Source: Candidatus Bathyarchaeota archaeon (GTDB lineage Archaea; Thermoproteota; Bathyarchaeia; Bathyarchaeales; Bathycorpusculaceae). Taken from it: a stretch of DNA of 64,000 nt. A model generated the notes under the pieces. That model worked only from the letters and a program-made list of their open reading frames with translations, made no database searches and was not told the DNA's origin. Within the stretch, counting starts at the first letter, position 1; each line of letters opens with the position of its first letter. Below are positions 1-64,000 of this stretch, piece by piece. The DNA is taken from positions 96,001-160,000 of the forward strand of contig CAWDYC010000003.1 of assembly GCA_963806535.1 (NCBI GenBank), in the 5' to 3' direction. The translations under genes and the position numbers were made by a program.

Positions 1-408
1 ACACTGCATCAATATGCTCTAGATAGTATTGAACCAGCCTATATTTTTCTTAATTTTTGGCAAATTTTGGAGTTAGTTTCATTAAAGGATCAGTTGGGAA
101 ATACGGAAAATAAAGTGAAAACAAGAATAAATGCTATATACAAAAATAATACAACACTTTCAGATTTACTTGAAGTCCTTTTTTGCAAGCGCAACCATTT
201 AGTTCATGAGGGAAGACTTGAAGACTTTAGCCTTTCTGATGTAAATGAAATAAGAGTAATAGCAGAAGGTGCTATGAGTTTCTTGTTTAGTCAAGTTGAA
301 AAATTAGAAAATTACCCAAATCTCGAAACATTCTATGAAAACATCAAAGAAAAGGGAAAAGTTAAGGATAAACTTCGAATATTAAATTATATAGATAAAT
401 TATCGTAA
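1..408 (+). CDS. HEPN-domain protein, 5'-truncated by window edge
   Basis: Frame open from base 1 (TLHQYALDSIEPAYIFLNFWQILELVS...). RNHLVH fits the Rx4H HEPN motif. AT-rich. Confidence 0.6.
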   Translation, partial: TLHQYALDSIEPAYIFLNFWQILELVSLKDQLGNTENKVKTRINAIYKNNTTLSDLLEVLFCKRNHLVHEGRLEDFSLSDVNEIRVIAEGAMSFLFSQVEKLENYPNLETFYENIKEKGKVKDKLRILNYIDKLS

Positions 409-418
409 GAAACTCAAA

Positions 419-1294
419 CTAGTTTTCGGTTGCTTCTAGCATTTTGTACATAGCTTCATATGATTTAGCGAAGTCGGGATCAACTTCTGTCAATTTTGCT
501 TTTAATTCCGCCATCCGCTCTATTATTCCTTCAGCGTCTTTGTTTCTTATTAGGTTGAGCCATTCCTGGGCTTTTGCCATGAATTGATCTTCGATTTTTT
601 TCAGCTTAGGCAGATTCATTTGTAAGCTTGCGTATAGGTCTGGTGTTTCCAATGCAGTTGCTTCAGCAAGTGTAAAGAGCATTCGATAGGTAGTGCCTGC
701 GACCTCTTTTGTTTCCGAGAAATCTTTCTGTTCTAGAAGCGTTTCACAAGCAATCAACCCAAGAAAATGGGGCAATCCCAAAACAACAGACATTAGCTCG
801 TCATGTTTCTTTGGAGTCATTACAAAAACATGGGCTTCCTCTTGCTGCAACCACTTTTTGAATTCTTGTGCAAACTTTTCTTCCGCAGGATTTGTTGGAG
901 TCAGAATGTAGGCTTTGTGTTTGACACCGTTGCTTCCTGGTCCGAAAACAGGATGTGTTCCTAAAACTAAGGCACCCTTGATATTTTCATGCATCAGTTT
1001 TAGTGGCGTTTCCTTAATTGAGCAGATATCCATGACGACTTGGCCTTTGTGAAGTGCTGAAGCGATGGTTTTAACTACTTCTTCCATGGCGCTGATTGAT
1101 ACGCATATTAAGACTTGGTCAGCGTCAATAACGGCTTCTTTAAAGTCTGTAGTTGTCTTAACAGAAAGTTCTTTTTCTAAATTTGCAATTTTTTCTTTTT
1201 TTCTATCGGCTACTGTCACGTCGTAGCCTTTTGATTGGAAAAATTTAGCAAACCATATACCCATTTTTCCTGCGCCAATTACGGCGATTTTCAT
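419..1294 (-). CDS. tyrA: Prephenate/arogenate dehydrogenase
   Basis: GAGKMG Rossmann motif, DICSIK, HPVFGP, HDELMS; last gene of the aro operon. Confidence 0.93.
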   Translation of the reverse strand: MKIAVIGAGKMGIWFAKFFQSKGYDVTVADRKKEKIANLEKELSVKTTTDFKEAVIDADQVLICVSISAMEEVVKTIASALHKGQVVMDICSIKETPLKLMHENIKGALVLGTHPVFGPGSNGVKHKAYILTPTNPAEEKFAQEFKKWLQQEEAHVFVMTPKKHDELMSVVLGLPHFLGLIACETLLEQKDFSETKEVAGTTYRMLFTLAEATALETPDLYASLQMNLPKLKKIEDQFMAKAQEWLNLIRNKDAEGIIERMAELKAKLTEVDPDFAKSYEAMYKMLEATEN

Positions 1295-2370
1295 TTCAAA
1301 GCCTCGCCTATTATTTCGAGACCAGTTTTGATTTCGTCTCTGGGCGCAGTTAATGATATACGGAAATGCTCTCTATAGTCGCCAAACGAAGTACCTGGAG
1401 CAATTGCGACACCTTTGTCTAGCAATTCTAAGGTGAACTTTTCAGAGTCTAGACCAGATTGTTTAGGAAAAACATAAAATGGCGCCTCAGGCTTTGTGAA
1501 TGAGAAGCCTGATTTAGCCAAAGTTTTACTTGCCAACTTAGCCCGTTGTTCATATTCTTCTTTTATTTTTGTTGCAAGTTGTTTTTGAAGTTCCAACGCT
1601 TTCATAGCAGCTTCCTGAATGAAAACCGGTACGTTGTTGATGGTTATTTGGTTAAGTTTAGTGATGTTGTCGACTAGTTTTTTGTTCGCGATTATGTAGC
1701 CGATTCTCCATCCAGTCATGCTAAATGTTTTGGAGAAGCCAGTGGTTAGAATATGTTTTTGTTCGCCGTCATATTCTAAGATGCTTTTGGTTTTAACGAA
1801 GCTGATAGTTCCATAAACCTCATCTGAAAGGATTGTGACGCCTTTTTTGTTCGCTATTTCCACTATTCCGTCAAGGGTTTCAGGATCTATAACTTTGCTT
1901 GTTGGATTATTTGGGTTGTTAAGTATTATCATTCTAGTATTCTTGTCAATAGTCTCTTCCAGTTTGTCAAGATCAACTTTCCAGCCGTCTTCCATTTCTG
2001 TCCTAAGCAGTTTAGTCTCTGCTCCTAGGCTTTTAGCGATTAAATCGTAAGCTGTCCAGTAAGGAGTAGGGATGATTACGTTTCCTCCGCCCTTCATTAG
2101 GAGATACATAGTGGCGAAAACACCCCATTTTGAGCCAGGGGTAATAACAACGTTTTCAGCTTTAACACCGTGAAGTTCAGCAAGCTCTTGTCGAAGTTTA
2201 CTCTCCCCATAAGAAGAGGAATACTTTGTTTTGCCCGCCTTCATTGAAGCATAGGCTGCCTCAATTATTTCGTTAGGCGTAGCTAAGTCTGGGTCACCTA
2301 GGTTTAAACGTATAATCTTCTTTCCTTGGTTTTCGAGCCTTATGGCTTTCTCATTTATCTCGTAAAGCAC
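1291..2370 (-). CDS. PLP-dependent class I/II aminotransferase (probable aromatic aminotransferase)
   Basis: NNPNNPT, SDEVY, SKTFSMTGWRIG motifs; operon context. Confidence 0.9.
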   Translation of the reverse strand: MLYEINEKAIRLENQGKKIIRLNLGDPDLATPNEIIEAAYASMKAGKTKYSSSYGESKLRQELAELHGVKAENVVITPGSKWGVFATMYLLMKGGGNVIIPTPYWTAYDLIAKSLGAETKLLRTEMEDGWKVDLDKLEETIDKNTRMIILNNPNNPTSKVIDPETLDGIVEIANKKGVTILSDEVYGTISFVKTKSILEYDGEQKHILTTGFSKTFSMTGWRIGYIIANKKLVDNITKLNQITINNVPVFIQEAAMKALELQKQLATKIKEEYEQRAKLASKTLAKSGFSFTKPEAPFYVFPKQSGLDSEKFTLELLDKGVAIAPGTSFGDYREHFRISLTAPRDEIKTGLEIIGEALK

Positions 2371-2398
2371 AGAGGATTACTTCCGCTGAAAGTTCTTT

Positions 2399-2659
2399 TT
2401 ACTCCTGAATAGCACTGCACATATTAACTATTTCGTGGTAAACTGCTTCAACTTGCAAGGGATCAAGGCGAAATTCGACCGCTTTTTCCTTCACTCGTTT
2501 AAAGACCTCATTTTCTCTGGTAACATCCCTTATGGGGAAGCTTTTCTTTTTCTTAATCAAACCAATCGCCGAGCATGTTTTTGCTCTTTCGCATAGGGCA
2601 GCTATGATTTGTTCGTCAATTTCGTCAACTCTTTTTCTTAATTGTTGAATTTCATCCAT
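2399..2659 (-). CDS. aroQ: Chorismate mutase (AroQ type)
   Basis: LRKRVDEIDEQI...IRDVTRE pattern; follows aroC. Confidence 0.88.
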   Translation of the reverse strand: MDEIQQLRKRVDEIDEQIIAALCERAKTCSAIGLIKKKKSFPIRDVTRENEVFKRVKEKAVEFRLDPLQVEAVYHEIVNMCSAIQE

Positions 2660-3768
2660 TATTTCTGTCTCTCCAGAATTCTCGGTATGAAGCCTGCTCG
2701 AATCATATGGTCAGCCAAAGTTACCGCGACCGCAGCTTCCACAGCTGGCACAGCTTTTGGAACTACACATGGGTCATGCCTGCCTTTGACGCTCAGATTA
2801 GCATTTTTCATTGTTGATAGGTTAACGCTTTTCTGCTCTTTGCCAAGTGAAGGGGTCGGTTTAATTGCTATACGTATCAAAATAGGCATACCATTTGATA
2901 TCCCGCCTAAGATTCCACCCATGTTTTCCGTTGAAGTAGCAACTTTTCCGCTTTGCAAGATGTATGCATCGTTACTCTCAGAGCCCTTTAATTCGGCAAT
3001 CTCAAAACCTAACCCGAATTCAACTGCTTTTACCGCGGGAACGTTAAACAATGCTTTCGCCAAATCAGCGTCAAGCGAATCAAACAGTGGTTCACCAACA
3101 CCTACGGGAACATTTAGCGCCATGCATTCAACCACTCCGCCTACACTTTCGCCCTCTTTTCTAGCCTCCACTATGGCTTGCTCCATTTTTTCTGAGCAGG
3201 TTAAGTTGGGACACCGTGTAGATGTTGAGTATCTATTCTTACGGATTTCTTCTGCACTAAACTTTTTGTCAGATGTTACGTTACCAACCGCTGTGGTGTA
3301 AGCTAACACGTCAACTTCAAATCGACTAAGAAGTTTTTTGGCGATAGATCCAGCCATGATAAGTGCTACTGTTACTCTGCCCGAGAAACGTCCGCCTCCT
3401 CTATAATCCTGGAAGCCACCATATTTTATCCGGGCTGTGTAATCAGCGTGTCCCGGTCTTGGCAAATCCTTAATTGCCTCGTAATCGCTGGAGTCAACCT
3501 CCCGATTCTCAACCGTCACAGTAATTGGGGCGCCAGTTGTAAAACCGTTAAAAACTCCTGAAAGAACTTTGGCAGTATCTTTCTCGATTCTTGGTGAAAC
3601 AATTCTCGGCTCAGAGGGAATACGTCTATCTAAGTCCATTTGAATGTCAGCTTCAGAAAGAGGTAATCCCGCCGGGCAGCCATCGACAACTACACCAACG
3701 ATTTTGCCGTGGCTTTCGCCGAAAGTGGTTACTGTGAATTCTTTACCTATCGAATTTCCCGCCAACAA
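2659..3768 (-). CDS. aroC: Chorismate synthase
   Basis: FGESHG, RPGHAD, RFSGR, GRHDPC motifs. Confidence 0.97.
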   Translation of the reverse strand: MLAGNSIGKEFTVTTFGESHGKIVGVVVDGCPAGLPLSEADIQMDLDRRIPSEPRIVSPRIEKDTAKVLSGVFNGFTTGAPITVTVENREVDSSDYEAIKDLPRPGHADYTARIKYGGFQDYRGGGRFSGRVTVALIMAGSIAKKLLSRFEVDVLAYTTAVGNVTSDKKFSAEEIRKNRYSTSTRCPNLTCSEKMEQAIVEARKEGESVGGVVECMALNVPVGVGEPLFDSLDADLAKALFNVPAVKAVEFGLGFEIAELKGSESNDAYILQSGKVATSTENMGGILGGISNGMPILIRIAIKPTPSLGKEQKSVNLSTMKNANLSVKGRHDPCVVPKAVPAVEAAVAVTLADHMIRAGFIPRILERQK

Positions 3769-5047
3769 TTTCAGCTCCTATTTGTTTTAGATGAGTGAAG
3801 AACAGCGGATAAGACTTTCTAACGCATTGTGCGTTTTGAATTGTTGTTTGGTTTTTTGCACCTAAAGCTGCAACTGCACAAGCCATTGCTATACGGTGGT
3901 CATTGTGCGGATTAATCACCGCACCATGTAGATTACATGGACCTTCAATGGTTAAAGTGTCAGAGTCTACATTTATTTTTGCACCCATCTTTTTGAATTC
4001 AAGATAAAGTGTTTTTAGTCTGTCCGACTCTTTGAGTTTGAGCCGTCGGGCGCCCGTGATTTTGGAAGTTCCTTTTGCATAGCATGCAAGCGCTGTACAG
4101 ACTGGAACGAGGTCAGGAATATTTTTTGCATCAACATTGACGGGCTCAAGCGAATTGCCTGTTCCAGTTATTTCAACGCTGTTCTCGCATACTTTTCCAT
4201 TAATACCCATTTGCTTAAGGATACCCAGAATCGCTTTATCGCCTTGGGGGCTGCAGTATTCAAGATTTTTAATTTGAACGGTTGAATTGGTTATGGCTGT
4301 GGCAGCCAGGAGAAAGGCTGCAGAAGAAAAATCACCGGGCACATTAAAGTCATAGGGCTTATATGTTTGGTTAGCTGGAATGTGTATAAGTTTATAGTTG
4401 TCGTAAACTTCTATTCTGATTTCATGTTTGGCAAGCACGTCCCACGTCATTTTGACGTAGTCTGCAGATTCAAGGGGCGATTTTAATGTGATTTCTGTGT
4501 CTACTTTCGCTATTGGACAAGCAAACATTAATCCTGAAATAAACTGTGAACTAACATCTCCGGGAATAGAGGTTTCGCCTCCAAGGATACCGCCGCCCTC
4601 AACAAATACAGCATTTTTATTGCCGAGTTTTTTAATGCGAACGCTAACACCGAGATCATTGAGACTTCTAATTAAAGGTTCAATGGGTCTGCGTTCAAGT
4701 GAACTGCCAAAAACCAAAGTTGAAGGGTCAGGCGCTAGGGCAGCTACTGGTATCATGAAACGCAAGGTAGCACCTGATTCACCGCAGTCGATAGGTTCTT
4801 TGGCATTCGTGACTGGGTTTGCACCTGTAACCGTCCAGCATTCTTCAGCTATTACTACATTTGCGCCTAAAGCTGTAATGGCCCTCAGGGTTGCTTGGGT
4901 GTCATCGGATAGAAGAGGGTTTGAGATCTTAGAAATTCCATTGGATAGAGCAGCAGCTATGAGCATTCTCTGGGTATAAGATTTTGATGGAGGGGCACAA
5001 ACTTCGCCGCTTAACTTTTCAGTTTTCTTGATGATTACATCAGTCAT
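3743..5047 (-). CDS. aroA: EPSP synthase (3-phosphoshikimate 1-carboxyvinyltransferase)
   Basis: PPSKS, GESGATLR, SSQFISG, KESDR, DHRIAM. Confidence 0.97.
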   Translation of the reverse strand: MTDVIIKKTEKLSGEVCAPPSKSYTQRMLIAAALSNGISKISNPLLSDDTQATLRAITALGANVVIAEECWTVTGANPVTNAKEPIDCGESGATLRFMIPVAALAPDPSTLVFGSSLERRPIEPLIRSLNDLGVSVRIKKLGNKNAVFVEGGGILGGETSIPGDVSSQFISGLMFACPIAKVDTEITLKSPLESADYVKMTWDVLAKHEIRIEVYDNYKLIHIPANQTYKPYDFNVPGDFSSAAFLLAATAITNSTVQIKNLEYCSPQGDKAILGILKQMGINGKVCENSVEITGTGNSLEPVNVDAKNIPDLVPVCTALACYAKGTSKITGARRLKLKESDRLKTLYLEFKKMGAKINVDSDTLTIEGPCNLHGAVINPHNDHRIAMACAVAALGAKNQTTIQNAQCVRKSYPLFFTHLKQIGAEIVGGKFDR

Positions 5048-5049
5048 TA

Positions 5050-5922
5050 TCAGAGCACCTTGGCTTTCTCACTGTTCAAATGGGTTTTCAAGATTTCGCC
5101 GCCGTATTTTCGCAACGCCGCTATAACTAAATCAACCTTGTCATTAGGAGTTACCGCTGTTACTGCTGGTCCTTTGCCGCATAATCCAGCTGCTATTGCT
5201 CCAGCAGCCAAAGCATCTACAGCTATAGTAGGATTATATCCCGAAGCTGAGGAATAAATCAAACCGTTAAGCGTCAATGCCCCCCAAACATTGCCCTTCA
5301 AAGCCTCATTGTAAGCGACTTCAACGAGCGGTTTAATTGTTTGCAGCCGCTTGACATTGGAATCTGCTGTGTAAGATTTTTCGGACGGTACGTGGAACAA
5401 AACTATTAAATCTTCATCAAATGGTAACTTCTTAACTATTTTTCGATTCAAATTGTCAGTAATTATTGTTCCACCGAAATATGAAGCACAAGCGTCATCA
5501 AAAGCTCCTGTCACAGTCACTTTTGAGTCAAAAGCAGCATCAATGCCCAAATTTACGACATCAAAATCAGGAAGCGTTTTGCCTAATGCCGCAATCGATG
5601 CGAGAGCTACTGCGTTTGCCGCTACACTACTGCTTTTGAGCCCTTTGGCAATTGGAATGTTCGACCAAGTTTTTATTTTTGCGCCAAAACTTTTTTCTAA
5701 ACTGAACTTTTGAAGGACTCTGCACACCGTTTTTTCTATCAGAACAGTGCTTTCTTTTGGGTCCGAAGTTATTTCCGCTTTGAAAACATATGGTTCATAC
5801 GTTAATTCGACTTCAGCCTTAGTCCATAAATCAACACCAAAAGCTGCACCTTTACCAAGCGCAATTGCATTGACAATTGTTGCAGCGCCATGAGCTATTG
5901 CAGTAACTTTACCAGTCAACAT
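5050..5922 (-). CDS. aroK: Archaeal GHMP-family shikimate kinase
   Basis: GAATIVNAI, IPIAKGLKSSS, TGAFDDA. Confidence 0.93.
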   Translation of the reverse strand: MLTGKVTAIAHGAATIVNAIALGKGAAFGVDLWTKAEVELTYEPYVFKAEITSDPKESTVLIEKTVCRVLQKFSLEKSFGAKIKTWSNIPIAKGLKSSSVAANAVALASIAALGKTLPDFDVVNLGIDAAFDSKVTVTGAFDDACASYFGGTIITDNLNRKIVKKLPFDEDLIVLFHVPSEKSYTADSNVKRLQTIKPLVEVAYNEALKGNVWGALTLNGLIYSSASGYNPTIAVDALAAGAIAAGLCGKGPAVTAVTPNDKVDLVIAALRKYGGEILKTHLNSEKAKVL

Positions 5923-6780
5923 TTACACCTTTAACAAGTGATTAAGCGCCGCCTTCCTCATAACTTCAACTGGCGCCTTGCAAGCAGTCCAGATTTCGAA
6001 TGATGCAGCCCCTTGATAAATTAGCATTTCAACCCCACTCACCACTTTAGCGCCTGCCGCTTTAGCATCCTTGACCAACTTGGTTTCAATTGGATTGTAA
6101 ACTATGTCCATTACAGCCAAATCAGGTTTCAACCATTCTAGTGATATGGGGGTTTGGTCCGCGTTCGGTTCCATTCCTATCGAAGTAGCATTAATGAGTA
6201 CATCTGCTCCGGCAAGATTGACTTTGATCGTTTTTGGGGTAAGTGCACCCGCGCTGATTTTTTTGTTAAATTTTAGTTTTAGGAGATTTGTAAGCTCTGT
6301 CACTGGTTTAAGTGTTCGATTCAAAATTACCAGTTCATCGGCTTCTTGCGATAAAGTGTATGCTATGGCTTTTGCAGCGCCACCTGCACCGAGCAACAAT
6401 ATTTTTTTGCCCTTCACCGCAACGCCATTCTGCTCAAGCGCATTTAATGCCCCGACACCATCAGTGTTAAAACCGAAAAGTCTCCCATCTGTGTTTAAAA
6501 TGGTATTAGCAGAAGCTATGGTTTTAGCAGTTGGGTCCAATTCATCCAAGTATTTGATGACCTCGTTTTTATGTGGCATCGTTACGTTTAACCCTCGAAT
6601 GCCTAAAGCTCGCATAGCGCTTATCGCATTTTTAACCTCAGTGGCTTTTACTTTGAACGCTAAGAAAACGTAATCAATTTGTAATGCACGAAACGCTGCA
6701 TTATGAATAATTGGGCTAAGAGTGTGTTCTATAGGGTCACCGATTACACCACACACTTTTGTTTTGCCCGAAATAACCAT
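5923..6780 (-). CDS. aroE: Shikimate dehydrogenase
   Basis: GDPIEHTLSP, NVTMPHK, NTDGVG, GAGGAA. Confidence 0.96.
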   Translation of the reverse strand: MVISGKTKVCGVIGDPIEHTLSPIIHNAAFRALQIDYVFLAFKVKATEVKNAISAMRALGIRGLNVTMPHKNEVIKYLDELDPTAKTIASANTILNTDGRLFGFNTDGVGALNALEQNGVAVKGKKILLLGAGGAAKAIAYTLSQEADELVILNRTLKPVTELTNLLKLKFNKKISAGALTPKTIKVNLAGADVLINATSIGMEPNADQTPISLEWLKPDLAVMDIVYNPIETKLVKDAKAAGAKVVSGVEMLIYQGAASFEIWTACKAPVEVMRKAALNHLLKV

Positions 6781-6782
6781 TT

Positions 6783-7466
6783 TTATTTTGCTCCTAAGAG
6801 GTCGTATGCAACTCTCATATCTCGGATGCTTATTTGTCCCGACGCGGTTTCGTTGCTTTGATCTAGTGAAGCAAAAGTAAAGAAGGCGCCAAACATAGGC
6901 GAGAGAAGTCTAGAAACCTTACCGTCTTTGCCCATGCAGAAACAGACAATTTTCACCCTGCGGGGTATTGCGGAAATGAAGTTTAGCACCGTCAAGTTGT
7001 CTTCAATTTTTTCAGCTGTTGTTGCTATCTTGCAGATAGCAGCTCCGCTGGAAATTTCCTGTTTTAGAATGTTGCCCATTTCAGAACTGCTTAATGTGCC
7101 ATCAAACTTGTGGAAGGAAACGATTGGTTTAGCGCCCAGTTGCTTGAGTTTGTTAATTGTTTCTTTATATTTTGGACTTGACATATCGACGTCAATATAT
7201 TCGAAGCCGTTTTTGACTGCGTTTAGCAGCGTTTGTTGACGCTCGGTTTCTGTTCCGGAGAAACTGCCTTTTTCGCTTTGTAGCTTGTTTGTGGCAATGA
7301 GTGGGATTCTTGTGGTTTTTGAGATTTCGGATAGGTTTCTGGAGGTTTCAAGGCAGTCTAGCCTTACCTCAATGAAGTCAGCTTTGGCTTTCTCCGCCCG
7401 CTCAATTAGATTTACAGCTTCGTCATTACTTTTTGGGAGAATCGAGACACAGATTCTCGGGATCAC
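6783..7466 (-). CDS. aroD: Type I 3-dehydroquinate dehydratase
   Basis: EVRLD, SFHKF, CKIA, MGKDGKVSRL, GQI. Confidence 0.93.
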   Translation of the reverse strand: MIPRICVSILPKSNDEAVNLIERAEKAKADFIEVRLDCLETSRNLSEISKTTRIPLIATNKLQSEKGSFSGTETERQQTLLNAVKNGFEYIDVDMSSPKYKETINKLKQLGAKPIVSFHKFDGTLSSSEMGNILKQEISSGAAICKIATTAEKIEDNLTVLNFISAIPRRVKIVCFCMGKDGKVSRLLSPMFGAFFTFASLDQSNETASGQISIRDMRVAYDLLGAK

Positions 7467-8506
7467 TTTTCTATCACCGTTTCTTCAGGCACTGATACGC
7501 CGAAGTGTCGGCCTCCTTTTGCAGATAAGTGCACGAGAACTTCATCGTTTGGTTTTAGCTCTGTAACAGGTTTTGAAGCTTGCGGAGTAACTAATCTTAT
7601 GGTTTCGGCGTTTTGAAGTATGGTTTTTATTTTTGTACCTTCGGCTTCGGCTTCAATGAGGATTAGGGGGCGGAACTCTATTTTGGATCTGCCAACATTT
7701 GTTATTCTGACTTTTCCTTCTCTGTTGATAATTAAAACTTCGTCACCCGCTTTTAATTCTGAAAGGTAACGGGTGCTTTGCAGCGATGTTAATGTGTAGT
7801 GTGAGGCAGGTCCAGCGTTTACTCGGAAAGGTCTGGATTGCACATAAGGGTTTTCGTTTACTTCAGCTTCGACAAGGAAGAAGCCAGCAGATTGACAGCC
7901 GACAAGCATTCCTTCTCCAGGAACCATCAAATCAACAGTATCAACGCAGACTCTAGCACCTGTTCCGATCGGTTTTATGGATAAAATTTTGCCCGTAATC
8001 AGAGGCACCTTCGGCATCTGCCCCTTAACAACTTTAACGGTTTTGGCAAGCTCATCTGGATTTGAAGTTTTAAGCAAAACGCCGTCTGTTCCCAATTCCA
8101 AGGCTTCAAGAACTACCTTAGCATCCTCAGCCGTTGTTACTTCGGCAACCAGTTTGCTCTTGCCGCCGTGAGCTTTAGCAATTAAGTTTTCGAGCGGAAT
8201 TACTCGCCAATCGAGACAGTTAATAATTATATAGTCAATCCCAAGCTCGGCAGCCTTAGCTGCATTATTCTCGTCTTCTTTGCCGTTTATGTTGATTCTT
8301 ATGGCGGTTTTTTTGCCCTCATTTTTTAGTTGGACAATTTTTTTCTCATTTATGCCGTGAAGAAATGTTACGTTTAATTTGCCAGAGCGGTTACTTGCTT
8401 GTTCACCTTCAAGAACTACGTCAGCATTTTCATGGGCAAGACTAAGCAAACTTTCATGTTCTTGCGGTGAAGCCGCTTCGTCTATTTGTACCCAGAGTTC
8501 CTTCAA
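7463..8506 (-). CDS. aroB': 3-dehydroquinate synthase II (archaeal AroB')
   Basis: DWRVIPLENLIA, RVCVDT, RPFRVNAG, LQNAETIRL. Confidence 0.95.
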   Translation of the reverse strand: MKELWVQIDEAASPQEHESLLSLAHENADVVLEGEQASNRSGKLNVTFLHGINEKKIVQLKNEGKKTAIRININGKEDENNAAKAAELGIDYIIINCLDWRVIPLENLIAKAHGGKSKLVAEVTTAEDAKVVLEALELGTDGVLLKTSNPDELAKTVKVVKGQMPKVPLITGKILSIKPIGTGARVCVDTVDLMVPGEGMLVGCQSAGFFLVEAEVNENPYVQSRPFRVNAGPASHYTLTSLQSTRYLSELKAGDEVLIINREGKVRITNVGRSKIEFRPLILIEAEAEGTKIKTILQNAETIRLVTPQASKPVTELKPNDEVLVHLSAKGGRHFGVSVPEETVIEK

Positions 8507-9294
8507 GCTTTTTCACCGAGAATTTTAAGCGCTTGTTCCACGCTAACTCCATCATGAACGATCGCTGACAGCGCTTTAACTATCAATGTTGGATTGTCAT
8601 GTTGAAACACATTTCTTCCAATTGAGAGCCCCGAAGCACCTGCATCAATTGCGTCATGTGTGGTCTGGAGAACTTCTTGAGATGTTTTACATTTTGGCCC
8701 TCCAGCAATAACTACTGGAACAGGACAGCTTTCAATAACTGTTTTAAACGTATTAACGTTACCAGTGAAGTTTGCCTTAATAATGTCTGCACCTAGTTCT
8801 GCGCCGATTCGGGCCGCGTGGGCAACCACATCAGCGGCATGTTCATTTTGAATTTTGGGTCCACGCGGATACATCATCGCGAGCAGCGGCACACCAAATA
8901 AGTCACATTCTTCAGCTACTTTGCCAAGAGTGCTCAACATTTTGTCCTCATCCTGCGCTCCAACGTTAACGTGTACAGAAACTGCATCTGCACCTAGACG
9001 TATGGCTTCTTGAACACTGCATACTTGGACTTTGCCATTTATGTTTGGGCTAAGATTTGACATACCTGACAACATTACTATTAATCCGGCGTTTCCCACG
9101 TTAACATGTTTAGCGATACCTTTGTGAATTAGCACAGCGTCAGCCCCGCCTTTGAGTAGATGGTTGATTATTTGCTGCATGTTAGCTAATCCTTGAATTG
9201 GACCAACTGTTACACCATGATCCATAGGTATGATTACCGTGCGGTTGTCCGATTGCAAAATTCTCTTTAATCGTCTCGTTTTTCCCTGATTCAT
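8503..9294 (-). CDS. aroA': 2-amino-3,7-dideoxy-D-threo-hept-6-ulosonate synthase (AroA', DhnA-type aldolase)
   Basis: PMDHG, MMYPRG, GADIIK, IAGG, GRNVFQ; adjacent to DHQ synthase II. Confidence 0.93.
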   Translation of the reverse strand: MNQGKTRRLKRILQSDNRTVIIPMDHGVTVGPIQGLANMQQIINHLLKGGADAVLIHKGIAKHVNVGNAGLIVMLSGMSNLSPNINGKVQVCSVQEAIRLGADAVSVHVNVGAQDEDKMLSTLGKVAEECDLFGVPLLAMMYPRGPKIQNEHAADVVAHAARIGAELGADIIKANFTGNVNTFKTVIESCPVPVVIAGGPKCKTSQEVLQTTHDAIDAGASGLSIGRNVFQHDNPTLIVKALSAIVHDGVSVEQALKILGEKA

Positions 9295-9309
9295 TTAATT
9301 CACCTTTGC

Positions 9310-10557
9310 TTATTTGGCGCTCCTTAATGAGTTTTTTATTAACTTCAAAGCCTTTTCCCGTTCATTCCAATCTACAAACAGCAAAATGCTGGATGTGATG
9401 GTTAATATGCCTGAAATATTTATGCCGCTGATTCTTAGGTCTTCGCTGATTTTTCCAATAATGCCATGGGTTGCTTCCAAGCCGACACCACTTGTTTTTA
9501 TGAAGACCAAGTCTTTTTTGACTGCCATAGCAATTGTTTCGTTATTGCTCTTTGTTATGTCATGAATGTTGTTGAAGAACATATCTAAGTTTTTCTCTTG
9601 AGAAACATAAAGGATAATTGAATTTGTAGACATAGACATGCCAAGCAAGAGTGAATGTTGCTTAGTTTCTTCAACCATTTCCTGAACGATTTGCGGATTG
9701 GCTGAGATTCCGTTTCCTATTACTGTTATTTCAGCGACTGGAAAAGAATTAGCAATTTCTGCATCTAATTCTGTTGCTAATGCGCCTGTAATTATTGTAC
9801 CCTCTTCGGTAAGATTGCCGTGTGCATGGTTGATTACTCGGATGTTGATGTTTTTGGGTTTGTACTTCAAGGCTTTGCTATGGATAAATTTAGCGCCTGA
9901 ATCAGCGAGGCCCACTAAGGTGTTAACGTCAATTTCTTTGAGGCGTTCGGGGTTGGAGACGATTTTTGGGTCACCTGACATTATGCCGTCTGCATCCGTT
10001 ACTAACACGATTTCGTCAGCGCCCAATGCTTCAGCTAGAACAAACGCCGTTGTATCGCTTCCGCCTCTTCCAAGCGTGGTAATTTTGCCATCTTTAGTTT
10101 TACCAAGAAAGCCAGCAACCACAGGTATAACACTCCTCTGCATTACCGGCAATACACATTCACGAATGTTCTTTTCACAATCTTTCAAGATTGGATTCGC
10201 ATTTTGGAATGCTGAATCAGTTATTATTGGCCAGTTGCTATCGATTGGATCAAAATAGCAAGATTCTGCCCCATTAGTCTTTAAAGCTGTTGAGAATATC
10301 CGAATGCTGGTTCGTTCACCCATTGATAAGATATCATCTAAATCTTTTTTCTCCAATTTACCTTTTGAAGCGTTTTTAGCAGTGGTCATGAGAACATCGG
10401 TTGTTTTGCCCATCGCTGAAACAACAACGGCAACACGTGTGCCTTTTTTGGCTTCATTCATAACGGCATCTACCGCTTTTAAGAGTCTATCGTGATCGGC
10501 TAAGCTAGAACCACCAAATTTAACAATAATTGTTTTACAAATGCCAGTCCTTTTCAT
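9310..10557 (-). CDS. lysC: Aspartate kinase
   Basis: VKFGGSS, VVSAMG, TTLGRGGSD; C-terminal ACT-like region. Confidence 0.92.
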   Translation of the reverse strand: MKRTGICKTIIVKFGGSSLADHDRLLKAVDAVMNEAKKGTRVAVVVSAMGKTTDVLMTTAKNASKGKLEKKDLDDILSMGERTSIRIFSTALKTNGAESCYFDPIDSNWPIITDSAFQNANPILKDCEKNIRECVLPVMQRSVIPVVAGFLGKTKDGKITTLGRGGSDTTAFVLAEALGADEIVLVTDADGIMSGDPKIVSNPERLKEIDVNTLVGLADSGAKFIHSKALKYKPKNINIRVINHAHGNLTEEGTIITGALATELDAEIANSFPVAEITVIGNGISANPQIVQEMVEETKQHSLLLGMSMSTNSIILYVSQEKNLDMFFNNIHDITKSNNETIAMAVKKDLVFIKTSGVGLEATHGIIGKISEDLRISGINISGILTITSSILLFVDWNEREKALKLIKNSLRSAK

Positions 10558-10576
10558 ATTGATACACCCATGCTTT

Positions 10577-10623
10577 GCCCAGAACTTTTCTTAAAGAACT
10601 TTTCAGTTCTGGGCTTAAGAAAA
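10577..10623 (-). promoter_or_regulatory. Alternative RNA hairpins downstream of the leader ORF (putative attenuator)
   Basis: Transcript UUUUCUUAA-GCCC-AGAACU-GAAA-AGUUCU-UUAAGAAAA-GUUCUGGGC supports two mutually exclusive stems. Confidence 0.65.
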
Positions 10624-10698
10624 ATAACGATAAAAGTAGTAGTCGAAGCTAAGTAATTGTGCTGCGTTGCTTTCTTTGTTTAGTATGAAATTGGACAT
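10615..10698 (-). CDS. Putative Phe/Tyr-rich leader peptide, 27 aa (MSNFILNKESNAAQLLSFDYYFYRYFS)
   Basis: Translated by hand. ATG at 10698, TAA at 10617-10615; 7 of the last 10 sense codons are Tyr/Phe; directly upstream of the aro operon. Confidence 0.8.
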   Translation of the reverse strand: MSNFILNKESNAAQLLSFDYYFYRYFS

Positions 10699-10737
10699 TG
10701 GAGCTTCGAATCCTTGCTGATTGAGACGTTATCCAGA

Positions 10738-10753
10738 AAATATAAGCATTTCG
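10738..10753 (-). promoter_or_regulatory. Candidate BRE/TATA promoter for leader plus aro operon
   Basis: Minus strand CGAAATGC-TTATAT-TT; TATA-like box ends about 41 nt upstream of the leader ATG. Confidence 0.5.
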
Positions 10754-10768
10754 GATTTAGACTACAGT

Positions 10769-11691
10769 TGTTCTATCTAGAAATTCGGTAACACTTTCTC
10801 TATATGTTGGAGAGAGTGCGAGGATTTGGAGCGGGATTGGGAGAAGCTTAGAAAATGGATTATTAGACGGCGGTTAGAAGGCACAGCTGTTTGCTCGATA
10901 TGTACTCAAGCGAAGATAAGCCGGAAAGTATTCTATTTTTGGTGGAACCGATATCAAGCAGAAGGGTGGGGTGGTCTTCAGGAGAAACAGAAAGGCCGTC
11001 CATGTGGACCAAAACTTGACGAGACCTTAAGGAAAAAAGTTGTAAAGTTAAGGGAACGATACGAGTGGGGTCCAAACAAAATAGCGGGACATCTTTGCCA
11101 TTTAGGCTTCACCATTGACCATAACCAAGCTTACCATATCATCTGTGAAGCAGGTTTGAATCGTCCCATAATCGAGCCCAGAAAGACATGGGGAACAAAA
11201 CGTTTCCAACGAGAACATAACAACAGTCTTTGGCAAGCAGACTTCAAGCTCTGTAATGATGATTGGTGGATGATAAGTTACCAGGATGATCATTCAAGAT
11301 TCATCACTGGATCAATTAAAATTTGGAGCCCTACCGGTGAGAATGCTATGTTGCTGCTGGACAGAGCTGTTAAACGGTATGGAACTCCAAAGCAGATTCT
11401 GACGGATCAGGGAACTCAGTTTAAACCTGCAAGGGGAGAAGTATCAGCATTTGACATTCGCTGTAATGAACTTGGAATTGAGCATATCACTGCAAGTGTT
11501 CGCAGGCCTACTACCTGTGGCAAAATTGAAGCTTTCCATAAAGCGTACGAGCTGGAATCTCATCTCTTCAAGGAGCATTGGAGTTTCATACGCTACTACA
11601 ACTATACAAGGCCACACGAAGGAATAAACGATTTAACGCCAGCAGAAATATACCTCAAAGACCAAGTGTTACCCATTTTCTAGATAGAACA
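10769..11691 (+). mobile_element. IS481-like insertion sequence, 923 bp
   Basis: TGT...ACA ends; 28-bp terminal inverted repeats (26/28 match); flanking 15-bp direct repeat GATTTAGACTACAGT at 10754-10768 and 11692-11706. Confidence 0.93.
10826..11683 (+). CDS. DDE transposase (HTH plus integrase core, IS481-like)
   Basis: WQADF, DDHSR, TDQGTQF, GKIEAFH, YNYTRPH; stop codon lies inside the right inverted repeat. Confidence 0.93.
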   Translation: MERDWEKLRKWIIRRRLEGTAVCSICTQAKISRKVFYFWWNRYQAEGWGGLQEKQKGRPCGPKLDETLRKKVVKLRERYEWGPNKIAGHLCHLGFTIDHNQAYHIICEAGLNRPIIEPRKTWGTKRFQREHNNSLWQADFKLCNDDWWMISYQDDHSRFITGSIKIWSPTGENAMLLLDRAVKRYGTPKQILTDQGTQFKPARGEVSAFDIRCNELGIEHITASVRRPTTCGKIEAFHKAYELESHLFKEHWSFIRYYNYTRPHEGINDLTPAEIYLKDQVLPIF

Positions 11692-11786
11692 GATTTAGAC
11701 TACAGTTTAACCGCTAATTAAGCGATTCGCTCAGGTATAGTCTTTATCAATTCGACCGTGCATAAGAAAATGAGGACTAAATTCGA

Positions 11787-12617
11787 ATGAATTCTCAAAA
11801 CAGCTGGCAAGAAATCCTAATGCAATGCAAAAACAAAGTACAAACTTGCATTCGGCCATGTCTCAAGACCATCAGGGAACCCCAACCTAATTTGGGTATG
11901 GGTGCTGGTGGTGACGCTACGAAACCTGTGGATTTGGCGGCTGAAATGGCAATCGTGGAAACTTTAAAAGAGAATGGTGTTTCCTATACCTTGATTAGTG
12001 AGGAGTCGGGGGTAAAAAAATTCGGCGCAGAAGCCGAAAGTTGCTTTATTACTGTTGACCCGATAGATGGAAGCACTAACTTCATGCATGGATTGCCTTT
12101 TTATGCCTGTTCAATCGCAGTCTCTAGAAAACGAACCCTAAACGACGTCTATGCCGGGCTAGTTGCTGATCTTGCCCATGACGTAACCTACACGGCTTAT
12201 GAAGGCAAAGGTGCGTATCGAGACGGCAAAAAAATAGAAACTTCAAAAACCGCTGCTTTAGAGGAAGCAGTCGTAGGTTTGGACTTAAACACGTACAAAG
12301 TAAAGGAAGTTGCGCCTAAACTAACCGATTTAATCGCGAAAACAAGGAATATCAGACATTTTGGTGCCAACGCGGTTGAATTATGTTACGTAGCAAATGG
12401 CTTAACAGATGCATTTGTTGATATTCGCGGGAAACTGCGCACGACAGACGTAGCCGCTGGGTTCTTAATCCTCAAAGAAGCTGGCGGAGTAGTAACTAAG
12501 CCGGACAATCAAGAGTTAAACGCTGAATTGGATCCCAAGCAAACCATCAGCTTTGTAGCCTCTGGCAACTTGGAAATTCACAAAAAAATCATAAGCTTGG
12601 TAAAATCTACATGCTAA
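11787..12617 (+). CDS. suhB: Inositol monophosphatase / fructose-1,6-bisphosphatase family
   Basis: SEE, DPIDGSTNF, DVAAG motifs. Confidence 0.88.
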   Translation: MNSQNSWQEILMQCKNKVQTCIRPCLKTIREPQPNLGMGAGGDATKPVDLAAEMAIVETLKENGVSYTLISEESGVKKFGAEAESCFITVDPIDGSTNFMHGLPFYACSIAVSRKRTLNDVYAGLVADLAHDVTYTAYEGKGAYRDGKKIETSKTAALEEAVVGLDLNTYKVKEVAPKLTDLIAKTRNIRHFGANAVELCYVANGLTDAFVDIRGKLRTTDVAAGFLILKEAGGVVTKPDNQELNAELDPKQTISFVASGNLEIHKKIISLVKSTC

Positions 12618-13453
12618 AATTGTTATGGCCAAATCCTGCAGCACTCGTAAAGTCGGAAAAAACTAAAACTCTTCTTATTGCTGACCCTCACCTCGGCTGG
12701 GAAACATCCCTTCAAGAAAAAGGCATCCATGTTCCAAGTCAAACGGAAAAAATTCTCAATAAATTAAAAGCAATAATTTCCAAATATCAGCCACAAGAAC
12801 TTGTTATTCTTGGCGACGTTAAATACACGGTCATTTCGAGCGAGCTGGGAGAGTGGCATGATGTTCCCGATTTTTTTGTTAAATTACAGGAATATGTTAG
12901 ATCCATTGCTATTGTAAGGGGAAACCATGATGCAAACATTGAGCCTCTGCTACCAGAAAACATCGAGCTTTTGCCTGCAACTGGAGCAATAATTGGTGAT
13001 ATCGGTGTTTTTCACGGGCATAAGTGGCCTTCGCCGGCTTTGTTGAAATGCAAAACTCTGGTTATGGGACATCTGCATCCAGTTGTCGTTTTCCGCGATC
13101 CAGCAGGATTTAAAATCACAAGACAAGTTTGGATGAAAGCAAACTGTAACACTGAAGCTTTCGGGAAGATTTTGTTGCAAAAACACAACATAAAAGTTAA
13201 AGGCACGGTTGCAAAAACACTGAAAGAACATTATGATGTTAGCCTTAAAGCTAAGGAAATTTTTATTATGCCTAGCTTTAACGATTTTCTAGGCGGCAGA
13301 CCAGTAAACGAAACAAGACCCAGAAAAGAAATCAACGCAGAATCGTTGATTGGACCGGTACTGCGTTCGGAAGCGGTGGATGTAGATAATTCTGAGCTTT
13401 TTCTTTTGGACGGAACTTATCTGGGTACTTTAAACCAATTGAGAACTTTATGA
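12611..13453 (+). CDS. Metallophosphoesterase (calcineurin-like)
   Basis: ADPHLG, LGD, GNHD, HGH, GHLHP, MPSFN. Confidence 0.88.
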   Translation: MLKLLWPNPAALVKSEKTKTLLIADPHLGWETSLQEKGIHVPSQTEKILNKLKAIISKYQPQELVILGDVKYTVISSELGEWHDVPDFFVKLQEYVRSIAIVRGNHDANIEPLLPENIELLPATGAIIGDIGVFHGHKWPSPALLKCKTLVMGHLHPVVVFRDPAGFKITRQVWMKANCNTEAFGKILLQKHNIKVKGTVAKTLKEHYDVSLKAKEIFIMPSFNDFLGGRPVNETRPRKEINAESLIGPVLRSEAVDVDNSELFLLDGTYLGTLNQLRTL

Positions 13454-13531
13454 CTAAATTGAGTTTAGTGGTTAACTCTTATATTTGTGGCATGTTATAT
13501 GCATGATATAGTTTGAGGGAGGAAAAATAAA

Positions 13532-13687
13532 GTGAAACTAGTTACAGTATTATTACCGGAAGCTTATCTGGAAGGTTTAGATGAATTAGTTCGTGCAAAC
13601 ATGTACCCAAGCAGAAGCAGCGTAATTCGCTCTTCAGTGAGAGATTTGTTAAAGAAAGAACTTTGGGAAAACAAACGCAACCGTTAG
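13532..13687 (+). CDS. Ribbon-helix-helix regulator, CdrS/CopG-like, 51 aa (absent from ORF track)
   Basis: GTG start after GAGGGAGG; MKLVTVLLPEAYLEGLDELVRANMYPSRSSVIRSSVRDLLKKELWENKRNR. Confidence 0.85.
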   Translation: MKLVTVLLPEAYLEGLDELVRANMYPSRSSVIRSSVRDLLKKELWENKRNR

Positions 13688-13695
13688 AAAAAAGC

Positions 13696-14463
13696 CTAAA
13701 AACTTTTCGCCGAAGCGCAGAGCCGACCAGCCTCTTTAGCGGGATCATCCGCCATCGTGATTTCTCGCCCCACAATAAGATAGTTAGCACCTGCCTTAAT
13801 TGCGGTGCCAACGGCTCCACCTTGAGCGCCAACACCGGGCGAATATATTGGGATTTCTTGACCAAGAATCTGTTTTATTTCCTTAATCTTTTCAGGGTAA
13901 GTCGCACCAACAACAACGCCAGCTGCACCCCATTTTAAGGCTTTTTTGGCAAAAGAAATATACTGTAATATTTTTTCGCCTGTTTCCGAGTCAATAATTG
14001 TTTGCCCGTAACCCTCACTTGCGCCTTTATGGCTCATGTAACAGAGAAGTATCACACCACGATTAAGCTTTTGAGACACTTCAAAAAGCGATTTCATCCC
14101 TTCATTCCATCCGACAAATGGGTTTGCGATTATAGAATCAAAACCTGCAGAATAATAGTATTCAGCTATTACCTGGTTGGTAGCGCCAATGTCGTTTACT
14201 TTAGCATCCATAATTGAAACCAGTCCTTGACTACGAATTTGGTCCACAAGTTGCTGAACGCCGTCAAATGTGCCTAGCGGAAGAACAAGATGATGATTTA
14301 TTTTTACCGCACAGATATAGGGCTCAACTTCTTTGAGAATTTTCTGTGCTTTCAATAACAGTTTCTTTCGATACTCAGGAGCTTGATACGGAAAATCCAA
14401 AGCCAAAATAATTTTGGAACATTTGCTGTTTGCTGCTTCCTGCATTTTTGCTTTAAACGACAC
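13696..14463 (-). CDS. pyrF: Orotidine 5'-phosphate decarboxylase
   Basis: LALD, DAKVNDIGAT, SPGVGAQGG, IVGREI. Confidence 0.93.
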   Translation of the reverse strand: MSFKAKMQEAANSKCSKIILALDFPYQAPEYRKKLLLKAQKILKEVEPYICAVKINHHLVLPLGTFDGVQQLVDQIRSQGLVSIMDAKVNDIGATNQVIAEYYYSAGFDSIIANPFVGWNEGMKSLFEVSQKLNRGVILLCYMSHKGASEGYGQTIIDSETGEKILQYISFAKKALKWGAAGVVVGATYPEKIKEIKQILGQEIPIYSPGVGAQGGAVGTAIKAGANYLIVGREITMADDPAKEAGRLCASAKSF

Positions 14464-14693
14464 TGTTATGCCTTCTTGCTTTATCTTGTTAGGTGCTGAG
14501 CTATTTCATTTTTTCGTCTGCTTCAATCCAGTATAGTTCCCGATTCATATTGAAAAGCGTGTGTCAATTCAGCGATGGAATTCAGTTCAATATGTGTGCT
14601 TAGTGAAGCAAGCAGATTTGCTAAGAGATAGAGATGGTGAAAAATTACTACAACAAAAGAAGATGAAAAAATTCAAAAAATGGAAATTTGCTA

Positions 14694-15381
14694 TTATACA
14701 TTCCAGACATTTGAACTAACAAGTTGCCAAGTAACGGTTAGGTCGTACATCGGGTTGTTGTAAAATTGCTGGTTTATTAATTGAGTGAGCATTCCTGTTT
14801 GCCTATCGAAATAGACATAATCGTATTCAACACGCATTGTATTGCCTGTTGGATCTCTACTATCTTGAAATTCTTCGGCTATGCGCCAAAAGTTTCTGAG
14901 TCTAGGTAGAATCAGCATAGGACTGAGGCTGCGTGTCGTTAACAATTTGTTTATCAAATCCCTTAGGACTAATCAGGTCATTCTTATTCAGATTTGAAGG
15001 ATAAATAGCCCAAAATCCTGATGCATCAGTTCTATTTCCATTCGAAATGTCAATTGTCTGGGGATTTACAAATTGCGTTCCGTTCTGAAGGTCCCAAACT
15101 GTATTAAGCGTAACTCTGGTACCGCTGATCCCTGTTACTGTAACAGTATAATCTTTTGTATCGTTGTATATTGAGAAACCATCTGGAGTTACTGCATCCG
15201 GACTTGTTAAATTTGAGACGCCAGTTAGCTTATATGTGAAAGTGTCGCCAACATGAACACCAACCTTAATGGGTGACCCGGAAAACTGAGTTGCATAAAC
15301 GACTACTGCAGCTGAAACGGCTATTATGACTATTAGAATTATGGCAAAAAAGAGTCTTTTTGAGGAGTTTTTCTTGGGCAT
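14694..15381 (-). CDS. Membrane-anchored/secreted hypothetical protein, one frameshift
   Basis: Two overlapping ORFs (14902-15381, 14694-14957); N-terminal hydrophobic helix. Confidence 0.6.
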
Positions 15382-15555
15382 AACTCTAACATTGCATGGT
15401 TCATCTATTTAGTTGTTTTCCCAAAAACTCAACGAAAAATCAGGCAAGTTTAATTACAGAAAAAGCCATTTTTTCATTACTAAATAAAATATAAAACTCT
15501 TAAAAGGGTAAATTTAAGAGAAAGAACAGTTCATAAGACACTTCGGTGGAAAAAA

Positions 15556-16608
15556 TTGTATTGCCATAAATGTGGGACCCAACTTCCAGAAGATGCAGCC
15601 TTCTGCGTTAAATGCGGAACAAGCACTGGATCAAATTCTCCTTCGCCAACTTCAACTTCTGCAGCTCCAGTAATTGCCGCTTCAGGAGTTTCATCCTTGA
15701 AGTGTCCTAGCTGTGGAGCGCCAATCTCGCCCAAATTTGGAGAGATGGTCATAACCTGCGAATATTGCGGCAATGCAGTAACTCTTGGTGCCGAAGGATG
15801 GACAAATATTCAAAAGCAAACGATGCTTGATTTGAAAGTTGCCACCATTGACCAAGTGAATTCAATAATTACCCCACTTATGGATAGGGGACTTCTACAT
15901 AGACACCTGCATGAGGATTCTACGCAGGAAGAGATGAGCCTAACGTTCGTGCCTTATTGGATAGTAAGCGTTTCAGCCCGAACAAGCATAATCGCTACCG
16001 ATGAAACGGGGCAACTTGCGCAAGCCGCTACAACTGCTGCCTTGATGGGTGTAGTTTTTGGCGGAATGAGTGGAGGTTTCGGAGGACGAGGTGGATTCGG
16101 TAGACGTTCTTTTGAGAAGCAGTTTGCACTTGGCAACCCATTTTCAGGAATTCTAGGGTTGAAGCGGATAAGAATAATGGCTTGGGGAATGGGGATGGGT
16201 ATGGGAGGCGGAATGAAAAAAACCGAGCAGATGGACATGAACTACAATTTCCCTGTAATTGCTCTAAAAGCTCTTACAGATTATCAGCCACGCGATTACC
16301 AATTCAACCTAGAAAGCAGGGAACTGTTCGACATTTCCAAATTACCAAAGGGAGTTAAGATACTTAACGGCGACATCAGCGAAGAAGTAGGAAAATCACA
16401 AGCTAAGACACTTGTGGATCAGCTTCAATCGCAAAAGGCGCATGAGAAATATCATATGATCCAATCGATACACACCGATTCAGATATTGGAGATGTAGAG
16501 CTGCTTCATGTTCCAGTCTGGTTTGCGAAATATGATCATAAGGGTAACAAAATAGTACTTGTCATCGATGCCAACTCTGGTATGGTTATCAATAGTTTCG
16601 GTCTCTAA
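15556..16608 (+). CDS. Zinc-ribbon domain protein
   Basis: CHKCG, CVKCG, CPSCG, CEYCG motifs; Gly-rich insert. Confidence 0.75.
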   Translation: MYCHKCGTQLPEDAAFCVKCGTSTGSNSPSPTSTSAAPVIAASGVSSLKCPSCGAPISPKFGEMVITCEYCGNAVTLGAEGWTNIQKQTMLDLKVATIDQVNSIITPLMDRGLLHRHLHEDSTQEEMSLTFVPYWIVSVSARTSIIATDETGQLAQAATTAALMGVVFGGMSGGFGGRGGFGRRSFEKQFALGNPFSGILGLKRIRIMAWGMGMGMGGGMKKTEQMDMNYNFPVIALKALTDYQPRDYQFNLESRELFDISKLPKGVKILNGDISEEVGKSQAKTLVDQLQSQKAHEKYHMIQSIHTDSDIGDVELLHVPVWFAKYDHKGNKIVLVIDANSGMVINSFGL

Positions 16609-16662
16609 TCCATTTTTCTAGAAGCATCTTAAAGAGAAATTGTTTTTTTTCCTACAAAAAAG

Positions 16663-16718
16663 TTAGGCATGCCTAAATATTTATTAGGGTCGCCTAAACC
16701 TAATTTAGGTATGCCTAA
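16663..16718. promoter_or_regulatory. Three palindromic TTAGG-N4-CCTAA boxes (DtxR/MntR-type operator array)
   Basis: Boxes start at 16663, 16684 and 16705 (21-bp period) at the start of a DtxR-family gene. Confidence 0.8.
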
Positions 16719-17454
16719 ATTAAAAGCGTCCTCAAGCAACAGCATGCAAGATTATCTAAGAGCAATAGCCTCGCTGTCAAACAACGGCGACCCAGTCAAC
16801 ACAACCGAAATTTCACGATACTTAAGCATCGCACCGGCAAGCGTAACTGAAATGCTTAAAAAAATGTCCCAAAAAGGCTATCTCAGCTACTCTGCATACC
16901 ATGGCACATTTCTTACTCTAAAAGGACAAGCAGAAGCACAGAAAATAACCCGAAAACATAGACTTCTCGAAAGGTTTCTCTCAGATGTGCTTCAAATTAG
17001 AAAAGATCAAGTGCACGCTCAAGCCTGCGAAATGGAACATACATTATCAGATGAAGCAGAAGAATCACTTTGCCGCTTACTAAAACATCCAGACACTTGC
17101 CCCGACGATGGCAAAATAATTCCAGCCTGCGACCTACCATTCAAAACGTGCGAGGAATGCATTTCTCTACATAAGCAAGGGCTAGAAGAAGTTGGAAAAC
17201 GTCATGAGAACCTGCAGTCAATTTGTACCCTCAAATCAGGAGTAAACGCCAAAGTCTCGTTCATCAGAGGCGAGCATAGAACCCTTCAGAGACTTCTAGA
17301 TATGGGCCTAACTCCAGGGACTTCGATAAAAATTGAAAGAGTCGCGCCCCTCAAAGGTCCAATAGAGGTTTGCGTGCGAGGATCAAAAGTAGCTTTGGGA
17401 CAAGATATTGCCGCCAACGTGTTTGTAGAATCAATTCCAAAGAAGGCAGGATAG
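16711..17454 (+). CDS. DtxR/MntR-family metal-dependent repressor with C-terminal FeoA domain
   Basis: [30 protein letters not shown]; Feo[11 protein letters not shown]; start uncertain (16669, 16711 or 16744). Confidence 0.9.
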
Positions 17455-17456
17455 GC

Positions 17457-19431
17457 ATGTCATGCCATTCAGATTCTTCTAATCTTAAAAAACCAAAAAA
17501 TAATGGATCACGCTTAACCATAGCTTTAGCGGGAAACGCAAACGTTGGAAAAAGCGTTCTCTTCAATCAACTCACAGGTTCAAGCCAAATAATCGGCAAT
17601 TGGCCAGGCAAAACTGTTGAGAAAGCAGAAGGCACCCTTACATTTGAAGGACAAAAAATTACAGTAATTGACTTGCCCGGCATCTATTCTTTTTCAACAT
17701 TTGGGATGGAAGAACTTGTCTCGAGAGAATACATCGCCACAGAGAACCCTAACGTTGTTGTAAACGTGGTTGACGCGGCCGTTTTGGAGCGCAACCTGTT
17801 TTTTACAATGCAACTTATTGAAATGGATGCGCCGCTGGTTATTTGTCTGAATCAATTAGATGAAGCTAAGAAAAAAGGCATAACAATCAACCTCAAAAAG
17901 CTTGAGCAACTTCTTGGTGTACCCGTCGTTCCTGCTGTAGCCATAAGAGGCGAAGGAATATACGAACTTACCAAAACAGCCGTAAATGTTGCACGAGAGT
18001 GTGGCAATCACAAGGAACATTACCTCCGATACGGCGATGAAATTGAGCAGCGAATAAGCAAACTTGAACAAATAATTCAAAACGCCAATCTGAACCTTAA
18101 TTACCCTTCCCGCTGGGTAGCTATCAAACTACTTGAAAATGACCCTGAAACCAAAAAGTTAGTGGCATTTTCTGAAACTATCAACAAAACCTCTGATGCT
18201 TTGGCAGCTGAAATCTCTGCAATCCATCATGAACCTTCGTTTGCAGTCATTGCAGCAGAACGGTATAGCTTGGCAAGTAAAATTGCGAATGAAGTTCAAC
18301 ATCAAGCCGAAGTGCGAACTACCATTTCTGACAAGGTAGAGTGGCTAACTACTCACAGAGTGTTCGGCTACGTTATATCAGCCGCAGTAATTGCAGGTTT
18401 ATTACTTTGGACATTCGGCATTGGGAACCTGCTATCAGGTTTATTCTCAAACGGCCTCTCGTTTTTTTCACCTGTCAATCCTTCGCTGAGCGGATCAATT
18501 CAAGGTATTCTTTGGAACGGAGTTTGGGGTGGAGTGGTTGCAAGTTTGACGCTGATTATTCCTTTTGTTGTACCCTTTTACTTGATGTTAGCCATGATAG
18601 AGGATTCAGGCATTCTTACTCGTGTGGCTTTCATGATGGATAGTGCCATGCATAAAATTGGTTTACATGGCAAGGCATTGATACCCTTAATTTTGGGGTA
18701 CGGCTGCAATGTACCGGCTATTCGCGCTTGCAGAATTATGGAAACTAAACGCGAACGGCTCCTAGCTGACTTTTGCCATTACATTTGCTCCTTGTGCAGC
18801 GAGAACTATCGTCATTCTTGGCTTGGTAGCTGTTTTCTTGGGTCCTTGGTGGGCGTTATCGCTGTATGTCATTAACATTGCGCTTATTTTCATTCTTGGA
18901 AAAATAGCATTAAAAGTTGTTCCTGGGCAATCCACAGGCTTGATTATGGAGATGAAATCCTTCAAGGTACCTTCTATAAAGGTTGTTGCTAGACAAACTT
19001 GGGCGCGAACCAAATCTTTGATTTACATTGTAGTTCCGCTTTACATCGCTGGAAGCGTCGCAGTCCAAGGCTTATATGCAGTGGGAGTTCTGCAGCAAAT
19101 AAGCAACGCGTTATCACCCGTCACAGTATTTTGGCTTGGGCTTCCGTCAATAGCTGGTGTATTGCTTATACTCGGGTTCGTCCGGAAAGAAATGGTGCTG
19201 CTTGCGGCAGTTGCAATCTTTAGCACAACCAACCTAGCTTTATTCTTCAGCCACACACAACTATTCGTTCTTGCCCTTGTGAACATGATTTACATTCCAT
19301 GTTTGTCCACTGTTGCAATAATCGCGAAAGATTACGGTTGGAAAACCGCTATCATCATGTCAATCGCAAACTTCGCCGTTGCAATATTAGTAGGAGGAAT
19401 AGCATTCCGTCTTCTCTCCCCATTCATGTAA
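17457..19431 (+). CDS. feoB: Ferrous iron transporter B, frameshifted near 18770-18830
   Basis: [38 protein letters not shown]. Confidence 0.92.
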
Positions 19432-19555
19432 TCTCTCACTTGTTTTTGATAAACAAGTAAACGCCAGTGATCCGCGGAATACACGTTAGGTTTTGGTTGT
19501 TTAATGACTTATGTGTTTTGTTTGATAGGCTAAAAGTGTGTTACTTTTTTTCAAC

Positions 19556-19717
19556 ATGAGTGAACATGGTTCTATGATCCGGTGGGTCCTCTTGTTTTTT
19601 GTTTTTGGTTTGTTTGGGATTTTTGCCTTTATTATTTTTCATTTGAAAGATAGAGTGTTTGAATCTGTTGGTTTGATTGGGTTTTTGTTTGTTTTATTTT
19701 GTTCAATAAGCGTTTAA
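19556..19717 (+). CDS. Possible 53-aa two-helix membrane peptide
   Basis: MSEHGSMIRWVLLFFVFGLFGIFAFIIFHLKDRVFESVGLIGFLFVLFCSISV; may be a by-product of T-rich sequence. Confidence 0.3.
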   Translation: MSEHGSMIRWVLLFFVFGLFGIFAFIIFHLKDRVFESVGLIGFLFVLFCSISV

Positions 19718-19790
19718 TTGCTGACAAATCTTTCTTCTTTTAGAATGTGGAAAAAGAGGTAATTTTGAGGATTTCTTTCGAAGGAAAAAA

Positions 19791-20129
19791 TTAAGTGGAC
19801 TCTTCGGAAGCAGCCTTTTCTTTAGCGCCAGAGCCCTTCTTATTTAAGCGAATCGCGAGCTGATGATTTTTTCTAGTTAAAACAATATCTTCTTCGGCAA
19901 TATTTTCGGCAATAACTTCTCCGTTGTATTTCATGCGACTAACGTAGCCAAGTTCTTTTAGTTCATTCATGAGTTGTTCGCGCAGTTTTCTAAGTTGCTC
20001 GCTTGTGGTTTCTGCATCTCTTTTAAAGCAAAATGTAATGGTTTTTTTCTCAGGTTCATAGTTTGCTCGCGTGCCCTTGCCAAGTTTTTCTACGTGGCCC
20101 CACACTACTTTGTCATCTGGTTCTCTCAT
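19791..20129 (-). CDS. Hypothetical protein
   Basis: ATG ORF starting 8 bp after the aIF2-alpha stop. Confidence 0.65.
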   Translation of the reverse strand: MREPDDKVVWGHVEKLGKGTRANYEPEKKTITFCFKRDAETTSEQLRKLREQLMNELKELGYVSRMKYNGEVIAENIAEEDIVLTRKNHQLAIRLNKKGSGAKEKAASEEST

Positions 20130-20137
20130 GTTTTCGC

Positions 20138-20929
20138 CTACGATTTTTCTCTTTTGAAGGAGCCATTTCCGCCTGCCTTAGTAATGTTTGTGACAACGTT
20201 CTGGCTTACTTCGTCAAGAAGTTCTTCAGCTCGTTTCCAGTTATCAGCCGAAACTTCGACGCTGTATCTGGGGGCGGCGATAACGCTAAATTCGATTTTA
20301 ACATCTTTAGCTTTTTGTCCTTTCTTGGCACCTAAAAATGCGTCCTGAATGCATTTGACTCCATTGGGTTTCATGCAGCGAATTTCCAGTACACCTCTAA
20401 CTTTCACCAATTTGATGTGAATTCGTTCTTCTGCAACTTCAGCGAAGGCTTTGGCAATATCCTCAGGTATCTCAAGTTTGGTTAGGGCGTCTATTCCTTC
20501 TTTAAGTACTTTTTCAAACCCCTCATATAAACCAACTTTTTCTTCAAGAATAATACCTGCTTTTTGGTAGACTTCATGAATAGGTAAACCCACTTTTTCT
20601 GCAACTGCACGTAAAAGTACTTCGCCTTTGCGGTCCTTTTTCCAAGCTTTGATTTTTTCGATTCTTTCCCGTTTTGTTACCCGTCTAAGGGATAAATCAA
20701 TGTGGCCTTTTTCAAGGTTAACATGAACAACTTTTAGGACCATTTTTTGTTTTTCCCGAACAAAATCACGGACATTTCTTATTCTAGCACTTGAAATTTC
20801 GGAGATGTGAAGGAAGCCTCGCTTATTATATTCATCTAGGTTAGCGTAGGCTCCATAATCCATAACACTCTCGATTGTAGCGATAACGAGGTCGCCAGAT
20901 TCAGGCCACTCAGGTTTATGTTCCGACAT
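20138..20929 (-). CDS. eif2a: Translation initiation factor aIF2 subunit alpha
   Basis: S1 domain (PESGDLVIATI...GFLHISEI...GHIDLSLRRV), AAPRY. Confidence 0.95.
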   Translation of the reverse strand: MSEHKPEWPESGDLVIATIESVMDYGAYANLDEYNKRGFLHISEISSARIRNVRDFVREKQKMVLKVVHVNLEKGHIDLSLRRVTKRERIEKIKAWKKDRKGEVLLRAVAEKVGLPIHEVYQKAGIILEEKVGLYEGFEKVLKEGIDALTKLEIPEDIAKAFAEVAEERIHIKLVKVRGVLEIRCMKPNGVKCIQDAFLGAKKGQKAKDVKIEFSVIAAPRYSVEVSADNWKRAEELLDEVSQNVVTNITKAGGNGSFKREKS

Positions 20930-20975
20930 AGGTTACATCTGCTCTAACAAACGAAAGGATATGGAATGGACTGCT

Positions 20976-21278
20976 TTATTCTTTTTTGTCCAATTTCACA
21001 ATATATATTTCTTTATTGCGTACTCTTAATGCTGTATTGAATTTTCTATCTGGTTTTTTGTTGTAGTTCTTAACTCTGAATGAGAACGGTGCGTACATTG
21101 ACCTAACTGTTTTTCCTTCTACTTCTACCTTAAACATTTTTTCGGGGCTTTCAATAATCTGTTTAAAAACTGCATCATATTCAGGAATTTTTGCGATTTT
21201 TCTGCCTTCAGGAATTTCCTTTACGGGAGTCGCTTTTGCGACTATTTTTTGGTTCTTACTTTTTTCTAGTTTACTCAT
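20976..21278 (-). CDS. Basic hypothetical protein
   Basis: 100-aa ORF co-oriented with eif2a. Confidence 0.55.
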   Translation of the reverse strand: MSKLEKSKNQKIVAKATPVKEIPEGRKIAKIPEYDAVFKQIIESPEKMFKVEVEGKTVRSMYAPFSFRVKNYNKKPDRKFNTALRVRNKEIYIVKLDKKE

Positions 21279-21479
21279 CTAATTCACACTATACAGCTAT
21301 ATACAGTAATCACTCTATTTAACACTATCATTTGCATAGTATAAATAATAATGGTTTATTCAAAATAATAGTAAATAATAGAACTTCAGCACAAAATACT
21401 TACTTCGCACTTTTATCTTTTAAATAGCAAGGTTTTAGAATGCGTGATGCACTTTGATTGCTTGGTTAAAGGTGAATAT

Positions 21480-21602
21480 ATGAGCGTTATGAAAAGGAAG
21501 AAGAAGAATACACAGCTTGAACAGCAAAAGAAAGCCCAGCGAGAAAAAGATGCAAAAAAGAAAGCGATGCGATCACAGCTTCCGCCAAAAGGGAAGAAAT
21601 AA
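21480..21602 (+). CDS. 40-aa Lys-rich small protein (absent from ORF track)
   Basis: GGTGA 4 nt before ATG; MSVMKRKKKNTQLEQQKKAQREKDAKKKAMRSQLPPKGKK. Confidence 0.6.
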   Translation: MSVMKRKKKNTQLEQQKKAQREKDAKKKAMRSQLPPKGKK

Positions 21603-21860
21603 GACCCCTTAAATTTAAAAAACAAAATAATTACTTAAAAAGTAATTTGCAAAGAGGCTTAGAATGCCTTATTCTTGCAATAAATCACTTTTTTAAATTT
21701 AAAGAATATTATTTTTGAGTAGTTTTTCTTTTTTACTTGTGCCTGCATCAGATAAATTCTTACATTATTTTCTATTCAGAGTTTTGCATTGCTCAAATCT
21801 ATGTGTTAATGGGGCAAACTTAAATTATACAATGCGCCCTACGGGATATAACAAACGGTA

Positions 21861-23036
21861 GTGTGCATGAGGCGGATTCCAACACAGTTCTTCACTCCAG
21901 TATGCAGAAATCCCCAACTCGCAAGGAGTTTCGCTAGAGGAGCATACAGAGAATTTGTTAAAACAAAATTAGATTATGGAAATGAAGATGGAAGCAGCTC
22001 TGCCCTATGGCTACTGAGCTTAAGAATTACTCACCGGTGCAATCATCGATGTGCAATCTGTGCGCAATGGGGGCAAACCGGATATAACGCGAGAGAAGAC
22101 ACGCCGAAAGTTACGGGTGAAGTTCCAATAGAAGTTTACAAAAAAGTAATAGATGAAGTCGCCCCATCAAAAGTTCACGTTTACATAACAGGTGGAGAAC
22201 CCTTCCTCTACGAACCACTTATTCCGCTTGTTAATTATATGAAAGAAAAAGGTTTGACTGTTCAAATAGTTACAAATGGTTCATGTTTAGAAAAAAATGC
22301 AGAAACCATAGTTGACAACGGATGGGATATGATTTGCGTATCCTTCGATGGTCCAAGAGACATTCACGATAAATGCCGAGGCGTTCCAGGAGCGCTAGAT
22401 GCGACAATCAAAGGTATAACGGCAATTCAAAAATTGAAAAAAGAGAAAAAGAAATCTAAACCTGCAATCTTTGTCTTAACAACAATCTCAAAGAATAATG
22501 AAAACTATTTGCTTGACACAGTTAAAGAAGCAGAAAAGTTAGGCCCTGACGGCATGACAGTTTACTACTCTTGGTTCACACAAGAATGGATAGGGCAAAA
22601 GCATACTAAGATAGCAGAAGAAAAATTAGGCATAACACCTTTTGCATGGAAAGGCTATGTACGAGACACAACAAAAATGAATATTGACAATATCGCTGAA
22701 CAAGTACAGATTATTAAATCTAGAAAATCAAAGTTACCTATTCTATTTGTTCCCAACCTCAAGCCCGAGGAGATACGAACTTACTATAATGAACCCGAAA
22801 ATTTCTTCGGTTACAAAAAATGTGTTTCACCATGGTTCCAATTAGATGTAATGCCAAATGGAGATACAGTAACATGCAGAGACTTTCCAGACTTCGTGAC
22901 AGGAAACATTAAGGAATCAAGTATCCACGAAATATATAACAGTGAAAAACACCGCAAATTTAGACGCGCACTAAGAAGCTGTGAGAATGGAGTTTTTCCA
23001 ATCTGCTCTCGATGCTGCGGCTTAATGGGGTACTAA
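21861..23036 (+). CDS. Radical SAM protein with SPASM/twitch domain
   Basis: CNHRCAIC, TGGEP, C-terminal CVSPW...CRD...CSRCC. Confidence 0.9.
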   Translation: MCMRRIPTQFFTPVCRNPQLARSFARGAYREFVKTKLDYGNEDGSSSALWLLSLRITHRCNHRCAICAQWGQTGYNAREDTPKVTGEVPIEVYKKVIDEVAPSKVHVYITGGEPFLYEPLIPLVNYMKEKGLTVQIVTNGSCLEKNAETIVDNGWDMICVSFDGPRDIHDKCRGVPGALDATIKGITAIQKLKKEKKKSKPAIFVLTTISKNNENYLLDTVKEAEKLGPDGMTVYYSWFTQEWIGQKHTKIAEEKLGITPFAWKGYVRDTTKMNIDNIAEQVQIIKSRKSKLPILFVPNLKPEEIRTYYNEPENFFGYKKCVSPWFQLDVMPNGDTVTCRDFPDFVTGNIKESSIHEIYNSEKHRKFRRALRSCENGVFPICSRCCGLMGY

Positions 23037-23065
23037 AAATTTTTTTCCTCGCTGGTTGATTACTT

Positions 23066-23806
23066 ATGGAACCCGTCGACGTTGCCATTCTCACAATGAA
23101 CAGCGAACGTTTGCTCAATGAATGTATTAATTCTGTTTACAGAAACATACCAGTTCACAATCTCATCATTGTTGACGGTTACTCCACTGACTGCACAGTA
23201 AATATAGTGAAAGAATTTCAGCAAAAATATGGAAATGTAATTTTCGTTCAAGAAAAAGGAACCAGAGGCAGCGCTAGACAGAGTGCAATTCAACTTGTTA
23301 AAACCGACTGGTTCGTGTTTGTAGATAGCGATGTTATCTTGTCAAAAAACTGGTTTGCTGAGGCAGAAAAACTTGTAAGAGATAACGTAGGCGCTATCTG
23401 GGGTATTGAAATTTGGTCGGTCCTGCAAGGAAGAATAATATTAAAGATGTTTGAAAGGGTTACACTAAAAATTTTCGAAAAAAGAGGCGGAACCCATGAC
23501 TTGCTTGTTCGACGAAAAACAGTAGAAGATATCAAAATACCCTTTCAACTGCACACTTACGAGGATGGGTACATCAAAGATTGGATAGGCAAAAAAGGCT
23601 ACAAAGTAATAGGCGTCTATGAACCCTACTGCGTTCATTATCGACCAGAAGAAGTGTGGACAGCCAGAAAACATGTTGAGTTTATGGTTAGCGACCTTAA
23701 ATATGCAGTTCACCGCCCGGCACTTCTGCTGTCGTACGCTTTTTACTCTCTTATTGTTGGTTACCAAATTGTTTTTAGTCGATTGAAGCCAGAAATCAAA
23801 AAGTAA
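23066..23806 (+). CDS. Glycosyltransferase family 2
   Basis: IVDGYSTD and FVDSD motifs. Confidence 0.88.
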   Translation: MEPVDVAILTMNSERLLNECINSVYRNIPVHNLIIVDGYSTDCTVNIVKEFQQKYGNVIFVQEKGTRGSARQSAIQLVKTDWFVFVDSDVILSKNWFAEAEKLVRDNVGAIWGIEIWSVLQGRIILKMFERVTLKIFEKRGGTHDLLVRRKTVEDIKIPFQLHTYEDGYIKDWIGKKGYKVIGVYEPYCVHYRPEEVWTARKHVEFMVSDLKYAVHRPALLLSYAFYSLIVGYQIVFSRLKPEIKK

Positions 23807-24143
23807 ACACCATCTCCAGCCGACAAAATTAAATTTAAATTAGATTTGGACAAATACTTAATTTTTCTATTGAAGAGTAAACCTGCATGAGAGGCAAATT
23901 ATGAAACTACAATTAAGATTAAACAATTTGGTTTTGAAATTGCCTCTTTTTGTATTGAAGCTTGTAGTCTATTCGGAATCTTCAGTTTTAACTATGACAT
24001 TTCTTTCATTATATGGCTTAATTCATGGCGTTGCATGTGTACCAAAAAACAGGATAGCTGCGATGAAAAGTTTATTCCATTATGGAATTAGGGTGATTAG
24101 ACATGGCCTGGGAACATCAATTCATGCAGTGTAAATTTTGAGA

Positions 24144-24383
24144 TTATTTGATTATTTCGCCTGTGGCTGATTTTTCGCCGACTTGTGTTATCTTTATTTT
24201 CACGCAGTCTCTTGGTTTGGCTTTTGGCACAATTATGGCGTAGCCTCGAATTTTTGACATCCCGTCTCCACTTGGACATATGTCGGTGATGTTTACTAAT
24301 AATTCCTCGCCTAACTCGACCGGACATTGTTTCTCAACATGCTTGATCGTGTAGTGTCCGCCTCGTACTCTTCTATGGACCAT
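24144..24383 (-). CDS. Single TRAM-domain protein (RNA chaperone/cold-shock type)
   Basis: PVELGEE...GDGMSKIRGYAIIVP...VKIKITQV. Confidence 0.85.
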   Translation of the reverse strand: MVHRRVRGGHYTIKHVEKQCPVELGEELLVNITDICPSGDGMSKIRGYAIIVPKAKPRDCVKIKITQVGEKSATGEIIK

Positions 24384-24540
24384 GCAAAAACCTTGCCTTG
24401 TTTCGTTTAATTATAAATGAGTGCTTAAATCTTCCGCGGTCTTATCTCCGTTCTTTTATCATTATTAGCAATTCATAATTGATATAGGTAATCGCTGCAA
24501 CTACTGAAGTAATCAGCTCGATGGTTGCAGAACTATTCAA

Positions 24541-27189
24541 ATGCAAAAAGAGATAGAAACTCAACCTACAATATTTATAGAAGGTTCAAAAACTAGGTCA
24601 ATCCGTATTTTACACGTTGACGACGATTCTTCAATGCTTGGGCTTTCTAAGCTGATGCTACTGGATTTTGACAATAGCTTTGAAATTGATCAAGCTTGCT
24701 GCGTCGAAGAGGGTCTCCGTAAATTAGCAGCCGGACATTATGATGTTGTTGTTTCCGATTATGACATGCCACAAAAAAACGGTCTTCAATTCCTAACCGA
24801 ACTGCGTGAACAAAAGAATGAAATCCCATTTATACTGTTTACAGGCAAAGGAAGAGAAGAAGTAGCCATAAAGGCATTAAATCTTGGAGCCGACGGATAC
24901 CACGACAAACAAGGTTCACCAGAAACCGTCTTCGGAGAACTAACACACATCATACGACGATGTGTAGAGCACTACAAAGCTAAACAAGACTTGATTAAAA
25001 GCGAAACCAAATACAGCTACTTATTCTCGAATATGTTAAACGGCTTTGCCTACTGCAAAATGATCTACGATGAAAAAAACAAACCTATAGACTTTGAATA
25101 CCTCGAAGTTAATGATGCTTTTACAAAATTAACAGGATTAAAAAGAGAAGCCGTTATCGGGAAAAAAGTCACTGAAGCAATTCCTGAAATTGAAAAAACA
25201 AACCCTGAAGTAATTGAAATCTACGGAAGAGTTGCCTTAACTGGAAAAGAAGAACAGTTTGAAATATTTTTCAATCCAATCAAAATCTGGTTATCGGTTA
25301 CCGCTTATTGCCCCGAAAAAGGATATTTTATCGCATTATTCGACAATGTTACTGAACGCAAAATAGCTCAAGAATCACTGCGTGAAAGCTTGATTCAATA
25401 TCAAAGTCTAATCAATGGAATGAACGATACGGCTTGGGTTATTGACTTTAGCGGAAACTTTTTACAAGTGAATGATGCAGCAGTAAAAGTACTCGGATAT
25501 ACTAAAGAAGAGTTACTTTCTATCGGAATAAAAGGAGTTGACACCTATCTAAGTAGAGAACAAGTTGAAAAAATAATAAGTGATTTACCCGCTTCCAAAA
25601 AACAAGTTTTTGAAACAATACATACCACTAAAGACGGAGTAGATATCCCGGTAGAAATAAGCGCAAGCCTAATAATGTACCAAGGAAAACCGGCAATACT
25701 AAGCGTTGCGAGAAATATCTCTGAGCGTAAGCGAGAGGAGATAGATTTGCAAAATAGTGAGGCGAAACTTCGCGCTGTTCTTGATGCAACACCATTTCCT
25801 GTTGCCTTGTTTGATATCAAGGATGATAGAATTATTTTTTGGAGTCGCAGCGCGCTGAAGCTTTTTGGGCATATTGCAAAAACCGCAGAGAACTAGTATG
25901 AGACAGCCTACCCGGACCCTGTTTACCGTCAAGAAGTGATTAATCGATGGAAGCCTACTTTGAAAAAGGCGCTCCGGACGAATCAATGGGTCAACACAGG
26001 AGAATACAACATTACTTGTCGTGATGGCTCTGTGCGAATTTGCGAACTCTACGCGGCGATATTAAAAGATCTGCTTATTGTCACGTTCAATGACATAACC
26101 GAGCGCAAAAAAGCTAAAAGAGAATTGCAAGAAAGTGAAGAGAGGTATCGATCGCTCTTTGAACAAGCACCTATTCCCGTTGCCATAACAACTTTAGATG
26201 GAACCTTCGTCGACGCGAACCTTGCAATGCAAACCTTCACAGGCCACTCTCTAAAAGAATTAGAAAAGATGTCTATTGAATCATTTTATCAAAACCCAAA
26301 AGAACGAAAGAAGTTACTTGAAATTTTCAAACGAGAAGGTGCGGTACCTGATTTCTTTACCCGTCTAAAAGACAAAAACAACAACATTATTGATGTTGTT
26401 TTGAACGTTTCAAAATTTCAAATTGGAAATGAGAGTTATCTCCGAACAACCATTCAAGATGTCTCTGATCTTGTGAAAGCTGAAGAGACACTGAATCAAA
26501 TCATGGATCAATTGGTATTGGTTATTGAAAAATTAGGTGTCGTAGGGAGTTTGACTAGACATGATGTCCGCAACAAGCTTTCAGCGGTGACTGGTTATGC
26601 GTACTTACTCAAAAAGAAGTATGCTAATAAGGCTGATATCGTAGACGGACTTTGCAAAATGGAAGAAGCTGTTAGAGATTCGATGAAGATTTTTGATTTC
26701 GCAAAAATGTACGAAGAGCTAGGTTCAGAAGTGCTAATCCCCACTAATGTCGGGTCTAAACTAAATGAAGCACTTACTCTATTTTCTAGTGAGTTACCTA
26801 AGACAATTAATGAATGCAGTAACTTGACTATTTTGGCAGATTCATTTCTAAGGCAACTTTTCTATAATTTCATAGATAACACCAGAAAATACGGTAAAAA
26901 AACTACATTCATTAGAGTATATTATGAAAAAACGGAAACTGGTGATTTGCAGCTGATTTATGAAGATGACGGTGTAGGCATTTCCGCAGAGAATAAGTCA
27001 AAACTCTTCTCTGAGGGCTATAGCACTGGCGGCAGCACTGGGTTTGGATTGTTCCTTATCAGAAAGATGATGGATATTTATGGTTGGTCGATCCAAGAAA
27101 CAGGCGAACCAGGCAAGGGTGCTCGATTCGTAATTACAGTTCCCAAGAAAAACAAATCTGGTCAACTAAATTATCAGACCAAATCTTAA
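24541..27189 (+). CDS. Hybrid receiver-PAS-histidine kinase, interrupted by in-frame TAG at 25894-25896
   Basis: Receiver (HVDDD, SDYDMP), PAS repeats, RHDVRNKL, DDGVG, GFGL; both ORF pieces share one frame. Confidence 0.88.
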
Positions 27190-27282
27190 GCGTACATTTT
27201 CTCCAATTATCCTGCTATCTTTCTAATGTTTGAATTTGCAGAAAGACCTATTGCAATCGGTTCTTGACTACCTCTATTTGAA

Positions 27283-27699
27283 TTAGATTGCGTCGGCTGC
27301 GATTTTCAGTTTTTGCTTTCTTGGGTATCGTCGATTTGTTCTGTTCTTAAGTATCTTTTCCAGAGATTTAACTGATTTTTGGTAAAGCTTCTTTTCCGCC
27401 ATAATGTTATTTGGCACTCCATGAACATACCACGAATGAAAATGATAACAGTGAAAGAAAAGCTGAATGTAGGTTTCTCCCATTTGGGTAGCTGCCTTTG
27501 TTAAAGTCTGGATGTTGTCTGTTTTTGTATTGGCAACTTGAGCAATATCGGTTTTCAAACCCTCCCACAGCAATTCCCCAGCTTCAGATAAAGCGTCGCC
27601 CTCTCCGCTCTCCAAATATTTAGCGTACAATTCTTTGCTTAGACCCAAAAACTTCTCGATTTCATTATTAACAATCATTTGGATCAATGAATTAAACAA
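27283..27699 (-). CDS. Hypothetical protein, weakly PaREP1/HEPN-like
   Basis: Helical; YLESG...SEAGELLW...HFHSWY pattern. Confidence 0.4.
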   Translation of the reverse strand: MFNSLIQMIVNNEIEKFLGLSKELYAKYLESGEGDALSEAGELLWEGLKTDIAQVANTKTDNIQTLTKAATQMGETYIQLFFHCYHFHSWYVHGVPNNIMAEKKLYQKSVKSLEKILKNRTNRRYPRKQKLKIAADAI

Positions 27700-27831
27700 A
27701 TTAGATATGGGTAAAAACCTTTGCTATAGATGCAATTTTTTTCCCATCAATAACTTACGGTTGAGAAACTTTTGGAAAATCTTGAAAAGTTGTTTGGGGT
27801 AAATTGATTAGAGGAGCTTGTAATTCGTTCA

Positions 27832-28068
27832 CTAAATAGACAATTTTTCCAAAAGAGAAAATCCAGTTAAGTGAATTTGACTCTGACATTTGTTACAGCA
27901 AATCACTATTTCTTCCAAACCGTGACTATTGACTTTTGGCTCCAGAATGTTGTAAGATTCTTCATTAGTCTCGTCTGGCGATATTACATTTCCACATCTA
28001 GGACATGAAAAGTCTCCGTTGCCTTCCATTTCAGTCAAATCCAATTTGTACGCTTGTGTCTGTTCCAT
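27832..28068 (-). CDS. Small CPxCG zinc-finger protein
   Basis: CPRCG...CNKC; GAGGT upstream. Confidence 0.75.
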   Translation of the reverse strand: MEQTQAYKLDLTEMEGNGDFSCPRCGNVISPDETNEESYNILEPKVNSHGLEEIVICCNKCQSQIHLTGFSLLEKLSI

Positions 28069-28381
28069 TCATCTTACCTCGCTCATCATTCAATTTTTCA
28101 GATTATAAAATTATGTTGTTACAAAATGAAACAACAATCATGTACTAACGTTTTGGAGTGTGTGAACTACGTTCTCTTTGGTTGTTTCCAAAATCTTTTA
28201 GGGAAATATTAGGAAGAGAGGTCTGGCGCAAAATATCATCATCAGAACATATAAAAAATATAAAATAAATTGTAGCTTGACTTATCTTATGTTACCCATT
28301 TCTCGAAAGACCTCAAGCACAAAAAACGGTTCTGGATCAACAAAAAAGTTGGAGAATAAAACTCCCTGTTGAATTCTTACC

Positions 28382-28672
28382 CTATGGCTTTGTGAGAGTT
28401 ATCTCGATCGTTGAAACCATTCGAGACCTGTTCTCGCCTTCTCTTGGCGGCATCTCGGCGGTACCGATTGCCACATTTGTCACTTTAAGTTCTTTTATAA
28501 AACGGTTTCTCGTGATTTCTGCGCAGTCAACTGCGGTCGTGATTGCTTGGCCTCTTGCTTTTAGAGTAATTTCTTTGTTTACGCCAGAAGAGAATGCGGT
28601 TATGATGGCGAGTACATAGCTCATTGGCGGTTTGTTTCCGACGAAGATTACGTCGCTAGGTTTTTCTGTCAT
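28382..28672 (-). CDS. albA: DNA/RNA-binding protein Alba
   Basis: IFVGNKPPMSYVLA, KARGQAITTAVD, VSTIEITL. Confidence 0.95.
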   Translation of the reverse strand: MTEKPSDVIFVGNKPPMSYVLAIITAFSSGVNKEITLKARGQAITTAVDCAEITRNRFIKELKVTNVAIGTAEMPPREGENRSRMVSTIEITLTKP

Positions 28673-28971
28673 ATTCTTGTCACTTCTCGATTTCAAAGGG
28701 CATCGTCTGGTATATGGCTAATGCCGTCTTAGCGATGACTCCCAAGCATTTCGGAGATTTATGTATCTTGGATGCATAAGGTTTAAAAAAAGAAAACCTT
28801 TTGCTTGACTGGGCAGGTTCAGAGGGAACTGCTGGATGGTTCGCCATCTTCATGCACTTCCGCAAACTCTAACCTCCCCGCTTGAATTTTCACGGTCATC
28901 CGAAATCCAGGAGCCGTAGAGAGAAAGAGGTGTTTCGAGTCCTACCTTATCCTCCGAACTTTGGCAACGAC

Positions 28972-29043
28972 TTGACAGAAAAAGGCTTTGATTACGTCAT
29001 CGAATTCGAAGGCACCAAGATCTTCAGGAAACGCAAATTCTAG
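28972..29043 (+). pseudogene. Possible C-terminal remnant of a tyrosine integrase
   Basis: LTEKGFDYVIEFEGTKIFRKRKF* resembles, from memory, the tail of Bathyarchaeia integrases; 45 bp from the tRNA-Leu 3' end. Confidence 0.45.
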
Positions 29044-29088
29044 CAGAATAATCACCCGTTGGGCCCCTTCAAAAGGTTCATTGATATG

Positions 29089-29176
29089 TGGTGCAGGGGG
29101 TGGGATTTGAACCCACGAACGCCTACGCGATAGGGTCCTAAGCCCTACTCCGTTGACCTGGCTTGGAGACCCCTGC
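29089..29176 (-). tRNA. tRNA-Leu(TAG)
   Basis: Cloverleaf GCAGGGG...CCCCTGC-A-CCA, loop CT-TAG-GA, long variable arm, GGTTCAAATCC. Confidence 0.96.
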
Positions 29177-29321
29177 ACATGTCGATGCAAGATTGTACAA
29201 CCTAATTAATATGAAGCTTTTCCTCGCAATTGCACGAATCTTATCTAGCTAATCTTTTCTTAGCTTCGCTATAAAGTAATATACTTTCAAGCTAATGAAA
29301 ACTTGCCAAGAGTGTTAATGC

Positions 29322-30041
29322 ATGAGAAAGATGAAAGGGTCGGGCAACTACCTAAAAAACCAGGTTAGAAAAAACTTGGCAAAAGCCATTGCCTGTTTAC
29401 TATTGTTTTTCTTAATCTTTTCTGTTACAAGCCTACAAGTCGCTCTTTACCTTGAACTTCAATATTCTTGTAGCTGTAGGATTCGCCGTTTCGTTGGCGC
29501 CATTAGCCGCATTTTACTATTTTTTGCGTAAATACCGAATTTACGATGGCGGTTGGGCAGGAGAAAAACAGGTAATCAAACTCTTAGACAGCAAACTCAG
29601 CGACGATTACATATCTGTTAAATGACCTGTACCTTCAAGGTGGCGGCGGCGACATCGACCACGTCGTCCTTGGCCCCAACGGCATATTTGTTTTAGAGAC
29701 TAAGAATTGGAATGGAAATATAACCTGCAACGGTGATTTATGGCAAAGATCGGGTAAACAAAACTTCAAGGGAAGTCCAAGTCGTCAGGTTAAAAGGAAC
29801 GCATCCACGATAAAGCACATAATTGATTCTTCACAGGCTCTTAGACCCCTTGACATTTTCGTTGAAGGCATCGTGGTCTTTACAAACAACCATGCAACTC
29901 TCCACCTGAACAATCCCACGGTTGCAATCGTCAAGCTTCCTCAATTGCCCAACCAAATAACAACCTATCAGAAGCTCAACCAACTATTCTCGACAGCAGC
30001 TGGAAGCCATTGGAAAAGAAATTTTAAAACAAAAACGTTGA
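29322..30041 (+). CDS. NERD-domain protein with N-terminal membrane helices, several frameshifts
   Basis: GWAGEKQV and DIDHVVLGPNGIFVLETKNW read across frames. Confidence 0.75.
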
Positions 30042-30067
30042 AAAAAATTAATTTTGAACTTTAATTC

Positions 30068-30726
30068 TTAGCCACGCTTTTCTTTTGACGAAAAGAACAG
30101 CCGTTAGAGCTAGTTATTAGTAGGGTGCCCATCGTTAGGAAATTTGAAATAGTAAATGCATTGTGGTCAATTGACGAGAGGACAATGGTAGACGAAGACG
30201 TAAAATGTAATTAAACCTGAAATTAATTGAGTCACATGGATTATTTTTCTTATTTGATATGCTTTTGATTTTACTTTGTTGAGAGCAGATTCAATATGTT
30301 TTGAAACGTCTGGAAGATCATCTAAAAACAAAGTTAACCCTGTCAAAAAGAAAAATCGCCCAGCATTAACCGCTATGTTTGCAGAATTCACAATGAAAGA
30401 GCTTGTCTAACGGAACAGATGTGAATGTTACAATGAAAATTGCCGCTATAAATAAAACGAAAAACACCGTAAACATAATGGTGAAACCACAGTCGTCCGG
30501 TGTGCAGACATCTGCCTATGCTTGCGCTCGGAAAAATGTTGACAATTGCTGCTACAGCTGCTAACAGAAATAGGTTTCCATTAATAAGGTATGGTGAATA
30601 TGACCTCCAAGCATGGAAGTAGAAACCATATAAAATTCCAGCGATGGAAGCTAAAGTTATGAATGAATTAAGCATCAACGTTAAACTGAAAGTTTTTTTA
30701 GTTAATACCCAAACCTTGCCGGCCAT
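30068..30726 (-). CDS. Membrane protein, frameshifted
   Basis: Consecutive hydrophobic ORFs; HHYVYG and LDDLPD motifs. Confidence 0.6.
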
Positions 30727-31002
30727 ATCACAGCGCCCTAGAAACTGCCCTTTATCTTCCCATTTTAACGTACCTTTGCAAAACCACTCATTTAAAATTA
30801 ACGCATGTTTAGGATAAAAACAATGTGTTAGGCTTCTTATGCATGAATGTTTTTGCCGAAAAATGTTTCTTTCTATGTTGAGTTTTTTGTTATTGTTGGG
30901 TTACACCAACAAAGCGTTATCTAAGCAGCCGACTTATTCTCTTTTGAAAAAAACTTATAGACACTCAGCCGAGCATTTACTTGTAAAGGTGGTGAAAAAA
31001 AT

Positions 31003-31368
31003 TTGGGAAGCATATGGTTAGGAGCCTTCGTTGGATTTTTGGTTATAATAGTTATTGCTTTTCTCTTTCCAGGAGTCGGTTCCCTTATCGGTCTTTTTAT
31101 CGGCGGCTTTGTAGCTGGACTCGTAGCCAGAGGCGTCTTCAAAGGATTAGTTGCTGGTTTTCTAGCAGGCATATTTGGTGCAATAATAATAGCAATTCTA
31201 GCAGTCATTGGGCTCGCATTCGCAGGTGGATTGGCAGGTGGAATTACAGGAGCATTCTTTGGAGGAGTAGTGGGTTTAGCAGTAGGCGTACTTGCAATCA
31301 TTGCAGCGATAATTGCGGGAATAATTGCAGCTGTTGGCGGTTTAATCGGTGGAGCAATTGCTCGATAA
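31003..31368 (+). CDS. Gly-rich small membrane protein (DUF5518-like)
   Basis: Repeated GxxxG hydrophobic helices. Confidence 0.7.
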   Translation: MGSIWLGAFVGFLVIIVIAFLFPGVGSLIGLFIGGFVAGLVARGVFKGLVAGFLAGIFGAIIIAILAVIGLAFAGGLAGGITGAFFGGVVGLAVGVLAIIAAIIAGIIAAVGGLIGGAIAR

Positions 31369-31587
31369 AACTATTGCTATCTTTATATTCATTTGATAAT
31401 TGCTAGTGGAAATTTTTCAATTGTTGATTAGTTTTAAAAGGTGGTGCATCTCTCCTAGCATCAAACTCTAAATCATAAGGATAGACTTCAGGGATTAAAT
31501 TGTTGTAAGTCAATTACAAAGAAGCAGACTGAATAAGCCTATCCGTACTTAGTAATCTTGAGAAGAAAAAAGTTAAGTCACAGTTTT

Positions 31588-33136
31588 TCATCTGTCTAAA
31601 CTGAATGTTTTCTCATGGGCAAGCTTCTCAGGCACCCGATCTAAAATCATCTTTTCCGCAGGCTTCTTAGTCAACGCAATAGGCGACAATTGGTTTGCAA
31701 GCTCAAGCGCCGAAGCCAACTTGCTGCTTCTCTCCGCATATATTTCAAAGAGAACACTGTCTTTATGCACAGTATCCCCAAGCTTCGCATGCAACACTAA
31801 ACCTGCGCCCTTCTCTTTTGGTGCTCCAGCCTCACGCGCTATCCGCACAATATCTTCAGTGCTTAGCCATATGACCTTGCCAGCGCATGTCAGACCTGAA
31901 CTTCAGCCATTTCAGGACCGACAGGCAAATCGTCAGGTTTAATCGCTCCATTTCCGCCTTGTGCTGCAATGATTTCACGCATTTTTGCCTCAGCTTTGCC
32001 TGAATCAAGCATTTCTTCTGCTTTAGCTCGACCGTTTTCAGCTCCAACCATTTCAAAAAGCATGCCTGCAAGACTAACTGCTTTGTCTCGCAGATCAGAG
32101 AGGGCCACCGCCCATAAGAGTTGTCAACGCTTCAGCGGCTTCAAGGGCAGGTCCGATACTGCAGACCTAACGGTTGATCACCAAAAGTCAGGGCGCACTG
32201 AATGTTTAAGCCTAAACGTTTGCCCAAATCCACGAAGTCCGAAGCCAAAGTGTATGCTTCGGTTCGGGTCTTGATTTTAGCTCCCATGCCCGTTGGAATG
32301 TCGATTGCAACGTGTGTGGCTCCTATGGCTTTTTTCTTGCTAAGAATCGACGGCAAAAGCATTGGGTCAATTCCCAAGGGGTACTCAACTTGAATGAAAA
32401 GATCATCGGCTGGCGCAAGTTCCAAAGAGCCACCCCAAACAAGACATCCATTGGTTTTTGCAACAACATCCTTAATCTCGTCAATAGCTAAGTTCACTGG
32501 GCAAAGCGTTTCCACTCTGTCAGCAGTTCCAGCTGGAGAAGTGATGGCTCGAGAAGAAGTTTTGGGTATGGTGAATCCAGCAGCCGCCACAATGGGTACC
32601 ACAAGCATTGAAGTTTTGTCTCCAGGTATACCGCCAACGCTGTGCTTGTCTAAAATCGGTCCTTCACCGAAACTGAGTGTTTTTCCCGTTGCAACCATAG
32701 CTCTCGACAAGGACTCATTCTCAGCCGTGCTTAAACCATGAATGCTGAGTGCAGTCAGGAAAGCAGCGATTTCAACTGTGCTCAGATGCCTCTCGACAAC
32801 GTCATTAACAATAGTTACTATATCTTTGTCACGCAGCCGCTCGCCACGCAGCTTAGCCCTGACATTAAATAATGATTCTGGAAGCGGAGCCAACTGCACA
32901 TCGACGGTCTCATCCTCTTTTACTCCAAGTGCCAACGCAGTTTCATCATAGAGGCCAATGCGGTTTTCGGGAAAATGCGCTGCTGTATTCGCAATGGCAA
33001 TCATCTGCTGATTCCCAGATGTTATTCGTATTCTATCTGAACTGTGTACTCCAAGGAGGCTGGCACTTTCTTCACTCAATATGGCTATTCTGCTTCCGCC
33101 AGTAGAAATCATAAGAATTTCAACATTAAGCCGCAT
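31588..33136 (-). CDS. deoA: AMP phosphorylase (thymidine phosphorylase family), frameshifted
   Basis: DKHSVGGIPGDKT, KTSSRAITSPAGTAD, REIIAAQGG, AREAGAP. Confidence 0.92.
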
Positions 33137-33463
33137 CCAAGATCACTCAATAATTGATTAGTGCAGGAATAGTTAAAGATTTAAAACACATGTATTCCAA
33201 TTTTAATTCATATTTATTGCAACCTGAGTCATATTATGAGATAGAAGTTTTGAAAATAAACTCACGCTAAAATAATGCTGAAAAGCATTCTTGAAGAAGC
33301 AAAAAGCTGAATCAAATTGCAACCTCTTGGCGCTATCATAATTATGGGTCTTCTAATGTTTTTAGCGGGCAGTGGCAGCTGAAATTTTCGAAGATTAATA
33401 AAACACACTTAAATTTCATTTCTGCTTTTCTTAAAATAATTCACTGTTTTATTCTGATGCGTG

Positions 33464-33694
33464 TCATCTTTTACCAATAATAATTAGTCCTATTCCCAAC
33501 AATTGAATCGATATGCCCATTCCTATTATGCATAAGGCATTTAGGAAATCGTTAGCGCCAAACTCTACTCCTTGTGCCACTTCACTTTGACCGCCCACAA
33601 GCGAAACAAGAAGACCAATCAATACAGCAGCTACTCCTAAAGCTGTCAATACAATTGCTGTCGGGTTTTTTCCATCTGACATGACAACACACAC
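33464..33694 (-). CDS. Small two-helix membrane protein
   Basis: Two hydrophobic segments. Confidence 0.5.
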   Translation of the reverse strand: MCVVMSDGKNPTAIVLTALGVAAVLIGLLVSLVGGQSEVAQGVEFGANDFLNALCIIGMGISIQLLGIGLIIIGKR

Positions 33695-34162
33695 ACCAAT
33701 GGCTATTTATCGCTAATTAGTTAAAAAATTTTTGTATTTATAATGAGACTGACAAAATATTTTTTGTTTCATACCAGACAGGGGCTTTCTGAATTTGTTA
33801 ATTAACATTAAACCACCGCTTAATAGTGCAAATCCTATTGCAAAGTCAAGGTTCAGCTGAAGGTCACTAAAAGTATAACTAAACGCAAAGAGGTCACTTA
33901 GCACTGAAAAAAATGCGTCACCGAAAGAAAAAAAGATTAATCCAAAAAACCCTAACCTGTCTTAGCATTCTTTTTTATGTTCAAAAATATCGGCAGTTTC
34001 TAAGCATAAAATTTTGTTTACAAAATTATTGGCAATTGTTGAGAATCAGCCAAACTTTTCTGCGTACTCAATAAAGTTCTGAAAGTCGTTGAAGTCGGTT
34101 TCGAAAATGATAGTTAAGATTTTAAGCGAAAACCAGTACCACTATCACTGGGATGAACTGGT

Positions 34163-35389
34163 TTGAAGTATCTTGATTTTGTTGACTCAAATTACAAACC
34201 AAAAGAAACTGATTTAATCTGTACTTTTTACTTGGAGCCCGAGGGTATCAGCCTCAAGGAAGCTGCTGGAGCCATCGCCGCAGAAAGCTCAGTTGGCACT
34301 TGGACTGAACTCTCGACGGAAAAACCATACGTGACGCACTTGGCAGCCCATGTTTTTAGCATCGAAGGCAATGTAGCTAAGAATCGCTTACCCCATTGAA
34401 CTCTTTGAACCAGCCAACATGCCAAACATATTGAGCAGCGTTGCAGGAAACGTCTTCGGGCTAAAAGCGCTCAAAAACCTTCGACTCCTCGACATCCAAA
34501 TGCCCAAAACGTTAATTAGCAGTTTCAAAGGTCCTGCTTTTGGCATAGCTGGAGTACGCAAACTTCTAAAAGTTCCAGAGCGTCCCCTTGTCGGCACAAT
34601 AATCAAGCCAAAACTCGGATTAAACACCAAAGACCATGCAAAAGTAGCGTATGACGCATGGAGCGGCGGCTGCGACATCGTAAAAGACGACGAAAACCTA
34701 AGCAGCCAAAAATTCAATCCCTTCGAAGAACGCTTAGCACAAACATTGGAGAGTCGCGACAAAGCGCAAGAGGAAACGGGTGAACGCAAAGTCTACATGA
34801 TAAACATAACCGCTGAAACCAACTTGATGATAAAACGGGCGGAGAGTGTTCTTGCGCAAGGCGGAGAATATGTTATGGTGGATATTTTGACTTGCGGCTG
34901 GTCTGCCCTCCAAACGCTGAGAGAACAAAATTTCAAGTTAGTTATTCATGCTCACAGGGCAGGGCATGCAGCTTTCACCAAAAACCAAAACATGGCATAG
35001 CCATGCGTCCAATAGCAACGGTGGCAAGAATAATCGGTGTTGACCAACTTCACGTAGGCACGGTTGTTGGCAAAATGTCTGAAACCAAATCTGAAGTCCT
35101 CGAAAACATCGATAGCATGTAAAGCTAAAATGGGCGGATTGAAAGCCTGTTTTGCCTGTTGCTTCAGGCGGTCTTGCATCCCAGATTGGTGCCTGCTTTG
35201 CTGGAAACATTCGGCAACGATGTTGTCCTGCAAGCTGGCGGCGGAATCCACGGGCATCCTGATGGAACAGTGAAGGGCGCAAAAGCCATGCGGCAAGCAG
35301 TTGATGCAACGCTAGAAAGGAAAACACTCGACGAATACGCTAAAACACATAAGGAACTGAAAGCAGCATTGGCGCAATGGAAAACCTAA
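34163..35389 (+). CDS. rbcL: RuBisCO large subunit, form III, frameshifted
   Basis: AESSVGTWT, GTIIKPKLG, DIVKDDE, HAHRAGH, QAGGGIHGHP. Confidence 0.93.
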
Positions 35390-36325
35390 GTTGGCTTGAA
35401 CACCCACGGGTAGCTTCTGTTTACTGTTTCAACTATTGATTGAGGTGCAATTACTCCTTCTTCACAGACTAATCCCGTTGATGTAGCGGTTTGGGGTGAC
35501 GTCAAAAGCTGGATTACGAACGGAAAGTTTTGCTGGTGCCTCGCTCCAAACCTCGCTGGGATTTCGATGTTCAATCCCTTCATATGCTCCGTAGAGTGTT
35601 TCTGGGTCGAATTTGAGCAATTCCGAAACTACATAGAACGGTTTTCGTGCTTCATTGGCTAAGACGGCTATGCTGCTGGTGCCAATCTTGTTGACTACGT
35701 TACCTTCCGAAGTTATTGCATCTGCTCCGACAACAACAAGGTCAACATCTCCCATGTAGGACCGCGCAGCTGAATCAACAATAAACATGGTTTGAATGTC
35801 AAGATCAACCATTTCCCGAGCAGTTATCCTTCCTTGGAAGGCAGGTCTTGTTTCAGTGCAAATAACGGTAAAGTTTTTGCCGTCAGCTTTCGCTTTGGCA
35901 AGCATGACGGGTTACTGTTGATGAATGGCAATGAGTAAAAACGAGCATGCCATCTCGGATTCGTTTGGCACCTATTTCTGCTGTGCGTTCCCTTGAAGCC
36001 TCAAGATTCTGCAAAAACAAGCTTACGTTTGAAGAAACCATTTGGGCTTAGCACTTCAACTTTTTCGGTGCTGCTGTCTTGGGCTTGAGTGATTATCCAT
36101 CGTACTAGCGTTTCTCATTAGCGGCTCAGTTTCTCTCGACGCAAAAAGCATGGCTTGGGCTTCTTTAAGTTCCTTTAAGAATGCTGTTTTGTTTTTGGCT
36201 TTTGTTTGCTCTGCCAAAGTTTGCAGGGCTTTTATGGCGGCTATTGCAACATTTCTTGCTCCTTGAACTTCCAGTTTTTTGATTCGTTCAACTGTGCCGC
36301 GAACGGTTTCAGCCATAACATTCAA
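35386..36325 (-). CDS. Ribose-1,5-bisphosphate isomerase (eIF2B family), frameshifted
   Basis: VQGARNVA, SRETEPLMRN, ETRPAFQG, GADAI, NKIGT, NPAFDVTP. Confidence 0.9.
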
Positions 36326-36412
36326 CCCTTAAATCCTAAATATTTCTGATTGATAATTTATTCCTTGGAGAAGCATATAAGCCAATTCATAACAACTTGT
36401 TAAGGGAGCGTT

Positions 36413-37553
36413 ATGCTGCCAGAAGAAGATAGCATCAACACTATTCTAAAACCATTCATCGGTCCATGGTACGAGTCTCTTGAGAATCCACAGAAAGCAC
36501 AAGAGCAATTGCTCACTGATTTAATCAGCAAGTACGCTCTCACTGATTATGGACTCAGCCATAACGCCTCACAAGTGAAAAGCATCTCGGATTACCAAAA
36601 GAATTTTCCCATCATTAACTATTCTGGACTTATCCCTTATCTCAATCAAATCAGGGAAGGCAACTTTAAGGCGATTTTGCCTGAACCCGCAGAATGCTGG
36701 GTTATGACTCGAGGCTCGACAGGAAAATCAAAAGTTCTTCCAGCAACTCAAACGCATCTAAAACAAATCTTTTCTTGTGGCGCTAGAGCAATAGTGAATT
36801 TTGCGATACAGAAAAAAAGCTATCAAGGTTTTCATGGGTTCAATCCTTAATCTAAACTTTCCTTCAAACGTTCACACCATGGACGTTAACGGTAAAGAAG
36901 TCACTTATGGTTACAGTTCTGGAACTTATGCTCGCCTTAACCCTATGTTCGACAGGGTTAGCTTGCTGCCCAGACAAGAAGAAATAGATGCATTAGGCGC
37001 TGAACTTAGGCGGCAAGACTGGAAGAAACGTTTTGAACTTGTTTACCAACGGCTTAAACAAAGATGTAACAGCCACGATGGGTGTGACTCCTGTAATTCT
37101 GGCTTTCGCCCAGATACGTCAAGCGAAAGCATGGAAAAAAGCCAGCTGACTTATGGAAACCTCAAGCTCTCTTCTGCACAAGCGTACGCAAAATACACTA
37201 TAAGTGGGGTCCAATATTGAAAGCAGTACTTTGGCGATGTGCCAGTTGTGGAAATGTACACTGCTACAGAAGGTGTTTTTGGTCAGCAACTTGATGATTT
37301 ACCTTACATAACGCCAAATTATGATTCATACTTTTTTGAGGTTGCAACTGGCAAAGGCGTAAAAATGCTGCATGAACTTAAACGTGGCGAATGGGGGCGA
37401 CTCTTAATTTCTTCCTGCATGTTTCCCAGATATGACATCGGCGATTTAGTGGAAGCAGCTGGCAAAAACTATTATCGCGTGTTTGGACGCAACAATGCAT
37501 TAACTCTTTTGGAGCACAGGCTTTACCGAATGTTCTTGGGACGGCTAATTTGA
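36413..37553 (+). CDS. GH3-family adenylate-forming protein, frameshifted
   Basis: TRGSTGKSK, EMYTATEG, RYDIGDLV. Confidence 0.75.
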
Positions 37554-37929
37554 CTTAGTTGCTGGAAACCGTTTCCGTATTGTGATTGCCACGTAGATTG
37601 CGGCAATTATGATGATGACTCCGATTATAAGAAGCATAGCTGCTAAGTCCTGAGACGAATTTGAAGGGTGTGTTAAATCAAGTAAAGCAAATACGGCTAT
37701 AGTGATAAGTATTGAACCGCCGACTAGGTAGCCGACAAAGCCATATTCACTTTTTTCATGCTTTTCGACTTTTTCAGGATTTTGATTTTTCTCTTGTTTC
37801 TCATTTTGGTTCGGTTGAGCAGACTGGCGCTTGGCTAGGTGTTGCGGCACCCTTCAACGATGTTCCACAGTGTGGACAAAAAACCATTGTTTCTTCCACT
37901 TTGTTGCCGCATTTCGGACAATAAGACAT
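37545..37929 (-). CDS. Zinc-ribbon membrane protein, frameshifted
   Basis: MSYCPKCG...FCPHCG followed by two hydrophobic helices. Confidence 0.7.
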
Positions 37930-38046
37930 TATGCTAGTCTCCTTTTCCTATGGATTAGATCTCTGAGTATTTAAAATATGGCGCTTTCTCGATCAGAGAG
38001 AAAGATATATGTGGATACAGTCCATACACGAACGAGGGAGAGAGAC

Positions 38047-38552
38047 TTGATTAAGGATTCAAGTACCCACGGGTTAACCGATAAAAGAAAAGAAAGTTTG
38101 GTAACTTACGTTTATGTGGGCGCCATATTTATCATCCTTGCTTTAGTTTTTGTCCTTAATACTGGCATTTCGGGTAGAATCGTTAACTTTTTTTCTTCAT
38201 TAACTCTTGCTCAAGTTCCAGGAACCAATATCGCTTTGCCTGCGCCTTCAATTCCAGCCGCTCACATACAGCTTTACGATATTGCTTTTCAATTTACAAT
38301 AAGTGTAGGCATTTTAGAAATTGTAACTTTAATGGTTAGAATTCTGCTTCACTCGCCCATTGCACAGGAAAGCTGAAACTATTCAAAACCTCGTTTTCTG
38401 GCTTGGAACAAGCTTTCTGATAGTTGACTTACTTGGTCAATATTACATTACAAACTGAATGGTTTGTGTTTTGGTCTGGAATAATTCTGATCGGAGGATT
38501 AGCTTTGGTAACTAGAGCCTTAATTATTCTTTTAGCCAAACGATACAGTTAG
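38047..38552 (+). CDS. Membrane protein, frameshifted
   Basis: Hydrophobic ORF pieces continue across frames. Confidence 0.5.
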
Positions 38553-39296
38553 TCGCTATGTTTTACTTTTAGTTTCCACCAGAGCTTCATTATTTGCTTG
38601 AACATATTCCATGAATCTTTCAAAAGATTAACTTTTGTATCCTTGCCAGTTTTCCATTCCACTGGAATCTCTTTTATTTTATAGCCTCGACGGTTTGCTC
38701 TAACCATTATTTCTGTATCCCAAAACCAATGAGTCGCTTCTACCTCGTCAAGTAACGTCAAAACTGGCTCTCGTTTGAAAGCTTTGAACCCGCATTGGTG
38801 ATCCCTAAGTTTGGAGCCGAGCATGTGGCGGACAAGAAAATTGTAAGTTTTGGAGCTTATGCTTCTGCTTAATGAGCGTTCAACTTTGCTTTCAGGCAAC
38901 ATTCTTGAACCAGTTGAAAAATCGTAGCCTTCAACGGTGATTGCTTCAACAAGGGGCTTAAGATATTTGAGGTCTGTTGACAAATCTAAATCCATGTAAA
39001 CAAAAACTTCGCCGCGGCATTGTTTAAACGCGTTGTTAAGCGCCGTTCCTCTGCCTTGACGTTTTTCGCGGTGAATATGTTTAACATACGAGAGTTTTTG
39101 TGCTAGCTCTTCAGCGCGTTCAGCGGTGCCGTCTGTGCTGCCGTCTTCTGCAATAATAATTTCATAGGAGTATCCATACTTCTTTTAGGGCTTGACTTAT
39201 TTTCGTCACAGCGGTTTCCAATTTATCGGCTTCATTATATGCTGGAAGAACAACAGAAACCATTACTTTATCTTCGGAAGCCTTTTGCTTGTCCAC
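38549..39296 (-). CDS. GT2 polyprenol-phosphate hexosyltransferase, frameshifted
   Basis: VVLPAYNEA, AEDGSTDGT, MDLDL, GSR, DHQCGFKAF, WFWDTE. Confidence 0.87.
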
Positions 39297-39297
39297 T

Positions 39298-41073
39298 TTA
39301 GAACACCCAGCTTCCGAACCACTTCAAGCTATCGATGGTTGTAGTTGAGGCGGGAACACCTGAAATAACAGGGTAGAAAAGAACGAATAAAGCAATTGTC
39401 AACGCAAAGTAAGCTATTGCTGCGATTTTCACCCATCTGCTACTCCAGTATTTGCTTACTACAAATGCCGTGCCCAAGCAGAGAATTGGCACGTTAGAAT
39501 AGAAATGATAGATGAATACTACTCTTGTAATGAGCACGTAGGGTAACCATTGGAAAAAGAAAACCAGTAGAATAAAGATCGGCTGGCCAAGTAATTTTTC
39601 AAGCTAAATCCTTTTCTGAAAATTTTTGGAACATAGAAAACTGTTAACCCTATAATAGCGGCAAACCCTATCCACCAAACGGCAGGGTTACCCAGTACAA
39701 CAATGGTTGATTTGAGACCATTAGATAATGATGCTGATTCAAGCCAAACTGGAACATGCACTGAATTCTTTAAAGGATCAAACATTAAAGGCCAACTATA
39801 CCATGGCGAAGAGAAAGGATGCGTAGCAGTTAGGTAAAAATGATAATTGAACATTTGTCCTTGCAACCCAATGACACCGAAAAATGATCTGCCTATAAGC
39901 ATATCTGGAATGTAAGTTAAAAAGTAAATTCCTATGGCAAATAATATGAAAGCGACAATTACGGAGTATGGATGATCAAGAAGAGCATAGAATTTTCCAG
40001 ATAAATTGCTTTTTAAGTTTTTAACTTCGTAAAGCCGCATTGCTAATAGAAGAGCCAGCTCTCCTGCGAAACCATAAAGAACCAGCCACTTGCTTGAGAA
40101 GCCTAAAGCGAAAAAGAAAAACGCCAAAAACAAGCGGTATAATGCTGGTTTTCCATCCTTTGTCAACGAACATTTTTCACGTAAATGAAAAAGAACAGTT
40201 GTGAAGCCAGTGAAAAGAACACTACGTAAGTATCAGCTGTGCCCATCCGGCCCATAGTAAAATGCATAAAGTCAAACGTTAACAGAAACGCTGCTGTGAA
40301 GCCGCCAATCCATGTGCCAAACATCTTTTTGCCAAATAGGTAAATGAGCGGAATCATCAACGTGGCAAAGATGACACCCATTATTCGCCATCCGAATGGG
40401 TTAAAACCGAAAATTAAGAGGCTTGAAGCTTGAATCAGTTTTCCAAGCGGTGGATGAGTCCACTCATACGGTAACTGCGAATGCAAATACTGCTCTGCGG
40501 TTCTGACAAAGTAGATTTCGTCAAAATACGTGTTCTGCATGTAGTCTGATGGGATACTGAATCATGTTTTGTTCATCAATAAGGTTATGCAGGTTGGGGT
40601 TTCCGCTGCCGAGATCATTTATTGATTGTATTGTTACCTGATGGTTATTTTGATCTATAACTCGCTATTTCCGCGATTATTGTGTTGTAGCCGCCTGCTT
40701 GGCTAAAATTAAATTCCAAATATTGTGTAGTTTGCCCAATGCTAACTTCATGCCACTTGTAATAATCCTCTGAATATTGCGAATCAGAATAAGGCCAAGC
40801 ATCGTGGATAGTTGATGCACCAATTGCCAGGTGAACCTGAAGAAATATGTAACGTTTATTGAACCCTGCTTTAGCAGCAAAATTACAGATTTAACAGTTG
40901 GTTTGGTTGCTCAGTTTAAGGTAGAAACTTTGTCCATCTGTAAGTTGAGCCGTCGTTGTTGGCGATTGCGTTAAACCAAGATTCGCAACCGCGATGGAGA
41001 AGAAAACTATTGAAAGCAAAACAATAGTTATGATGTCTTTCTTGGTTAATTTTATGTCAAGGTTTAGGTTCAT
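39298..41073 (-). CDS. GT39/PMT-like protein mannosyltransferase, multiple frameshifts
   Basis: FDEIYF, THPPLGK, FGWR, HPFSSPWYSWP, GNPAVWW, FIYHF. Confidence 0.82.
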
Positions 41074-42330
41074 GCCGGCTCCTCTCCATCTCCAGTTTGA
41101 CTTGGCGTTTACAGGTTCACTTTTGAGCCATGTGCGTTTGTCCCACATTATTATTGAAGCATATGCGAGCATTAATAAATTAATAGCGCTTACCGCCACA
41201 ACAATTGGGTCGCCAGTTAAATTGGGTGCAGCATTAGGGTAAGACTTGTTAAGCCAGTAAAGAACATACGCTTCATTGATAAACAAGGTCGCCGTCAAAA
41301 CCACGTACAATGGACGAGCTTTTTTGATTAATGGAAACATTAATGCTAAAACGCTTATGGCTGGAAACAGGTATCGTTCATGAATCCTTGTTGGCAAGCA
41401 TAAAGAACGCAAAGAGAAGCATGAACGCAGAGAAAACAGCAAAGAAATCGCCTGAAACCTTAAAACGCTTATTCAAAAAGTACAAAACGAAAACGGCAAA
41501 AGCGCCAAATAATGCCCATCCCACGATGTTGAGACCTCCATCAGGTACCCATAAACCATACAACCCCCAAAGGTTGAAAGCGTTTGCCGAAGTTACAGCG
41601 TATCCGCCATATGCTCCAAAGTAAATTTTAGTCAAGAAAGTCACTGGATTACTCCATTCAAACGGAAGAATAACCAAGAAAACCGTTGCGGCAAATGCAA
41701 GCCACAGAAAATAGCAGCTTTTTCAAGCCGCCTTTCTTGTAAATCAAGAAAGCAATCAGCGGCAACAGGGCTATTCCCTGAGGCTTTGTTAGAAGTCCTA
41801 AAGCGAAGGCTACTGCGGAAAGTTCAGGTTTAGATTTAAGCGCAAGCACAAGTGACAAAACAAGAAAGAAAGTGTAAACGGCATCAAATTGACCCCATAC
41901 AGCCGCGTTATAGATTACGGCTGGATTAAAAGCGTAAAGCATAGTATGCCATAAGCGCAAGTTTGAAAGCTTGATTGTTTTCTAACAAAAAAGTAAATCA
42001 ACGCTGCAGTGGCTAAATCAAAAAGGTTAGGAACCAACTTTATCATGGTCAAAATGTTTATTGATGTTGCCTTTGCTAAAGAGCCAAAAAACCAAAAAAT
42101 GTAAACGTTAAAGGGTGGATAATCAGCGAAATCCAGCCAAGTTATAAAACGGTCTTATCCCATGTGTGAGTCGGCAGTGTTAAACCAGAAGCAAAATCTC
42201 CTGTGTCAATCGGGTACCCTTTCAGAGGAAACAAAAGAACCCTGACTAAGAAAGGAAACGAAAAGCACAATCGCTAAAATAGCAATCTCGCGTTTTGCAA
42301 ACGAGAAGTTAAACCCGTTTCCCCTCCCAT
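41070..42330 (-). CDS. Multi-membrane-spanning GT-C glycosyltransferase, multiple frameshifts
   Basis: DYPP, AVWGQFD, KPQ, NAFNLW, HERY motifs; boundary with the downstream gene is uncertain. Confidence 0.72.
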
Positions 42331-42751
42331 CAAGCAAACAGTTGCAGTAATTGCATAAGAAGCTTTTTCCAAAATACTTGTTGACTTTTTTTTGAATTTA
42401 ATATTTTGAAAAAGCTTAGCCAGGCATACTTGAATGTAGAATAAACGTCGGCAAAAGCGAATTCGGACCTTGTGAACCTTTCAATATGTCTTCTGCGATC
42501 GAATAAGAAAATAGGTCAAACACAAACAATTGATATTATTAGACTTATGTAAACTAAAAACAGAAAAGTTTTCCTCTTTTGGGCTTAAGTATATTTAAGC
42601 TACCCTTAAAGTAAATGATATTTTTGTAAAAGATTTTTTCTAATATATGTTTGGATATTTTGCTGTCTATTTAATTAATAGCAAATGGGTAACAAGTTAG
42701 TAAATAGGTATTAAGCAAATTAGGTGAACCCCGAAAAGGAAGCGAGAGAAA

Positions 42752-45700
42752 GTGAAGCAATTAAGCAGTGGATTAATCTATGTTTGCTTTTTTTTACTCC
42801 TTTTTGCAACCATAGCTTCGCCCATGCTTTGTACAACATTCGCTTACTCGAGGGACAATAGGGAATCATCAAATAATTCAAAGGTGCCAGCTCCAACAAT
42901 TCCTCGTCCTCCTCCAATTAATTCAAATACCCTTTCAATGGGACCAAATGGGCAGCAAGTCAACGTTTATTCTACTTATACTGGTGAGCCAGCACCAATG
43001 GGAATAGCAGACTATGGTGTCGGGCAAAATGGTGCTTATCAATATAATACCAGTAGCTTTACCGGAATTATATCTATCAATTCTCTTGCAACCAAAACTT
43101 CATCAAATGATTCTTCTATGGGAATTCAATTAAACGTTAATCTTGCGTTTACTAGCAATGGAAAACAATACGTTTACTGGGTTCAAAATGTTGTATGCAT
43201 AGATACATCAACAAATACTATTGACTATTTTGAAAATAACATTTGGAATACTTCTGCACGTTCAGCTGGAATGAGCAATTCTGGCATAGTTGGAAATGGT
43301 CAAGTTTGGAAATCTCAATATTACGCCGTTGAAGCAAGTTCGTCATTGCCAGGAAGTTCGGCTGTTCTTCAGTATCCAGCCACTATTATTCTAAATGTTA
43401 CTTGCGGGATTAATTTTGGAGGACAACCAACCGTGAGTTTCTCTTATAATGATGGTTATGGATTGGAAACCTATGATACGGTGGCATTCATAACAAATTA
43501 TCCAATTACGACGTTTAGCGGTTTTGTAGTTAACGGTTACAATTATAATCCTACTGGCTATTTGTTCTATGATTCTGAGTTGATAATAGGAGGACCGGGA
43601 GACGGTGCCAATACCCAATTACTTCAGTCAAACGTGCGATTACAGTTGGAATATTGGAATGGCCAGAATTATCAATTGTTAAGAAATGCCTATAATTTTG
43701 GTAGCGACACAGCTGAAGGAATCAGCAACACACTCTCTCAATTATACTATTATTCTAGCACCGGTAGCATCTTTGCGATGATTCAGAACGGGTCGGGTTC
43801 ACTAAACAAACTTTACGATCAATCAACTATGGGCATTATTGACATTAAATCGATTTTAATATCCGGCACTTTGTACGTGACCAATGCCACTTATTCAAAC
43901 GCCGTTCCATGGCAAATTCCATTCATTAATGGAGAAGTAGCAATCACTATTGTTCCAGGTAGGTATAACCTGCAATTATACCAAAACGGAGTACTTTACT
44001 GTCAGGCAAACGCCACAGTAACTGGCGGGCAAACCATCTCTCTCCAAACAACCTCTGTGACATTGGTGCCTGCAGGGGCATCAACTGCTGTTTCCGGCAC
44101 CAATTACTTTACCGTCTCGTACACGTTAAACGGGCAACAACAATTTACCAGTGCCCAAAATAATTCCCTTGTATTAATTATTGATAGTAGTACTTCGGTT
44201 GATGTATCTGGGATTTCTTCAGGATCGAATGCAACTGAAGAATGGACCTTGGATTCATTTGGACCTTTGGGTTATTGGGATGCACTTATTCCTGCCGGAT
44301 CGAATGCCACTCTTTACTATTATGACACCCTCAGCCAGCAGGTAGCCTACACAATATCAGGCAGCGGAAACCCAGCGCCCCCAATATTAACTTACAATAC
44401 AGCTCCTGCCACACCCTCTTCACAATTGAACACCTCAATTAATGCTACCACCTTATCGGGAAATTCTCAAACAATAATGGCGTTACGAGGAACAACTGTG
44501 TCTATTACCAATAGTATTTTAGGAACTTCTCAAGACCAATGGGGTACTCCAATATCTACTTGGAACGTTTCACAAGCAAACCAAATTCCCAGTCTCTTAA
44601 CCTATTACCATCAATATCAATTCACTACGAGCTACGCGACCCCCGATAATTCAACACCCTCGTCTCCACCTTTGCTATCAGGAACACAATTTGGTTCATC
44701 TTGCCAAATGTCTCTTACTAACACACTTCTGGTAATTTGGTTAGATGAAAATACGCAATGGTCAATCTCTGATATTGTTATAGCTCCATCAGGAACTGAG
44801 CAGTGGATTCAGACCGCGGATCCCTCAACTTCTGGCACCATAACACAATCAGTTATTACTCCAAATTTGCTTTATTTCCATCAGTACTATTTGTTAGTGA
44901 CTTCTGCACAATCGAATATAGCAACTTCAGGTTCAGGATGGTATAACGCTGAAAGTACAGCTTATGCTGGCTTAGCCTCTGGAACGGCAACAGGTGGAGC
45001 AGGAACTCAATATGTATTTGATTCGTGGAGCACAGGCGGAATTAACTACCAACAAAGCAACACCATAATTATGAATGGGACAGTTACTGCTGCGGCAAAC
45101 TGGAACAAACAGTACTATTTGACTGTAAATTCGCCTTATGGGTTGTCATCGGGTTCTGGATGGTACAACAGCGGAAGTAATGCTCAAGCTGCACTATTAA
45201 CTAATATAGTAAGTGGTAATTCAGGCACCCAATACGTCTTTTCGGGTTGGACAGGCGATGCTTCAGGCTCAGACATATCTTCAAACCTCATAAGCATGAA
45301 TTCACCTAAGATTGCGATAGCTACTTGGATGACACAATATCAATTAACGCTCGAAGTAAACCCTTCAGGTTGTGGGTCAACTACTCCGACAGGCGGCAAT
45401 TTATGGGTAACTGCGGGTCCACTTTTAATAAGCACCTCGCCAAATTCAGGTTACTCGTTTTTGCAATGGACAGCTAACAGTGGCTCAATTACCTTTGCCA
45501 ACGGTAATTCCTACTCCACAACGGCAAATGTAAATGGACCAGGCATAATTACGGCGTCAATGGCGCTTACTCCCACGCCAACACCTCAACCAACTCCAAC
45601 CCCTACTCCAAGTCCCACATTAACGCCTGTTCAACATTCATCATCTTCCTCAACTTCATCATCGACAGCAACACCGACGACATCAGCTAATGTTTCTCCA

Positions 45701-45817
45701 TCGCCTTCGTCTACCCCTACCGTGCCCGAATTCCCACCAACCTTGGTAATTACAATAATGTTGATAGCAGTGGCAACCTCATTATCCTACGAGATTAAAC
45801 GTTACGGAAAACATTAA
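42752..45817 (+). CDS. Thermopsin-family (peptidase A5) surface protease
   Basis: Signal peptide, PAPMGIADYG, QLNVNL, YWVQNV, DSELIIGG, GSDTAE; repeats, Pro/Thr linker, VPEF plus hydrophobic helix and basic tail. Confidence 0.85.
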   Translation: MKQLSSGLIYVCFFLLLFATIASPMLCTTFAYSRDNRESSNNSKVPAPTIPRPPPINSNTLSMGPNGQQVNVYSTYTGEPAPMGIADYGVGQNGAYQYNTSSFTGIISINSLATKTSSNDSSMGIQLNVNLAFTSNGKQYVYWVQNVVCIDTSTNTIDYFENNIWNTSARSAGMSNSGIVGNGQVWKSQYYAVEASSSLPGSSAVLQYPATIILNVTCGINFGGQPTVSFSYNDGYGLETYDTVAFITNYPITTFSGFVVNGYNYNPTGYLFYDSELIIGGPGDGANTQLLQSNVRLQLEYWNGQNYQLLRNAYNFGSDTAEGISNTLSQLYYYSSTGSIFAMIQNGSGSLNKLYDQSTMGIIDIKSILISGTLYVTNATYSNAVPWQIPFINGEVAITIVPGRYNLQLYQNGVLYCQANATVTGGQTISLQTTSVTLVPAGASTAVSGTNYFTVSYTLNGQQQFTSAQNNSLVLIIDSSTSVDVSGISSGSNATEEWTLDSFGPLGYWDALIPAGSNATLYYYDTLSQQVAYTISGSGNPAPPILTYNTAPATPSSQLNTSINATTLSGNSQTIMALRGTTVSITNSILGTSQDQWGTPISTWNVSQANQIPSLLTYYHQYQFTTSYATPDNSTPSSPPLLSGTQFGSSCQMSLTNTLLVIWLDENTQWSISDIVIAPSGTEQWIQTADPSTSGTITQSVITPNLLYFHQYYLLVTSAQSNIATSGSGWYNAESTAYAGLASGTATGGAGTQYVFDSWSTGGINYQQSNTIIMNGTVTAAANWNKQYYLTVNSPYGLSSGSGWYNSGSNAQAALLTNIVSGNSGTQYVFSGWTGDASGSDISSNLISMNSPKIAIATWMTQYQLTLEVNPSGCGSTTPTGGNLWVTAGPLLISTSPNSGYSFLQWTANSGSITFANGNSYSTTANVNGPGIITASMALTPTPTPQPTPTPTPSPTLTPVQHSSSSSTSSSTATPTTSANVSPSPSSTPTVPEFPPTLVITIMLIAVATSLSYEIKRYGKH

Positions 45818-46063
45818 CGGTGTTGCGGATTTTAGTATCAGTAAAGTAAACTTACAACTCCTAAATCAAGTTGATTTTTCAAAAACGAAAGTGGAATCGG
45901 TGATTCTTTAACAAATCAAAAAGGTGATTTGGTAGCAGACTTTAGAATCTAGTGACCTTTTCAAAAGAGAATAGTCAATAAGAGTCTATCTCAAGTAGTA
46001 ATCTAAGAAGCTCATTAAAAAATTCGGAGAAAAAAATAAACAAGTAATGGTGAGGCACTTTCG

Positions 46064-46699
46064 TTGTCTAAGAAATTTAACTTAACGGATAATTCGACAA
46101 TTTTGTTTCAGGGCGACAGCATTACAGATTCAGGAAGAAAAAGCAAACACAACGAATCACTCGGGGACGGATACGTCATGATGACAGCGGCATGGCTGTC
46201 TGCATTACATCCTGAATATTATCTCAAATTCATCAATCGTGGAATTGGTGGAAATCGAGTTAGCGACTTAAGAGGTCGTTGGAAAAAAGACTGTTTAGAT
46301 CTTAAACCAAATTTGGTCTCAATACTGATAGGTGTAAACGATCTCGGTTTACCTTTTTGGAAAGGCCCAACTCCCTCAGAAAGCTTCCAAACGGATTACA
46401 AGACCATTCTAGAACAAACCCGGCAGCTAAAATGCCAAATCGTACTGCTAGAGCCATTTCTGGTTCATTCCCACCAGGACTTTCTAGAAGCGACTGAAGA
46501 GTTGAACAAAAAAATAGAAATAGTTAGAGAACTAGCCCAAGAATTTGAAACCAAGTTAATTCCATTAAATGACATTTTCATGAAAGCCTGTGTCAAGCGG
46601 GCACCCTCATTTTGGGCGCTTGATGGAGTCCATCCAACTCTCTTTGGACACGCTTTGATTGCACAATCTTGGACAAAAGGCGTTATTGAGGAACTGTAA
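46064..46699 (+). CDS. SGNH/GDSL hydrolase
   Basis: FQGDSITD, NRGIGG, GVND, DGVHP. Confidence 0.92.
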   Translation: MSKKFNLTDNSTILFQGDSITDSGRKSKHNESLGDGYVMMTAAWLSALHPEYYLKFINRGIGGNRVSDLRGRWKKDCLDLKPNLVSILIGVNDLGLPFWKGPTPSESFQTDYKTILEQTRQLKCQIVLLEPFLVHSHQDFLEATEELNKKIEIVRELAQEFETKLIPLNDIFMKACVKRAPSFWALDGVHPTLFGHALIAQSWTKGVIEEL

Positions 46700-46769
46700 A
46701 GTTTTTATCGATAGAGTTTAGGTGAAATTTCACGGCGCGCTAATCAATTCTATAGCAAAAAGTCGAAAG

Positions 46770-46815
46770 TGGAGCCGTCGGCGGGATTTGAACCAACAAC
46801 CCTTTACCTTCCAAG
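46770..46815 (-). repeat. Degenerate copy of the tRNA-Thr 3' half (att-like)
   Basis: tggagccgtcggcgggatttgaaccaacaaccctttaccttccaag aligns with 49830-49875. Confidence 0.8.
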
Positions 46816-46831
46816 ATGGCTACCACGCTGC

Positions 46832-48998
46832 CTAACTTTCTTTGAATTGAGATAATCTAAAAGAAGGTTGGTCGGGAAGTTGATTGGAACTGGAGTGTCG
46901 ACGCTTTATTAGGAGCACTACGATCACAAACACGATAACAACAACTATTACAACTGCAACGATAGGCAATAACAAAGAGTTGCTATTGGCGGACACCACA
47001 CTTTTGTTTGAAAGACTCAACGTCATGTTAACTGGCAGACCAGTAAAGTTGATTGCCTTGTTCATCTGCTCATACCCATCTTTCACTATACTGAAAGAAT
47101 ATTGTCCAACAGTAACATTTGTGAATGTAACGTAACCTGTCGAGTTCGTAATGTCTGAGAGTATTTCTGTTCCTGTCGGTTGGGTTGTTGAAGAAACAGT
47201 TGCATCGCTTAAGGGATTGCTGTTATAGTCTTCGATGCGTAATTGAATTGTTCCTGCGCTGTTGTCAGACCAGATGTTTCGTTCTGAACTTTGGTTGTTG
47301 GTTGGCGTTGGGTAGATGGTGACGGAGTTGCAGTTGGAGGGGGCTGGACGGTTACTTGTGTAGTGGCTTGGGAGGTCACGTACCCAGTTTTTGTGGCGCT
47401 GGCTGTAATTGTGCAGGTTGTTGCTTTTGTGAAGCTTGGTGCTGTAAAGTTCGTTTGTAGGATCCGTTTCCTATGATCTGTTGTCGATGTAAATGTTCCA
47501 CCGTTGTCTGATGTGAATTGCACCGTGGCTCCTGTTACAGCGGTGCCGTCTGCAGTTATGTAAACTATGACATCTGTTTTTTGTCCGTTGTTGATGGTTG
47601 ATTGGGATGCTGTTGCCGAGACTTGTATGGGTAAGAAATCAATTGTGTAAGTTGTTACTGTGCCTTGACCAGTTGTATAGCTTGAAGCTTGAGCCGTGAT
47701 TGTTGTTGCTCCTGCTGTATTAGTTACGGTGATGGTTCCGGTCGCTTGTGTTTGACCGAAGGGAATTGTTAGTGTTGAGCCAACGGTGCCCACTGTTGGC
47801 TGTGATGAAAATAGATTTATATTTACGTCTGCTTGCGGGTCTTTTGCCGGTCTCCCCTGTGAATCTTGAAGTTGTACTTGTACTGATTGGTAAGTACCTT
47901 TGTCCGATGGAAGAAGTGATGGCGAACAGTAAACTGCTAACTTGGACGGGAGTAAAACCAGTTGTTGTTATTGCTTGTTGGCCTCCTCGACAGGTTTGTA
48001 GCTACAGCTGTTATTGTTGTGGTGCCCGGCTTGTATGTTGTATTCAAAGTTGCTAGTGCGTAGGTTTGATTTGCAGGGATGGTTATTTGTGAGTCTATTT
48101 GACCAACAGTCGGGTCAGATGACGCCATGGAGACAATTGTGTCTGACGGAATTGTTGATGTCAAGCCTGTTCCCATTCTGCAGTTCGATAGCAATTTGTG
48201 GGCACGAGTTATCGTCTGCAGGAACTTGCAGAGGGTCCGACAAATATTTTGACCAGAGATGGATTTGAAGCCACTGGTGTTGTAGTGATTGTAAGCTGTT
48301 GCGATGTATATCCTTGGGCTACAGTTGTAATAATAGCTGATTGAAAGTTTGTATTATTTTGCCTTGTCGTGAAGTTAGCGGTAGCAAAAGTTTTTCCTTC
48401 GGGAATTATGACATTTTGAGTGACGTTTCCAACCTTGCCATCTGAACATGATAATGTTACCGGCACGCCTCCTTTGGGCGCTTTTGCTGGAGAACCGTTT
48501 GAATCTTGAAGTTGAACCATTATGGCGTTATACGTATTGCCGTCGGCTGGTAGAGTTGATGGAAATCCATAAATTGCTACCGCGTTGGGGATTGGTCCAA
48601 TGGTGGTGATTGAAGCTTGTACGGTTGCGTAGCCTGTTGCTGAAGCAGAAATCGCGGTTGTTCCTGGAGAAAATGTTGAGGAGAAACTTGCTGAGGCATA
48701 TGTTGCTCCTTTAGGTATGATTATTGACGGATTTACGGTTCCTATGTTTGTGAGGGAGGATGAGAGGCTTATAGTTGTGTCTTGCATTGCCCTTGCAGGT
48801 TTTCCAGTAGAGTCTTGTAATTGCACGAAAATGCAGTTGTATGTATTGTTGTCTGCCAAAAACACTAGTCGGACCTATAAAAATTTTGAGACTTGCTGGA
48901 TCAGTTGGTGCTGCAAGAGAAGTGTTTTCGTTAATTATAATAAACGCGGATGACACAAAAGCTAAAATTAATATAAACTGTGCAATTTTTTTCAGCAA
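46832..48998 (-). CDS. Large Ser/Thr-rich cell-surface protein with Ig-like repeats, multiple frameshifts
   Basis: Signal peptide, repeated VQLQD-S-G-PA motifs, C-terminal hydrophobic helix plus KRR. Confidence 0.72.
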
Positions 48999-49245
48999 TA
49001 TTTCTCACCTTATGCTTTGATTCGCATACGTTTCAATTTGTCCCGTTTAATTTAGGCTAAGGATGAGCCTTAAGTATATTGTGTATTAATACATATTACA
49101 CGTAAGTGTTGAACAGATTTACAATTAACCACCAAAAAATTACCTCTAAAATAACAAATTCTAACAGTTATGAATAGATGGGGAAAATGTTGGTCAACGG
49201 ACAAAATACCCCTAAGAAAAATATACCCTTTGACAAAAGCGAAAG

Positions 49246-49291
49246 TGGAGCGTTCGGTGGGATTTCGACCCCCAACCATTACCTTACTAAG
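49246..49291 (-). repeat. Degenerate copy of the tRNA-Thr 3' half (att-like)
   Basis: 40/46 identical to 49830-49875 by manual alignment. Confidence 0.85.
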
Positions 49292-49385
49292 ATATAAGAG
49301 ATTATTTTCAGGTTTGATTAAATATCCTTTCATCGTTAAAGTTTATATGATTTAGGATATCTCTTTTAATGCGAGAGGGGAATTT

Positions 49386-49609
49386 ATGGTTGAAATTAAG
49401 GGTAGAAAGTTTACAGTAATCCTTAGGGAAGAATCCGAAGGCGGATATTCTGCTCAATGTGTCGAACTTCCAGGAGTAATAAGTCAAGGCGAAAATCGTA
49501 AGGAAACTCTTTCCAACATAAAAGAAGCTATCGAAGGCTACTTGGAAGCTTTCCCGAAGAACTTGACCAGCTTAAGCGGAAAAGAGAACTGGTGGAGATA
49601 ACTGTCTGA
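49386..49609 (+). CDS. hicB: HicB-family antitoxin, frameshift near the 3' end
   Basis: EGGYSAQCVELPGVISQGENRKETLSNIKEAI. Confidence 0.88.
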
Positions 49610-49826
49610 AAAGCTACCCTCCGTTTCTTGGCGGAAAGTTATTAAAGTTCTAACAACAGCTGGATTCAAAGCAGTGAGCCAGAAAGGCAGCCACATATTT
49701 TTAACTGATGGCAAACACAAGCTAACGGTTTCCCGTCATGACCCTATAAAGAAAGGCACACTTCTCGCCATTATTCAGCAAGCAGGTTTGACCAAAGAAG
49801 AATTTCTTGAATTAATGGAAAAGTAG
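49602..49826 (+). CDS. hicA: HicA-family toxin, CTG start (absent from ORF track)
   Basis: KLPSVSWRKVIKVL...GF...QKGSH...KGTLLAIIQQAGLTKEEF. Confidence 0.88.
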   Translation: MSEKLPSVSWRKVIKVLTTAGFKAVSQKGSHIFLTDGKHKLTVSRHDPIKKGTLLAIIQQAGLTKEEFLELMEK

Positions 49827-49829
49827 GAG

Positions 49830-49906
49830 TGGAGCCTTCGGCGGGATTTGGACCCGCGACCATTACCTTACCAAGGTAACGCCCCACCGGGCTAGGCTAC
49901 GAAGGC
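49830..49906 (-). tRNA. tRNA-Thr(GGT)
   Basis: GCCTTCG...CGAAGGC-T-CCA; anticodon arm TTACC-TTGGTAA-GGTAA; T-loop reads TCCAAAT. Confidence 0.93.
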
Positions 49907-50030
49907 ACATGTTGCTGTTACCGTGAAAGAACTGCTTCTTTGCAATAAAACGGTTACGGTTGATGCTTCAAAAAAATGCTTCGGCGATTTTGCCTTTTTT
50001 GTTGTGGTAGTCATTTTTTTCTGGAGCTTT

Positions 50031-50141
50031 TTGGACTTTTTCAGACCTTTTGGGACGAAATGGGACTTTTTGAGACGGAACAAGACGGATCCAGACAAAA
50101 AGGGACGAATTGGGACAAATTTAGACGCAACCTGCAAACAA
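50031..50141. repeat. 10-bp-period GAC array 1 (10 units)
   Basis: GAC at 50034, 50044 ... 50124, ending GACgcAACCTGCAAACAA. Confidence 0.85.
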
Positions 50142-50270
50142 AAAAAGACCTGAATCAAAAAAGAAGCCCAAAACAACTTGAACAAAATTTCGGCAAACCT
50201 GCAGTTGTTTTGGCATTATGAGTGGAATCTGCGAAAAAACAAAATACGTCCTCTTCTTTTGCCATTATTT

Positions 50271-50388
50271 GACGTTTGAACTTTTGAGATGACTTTTAGT
50301 GACTTTCTGTGACTTTAGGTGACTTTAGGTGACTTTTAGTGACTTGTGATGACTTCGTATGACTTTTGGTGACTTAACCTGCAAACAA
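50271..50388. repeat. 10-bp-period TGACTT array 2 (9 consecutive units)
   Basis: GACTT at 50291 ... 50371, plus in-phase GAC at 50271, ending GACttAACCTGCAAACAA. Confidence 0.9.
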
Positions 50389-50514
50389 TTCAAGCTTCAA
50401 ATCAAAAAAGCAACTTAAAACACAAAGAAAAAATTTGCACAAACAAAACAAATCGCAGTTCTTAGTTAAAGACATAATAAGATAAAGAAGGTTAAGTCAA
50501 AAGATGACTTGTGT

Positions 50515-51939
50515 TTATTTCTTGTTTGTTAGGTATTCGTGCATTGCTTTTGCTGCGCGTTTGCCTGCTCCCATTGCGCTTATGACGGTTGCTGCTCCTG
50601 TTGCCACGTCTCCGCCTGCGTAAACTCCGTCAAGGCTGGTTTTGCCAACTTCGTTAACGCATATGGTTCCGTGTCTTGGGTCGCTTTGTAAGCCGTCTGT
50701 GGTTCGCTGTATGATGGGGTTTGGAGTTTGGCCGATAGCAATGATTACTGTGTCAACATCCATAGTGAATTCTGAACCTGGAACTTCTTTTACGCCTCTT
50801 CTGCCTTTTGCATCAGGCTCAGTGAGTTCCATTGCGATGCATTTCATGCTTTTAAGCCAGCCGCTTTCATCACCGTAAAACTCAATTGGTGCACCAAGAA
50901 ACTTGCAGACCAAGCCCTCTTCTTCTGCGTTTTCAACTTCTTCATGTCGTGCAGGTAATTCTGCACGTGATCGCCGGTAGAGTAAGCATACTTCTGAGCC
51001 AAGCCGCATGCTGCTTCTTGCGCAGTCCATGGCTACGTTTCCGCCGCCAATGACAACTACTTTTTTGCCAATACGTATTGGAGTGTCATATTCTGGGAAC
51101 TGGAATGCTTTCATGAGGTTAACGCGGATGAGGAATTCGTTTGCTGAGTAGACTCCGCCAAGGTTTTCTCCTGGGCAACCGGTGAACTGGGGTAAACCTG
51201 CACCGCTACCAATGAATACTGCATCATATCCATTTTTCATAAGCTCGGGAATAGTGTGAATACGTCCGACCAAGTTGCCAAGACGTAGGTCAACACCCAA
51301 TTTTTGGATATAAGATACTTCATTTTGCACGATGGCTTTTGGCAAACGAAATTCTGGAATACCATAAGAGAGTACTCCGCCGCCAACATGCAGGGCTTCA
51401 AACATTGTTATTTCGTGACCAAGCTTAACAAGGTCCGCTGCAACTGTTAATCCAGCTGGCCCAGCTCCGACTACTGCTACTTTTTTGCCTGTTGCCGGAG
51501 CCTTAGGAGGAAGAGCATAACCGTTGTCACGTTCCCAATCTGCAAGAAACCGTTCTAACCGTCCGATGCTGAGTGGCTCACCCATTTTGCCGATAACACA
51601 TTTACTTTGACACTGCACTTCCTGAGGACAAACACGTCCACAAACCGCCGGCAACGCATTTTTGGCTTTAATGGTGGCGATGCCTTCAGCATATTTCTTT
51701 TCTCGGATGCATTTGATAAACTGTGGAATAGGCACTTCAACTGGACATCCAGTTTTACATTGAGGATTTGGACACTGCAAACATCGACTGGCCTCTTCTT
51801 GCGCTTCTGCCTCATTATATCCTAAAGCAACTTCGCTAAAGTTTTTAACCCGATCTTTAGGCTCTTGTTTACCCATTTCAACGGCTTTCTTATTTAATTT
51901 AGGCTTAGGCTTTGCTTCTGCCACATTTACAACCTCCAC
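50515..51939 (-). CDS. nfnB: NfnB/SudA large subunit (GltD-like flavoprotein)
   Basis: RCLQC, CGRVCPQE, GAGPAG, GGGNVAMD, GGDVATGAATV. Confidence 0.9.
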   Translation of the reverse strand: MEVVNVAEAKPKPKLNKKAVEMGKQEPKDRVKNFSEVALGYNEAEAQEEASRCLQCPNPQCKTGCPVEVPIPQFIKCIREKKYAEGIATIKAKNALPAVCGRVCPQEVQCQSKCVIGKMGEPLSIGRLERFLADWERDNGYALPPKAPATGKKVAVVGAGPAGLTVAADLVKLGHEITMFEALHVGGGVLSYGIPEFRLPKAIVQNEVSYIQKLGVDLRLGNLVGRIHTIPELMKNGYDAVFIGSGAGLPQFTGCPGENLGGVYSANEFLIRVNLMKAFQFPEYDTPIRIGKKVVVIGGGNVAMDCARSSMRLGSEVCLLYRRSRAELPARHEEVENAEEEGLVCKFLGAPIEFYGDESGWLKSMKCIAMELTEPDAKGRRGVKEVPGSEFTMDVDTVIIAIGQTPNPIIQRTTDGLQSDPRHGTICVNEVGKTSLDGVYAGGDVATGAATVISAMGAGKRAAKAMHEYLTNKK

Positions 51940-52750
51940 GCATTTCCCACAATACTGAACTTAACCTTTCCTCTGGCAACATTGTGCGTTGACGTAAAAT
52001 TAATCCGTCAAAATCAACTTTGTGACCGTCAAATTCTGGTCCATCCACACAGCCAAACATCATTTTTCCGTCAACTGTAACTCGGCAAACTCCGCACATG
52101 CCCATGCCGTCAATCATTATCGGTGTTGTTGTAACAATTGTTGGAATGCAGTAGGGCTTGGTGATTTCACTAATATCTTTCATCAAAATTACTGGTCCCA
52201 TTACTATGCAGCGGTCAAACTTTTCGTTTTTAAGTAAGTCTTTGAGGAAATCTAAGCCTTGGAAGCCTTGTGAACCGTCGTCTGTTGCAACGTAAACTTT
52301 GTCGCTTAGAGCTTTAGCTTCGTTTTCCATCATTATGAATTCTTTTGTTCGTGCTCCAAGAATTGTGGTGACTTTGTTTCCTGCTTCTTTCATGGCTTTA
52401 GCTTGAAGCAGTAGTGGTGCAATCATTACGCTTCCGCCGACGCAGAGAACTTTGCCGAAGTTCTTTACTTCAGAAGGATTGCCAAGTGGACCAGTAACAT
52501 TGTCGATGCATTCGCCTTCGTTTAGTAAGCCAAGTGATTTTGTGGTTTTGCCGACTTCATGGAAAGCAAACGACACTGTTCCTTTGGCGGTGTCGTATCC
52601 GCAGATTGTTAAGGGAATTCGTTCGCCTTCTTTGCCGTTTATGACTATTAGGAATTGTCCAGCTTGTGATTTAGCTGCAATGTCTGGAGCTTCAACTTCG
52701 AACAATTTTATTTTTGGAACAAGCTCTTTTTTGGATACTATTTTGTACGT
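51905..52750 (-). CDS. nfnA: NfnA/SudB small subunit (FAD/NAD-binding, 2Fe-2S)
   Basis: GERIPLT, GPLG, TDDGS, DGMGMCGVCRV, CVDGPEF; probable start is ACG at 52750. Confidence 0.9.
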   Translation of the reverse strand, partial: TYKIVSKKELVPKIKLFEVEAPDIAAKSQAGQFLIVINGKEGERIPLTICGYDTAKGTVSFAFHEVGKTTKSLGLLNEGECIDNVTGPLGNPSEVKNFGKVLCVGGSVMIAPLLLQAKAMKEAGNKVTTILGARTKEFIMMENEAKALSDKVYVATDDGSQGFQGLDFLKDLLKNEKFDRCIVMGPVILMKDISEITKPYCIPTIVTTTPIMIDGMGMCGVCRVTVDGKMMFGCVDGPEFDGHKVDFDGLILRQRTMLPEERLSSVLWEMRGGCKCGRSKA

Positions 52751-53962
52751 TTTGCAGTCGCCTCCACAGCTACTTCTTTTTTTGGTAAAGCTGAAATTTT
52801 TTTGTAGAAAGCATCCAGTTTCTCGTTGAAGTCGCCGGCACATCTTGGTGACTCCTCGTACAGTTCGAATCGGTCAAGCAGACCCTTCTTTTTGAGAACA
52901 TTTAGCATGACGCCCAAGTTGCGTTCTGCAGTAGCTCTGCCTTCCTGAAGCTTGCAGTCCTGCGATGAGCAAACCACTGCCATGACACCGTCGAAACCGC
53001 AGTTTAACGCGTTGACAACGTGAACGGGGTCTAAGGATTTGAAGCATGGAACTTCGAGAGTCAATACGTTTTTGCCTGCAAGGACGCTGTTTGGATTATC
53101 TAAGGCTGAAAAGTTTGACCATTGACATACAAATGCCAGAACTGCTGGACCCTTGCCTTGGGCTTTCAATTTTGCGATTGAATCGGCATAGCGGTTTACA
53201 ACATTTTCGAATTCGAAGCCTTTCACTTGGATAGCGTGATGTGGACAAACCAGTTGACAAGCGCCGCAGCCAACACATTTCTCCTCGTCTATTTTTGGAG
53301 TAGCAAACGATTCAAACGTGATTGCTTTGTATGGACAGATGAAGATGCATTTGTCACATCCTACGCATGCCTGCAACGTCGTAGATTGCTTTGCGAGAAA
53401 ACTTTACAACTCTAACCGCATTCTCATCATAACCCAATTGTTCGAGTACATTTCTGGCTAAAACGAGTCTTCGCGTGTTTATTTTTGTGCCTTCTTTGTA
53501 TCGGCAGAATGGGTCTTCACATTGAACTGAAACAATGTTTTTTATTCCTGAATTGAGTGCTTCAAAAACAAAGTCAGTTGGGACTCTGCCTGCACATGGC
53601 AACCGCAAGGCAATATAGTTACCAACTTTTAATCCCTGTTCTTTAAGAATGTCTTGAACTTCGCCTGTGTTAGGTGAGTTTCCTCGGCACATTAAAACAA
53701 GCGTTTCCACATTCTTGGTTTTTGCAAGTGCCTCTTTAACATAGTTTGAGAGGTTATCGTAAGTGTAATATTGCATTTTTATGGCTGAACTTGGGCAAGC
53801 ACTGTAGCATATCCCGCAGACTTGGCAGTCTTGACTGTTCACTTCAACTTTTCCGGTTGAATCAGCTTTTATTGCTTCGTATGGACAAATTGATTTGCAT
53901 ACATAACATCGACTGCATAAGTCTTGGTCGATTTCTACTACAGCGAGACATTTTTCACTCAT
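52738..53962 (-). CDS. Tandem (2x[4Fe-4S] ferredoxin + MvhD-like) protein, one frameshift
   Basis: CxxCxxCxxxCP motifs followed by LRLPCAGRV...C...CRY, and again by FVCQW...VPCF...C...CKL. Confidence 0.78.
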
Positions 53963-54073
53963 TCTGAAACCTCTTTTCATACACCGCTGCTACTTTAAAC
54001 TGACAGCAAATATGCTAGCTTAAAGCCTATTGAAAACATGAAAAACGGTTTAGAATGATATAATCGTTTCTCT

Positions 54074-55015
54074 CTATTTTCTGTAATAAGGTCGTTTAAT
54101 GTAACTGTAGGCTTCAAGTGCCGCAGTGATGCCTTCTCCAACCGCCGTTCCAACCTGCTTAATCGGCTGATTAGTGACGTCGCCCGCAGCAAACACACCT
54201 AAAAGATTTGTCTGTTGGTTCACGTCAACTTTTATGTATCCATGTTCGTCGGTTTCTACTCCGGCAGCTTTGGCAAGTTGGCTGTTTGGTGCTTCGCCGA
54301 CTTGAACGAAAACCGCGTCAACCAATAGTTCGGTTGTTTTGTTTGTCATGTTATCAATTAAAGTGACTGTTTTGACTTGTTTGTCTCCTTTGATTTCTTG
54401 AATTTCTGTGTTCCACATGATTTTAACGTTGTTTTTTGCTGAAATATCTGAGATTAACGATTCTTCTGCTCTGAACGCTTGTTTTCGATGAATTACGATA
54501 ACTTCTGAAGCTAGACCAGAAAGGTAAATCGTAGTTGTGCAAGCTGTATTTCCTCCACCAACGACAATGACACGTTTGCCCTTGAAAAAAGGTCCATCAC
54601 ACACTCCACAGTAGCTGACCCCTCTGCCGCGAAATTCTTTTTCGCCTTTGGCTCCAACTTCCTTGTAATGTGAACCAGTTGAAAAAATCACTGCTTTTGT
54701 CTCGTAGGTTGCGTTTGAAGTTTTCACAATTTTCTTTTCGCCCATAAGCTCCAATTCCGTTACAGGCTCAATATCATGAATGACTGCACCAATCTTTTTG
54801 CAGTGATTAGTCATTTTTTCAGCAAGTTCCCCACCGCTGATCTCTGCAAATCCAGGATAATTAACCACTAATGAGGCATCAGCGATGGTGCCACCTGCTA
54901 GCTTTTCATCTAAAATTAAAGTTTTCAATCCGCTTCGAACAGCGTAAATTCCCGCTGATAAACCTGCGGAGCCAGCACCGATTATTATTACATCCCAAGT
55001 ATCCATGTTATTCAA
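54074..55015 (-). CDS. trxB: Thioredoxin reductase
   Basis: GAGSAG, GVSYCGVCDG, GGGNTA, FAAGD. Confidence 0.92.
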   Translation of the reverse strand: MNNMDTWDVIIIGAGSAGLSAGIYAVRSGLKTLILDEKLAGGTIADASLVVNYPGFAEISGGELAEKMTNHCKKIGAVIHDIEPVTELELMGEKKIVKTSNATYETKAVIFSTGSHYKEVGAKGEKEFRGRGVSYCGVCDGPFFKGKRVIVVGGGNTACTTTIYLSGLASEVIVIHRKQAFRAEESLISDISAKNNVKIMWNTEIQEIKGDKQVKTVTLIDNMTNKTTELLVDAVFVQVGEAPNSQLAKAAGVETDEHGYIKVDVNQQTNLLGVFAAGDVTNQPIKQVGTAVGEGITAALEAYSYIKRPYYRK

Positions 55016-55166
55016 CTCTTGCTAAGTAAATATTGGAATTAGTGTAATTTATGAATTGTTGGAATTTTTTCGCAAGTCTCTTTCTGAAATTGACAAAAAG
55101 GTTAGCCAATAAACAGATAAAGCGGAAATCGTTTAATTAATATTAACAGTTTTTGAAGGTGTTATT

Positions 55167-56924
55167 TTGGCAAGATACAGATGCACAGTCTGCAATTACG
55201 TCTATGACGAAGCAAAAGAGGGCAAGAAGTTTAGTGATTTGCCTAAGGAATGGGTTTGCCCGGTTTGTGGAGCACCCAAATCAGTTTTCGTCTTGTTAAC
55301 TGAACAAGCTGAAGAGAAAAAAGCAGAACATACAGTTTCAGATATTTTAATAAACCAAATTGCCGAATGGGGAGTCCAATACGTTTTCGGCATTCCAGGC
55401 ACCTCAACTTTAGGCGTTGTAGATGCCATACGTAAAAGCAACGGCAAAGTCAAGTACCTGCAGGTCAGGCATGAAGAAACAGCAGCGTTTATGGCTTCAG
55501 CCTACGGAAAACTTACCGGACATGTTGCCGCTTGCCTTGGAATTTCTGGTCCAGGAACCACCAATTTGGCTACTGGCTTGTACGATGCCAAGTTGGATCA
55601 TTCGCCTGTTTTAGCGTTAACTGGAATGGTGCCTAGGCCGCTAATAGGTGCAGGCTCGTTGCAAGAGGTTGATCAATACGCTTTTTTTGAGCCTTTATCC
55701 GTTTTTAACAGTGTTTTGATGTCTGAAGATCAAACAACGTCGCTTGCTACTTTGGCTATTAAACATGCACTTTTAGATCGAGGAGTAGCTCACATTGGAA
55801 TTCCTAATGACGTGCAGAAGCTTTCTTATGAAGCAAATATTTTGCCTTTTGAAGGCAGAATGCCCAATCTTGCTTATGGGCAAGAAGAATGGTTGATTGA
55901 AAAGGCTGCAAAAGTCATTGACCAAGCCGTTAGACCGGTTATTCTTGCAGGTTTTGGGGCAAGAGGTCAAGGAACGAAACTGTTAAAGTTAGCAACAAAA
56001 CTTTCCGCGCCAATAATTACAACTTTTAGATCAAAAGGAGTAATTGACGAACATGAATCCTTGGATGTCGGTTGCCACGGCGGTGTCGGTTCAACAGCAG
56101 CAAGTGTATTAATGCATAAAGCAGATTTGCTGATAGCTATTGGAAGCTCATTTTCAGATTTATCACTTATTCCACAGAAAAAAACCGTGCAGATCGACAT
56201 TAACCCATTAATGATTGCACGCAGATACCCAGTTGAAGTCGGCTTGCTGGGCAACAGTGCAGTATTGATTCCAAAGCTAACAGAAAAGGTCCAACAAAAA
56301 CAGAACCCAGAATATCTATCTGAGATTGCCAAGTTGAAGCAGGATTGGCTAAACCAACTTGAAAAAGAAGCAGACGACAAAATGAAGCCGATCAGACCAC
56401 CATACATAATCAAGGTTTTGAACGAAAAATTTGCAGATGACGCCGTAATTTCTTTAGACGTAGGCGAAAACTGCTGGTGGTTTGGCCGCAACTTCATGAT
56501 GAAGAAGACCCAGAAAATAGTAATGAGCGGCTCATTAGCCACCATGGGTTTTGGTTTACCAGGCGCTATGGCTGCAGCATTAGCATATCCCAACAAACAA
56601 ATTATCTGTTTAACCGGAGACGGCGGATTAACGATGGTTCTAGGCGATTTCTTAACTGCCTTGAAATATCGATTGCCCGTTAAAGTTTTCGTGATGAACA
56701 ATAAACGGTTGGGGATGATTATGCAAGAGCAAAAAGTTGAGGGTTACGAAGGCTGGCAAACTGACCTCTACGATTACAATTTCGCTGATTTTGCCGAGCA
56801 TTCTGGCGGTTTGGGCATAAAAGTTACTGAGCCAAGCGAGTTCCGGGCGGCAGTCGACACAGCACTGTTTGCCAATAAACCCACAATTGTAGATATCGAT
56901 ACAGACCCAAGGAGATTTTTGTAG
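55167..56924 (+). CDS. Rubredoxin-fused TPP enzyme (pyruvate oxidase/acetolactate synthase family)
   Basis: N-terminal CTVC...WVCPVCG; [23 protein letters not shown]...NN. Confidence 0.88.
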
Positions 56925-57350
56925 GTGAATTTTATGGCTGCAGATCAAAGATTAACGTTTGCGTTTATTGTGTCGCTGGTTGGAGGCTTAATCGTCTTGA
57001 TTGCAAGCTTAGTGAATGTTGTTTGGTTTCTTTCTGGTGCTGCCAACTTTGGAGGTTTTGGCAACTTTATGCGTGGAGCTATGGGTGAGTATCATGGCTT
57101 CATGGGCAGCTATGGCACTTCGAACAGTTTTCTTGCCGGCATCTCAATCGTCGGCTTAGTCTGCGGAGTAATTGTCTTAATCGGCGCCATAATGTTAAGA
57201 GTTGACACACATCAAAGCACACTCTGGGCAATAGTCGTCATAATATTTTCAGTTGTCAGCTTTGCTGGAATGGGCGGCTATTTCATCGGTGCAGTGCTGG
57301 GCATTGTTGGCGGAGCTTTTGTTTTGGCTACCAGACAAACAAATCCTTAG
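56925..57350 (+). CDS. Membrane protein
   Basis: Hydrophobic helices, GGYFIGAVLGIVGG. Confidence 0.7.
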   Translation: MNFMAADQRLTFAFIVSLVGGLIVLIASLVNVVWFLSGAANFGGFGNFMRGAMGEYHGFMGSYGTSNSFLAGISIVGLVCGVIVLIGAIMLRVDTHQSTLWAIVVIIFSVVSFAGMGGYFIGAVLGIVGGAFVLATRQTNP

Positions 57351-57707
57351 TCCAAATCGCGAAATTTATTGATGAAAAATATGTTTCAATGACTAAAACG
57401 GCAAGTAACTTTCTTTTTTTAGATTTTTTTCACGCTACCTCTCGATAGGTGGAAATATATACGTTTTGTCAGTACATTTGTATATACATTGGGTAACTAA
57501 ATCTGCATTCTAAGTAGAACATCAACGGTTGGTGTTAGCACTGGGTGTTGTTCTTCTCTGAAAGAAGTAGGAACGGAAGAAAAAACACCGCATCCTACTT
57601 CTACCTCTTAACTTTAGAAGAAGAAACTAGAAAAAACACTTCTTACTTTCAAAAAACATGCGATGGCGAAGTGCCATGCCTAAAAAGACAGAGGATATAA
57701 TAATAAA

Positions 57708-60332
57708 TTAAGATCCCGAAAACGATTTCCAAAATGCAATGTAATCACTCACAAAAATAATGAAATCACTGCCATCAATTTTGCCGTCGTGATTTAGATC
57801 GCAAGCTATCTCAAGAGTTCCATTTTGGTAATAATGAATGTAAGCGTCAACAAAATGTATAAAGTCGCTGCCATCAACGCTGAAATCATGATTGAAATCT
57901 ATCCTCGGCTCAGATAAAACCAAGACCGAACCATCATAAGTTGACATAGGAATGTTGATATCAGTATAGGGAAATTTGGGATCATAACTATGAAGTTTAG
58001 AATCAGCTTCTAAATTAATGCTAGCGTTACCTGTTCTTACTGCTTGAAAAGTAAGTGTAGCCAACACGCCAGAACCATTCACAACATTAGAGTCTGCCAT
58101 TGCGCAGTTTATTCCGCCTAAAAGGGTGTCCAAAGTATTATTAATTATTCCACTTTCGAACAAAGTGGTACCTGCCTGCCTAAGAAACTGCCCCTCACTA
58201 GTACCTAGTAATTCCAAATTAGAAGACCAGCTAACACCCAAAACATAAGCCCATAAACAAGACACGTTATCAACCCTAATATCCACATCAAATTGACTAC
58301 CGTTGACTACAACCATATTTGTGCTCTTAGTGCCAAACCGAGCAATGCTGACTTTCGGCCCCTGGTTGAGATCAATTACGGTTATTGGGGCTGTAGCTTC
58401 TAAACCAGAAAAAGCCGCTGTTACTCTCCAGTTTCCCGTGTAGGCAGAAGTATATAGGTTACCAGACCAAAAACCGCCTGCACCCCTGCTGATACTCCAA
58501 TTTACCTCCGAAGAAACATCCCAAAAATTTCCCGAAGAATCATGCGCAATAGCAGTGTAAGCTTGGCTCATATTACCAAGTATGATAGAGTAAGGTGTAT
58601 CTATCGATAGTGACGTTGGATTTCCATGCTCAATTATTGTAAACGAAGATGAGCTGTTAGAGCCCAGATATGTTCCTGTTACTGTGAAATTGCCGGGACT
58701 CCCACCACCAGCGTAGAATTTGTTGTAATTCAAAAACCCGTAACTATTCGGATCTACGCTCCAAGTTGTTAGGCTAGTAACATCCCAAGCTTTACCATTT
58801 GAATCGATAACGGTAGCGTTAAACGAGACATTCGAGTAGGGATATACCGTTGTGTTTGAAGTGGCGAAAATCAGAAAGGTAAAACTGGCGTTGGGAGTTA
58901 ACGTTAAAGTGGTACTTGAATCGCTTGGCAAATTGTTTGAGTCTCCACTGTAAGTTGCTGTAATTGTTATTTCGCCGATTTTTTGGTCTGTGTAAGAGAC
59001 TGTTGAATTTCCAGAGGTTAATTCTGTTTGAGTTGAGTTGAAAATTCCTGTGCTGCTGCTTGTGTTCCACGTTATCGTGCCAGTAGCGTTAGAGGGATGT
59101 ATTGTGGCGGTACAGATAACAGAGGAATTGGCACGAGCAAGGTTGGGAGAACAGGTCAAGGATACCCCGAAACCCCCAAAAGCGTATACATTTCCATCAT
59201 AGGAGCCTATGTATACCTTGCCGTTGGCAATGCCAAGTGATGATCCTACTGGACCTCCTGTTTGGTAAGTCCATATTTGGCTTCCAATTGATGCGTTTAA
59301 GGCATATAAGTTATCCCTTGAACCTGTGAAGAGCACTCCACCAGCAATAGCAGGGGATGAACCGTCACTATAGATTTGGCTACTCCACACTTTACTGCCC
59401 GTTGAAGCGTTTAAAGCATACAGGTATCCATCAGTCGAACTTACATAAACTATACCTTCGGCAACAGCAGGCGATGACATTATTTGACCATTTGTTTGGA
59501 AACTCCATATTAAGCTACCAGTCAAGGCATCCAAAGCAAATATGTTTCCATTTACTGAGTTGATTTCTTGAACATATCCTGAGCCAACATAAACAATCCC
59601 ATTAGCAACAGCAGGAGATGTTGTTATAGGCAGTTCTGATCTGAAATTCCAGAGTACGTCGCCGTTAGTTGCGTTAAAAGCATAAGAATTACCATGACCG
59701 TCGCCACTGATTGAGCCTATGTAGATTATCCCATTAACCACAGCAGAAGACGCTGAATATTCTATTGTATAATCTACTGTACTATTCCATATTTGACTTC
59801 CTGAAGAAGCATTTAAAGCAAATAAAGTGTTTAGCGAACTTAAATAGAGTACACCATTGGCAATAGCAGGTGAGGAGTAGACACCGTTGGGGGTTCCTAT
59901 TTGGTAACTCCATAACTTGTTACTATTGGAAGCATTCAAAGCATATATGTAACCATCTGCTGAGCCCACGTAAACTACGTCACCCAAGATAGCAGGAGAT
60001 GAGACCACCGGTCCACCTGTTTTGTATGTCCAAAGGGTTTTGTTTGTTAACGGAGCTGTGGAAGAAGAGTAGCCTGAGTGGCTTAAGTCTCCACGGAACA
60101 TTGGCCATGATTTTGAGTCGCCGTTCCAATCGCTGCTCTGGTTATCTGCATTGGCGATTTTCAACGTCCCAATTATTGTTGAGGTCAACATGCTTGTTAA
60201 CATAATCAATAAAAGTAACATGCATGCGGTTTTCTTATACAACTTTTCTTCTCCAATAATAGGTGAATGTGGAGCATAGAAGTATATGGTTCCATTCACT
60301 ATAGAAAATGAGAAAAAAATAGTTTTTATCAC
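57708..60332 (-). CDS. Secreted PQQ-type beta-propeller protein with Ig-like, cohesin-like and dockerin-like modules
   Basis: WPMFRGD, SSPA...VYVGS...YALNA repeats, GSGVLATLTF, DFNHDFSVDGSD/DLNHDGKIDGSD pair; real start probably near 60242. Confidence 0.82.
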   Translation of the reverse strand: MIKTIFFSFSIVNGTIYFYAPHSPIIGEEKLYKKTACMLLLLIMLTSMLTSTIIGTLKIANADNQSSDWNGDSKSWPMFRGDLSHSGYSSSTAPLTNKTLWTYKTGGPVVSSPAILGDVVYVGSADGYIYALNASNSNKLWSYQIGTPNGVYSSPAIANGVLYLSSLNTLFALNASSGSQIWNSTVDYTIEYSASSAVVNGIIYIGSISGDGHGNSYAFNATNGDVLWNFRSELPITTSPAVANGIVYVGSGYVQEINSVNGNIFALDALTGSLIWSFQTNGQIMSSPAVAEGIVYVSSTDGYLYALNASTGSKVWSSQIYSDGSSPAIAGGVLFTGSRDNLYALNASIGSQIWTYQTGGPVGSSLGIANGKVYIGSYDGNVYAFGGFGVSLTCSPNLARANSSVICTATIHPSNATGTITWNTSSSTGIFNSTQTELTSGNSTVSYTDQKIGEITITATYSGDSNNLPSDSSTTLTLTPNASFTFLIFATSNTTVYPYSNVSFNATVIDSNGKAWDVTSLTTWSVDPNSYGFLNYNKFYAGGGSPGNFTVTGTYLGSNSSSSFTIIEHGNPTSLSIDTPYSIILGNMSQAYTAIAHDSSGNFWDVSSEVNWSISRGAGGFWSGNLYTSAYTGNWRVTAAFSGLEATAPITVIDLNQGPKVSIARFGTKSTNMVVVNGSQFDVDIRVDNVSCLWAYVLGVSWSSNLELLGTSEGQFLRQAGTTLFESGIINNTLDTLLGGINCAMADSNVVNGSGVLATLTFQAVRTGNASINLEADSKLHSYDPKFPYTDINIPMSTYDGSVLVLSEPRIDFNHDFSVDGSDFIHFVDAYIHYYQNGTLEIACDLNHDGKIDGSDFIIFVSDYIAFWKSFSGS

Positions 60333-60406
60333 TTCTATTTAGAGCTCCCCAACAAAAGAATCTGCTTACCGCTACCGCATAATTCCGAAAAGTTAAAGGA
60401 AAACTT

Positions 60407-60509
60407 TGGTAGCGGGGAGTAGATTTGAACTACTGATCTCTGGGTATCTCACAGCACAACTGTCGCCGTTATGAGCCCAGCGGGTTAATCCTGGCTACCC
60501 CACCCCGCT
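60407..60509 (-). tRNA. Initiator tRNA-Met(CAT) with 24-nt intron at about 60446-60469
   Basis: A1-U72 pair, three G-C pairs in the anticodon stem, intron at position 37/38, encoded CCA. Confidence 0.93.
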
Positions 60510-60639
60510 ATATTTATTTTATAAAGGATGATTTAGCATCCTATTAGGTTATTCGTCAAATATTAATAGTTTCTTTTTCGTTTTCAGCAAAAGGATTTTA
60601 GAGGCGACATACACATTCTTTGCCGAAGGATGTTTACTG

Positions 60640-61308
60640 ATGGATAAGCCGTATTTGCGTAAGCTTTCAGAGCCGACTCTTGAGAACCCAATTTTTGTTC
60701 AGGGACTTCCAGGTTTTGGAAATGTCGGCAGAATTGCGGCACATCTGCTTATAAAATTCTTTGACGCAAAACCTTTTGCAGAGCTGTATTCTCCTTCGTT
60801 TCCAGATTACGTGGGAATAAGCAGCAAGGGCATCTGTCATTTGCCTAAATACGAGTTTTATTATGCTCCCATGGAGAAAAACAATTTAGTTATAATGACA
60901 GGTGAAATTCAACCTTCATTTGACGATGTGGTTGCTCACTACGTTGTTTGTGAAGAAGTGATTGATTTTGCTGCTTCGTTAGGTTGCCACTTTATTGTAA
61001 CTATGGGCGGCATACCGATAACTGAGGATAAGGCTCAGGTTTACGTTGCAGCTACTTCACCGAGGTTAGCGACTGAATTTATGGAAAAAGGCGCGGTTAT
61101 TTACAGCAAAGGCAGAATCGTTGGGGGAACAGGGCTTACTTTGGCGATGGCGAAAGAAAGAAAACTGGAAGGAGTAGCCTTACTGGGAACCACCACGGGT
61201 TTTAAAGCTGACCGAGAAGCTGGATTTTTGGTTTTTAAGTTTTTGATGAAGTCTTTGGGAAAAGAGATAAAAGAAGGTTTAGGAGAAAGCATTGCATCAG
61301 AAGAGTAA
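60640..61308 (+). CDS. PAC2-family proteasome assembly chaperone-like protein
   Basis: GLPGFGNVGRIAA, LYSPSFP, IVTMGG. Confidence 0.88.
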   Translation: MDKPYLRKLSEPTLENPIFVQGLPGFGNVGRIAAHLLIKFFDAKPFAELYSPSFPDYVGISSKGICHLPKYEFYYAPMEKNNLVIMTGEIQPSFDDVVAHYVVCEEVIDFAASLGCHFIVTMGGIPITEDKAQVYVAATSPRLATEFMEKGAVIYSKGRIVGGTGLTLAMAKERKLEGVALLGTTTGFKADREAGFLVFKFLMKSLGKEIKEGLGESIASEE

Positions 61309-61326
61309 GTTAAGGCGGGGTTACAG

Positions 61327-61561
61327 TTGACTGAAACAGAAGAAAACATGAATGTTGAAGTTACATATTCAAAATTCACAAGGGTTGCATTTGTAGTTAT
61401 ATCAATGCTTTTAATTTTTGTAGGTCCAACCTATGTTCCATACGCAATGGAAAAAGTCAACGTAAACGGATATGTTATCAGCAGGAGTCGGCGCCTTACT
61501 GTTCATTGTAGGCTTAGTGTTCATGCTGTTTCTGGTTAAGAAGAAGGTTATACAAGCTTAA
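61327..61561 (+). CDS. Small membrane protein, frameshifted
   Basis: Hydrophobic ORF continuing in another frame. Confidence 0.5.
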
Positions 61562-61743
61562 TTTTGCCTCAGATACCCCAGGGTGCATCATCAATCAGCA
61601 TTTTAGATTCTTCATCGGCAACGCTCTATAAACAATGCCTGTTTTATTAACTATTCTTAACAGCTTTTGACAGAAAACCCTGAGTTCAAATATACTTCCA
61701 AAATACATAAGGCATATTAAATATTAACTCAGCAATAGCGTAT

Positions 61744-62331
61744 ATGCAGAATAGAAGCCGAGTAGCTCCTGATTTGCCTACGCAGAAAAATGAAGAAGCA
61801 AAAAGAACAACAATAATTCTTGAAAAGAAAGAACGAGAATTCATTGAATCACTCATCAGAGAAGGCAAAGAACCAGGAATTAAACCGCTTATTTCCAAAA
61901 TGCTCGAAATGTACAAAAGCATGATGGTTTACGACTGGAATTTTCCAGGCGAATATTACTGCGGAATAAGCCGCATAGCACTTGTGAACGTAGAATTATT
62001 TAACATATTAACTCAGCAGATTCCAAAAGAAAAATGGCATGTGATTGGTGAAAATATGGGTAATGCCCTAAAAGTTTCTATCCAATCAACATCTGGAATT
62101 GAAGCAAACGAACAGGCAAATTGGGAAAAAGTTTTCGAACGCTTAAAAGTGCAGGGATTCGGAGATTTCTATTTGAAAGACAAGTTTTTACTTCTGAAAA
62201 ATCCGTTCATTAATGACTGCGAAATCTGGAAAGGTATATTGGAAGGATTACTAAGCGTTGAGTTGGAAACCAAAAATTCGGTGCCACCGTTGGTTTTTGA
62301 AGTTAAAGAGCCTAAACAGCCTTCAGTTTAG
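61744..62331 (+). CDS. Hypothetical protein, possible RHH-type N-terminus
   Basis: 195-aa ORF; KRTTIILE strand followed by helices. Confidence 0.6.
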   Translation: MQNRSRVAPDLPTQKNEEAKRTTIILEKKEREFIESLIREGKEPGIKPLISKMLEMYKSMMVYDWNFPGEYYCGISRIALVNVELFNILTQQIPKEKWHVIGENMGNALKVSIQSTSGIEANEQANWEKVFERLKVQGFGDFYLKDKFLLLKNPFINDCEIWKGILEGLLSVELETKNSVPPLVFEVKEPKQPSV

Positions 62332-62411
62332 CGTCTTTTTGGCATTCGACAGTTAAATATTAGAGAACAGATTTATTAGGAAGACAGGTATTTAGGTGCT
62401 TCCAGTGGTAT

Positions 62412-62506
62412 ATGATGAGGGATTGCGTTCATACAAGGCGATTGCGTTCATTAGAAGCAATCCAAAATGCCTAAGTCAAAAATCAATTAGTTATTTGAAA
62501 TTAGGC
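62412..62506 (+). promoter_or_regulatory. Structured his-operon leader with short upstream ORF
   Basis: 12-bp direct repeat GATTGCGTTCAT, complementary GCAATCC, GCCTAA/TTAGGC stem, uORF 62412-62474. Confidence 0.4.
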
Positions 62507-62580
62507 GCAAACCTCCGAAGTACCGTTTTATCAAAACAAAAAACCCTTAGTGGTTTCTCTGAAAATTTAGGTGAAAAATT

Positions 62581-63580
62581 ATGGATAAAATAAAATTTGC
62601 AATCCCAAAAGGCTCCCTAGCAAAAGCCACAGCTGAATTCTTCTCTAAATCAGGCTTCAAAATTGGCGGAACAGAACGAACATACCGCCCAAGCATAAAC
62701 GACCCCCAAATCGAAATGAAGGTTCTAAGACCCCAAGAAATCCCAGTGTTTGTCAGTGAAGGCTTACAGGACATTGGCATTACAGGAGAAGATTGGGTTA
62801 AAGAAAACCGTGCAGACGTAGAAATCCTACAGAACCTAGAATATGGAAAAATCAAACTTGTCATAGCAGTACCAAAATCCTGTGAAAACATGACAATGGG
62901 CGAGTTTATGGAGTCAATTTGGAGCTCAGGGCAAAAACTTCCGCATCAGCACCGAATACCTCAACATAGCCTCCGAATACCTCAAAAACACACCCCAATA
63001 CAAGAAACGTTTCGGCGACGCCGACCCAATGCTTGTAACACCATGGTGGAGAAAAGGCGACAACCCAAGAGCAAAAATTTTCCTTTCCTTCGGAGCAACC
63101 GAGGCAAAGCCACCAGAAGACTCGGACGCATAATGGACGTAACAGAAACAGGCACAACAATTGAAGCTAACAACCTAAGAATCATAGAAACCGTCATGAA
63201 ATCTTCCGCTGTTCTGATCGCAAACAAGAAAGCTTTAGAAGATCCAGAGAAACGAGAAAAAATCTACGACATAGTAGCCCTACTCAAAGGTGTCGTTGAT
63301 GGTTCTAAGAGAATCCACATATTTGTCAACGTCAAAAAAGCAAATCTTCAGAAACTACTAACTGAATTGCCCGCCTTGAAAAACCCAACCATATCGCCAC
63401 TAGCGGATGACACATGGGTAAGCGTAAACACTGTTATCGAAAAAGACTGCCTAATTGAGCTTCTACCAAAAATCCGAAAAATCGCCCAAGGCTTAGTCGT
63501 TTATGAGCCAAGGCAGGTGCTAGCTTTAGATGAGATTGCTAAAAGAGTGGAGAACCCGTGCAAGAAGCAAAGCCAAGTGA
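62581..63580 (+). CDS. hisG: ATP phosphoribosyltransferase (long form), frameshifted
   Basis: FAIPKGSL, RPQEIP, DIGITGED, SFGATEAKPP, ETGTT, PTISPL. Confidence 0.92.
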
Positions 63581-64000
63581 AAGTCTGGAAATCAGAAGCG
63601 CTGCCGCCAGACTGGTTTAAACGGCAGAAAGCAGACGAAAAGGCAGTTCAAGAAGTTGAAAACAGCGTTAAAGCCATCATAAAACAAGTTAGAGAAAACG
63701 GCGATGGTGCACTTGTTGAGTTTGCCCTAAAATTTGACAAAGCAGAACTAACTCTGCGAACCCTCAAAGTCAGGAAAGAAGAAATCAAGGAAGCCTACAC
63801 CAAAACCAGCCTAGAACAAGTCTCAGCCCTAAAATTCATGAAAGAACGAGTCAACACCTTCCAAAAGCAACAGCTAACCCAAACCGAAATCGATACTTCA
63901 GGCGATGGCATATACGTTCAGACTGTTCTGCGTCCAATCGAAAGCGTTGGCTGCTACGTTCCCGGAGGACAAGCCGCTTACCCAAGCACATTAATCATGA
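63558..64000 (+). CDS. hisD: Histidinol dehydrogenase, 3'-truncated by window edge
   Basis: VRENGDGAL...KFD, RPIESVGCYVPGG.AAYPST. Confidence 0.92.

Follow-up and report, generated by a model that had tools for sequence, protein, structure and literature searches.

An aromatic leader and a hairpin upstream of an operon

The window analysed here is a 64,000-nt stretch of a Candidatus Bathyarchaeota archaeon contig, and on its minus strand it carries an aspartate kinase gene (9310..10557; AUG at 10557-10555; PF00696 at 3.7e-45) that is the first gene of an aromatic amino acid operon. The remaining operon genes (419..9294, minus strand) were assigned from Pfam matches and ORF layout and encode a DeoC-family aldolase of the ADH synthase type, 3-dehydroquinate synthase II, dehydroquinase I, shikimate dehydrogenase, a GHMP-type kinase, EPSP synthase, chorismate synthase, an aminotransferase and prephenate dehydrogenase. 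The operon therefore combines an aspartate kinase with the archaeal ADH-synthase/DHQ-synthase-II entry into the shikimate pathway, other shikimate enzymes and the enzymes of the tyrosine branch. The tight same-strand spacing of these genes suggests that they are transcribed as one unit. An archaeal-type promoter (10737..10754, minus strand) lies about 40-55 nt upstream of the leader ATG and contains CCGAAA (10754-10749) and GCTTATATTTT (10747-10737), which, by the archaeal consensus, we take to be BRE-like and TATA-like elements. CCGAAAYGCTTATATTTT or a one-base variant of it occupies the equivalent position in the 23 genus relatives with upstream DNA, a comparison that leaves aside L018, whose upstream DNA ends at a contig end.

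Between the promoter and the kinase gene lies a leader ORF of 27 codons plus TAA (MSNFILNKESNAAQLLSFDYYFYRYFS; 10615..10698, minus strand). The encoded peptide ends in SFDYYFYRYFS. Seven of the last 11 sense codons specify Tyr or Phe, all within a putative regulatory block of nine codons, F-D-Y-Y-F-Y-R-Y-F (10621..10647, minus strand), and the final aromatic codon stands two codons upstream of the stop (leader 3' end UUUUCUUAA, 10623-10615, with the TAA at 10617-10615). The ORF is thus enriched, as the leader of an attenuator is, in codons for the amino acids of the operon downstream. Of 89 loci examined, 83 have an ORF of 22-30 codons whose tail is rich in aromatic residues, and these 83 reduce to 72 distinct sequences. 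Six loci gave no leader call; L028-L030 belong to a different kinase paralog (35-45% identical), and among the other dropped loci L090 is a bacterial match and L079 is cut by a contig end, while L067 has the leader with its hairpin masked by an N-run. The N-terminal half of the peptide is variable, in contrast to its conserved tail, SF(D/E/G)Y(Y/G)FYY..., aromatic richness being the sole property of the leader peptide that is kept.

The earlier note on this DNA had described two mutually exclusive RNA folds around the leader stop codon, and its transcript agrees letter for letter with our minus-strand reading: GCCC (10614-10611), AGAACU (10610-10605), GAAA (10604-10601), AGUUCU (10600-10595), UUAAGAAAA (10594-10586) and GUUCUGGGC (10585-10577), followed by 19 nt with GGGUG before the AUG. 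The fold that it called Fold B, P2 in the following, is indeed a perfect 10-bp stem in which the 5' arm GCCCAGAACU (10605..10614, minus strand), beginning 0 nt past the stop codon, pairs with the 3' arm AGUUCUGGGC (10577..10586, minus strand) around an 18-nt loop, GAAAAGUUCUUUAAGAAA (10587..10604, minus strand), that contains the second AGUUCU. GGGUG (10565..10569, minus strand), 7 nt 3' of the hairpin and 7 nt 5' of the AUG, is the likely Shine-Dalgarno (SD) sequence of the aspartate kinase gene; in the alignment of relatives, G161 and G164 of the SD region (numbering of the first sequence) are nearly invariant. Neither fold is followed by oligo-U, as had been noted, AAAGCAU coming after the stem in the window and (A/G)AA(A/G)CA(U/C) in genus relatives, and the locus does not have the G+C-rich hairpin with U-tract of a bacterial intrinsic terminator.

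P2 has an energy of -17.7 kcal/mol and a pair probability of 0.78 in a 93-nt context and 0.97 in a longer one. A 73-nt stretch folds as P2 with z = -2.63, a stability equalled by one of 200 shuffles; taken over its full 181 nt, the leader shows no unusual stability (z = -0.28; 72 of 200 shuffles match it). In the 2.95-Mb genome there is one instance of the hairpin pattern and none of the backwards control, and this single occurrence rules out a repeated element. A search of 10400-10900 on either strand gave no Rfam match at E up to 10, and we rejected a known RNA family on that ground.

The conserved stem and the alternative fold

We assessed conservation in an alignment of 69 distinct relatives, from which L026 and L027 (too divergent) and L018 (short upstream) were left out. 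P2 is 97.0% paired, and three of its 10 pairs have changed on both sides (A-U to C-G; C-G to A-U or G-C; U-A to A-U or C-G). One-sided changes in the nine inner pairs gave wobbles in 25 cells and unpaired positions in 6. RNAalifold predicted two helices alone, P2 and a second one, P1, that pairs UCGAAGC in the 5' UTR immediately upstream of the leader ATG (10703..10709, minus strand; columns 27-33) with GCUUCGA within the Ser-Phe-Asp codons that open the aromatic block (10643..10649, minus strand; columns 89-95). Each of the seven P1 pairs is kept in 97-100% of the relatives, and its changes are mostly sense-strand wobbles (UG 8, GU 8+2+1), with four unpaired cells. For P1 and P2 together, the covariation score was reached by none of 500 shuffles, and controls slid along the alignment were 23-49% paired. 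For 62 of the 69 relatives the predicted probability of P2 was 1.00; four others gave 0.91-0.99 and three fell below 0.9, among them L045, whose values (E_B +2.4, P_B 0.00) reflect an alignment slip and not biology. By these observations P2 is a deeply conserved RNA stem, and leader ORF and stem are conserved together across the relatives. The sequence counts do not represent independent events, because the relatives share ancestry.

The loop varies from 10 to 22 nt in length (median 18), and its best conserved part is a U-run with three nearly invariant T columns; the run reaches at least five residues in 50 of the 69 relatives and at least four in 63. Two other roles for the loop were considered and rejected. 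A pseudoknot, joining either the U-rich leader end to the loop A-run or the loop U-run to the A-rich start, showed inconsistent complementarity among relatives when inspected by eye. An internal promoter in the A/T-rich loop was likewise dismissed, as the TATA element of the lineage, GCTTATAT, is absent from the loops and several relatives have loops without any A/T-box-like run.

A perfect 10-bp palindrome near a gene start might also be a DNA operator for a dimeric repressor, the inverted repeat then having no role as RNA. The spacing of such half-sites would range with the loop from 10 to 22 nt, and changes confined to one side give G-U or U-G in the sense strand but would leave mismatches in the opposite one; sense-strand wobbles and variable loop length argue against an operator. 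Both arms change together, the loop bears no likeness to the TATA element of the lineage, and other families retain a hairpin without sequence similarity (see below). We regard an operator as exceedingly improbable.

The fate of the other fold in the earlier note, Fold A, was different. It pairs the last leader codons and stop with a downstream segment on top of an AGAACU-GAAA-AGUUCU tetraloop hairpin; it can be drawn as described and, since both folds use AGAACU, the two cannot coexist. As drawn, Fold A amounts to -11.8 kcal/mol (-5.7 for the inner tetraloop hairpin alone), 5.9 kcal/mol weaker than P2. With extra leader pairs it reaches -17.8 kcal/mol in naked RNA, and its pair probability in the 93-nt context is 0.22. 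The earlier note proposed that ribosome position selects between the folds, with the duplicated GAAAAGUUCU as the switch. The exclusivity of the folds in the window, the 22% share of the extended form in the naked-RNA ensemble and a loose complementarity between U-rich leader ends and A-rich loop parts, by which 73% of Fold A cells pair, are in keeping with that proposal. When leader codons were masked stepwise, however, P2 kept a probability of at least 0.96 for masks ending 24-0 nt before the end of the stop codon, and masks extending 6-15 nt past the stop left neither fold, so that both are lost together with a ribosome at the stop. Fold A fell to at most 4% once any of the last eight leader codons was masked. 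It follows that Fold A competes solely in ribosome-free RNA, and weakly.

Comparison of homologous leaders gave compensatory changes for P2 and none for Fold A. Pairing of Fold A across the 69 relatives amounts to 73.4%, hardly more than the 72.7% of a control slid by +1, and its numbers of both-sides-changed pairs and of pair types were reached by 486 and 395 of 500 shuffles, respectively; RNAalifold did not predict it from this alignment. Nine of the 69 have the inner hairpin's C-G pair, and the pair created by the duplication is GU in 64 and GC in one, the window itself. The duplication reduces to a single base, C10596, which interrupts what is a U-run in relatives: the closest relative, L002, whose aspartate kinase is 94% identical, has GAAAAGUUUUUUAAGAAA at this site, i.e., a U, as does a metatranscriptome contig of a relative. 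Because one fold dominates and the alternative lacks compensatory changes, both of them refuting outcomes named in the earlier note, the two-fold switch fails, and we now give it very little credence; nor does the locus contain the mutually exclusive terminator and antiterminator hairpins (2:3 versus 3:4) of an attenuator. Fold A is very probably incidental, and may be an accident of one T-to-C change in the loop.

We then consider the rest of the class, where the same arrangement recurs with other sequences. In a class-wide sample, all 15 of 15 further loci of the same family have an aromatic leader followed by a hairpin. So do 24 of the 36 loci that belong to other families or genera, four of these being weak candidates (f15, f17); the 12 loci without a leader comprise seven of family f26, four of f35 and one cut by a contig end. 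The module of aromatic leader, hairpin and SD is thereby traced in no fewer than 12 families of Bathyarchaeia, whose stems are unrelated in sequence. In other families the hairpin spans 29-58 nt with energies of -9 to -30 kcal/mol and occupies the equivalent place. The 35 representatives examined, from about 14 families, all have their final aromatic codon 1-4 codons upstream of the stop and a stem beginning 0-5 nt past it; the hairpin ends 2-13 nt upstream of the SD in all 33 that have an SD motif. Most other families have a U-rich stretch 3' of the hairpin, and some have U4-6 after the stem. In family f7 (n=14), RNAalifold recovered the post-stop hairpin and no P1-like helix, from a MAFFT alignment in poor register.

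Ribosome masking and the possible output

With its stem 0 nt from the stop codon, P2 must have its 5' arm covered by a terminating ribosome. In the masking predictions P2 formed with any mask ending at or upstream of the stop codon and was lost when the mask covered at least 6 nt past it, the size of the ribosome footprint being an assumed value. The stop codon is thus placed, as in an attenuator, where a terminating ribosome masks the 5' arm and a stalled one does not. Together with the joint conservation of ORF and stem, the masking upholds the earlier view of a leader RNA with a ribosome-sensitive hairpin adjoining the stop codon, and we hold it likely that such a ribosome-sensed leader-hairpin module is real.

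The reading that we prefer for the whole locus, and to which we attach fair though not strong confidence, is a ribosome-sensed Tyr/Phe leader-peptide attenuator upstream of an aromatic amino acid operon. Promoter, short 5' UTR, 27-codon leader ORF, P2 and kinase ribosome-binding site would act in that order. A ribosome short of Tyr- or Phe-tRNA would stall in the aromatic block, leaving the 5' arm free for P2 to form, and a ribosome that reaches the stop codon would cover the arm and prevent it, the switch being between hairpin and no hairpin and not between Fold A and Fold B. As the operon is biosynthetic, this scheme requires the hairpin to be the ON state, an assignment towards which we lean slightly. 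The hairpin as a terminator was rejected on the same logic, since it would shut the operon down in starved cells and open it in well-supplied ones. Termination-reinitiation, or shunting past the base of the hairpin, was also set aside: the geometry suits it, and regulation would have the wrong sign. With the 5' arm masked, the freed 3' arm found no partner, the best structures being -1.4 to -3.1 kcal/mol, and the OFF state is accordingly a proposal argued from logic.

It is this missing OFF structure, along with the prediction that P2 is formed in nearly every state, that speaks for a constitutive hairpin, i.e., a 5' stabiliser, processing site or insulator without amino acid sensing, beside an aromatic ORF that is a small protein or otherwise independent of the hairpin. 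That the stop lies 0-5 nt from the stem in all 35 representatives, despite unrelated stems, is difficult to account for without an interaction between stem and terminating ribosome. The leader peptide, moreover, conserves aromatic richness alone, and in a crude scan the module stands solely upstream of the aro-linked kinase, the pattern occurring once in the genome. A constitutive hairpin therefore seems improbable to us.

How ribosome-dependent formation of P2 would reach the kinase gene can be argued in two ways, both of which the earlier note had raised. Under translational attenuation, it is the hairpin or the aromatic codons that would decide how accessible the kinase ribosome-binding site is, and any effect on transcription would be secondary. 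The placing of the hairpin end 2-13 nt upstream of the SD favours it, and in 32 representatives drawn from about 14 families SD accessibility was predicted at 0.50 with a stalled ribosome versus 0.33 with a ribosome at the stop, dropping by more than 0.15 in 15 and climbing by more than 0.15 in four. In the window's own family, in contrast, mean accessibility of the ribosome-binding site over 90 sequences was 0.54 stalled and 0.53 at the stop, rough values given that several start codons were mis-picked (e.g., L061, L077, L080, L097, L105), and in the window itself SD accessibility rose from 0.40 to 0.57, the wrong direction. In several families the freed 3' part is predicted to bind the SD better than its shuffles do, with nine of 32 representatives having at most four of 30 shuffles as low, but the overall margin was small (0.33 versus 0.39, lower in 20 of 32).

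A related possibility is an outer helix between the aromatic codons and the kinase ribosome-binding site, clamped by the hairpin. In naked RNA the site is predicted to pair chiefly with the aromatic codons (mean 0.26, versus 0.03-0.04 for UTR or N-terminal codons), which resembles the mycobacterial design set out in 10.1101/834739. Permuted codon orders nevertheless paired equally well (0.26 real, 0.31 permuted), pointing to composition, and 82% of the ribosome-binding windows of 250 other genes paired at least as well as the window's own. We rejected the helix as a specific element, being no better than permuted codons or other genes' ribosome-binding windows; at most it may be an effect of composition. 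Overall, a translational output appears unlikely to us, if less so than a constitutive hairpin.

The other way is termination, and it is the OFF route that we favour in the window's genus. In the absence of P2, single-stranded RNA behind the polymerase would include the loop U-run, the 3' arm and the Tyr/Phe codons. This exposed U-rich RNA could bring about termination, either of the archaeal oligo-U kind or dependent on FttA/aCPSF1, ahead of ribosome loading at the kinase gene. The genome encodes a full-length FttA/aCPSF1 ortholog (TIGR03675, 902 bits, above the curated cut-off; open frame of 671 aa). According to You et al. (2024, PMC11616081), the FttA terminator spans RNA positions -1 to -36, with U at -23 and U-rich sequence at -30 to -36, and Li et al. 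(2021, PMC8716108) state that the KH domains bind U-tracts. The leader supplies U-rich Tyr/Phe codons and a loop U-run, the run in the window itself being broken (UUCUUU). That the output in this genus is termination rather than translation is a tentative proposal, which we would not rate as probable.

The termination model also generalises poorly: most other families have their U-rich stretch on the 3' side of the hairpin, out of reach of its masking, and the broken run of the window itself does not fit neatly either.

RNA data bear on this region through one RNA run, in which the share of words was small (0.04). Its contigs at 85% likeness come from relatives only, with none of 20 at 95% or more. 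One of them covers 10400-10658 without a gap, starting in the kinase gene, crossing the SD and the hairpin and reaching the leader ORF. Read-through RNA thus probably exists, an indication given by one assembled contig, which comes from a relative and from a library in which DNA may be present. Being assembled, the contigs cannot show RNA ends, and their depth differences and uncovered parts are uninformative.

Relation to known attenuators and biological meaning

The layout resembles that of the bacterial trp, his and, above all, pheL-pheA (Phe-rich, E. coli) operons, in which an ORF rich in codons for the end product lies between the promoter and the first biosynthetic gene. In these leaders the next RNA segment stays free when the ribosome stalls at the control codons and is covered when it terminates at the stop, and a helix, whose counterpart here would be P1, can shut the leader's own ribosome-binding region. 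Unlike those systems, the host is an archaeon, and a single hairpin follows the ORF, with no 3:4 terminator and, in this genus, no U-tail. The single hairpin of Bathyarchaeia would have to be the ON state, so the OFF signal must need unpaired RNA.

In the favoured model, a ribosome near the leader stop would gate the access of a termination factor to RNA, much as in the tna operon (TnaC) and other Rho-dependent attenuators. The proposed signal differs, being starvation-induced stalling at sense codons, whereas TnaC undergoes ligand-induced arrest at the stop. The factor would differ as well, FttA/aCPSF1 being a nuclease that prefers U-rich RNA; FttA is described as analogous to Rho in PMC11616081. 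Closer in their lack of a terminator/antiterminator pair are the mycobacterial polycysteine uORFs, for which 10.1101/834739 describes 3' ends rich in codons for the regulated amino acid and regulation proposed to act via structure beside the downstream SD. There, according to the same source, the Cys codons pair specifically with the SD region, whereas the aromatic codons here do no better than permuted ones and SD access is predicted to be unchanged in the window's genus.

We found no description of leader-peptide amino acid sensing or attenuation in archaea in the open full-text literature, and an earlier report may still exist; the string 'attenuat' is absent from a 2026 review of termination signals (PMC13675443) and a 2021 review of archaeal coupling (PMC8116511). 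Within the source genome, no comparable leader upstream of other operons emerged when short ORFs with a hairpin behind them were scanned for crudely. The DNA upstream of trpE has no Trp-rich leader, and there is no sign of a general attenuation regime. It is tempting to speculate that the locus represents the first ribosome-mediated transcription attenuator of Archaea, class-wide in Bathyarchaeia and built from a single antiterminator hairpin next to the leader stop codon and a terminator that consists of unpaired U-rich RNA in place of a second hairpin. FttA/aCPSF1 or the polymerase itself would read that RNA, and the hairpin would hide or insulate it when the ribosome stalls at Tyr/Phe codons. 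We put this forward as a possibility on the doubtful side.

The same geometry with unrelated stems in at least 12 families offers a natural variant series for how a ribosome may talk to the archaeal polymerase or to a downstream ribosome-binding site, and the module, at about 150 nt, is small enough for transfer into a genetically tractable archaeon. For the annotation of Bathyarchaeia genomes it points to a small ORF that has gone unannotated, and to an RNA element. At the level of sequence, it hints that uncultured Bathyarchaeia may regulate aromatic amino acid synthesis by the supply of Tyr and Phe.

A Tyr/Phe leader and its hairpin ahead of an aromatic operon

The minus strand reads exactly as the transcript quoted in the earlier note. 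The leader ORF of 27 codons (MSNFILNKESNAAQLLSFDYYFYRYFS) ends at the stem: its stop codon (10617-10615) is directly followed on the minus strand by the 5' arm of Fold B, one of the two hairpins proposed as alternatives (GCCCAGAACU, 10614-10605), by an 18-nt loop (GAAAAGUUCUUUAAGAAA) and by the 3' arm (AGUUCUGGGC, 10586-10577). AAAGCAU lies directly 3' of this arm, then come an SD-like GGGUG (10569-10565) and, at 10557, the AUG of a 415-codon aspartate kinase gene. The kinase opens a series of same-strand, tightly spaced genes that also encode a DeoC-family aldolase, 3-dehydroquinate (DHQ) synthase II, dehydroquinase and shikimate dehydrogenase, and further a GHMP-type kinase, EPSP synthase, chorismate synthase, an aminotransferase and prephenate dehydrogenase. 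We take the kinase-aldolase-DHQ synthase II trio to be the route by which archaea enter the shikimate pathway, and the 27-codon ORF is therefore a Tyr/Phe-rich leader before an aromatic amino acid operon. Within this otherwise tightly packed operon, a gap of ~290 nt (2371-2658) separates the chorismate synthase and aminotransferase genes.

Fold B forms a perfect 10-bp stem in the window and occurs once in the genome; as had been noted, nothing U-rich lies 3' of it here. Over 73 nt the predicted structure is Fold B (z = -2.63, equalled by 1 of 200 shuffles); the stability of the 181-nt leader overall is not unusual (z = -0.28), and no Rfam family matches the leader region. To follow the leader through its relatives, we collected orthologous kinase loci from the genus (24 species) and from a few families besides, with 59 more from public records. 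Of 89 loci examined, 83 have a leader ORF of 22-30 codons with an aromatic tail, in 72 distinct sequences; those without a leader call are other paralogs, a bacterial match, a truncated contig or an N-masked stretch, six in all. The peptide keeps its tail, SF(D/E/G)Y(Y/G)FYY..., whereas its N-terminal half is freely variable. All relatives whose sequence extends that far carry, ~45 nt upstream of the leader AUG, CCGAAAYGCTTATATTTT, which by the archaeal consensus is presumably BRE plus TATA. In the window a divergent ORF for a 285-aa transposase/integrase (rve core and HTH domains; 10826-11683, plus strand) lies just upstream of this promoter motif, which is intact and the same as in relatives.

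In the alignment of 69 distinct sequences Fold B is 97.0% paired, and three of its ten pairs show changes on both sides (A-U to C-G; C-G to A-U or G-C; U-A to A-U or C-G). Run unguided, RNAalifold predicted exactly two helices, Fold B and P1. In P1, UCGAAGC immediately 5' of the leader AUG (10709-10703, minus strand) pairs with GCUUCGA (10649-10643), which lies in the Ser-Phe-Asp codons. The covariation score observed for both helices jointly was reached by 0 of 500 shuffles, and slid controls were only 23-49% paired. Where one side alone of a pair changed, the nine inner pairs of Fold B show a G-U or U-G wobble in 25 cells and unpaired bases in 6, and the loop of Fold B ranges from 10 to 22 nt across relatives. 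Changes that are mostly wobbles and a loop of variable length point to a helix of sense-strand RNA rather than to an inverted repeat serving as a DNA operator. P1 likewise varies chiefly by wobble on the sense strand. A small share of words was present in one wetland metatranscriptome, whose contigs all come from relatives at <95% identity. One 259-nt contig (10400-10658) spans the interval from within the kinase gene across SD and hairpin to the leader ORF. This fits a read-through RNA carrying leader and kinase together, although the evidence is one contig, its library may include DNA, and RNA ends do not show in contigs.

Fold A and the effect of ribosome position

The earlier note set Fold B against Fold A, in which the last leader codons and the stop pair further downstream around an inner tetraloop hairpin, and proposed that ribosome position selects between them. 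Fold A can indeed be drawn as described and the two cannot coexist; their energies are -11.8 kcal/mol for Fold A and -17.7 kcal/mol for Fold B. As a conserved alternative, Fold A did not hold up: across the 69 sequences it is 73.4% paired, and a control with the partner columns shifted by one position gives 72.7%. For pairs changed on both sides and for pair types it was not above shuffles, 486 and 395 of 500 respectively scoring as high; 43 of 500 matched its covariation score. In the inner hairpin the C-G pair is present in 9 of 69 sequences, and the G-C pair arising from the "duplicated" AGUUCU occurs in the window only, being G-U in the other sequences because their loop carries a U-run. 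The closest relative, with a kinase 94% identical, has UUUUUU in the loop where the window has UUCUUU, one base apart, and a U at this position is also found in a relative's metatranscriptome contig.

Fold B has a probability of 1.00 in 62 of the 69 relatives and 0.91-0.99 in four; of the three with <0.9, one is due to an alignment slip. Stepwise masking of the leader, the check suggested with the proposal, left Fold B at p >= 0.96 whenever the mask ended at the last base of the stop codon or up to 24 nt before it. When the mask extended 3 nt beyond the stop, a trimmed Fold B persisted (p 0.75), and with masks covering 6-15 nt after it neither fold survived, the best structures reaching -1.4 to -3.1 kcal/mol. 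Ribosome position therefore chooses between Fold B and nothing rather than between A and B, and the A/B switch is not supported.

A ribosome at a stop codon covers ~12 nt downstream, and here would cover the whole 5' arm of Fold B; one stalled in the aromatic block would leave this arm free or nearly so. Since a biosynthetic operon must be ON in starvation, the hairpin should represent the ON state; as a terminator it would give regulation of the wrong sign, and this role was rejected. P1 would be held open by a ribosome stalled early in the aromatic block and could close once the ribosome had passed, limiting further leader initiation, much like the similar shut-off of leader initiation in the trp leader.

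Leader-hairpin modules across Bathyarchaeia

We searched a class-wide sample of 201 genomes, the window's own included, of which 68 contained an aro-linked kinase at E <= 1e-90, and read the upstream DNA at 51 further loci. The window's own family contributed 15 of these, every one with leader and hairpin. Among the other 36, 24 have a short ORF with an aromatic tail and a hairpin behind it, four of them weak, and 12 have no such module (seven from family f26, four from f35 and one cut by its contig). The module thus occurs in at least 12 families, f5 and f7 included, with stems of no common sequence between families (e.g., GCUUCGAGGCC..., GGAGAAACCG..., GCCGCGACCG..., GGGGAAGGGGAGGG...). Among 35 representatives the last aromatic codon lies 1-4 codons upstream of the stop, and the hairpin starts 0-5 nt after it, mostly at 0 nt, is 29-58 nt long and has an energy of -9 to -30 kcal/mol; in the 33 representatives where an SD-like motif was found, it follows the stem by 2-13 nt. 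This is the strongest evidence that leader translation and hairpin work together, because the structure outlasts complete sequence turnover while the contact between stop and stem stays fixed.

Several families depart in detail from the window. At loci of f14 (L148, L150, L175) and at L025 and L161, the hairpin after the leader stop is directly followed by U5-6 and then GGAGG, which looks like a bacterial-type hairpin-plus-U terminator adjoining an SD. In f7 (L098-L111), CUGGG(C/U)C in the 5' UTR, ~5-12 nt before the leader ATG, is complementary to (G)GCCCAG in the 5' arm of the hairpin, and the leader codons contain UUUAGCU, the inner 3' arm sequence; these complementarities may form alternative pairings, like the classical 1:2 helix. 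A P1-like helix was not predicted in f7. In f26 and f35 (L140-L142, L144-L147, L149, L153, L164, L165), the aro-linked kinase has a much longer upstream open frame (~450-500 aa) and no aromatic leader; this frame may represent a separate gene or be fused to the kinase N-terminally.

Candidate outputs and meaning of the module

Transcription termination is the favoured, if doubtful, output in the window's genus. The genome encodes full-length FttA/aCPSF1, the archaeal termination factor. According to You et al. (2024; PMC11616081), FttA threads RNA from the exit channel and its terminator spans -1 to -36, with a demand for U at -23 and for U-rich RNA from -30 to -36; Li et al. (2021; PMC8716108) report that its KH domains bind U-tracts. 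Conservation within the Fold B loop is highest at its T columns, and the U-run there reaches at least 5 in 50 and at least 4 in 63 of the 69 genus sequences, although it is interrupted in the window and most other families have a U-rich stretch 3' of the stem. With polymerase near the kinase AUG, the loop U-run would lie ~30-36 nt and the 3' arm ~23 nt behind it, both single-stranded only when the 5' arm is covered; for polymerase standing at the loop U-run, the U-rich Tyr/Phe codons would lie 23-36 nt behind. A closed hairpin would leave the factor short of its 36 unpaired nucleotides until the kinase SD is occupied by a ribosome. A second beta-CASP/aCPSF-like match in the same genome (C9:105752-107065, L120; 260 bits, below cut-off) contains three TAA codons.

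Translational control of the kinase we regard as unlikely, somewhat less probable than termination. Predicted accessibility of the kinase RBS in the window's family is 0.54 with the ribosome stalled and 0.53 with it at the stop (90 sequences), and the window's own SD becomes more open at the stop (0.40 to 0.57), whereas in 32 representatives of other families SD accessibility falls from 0.50 to 0.33, with 15 shifts >0.15 down and four up. The margin over a control in which the freed part was shuffled is small, however (0.33 against 0.39; 20 of 32 lower). Similarly, the kinase RBS is predicted to pair mostly with the aromatic codons in naked RNA, but permuted codons and RBS windows of other genes match this. 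On these folding results, translational control is plausible in some families and not supported in the window's genus. The remaining probability falls to mixed or other outputs.

Elsewhere in the genome (C4, L118), the gene for anthranilate synthase component I (chorismate-binding) appears as two ORFs (858-1463 and 1657-2313); it may be split or frameshifted, or the assembly may be wrong here. It has no Trp-rich leader upstream. We found no description of leader-peptide or ribosome-mediated attenuation in archaea in the full text of the open papers searched, and "attenuat" is absent from reviews of termination signals (PMC13675443) and of archaeal coupling (PMC8116511). The genuine content of the stretch is one conserved hairpin with P1 upstream, both parts of a class-wide Tyr/Phe leader module, and this module is more interesting than the proposed A/B switch.
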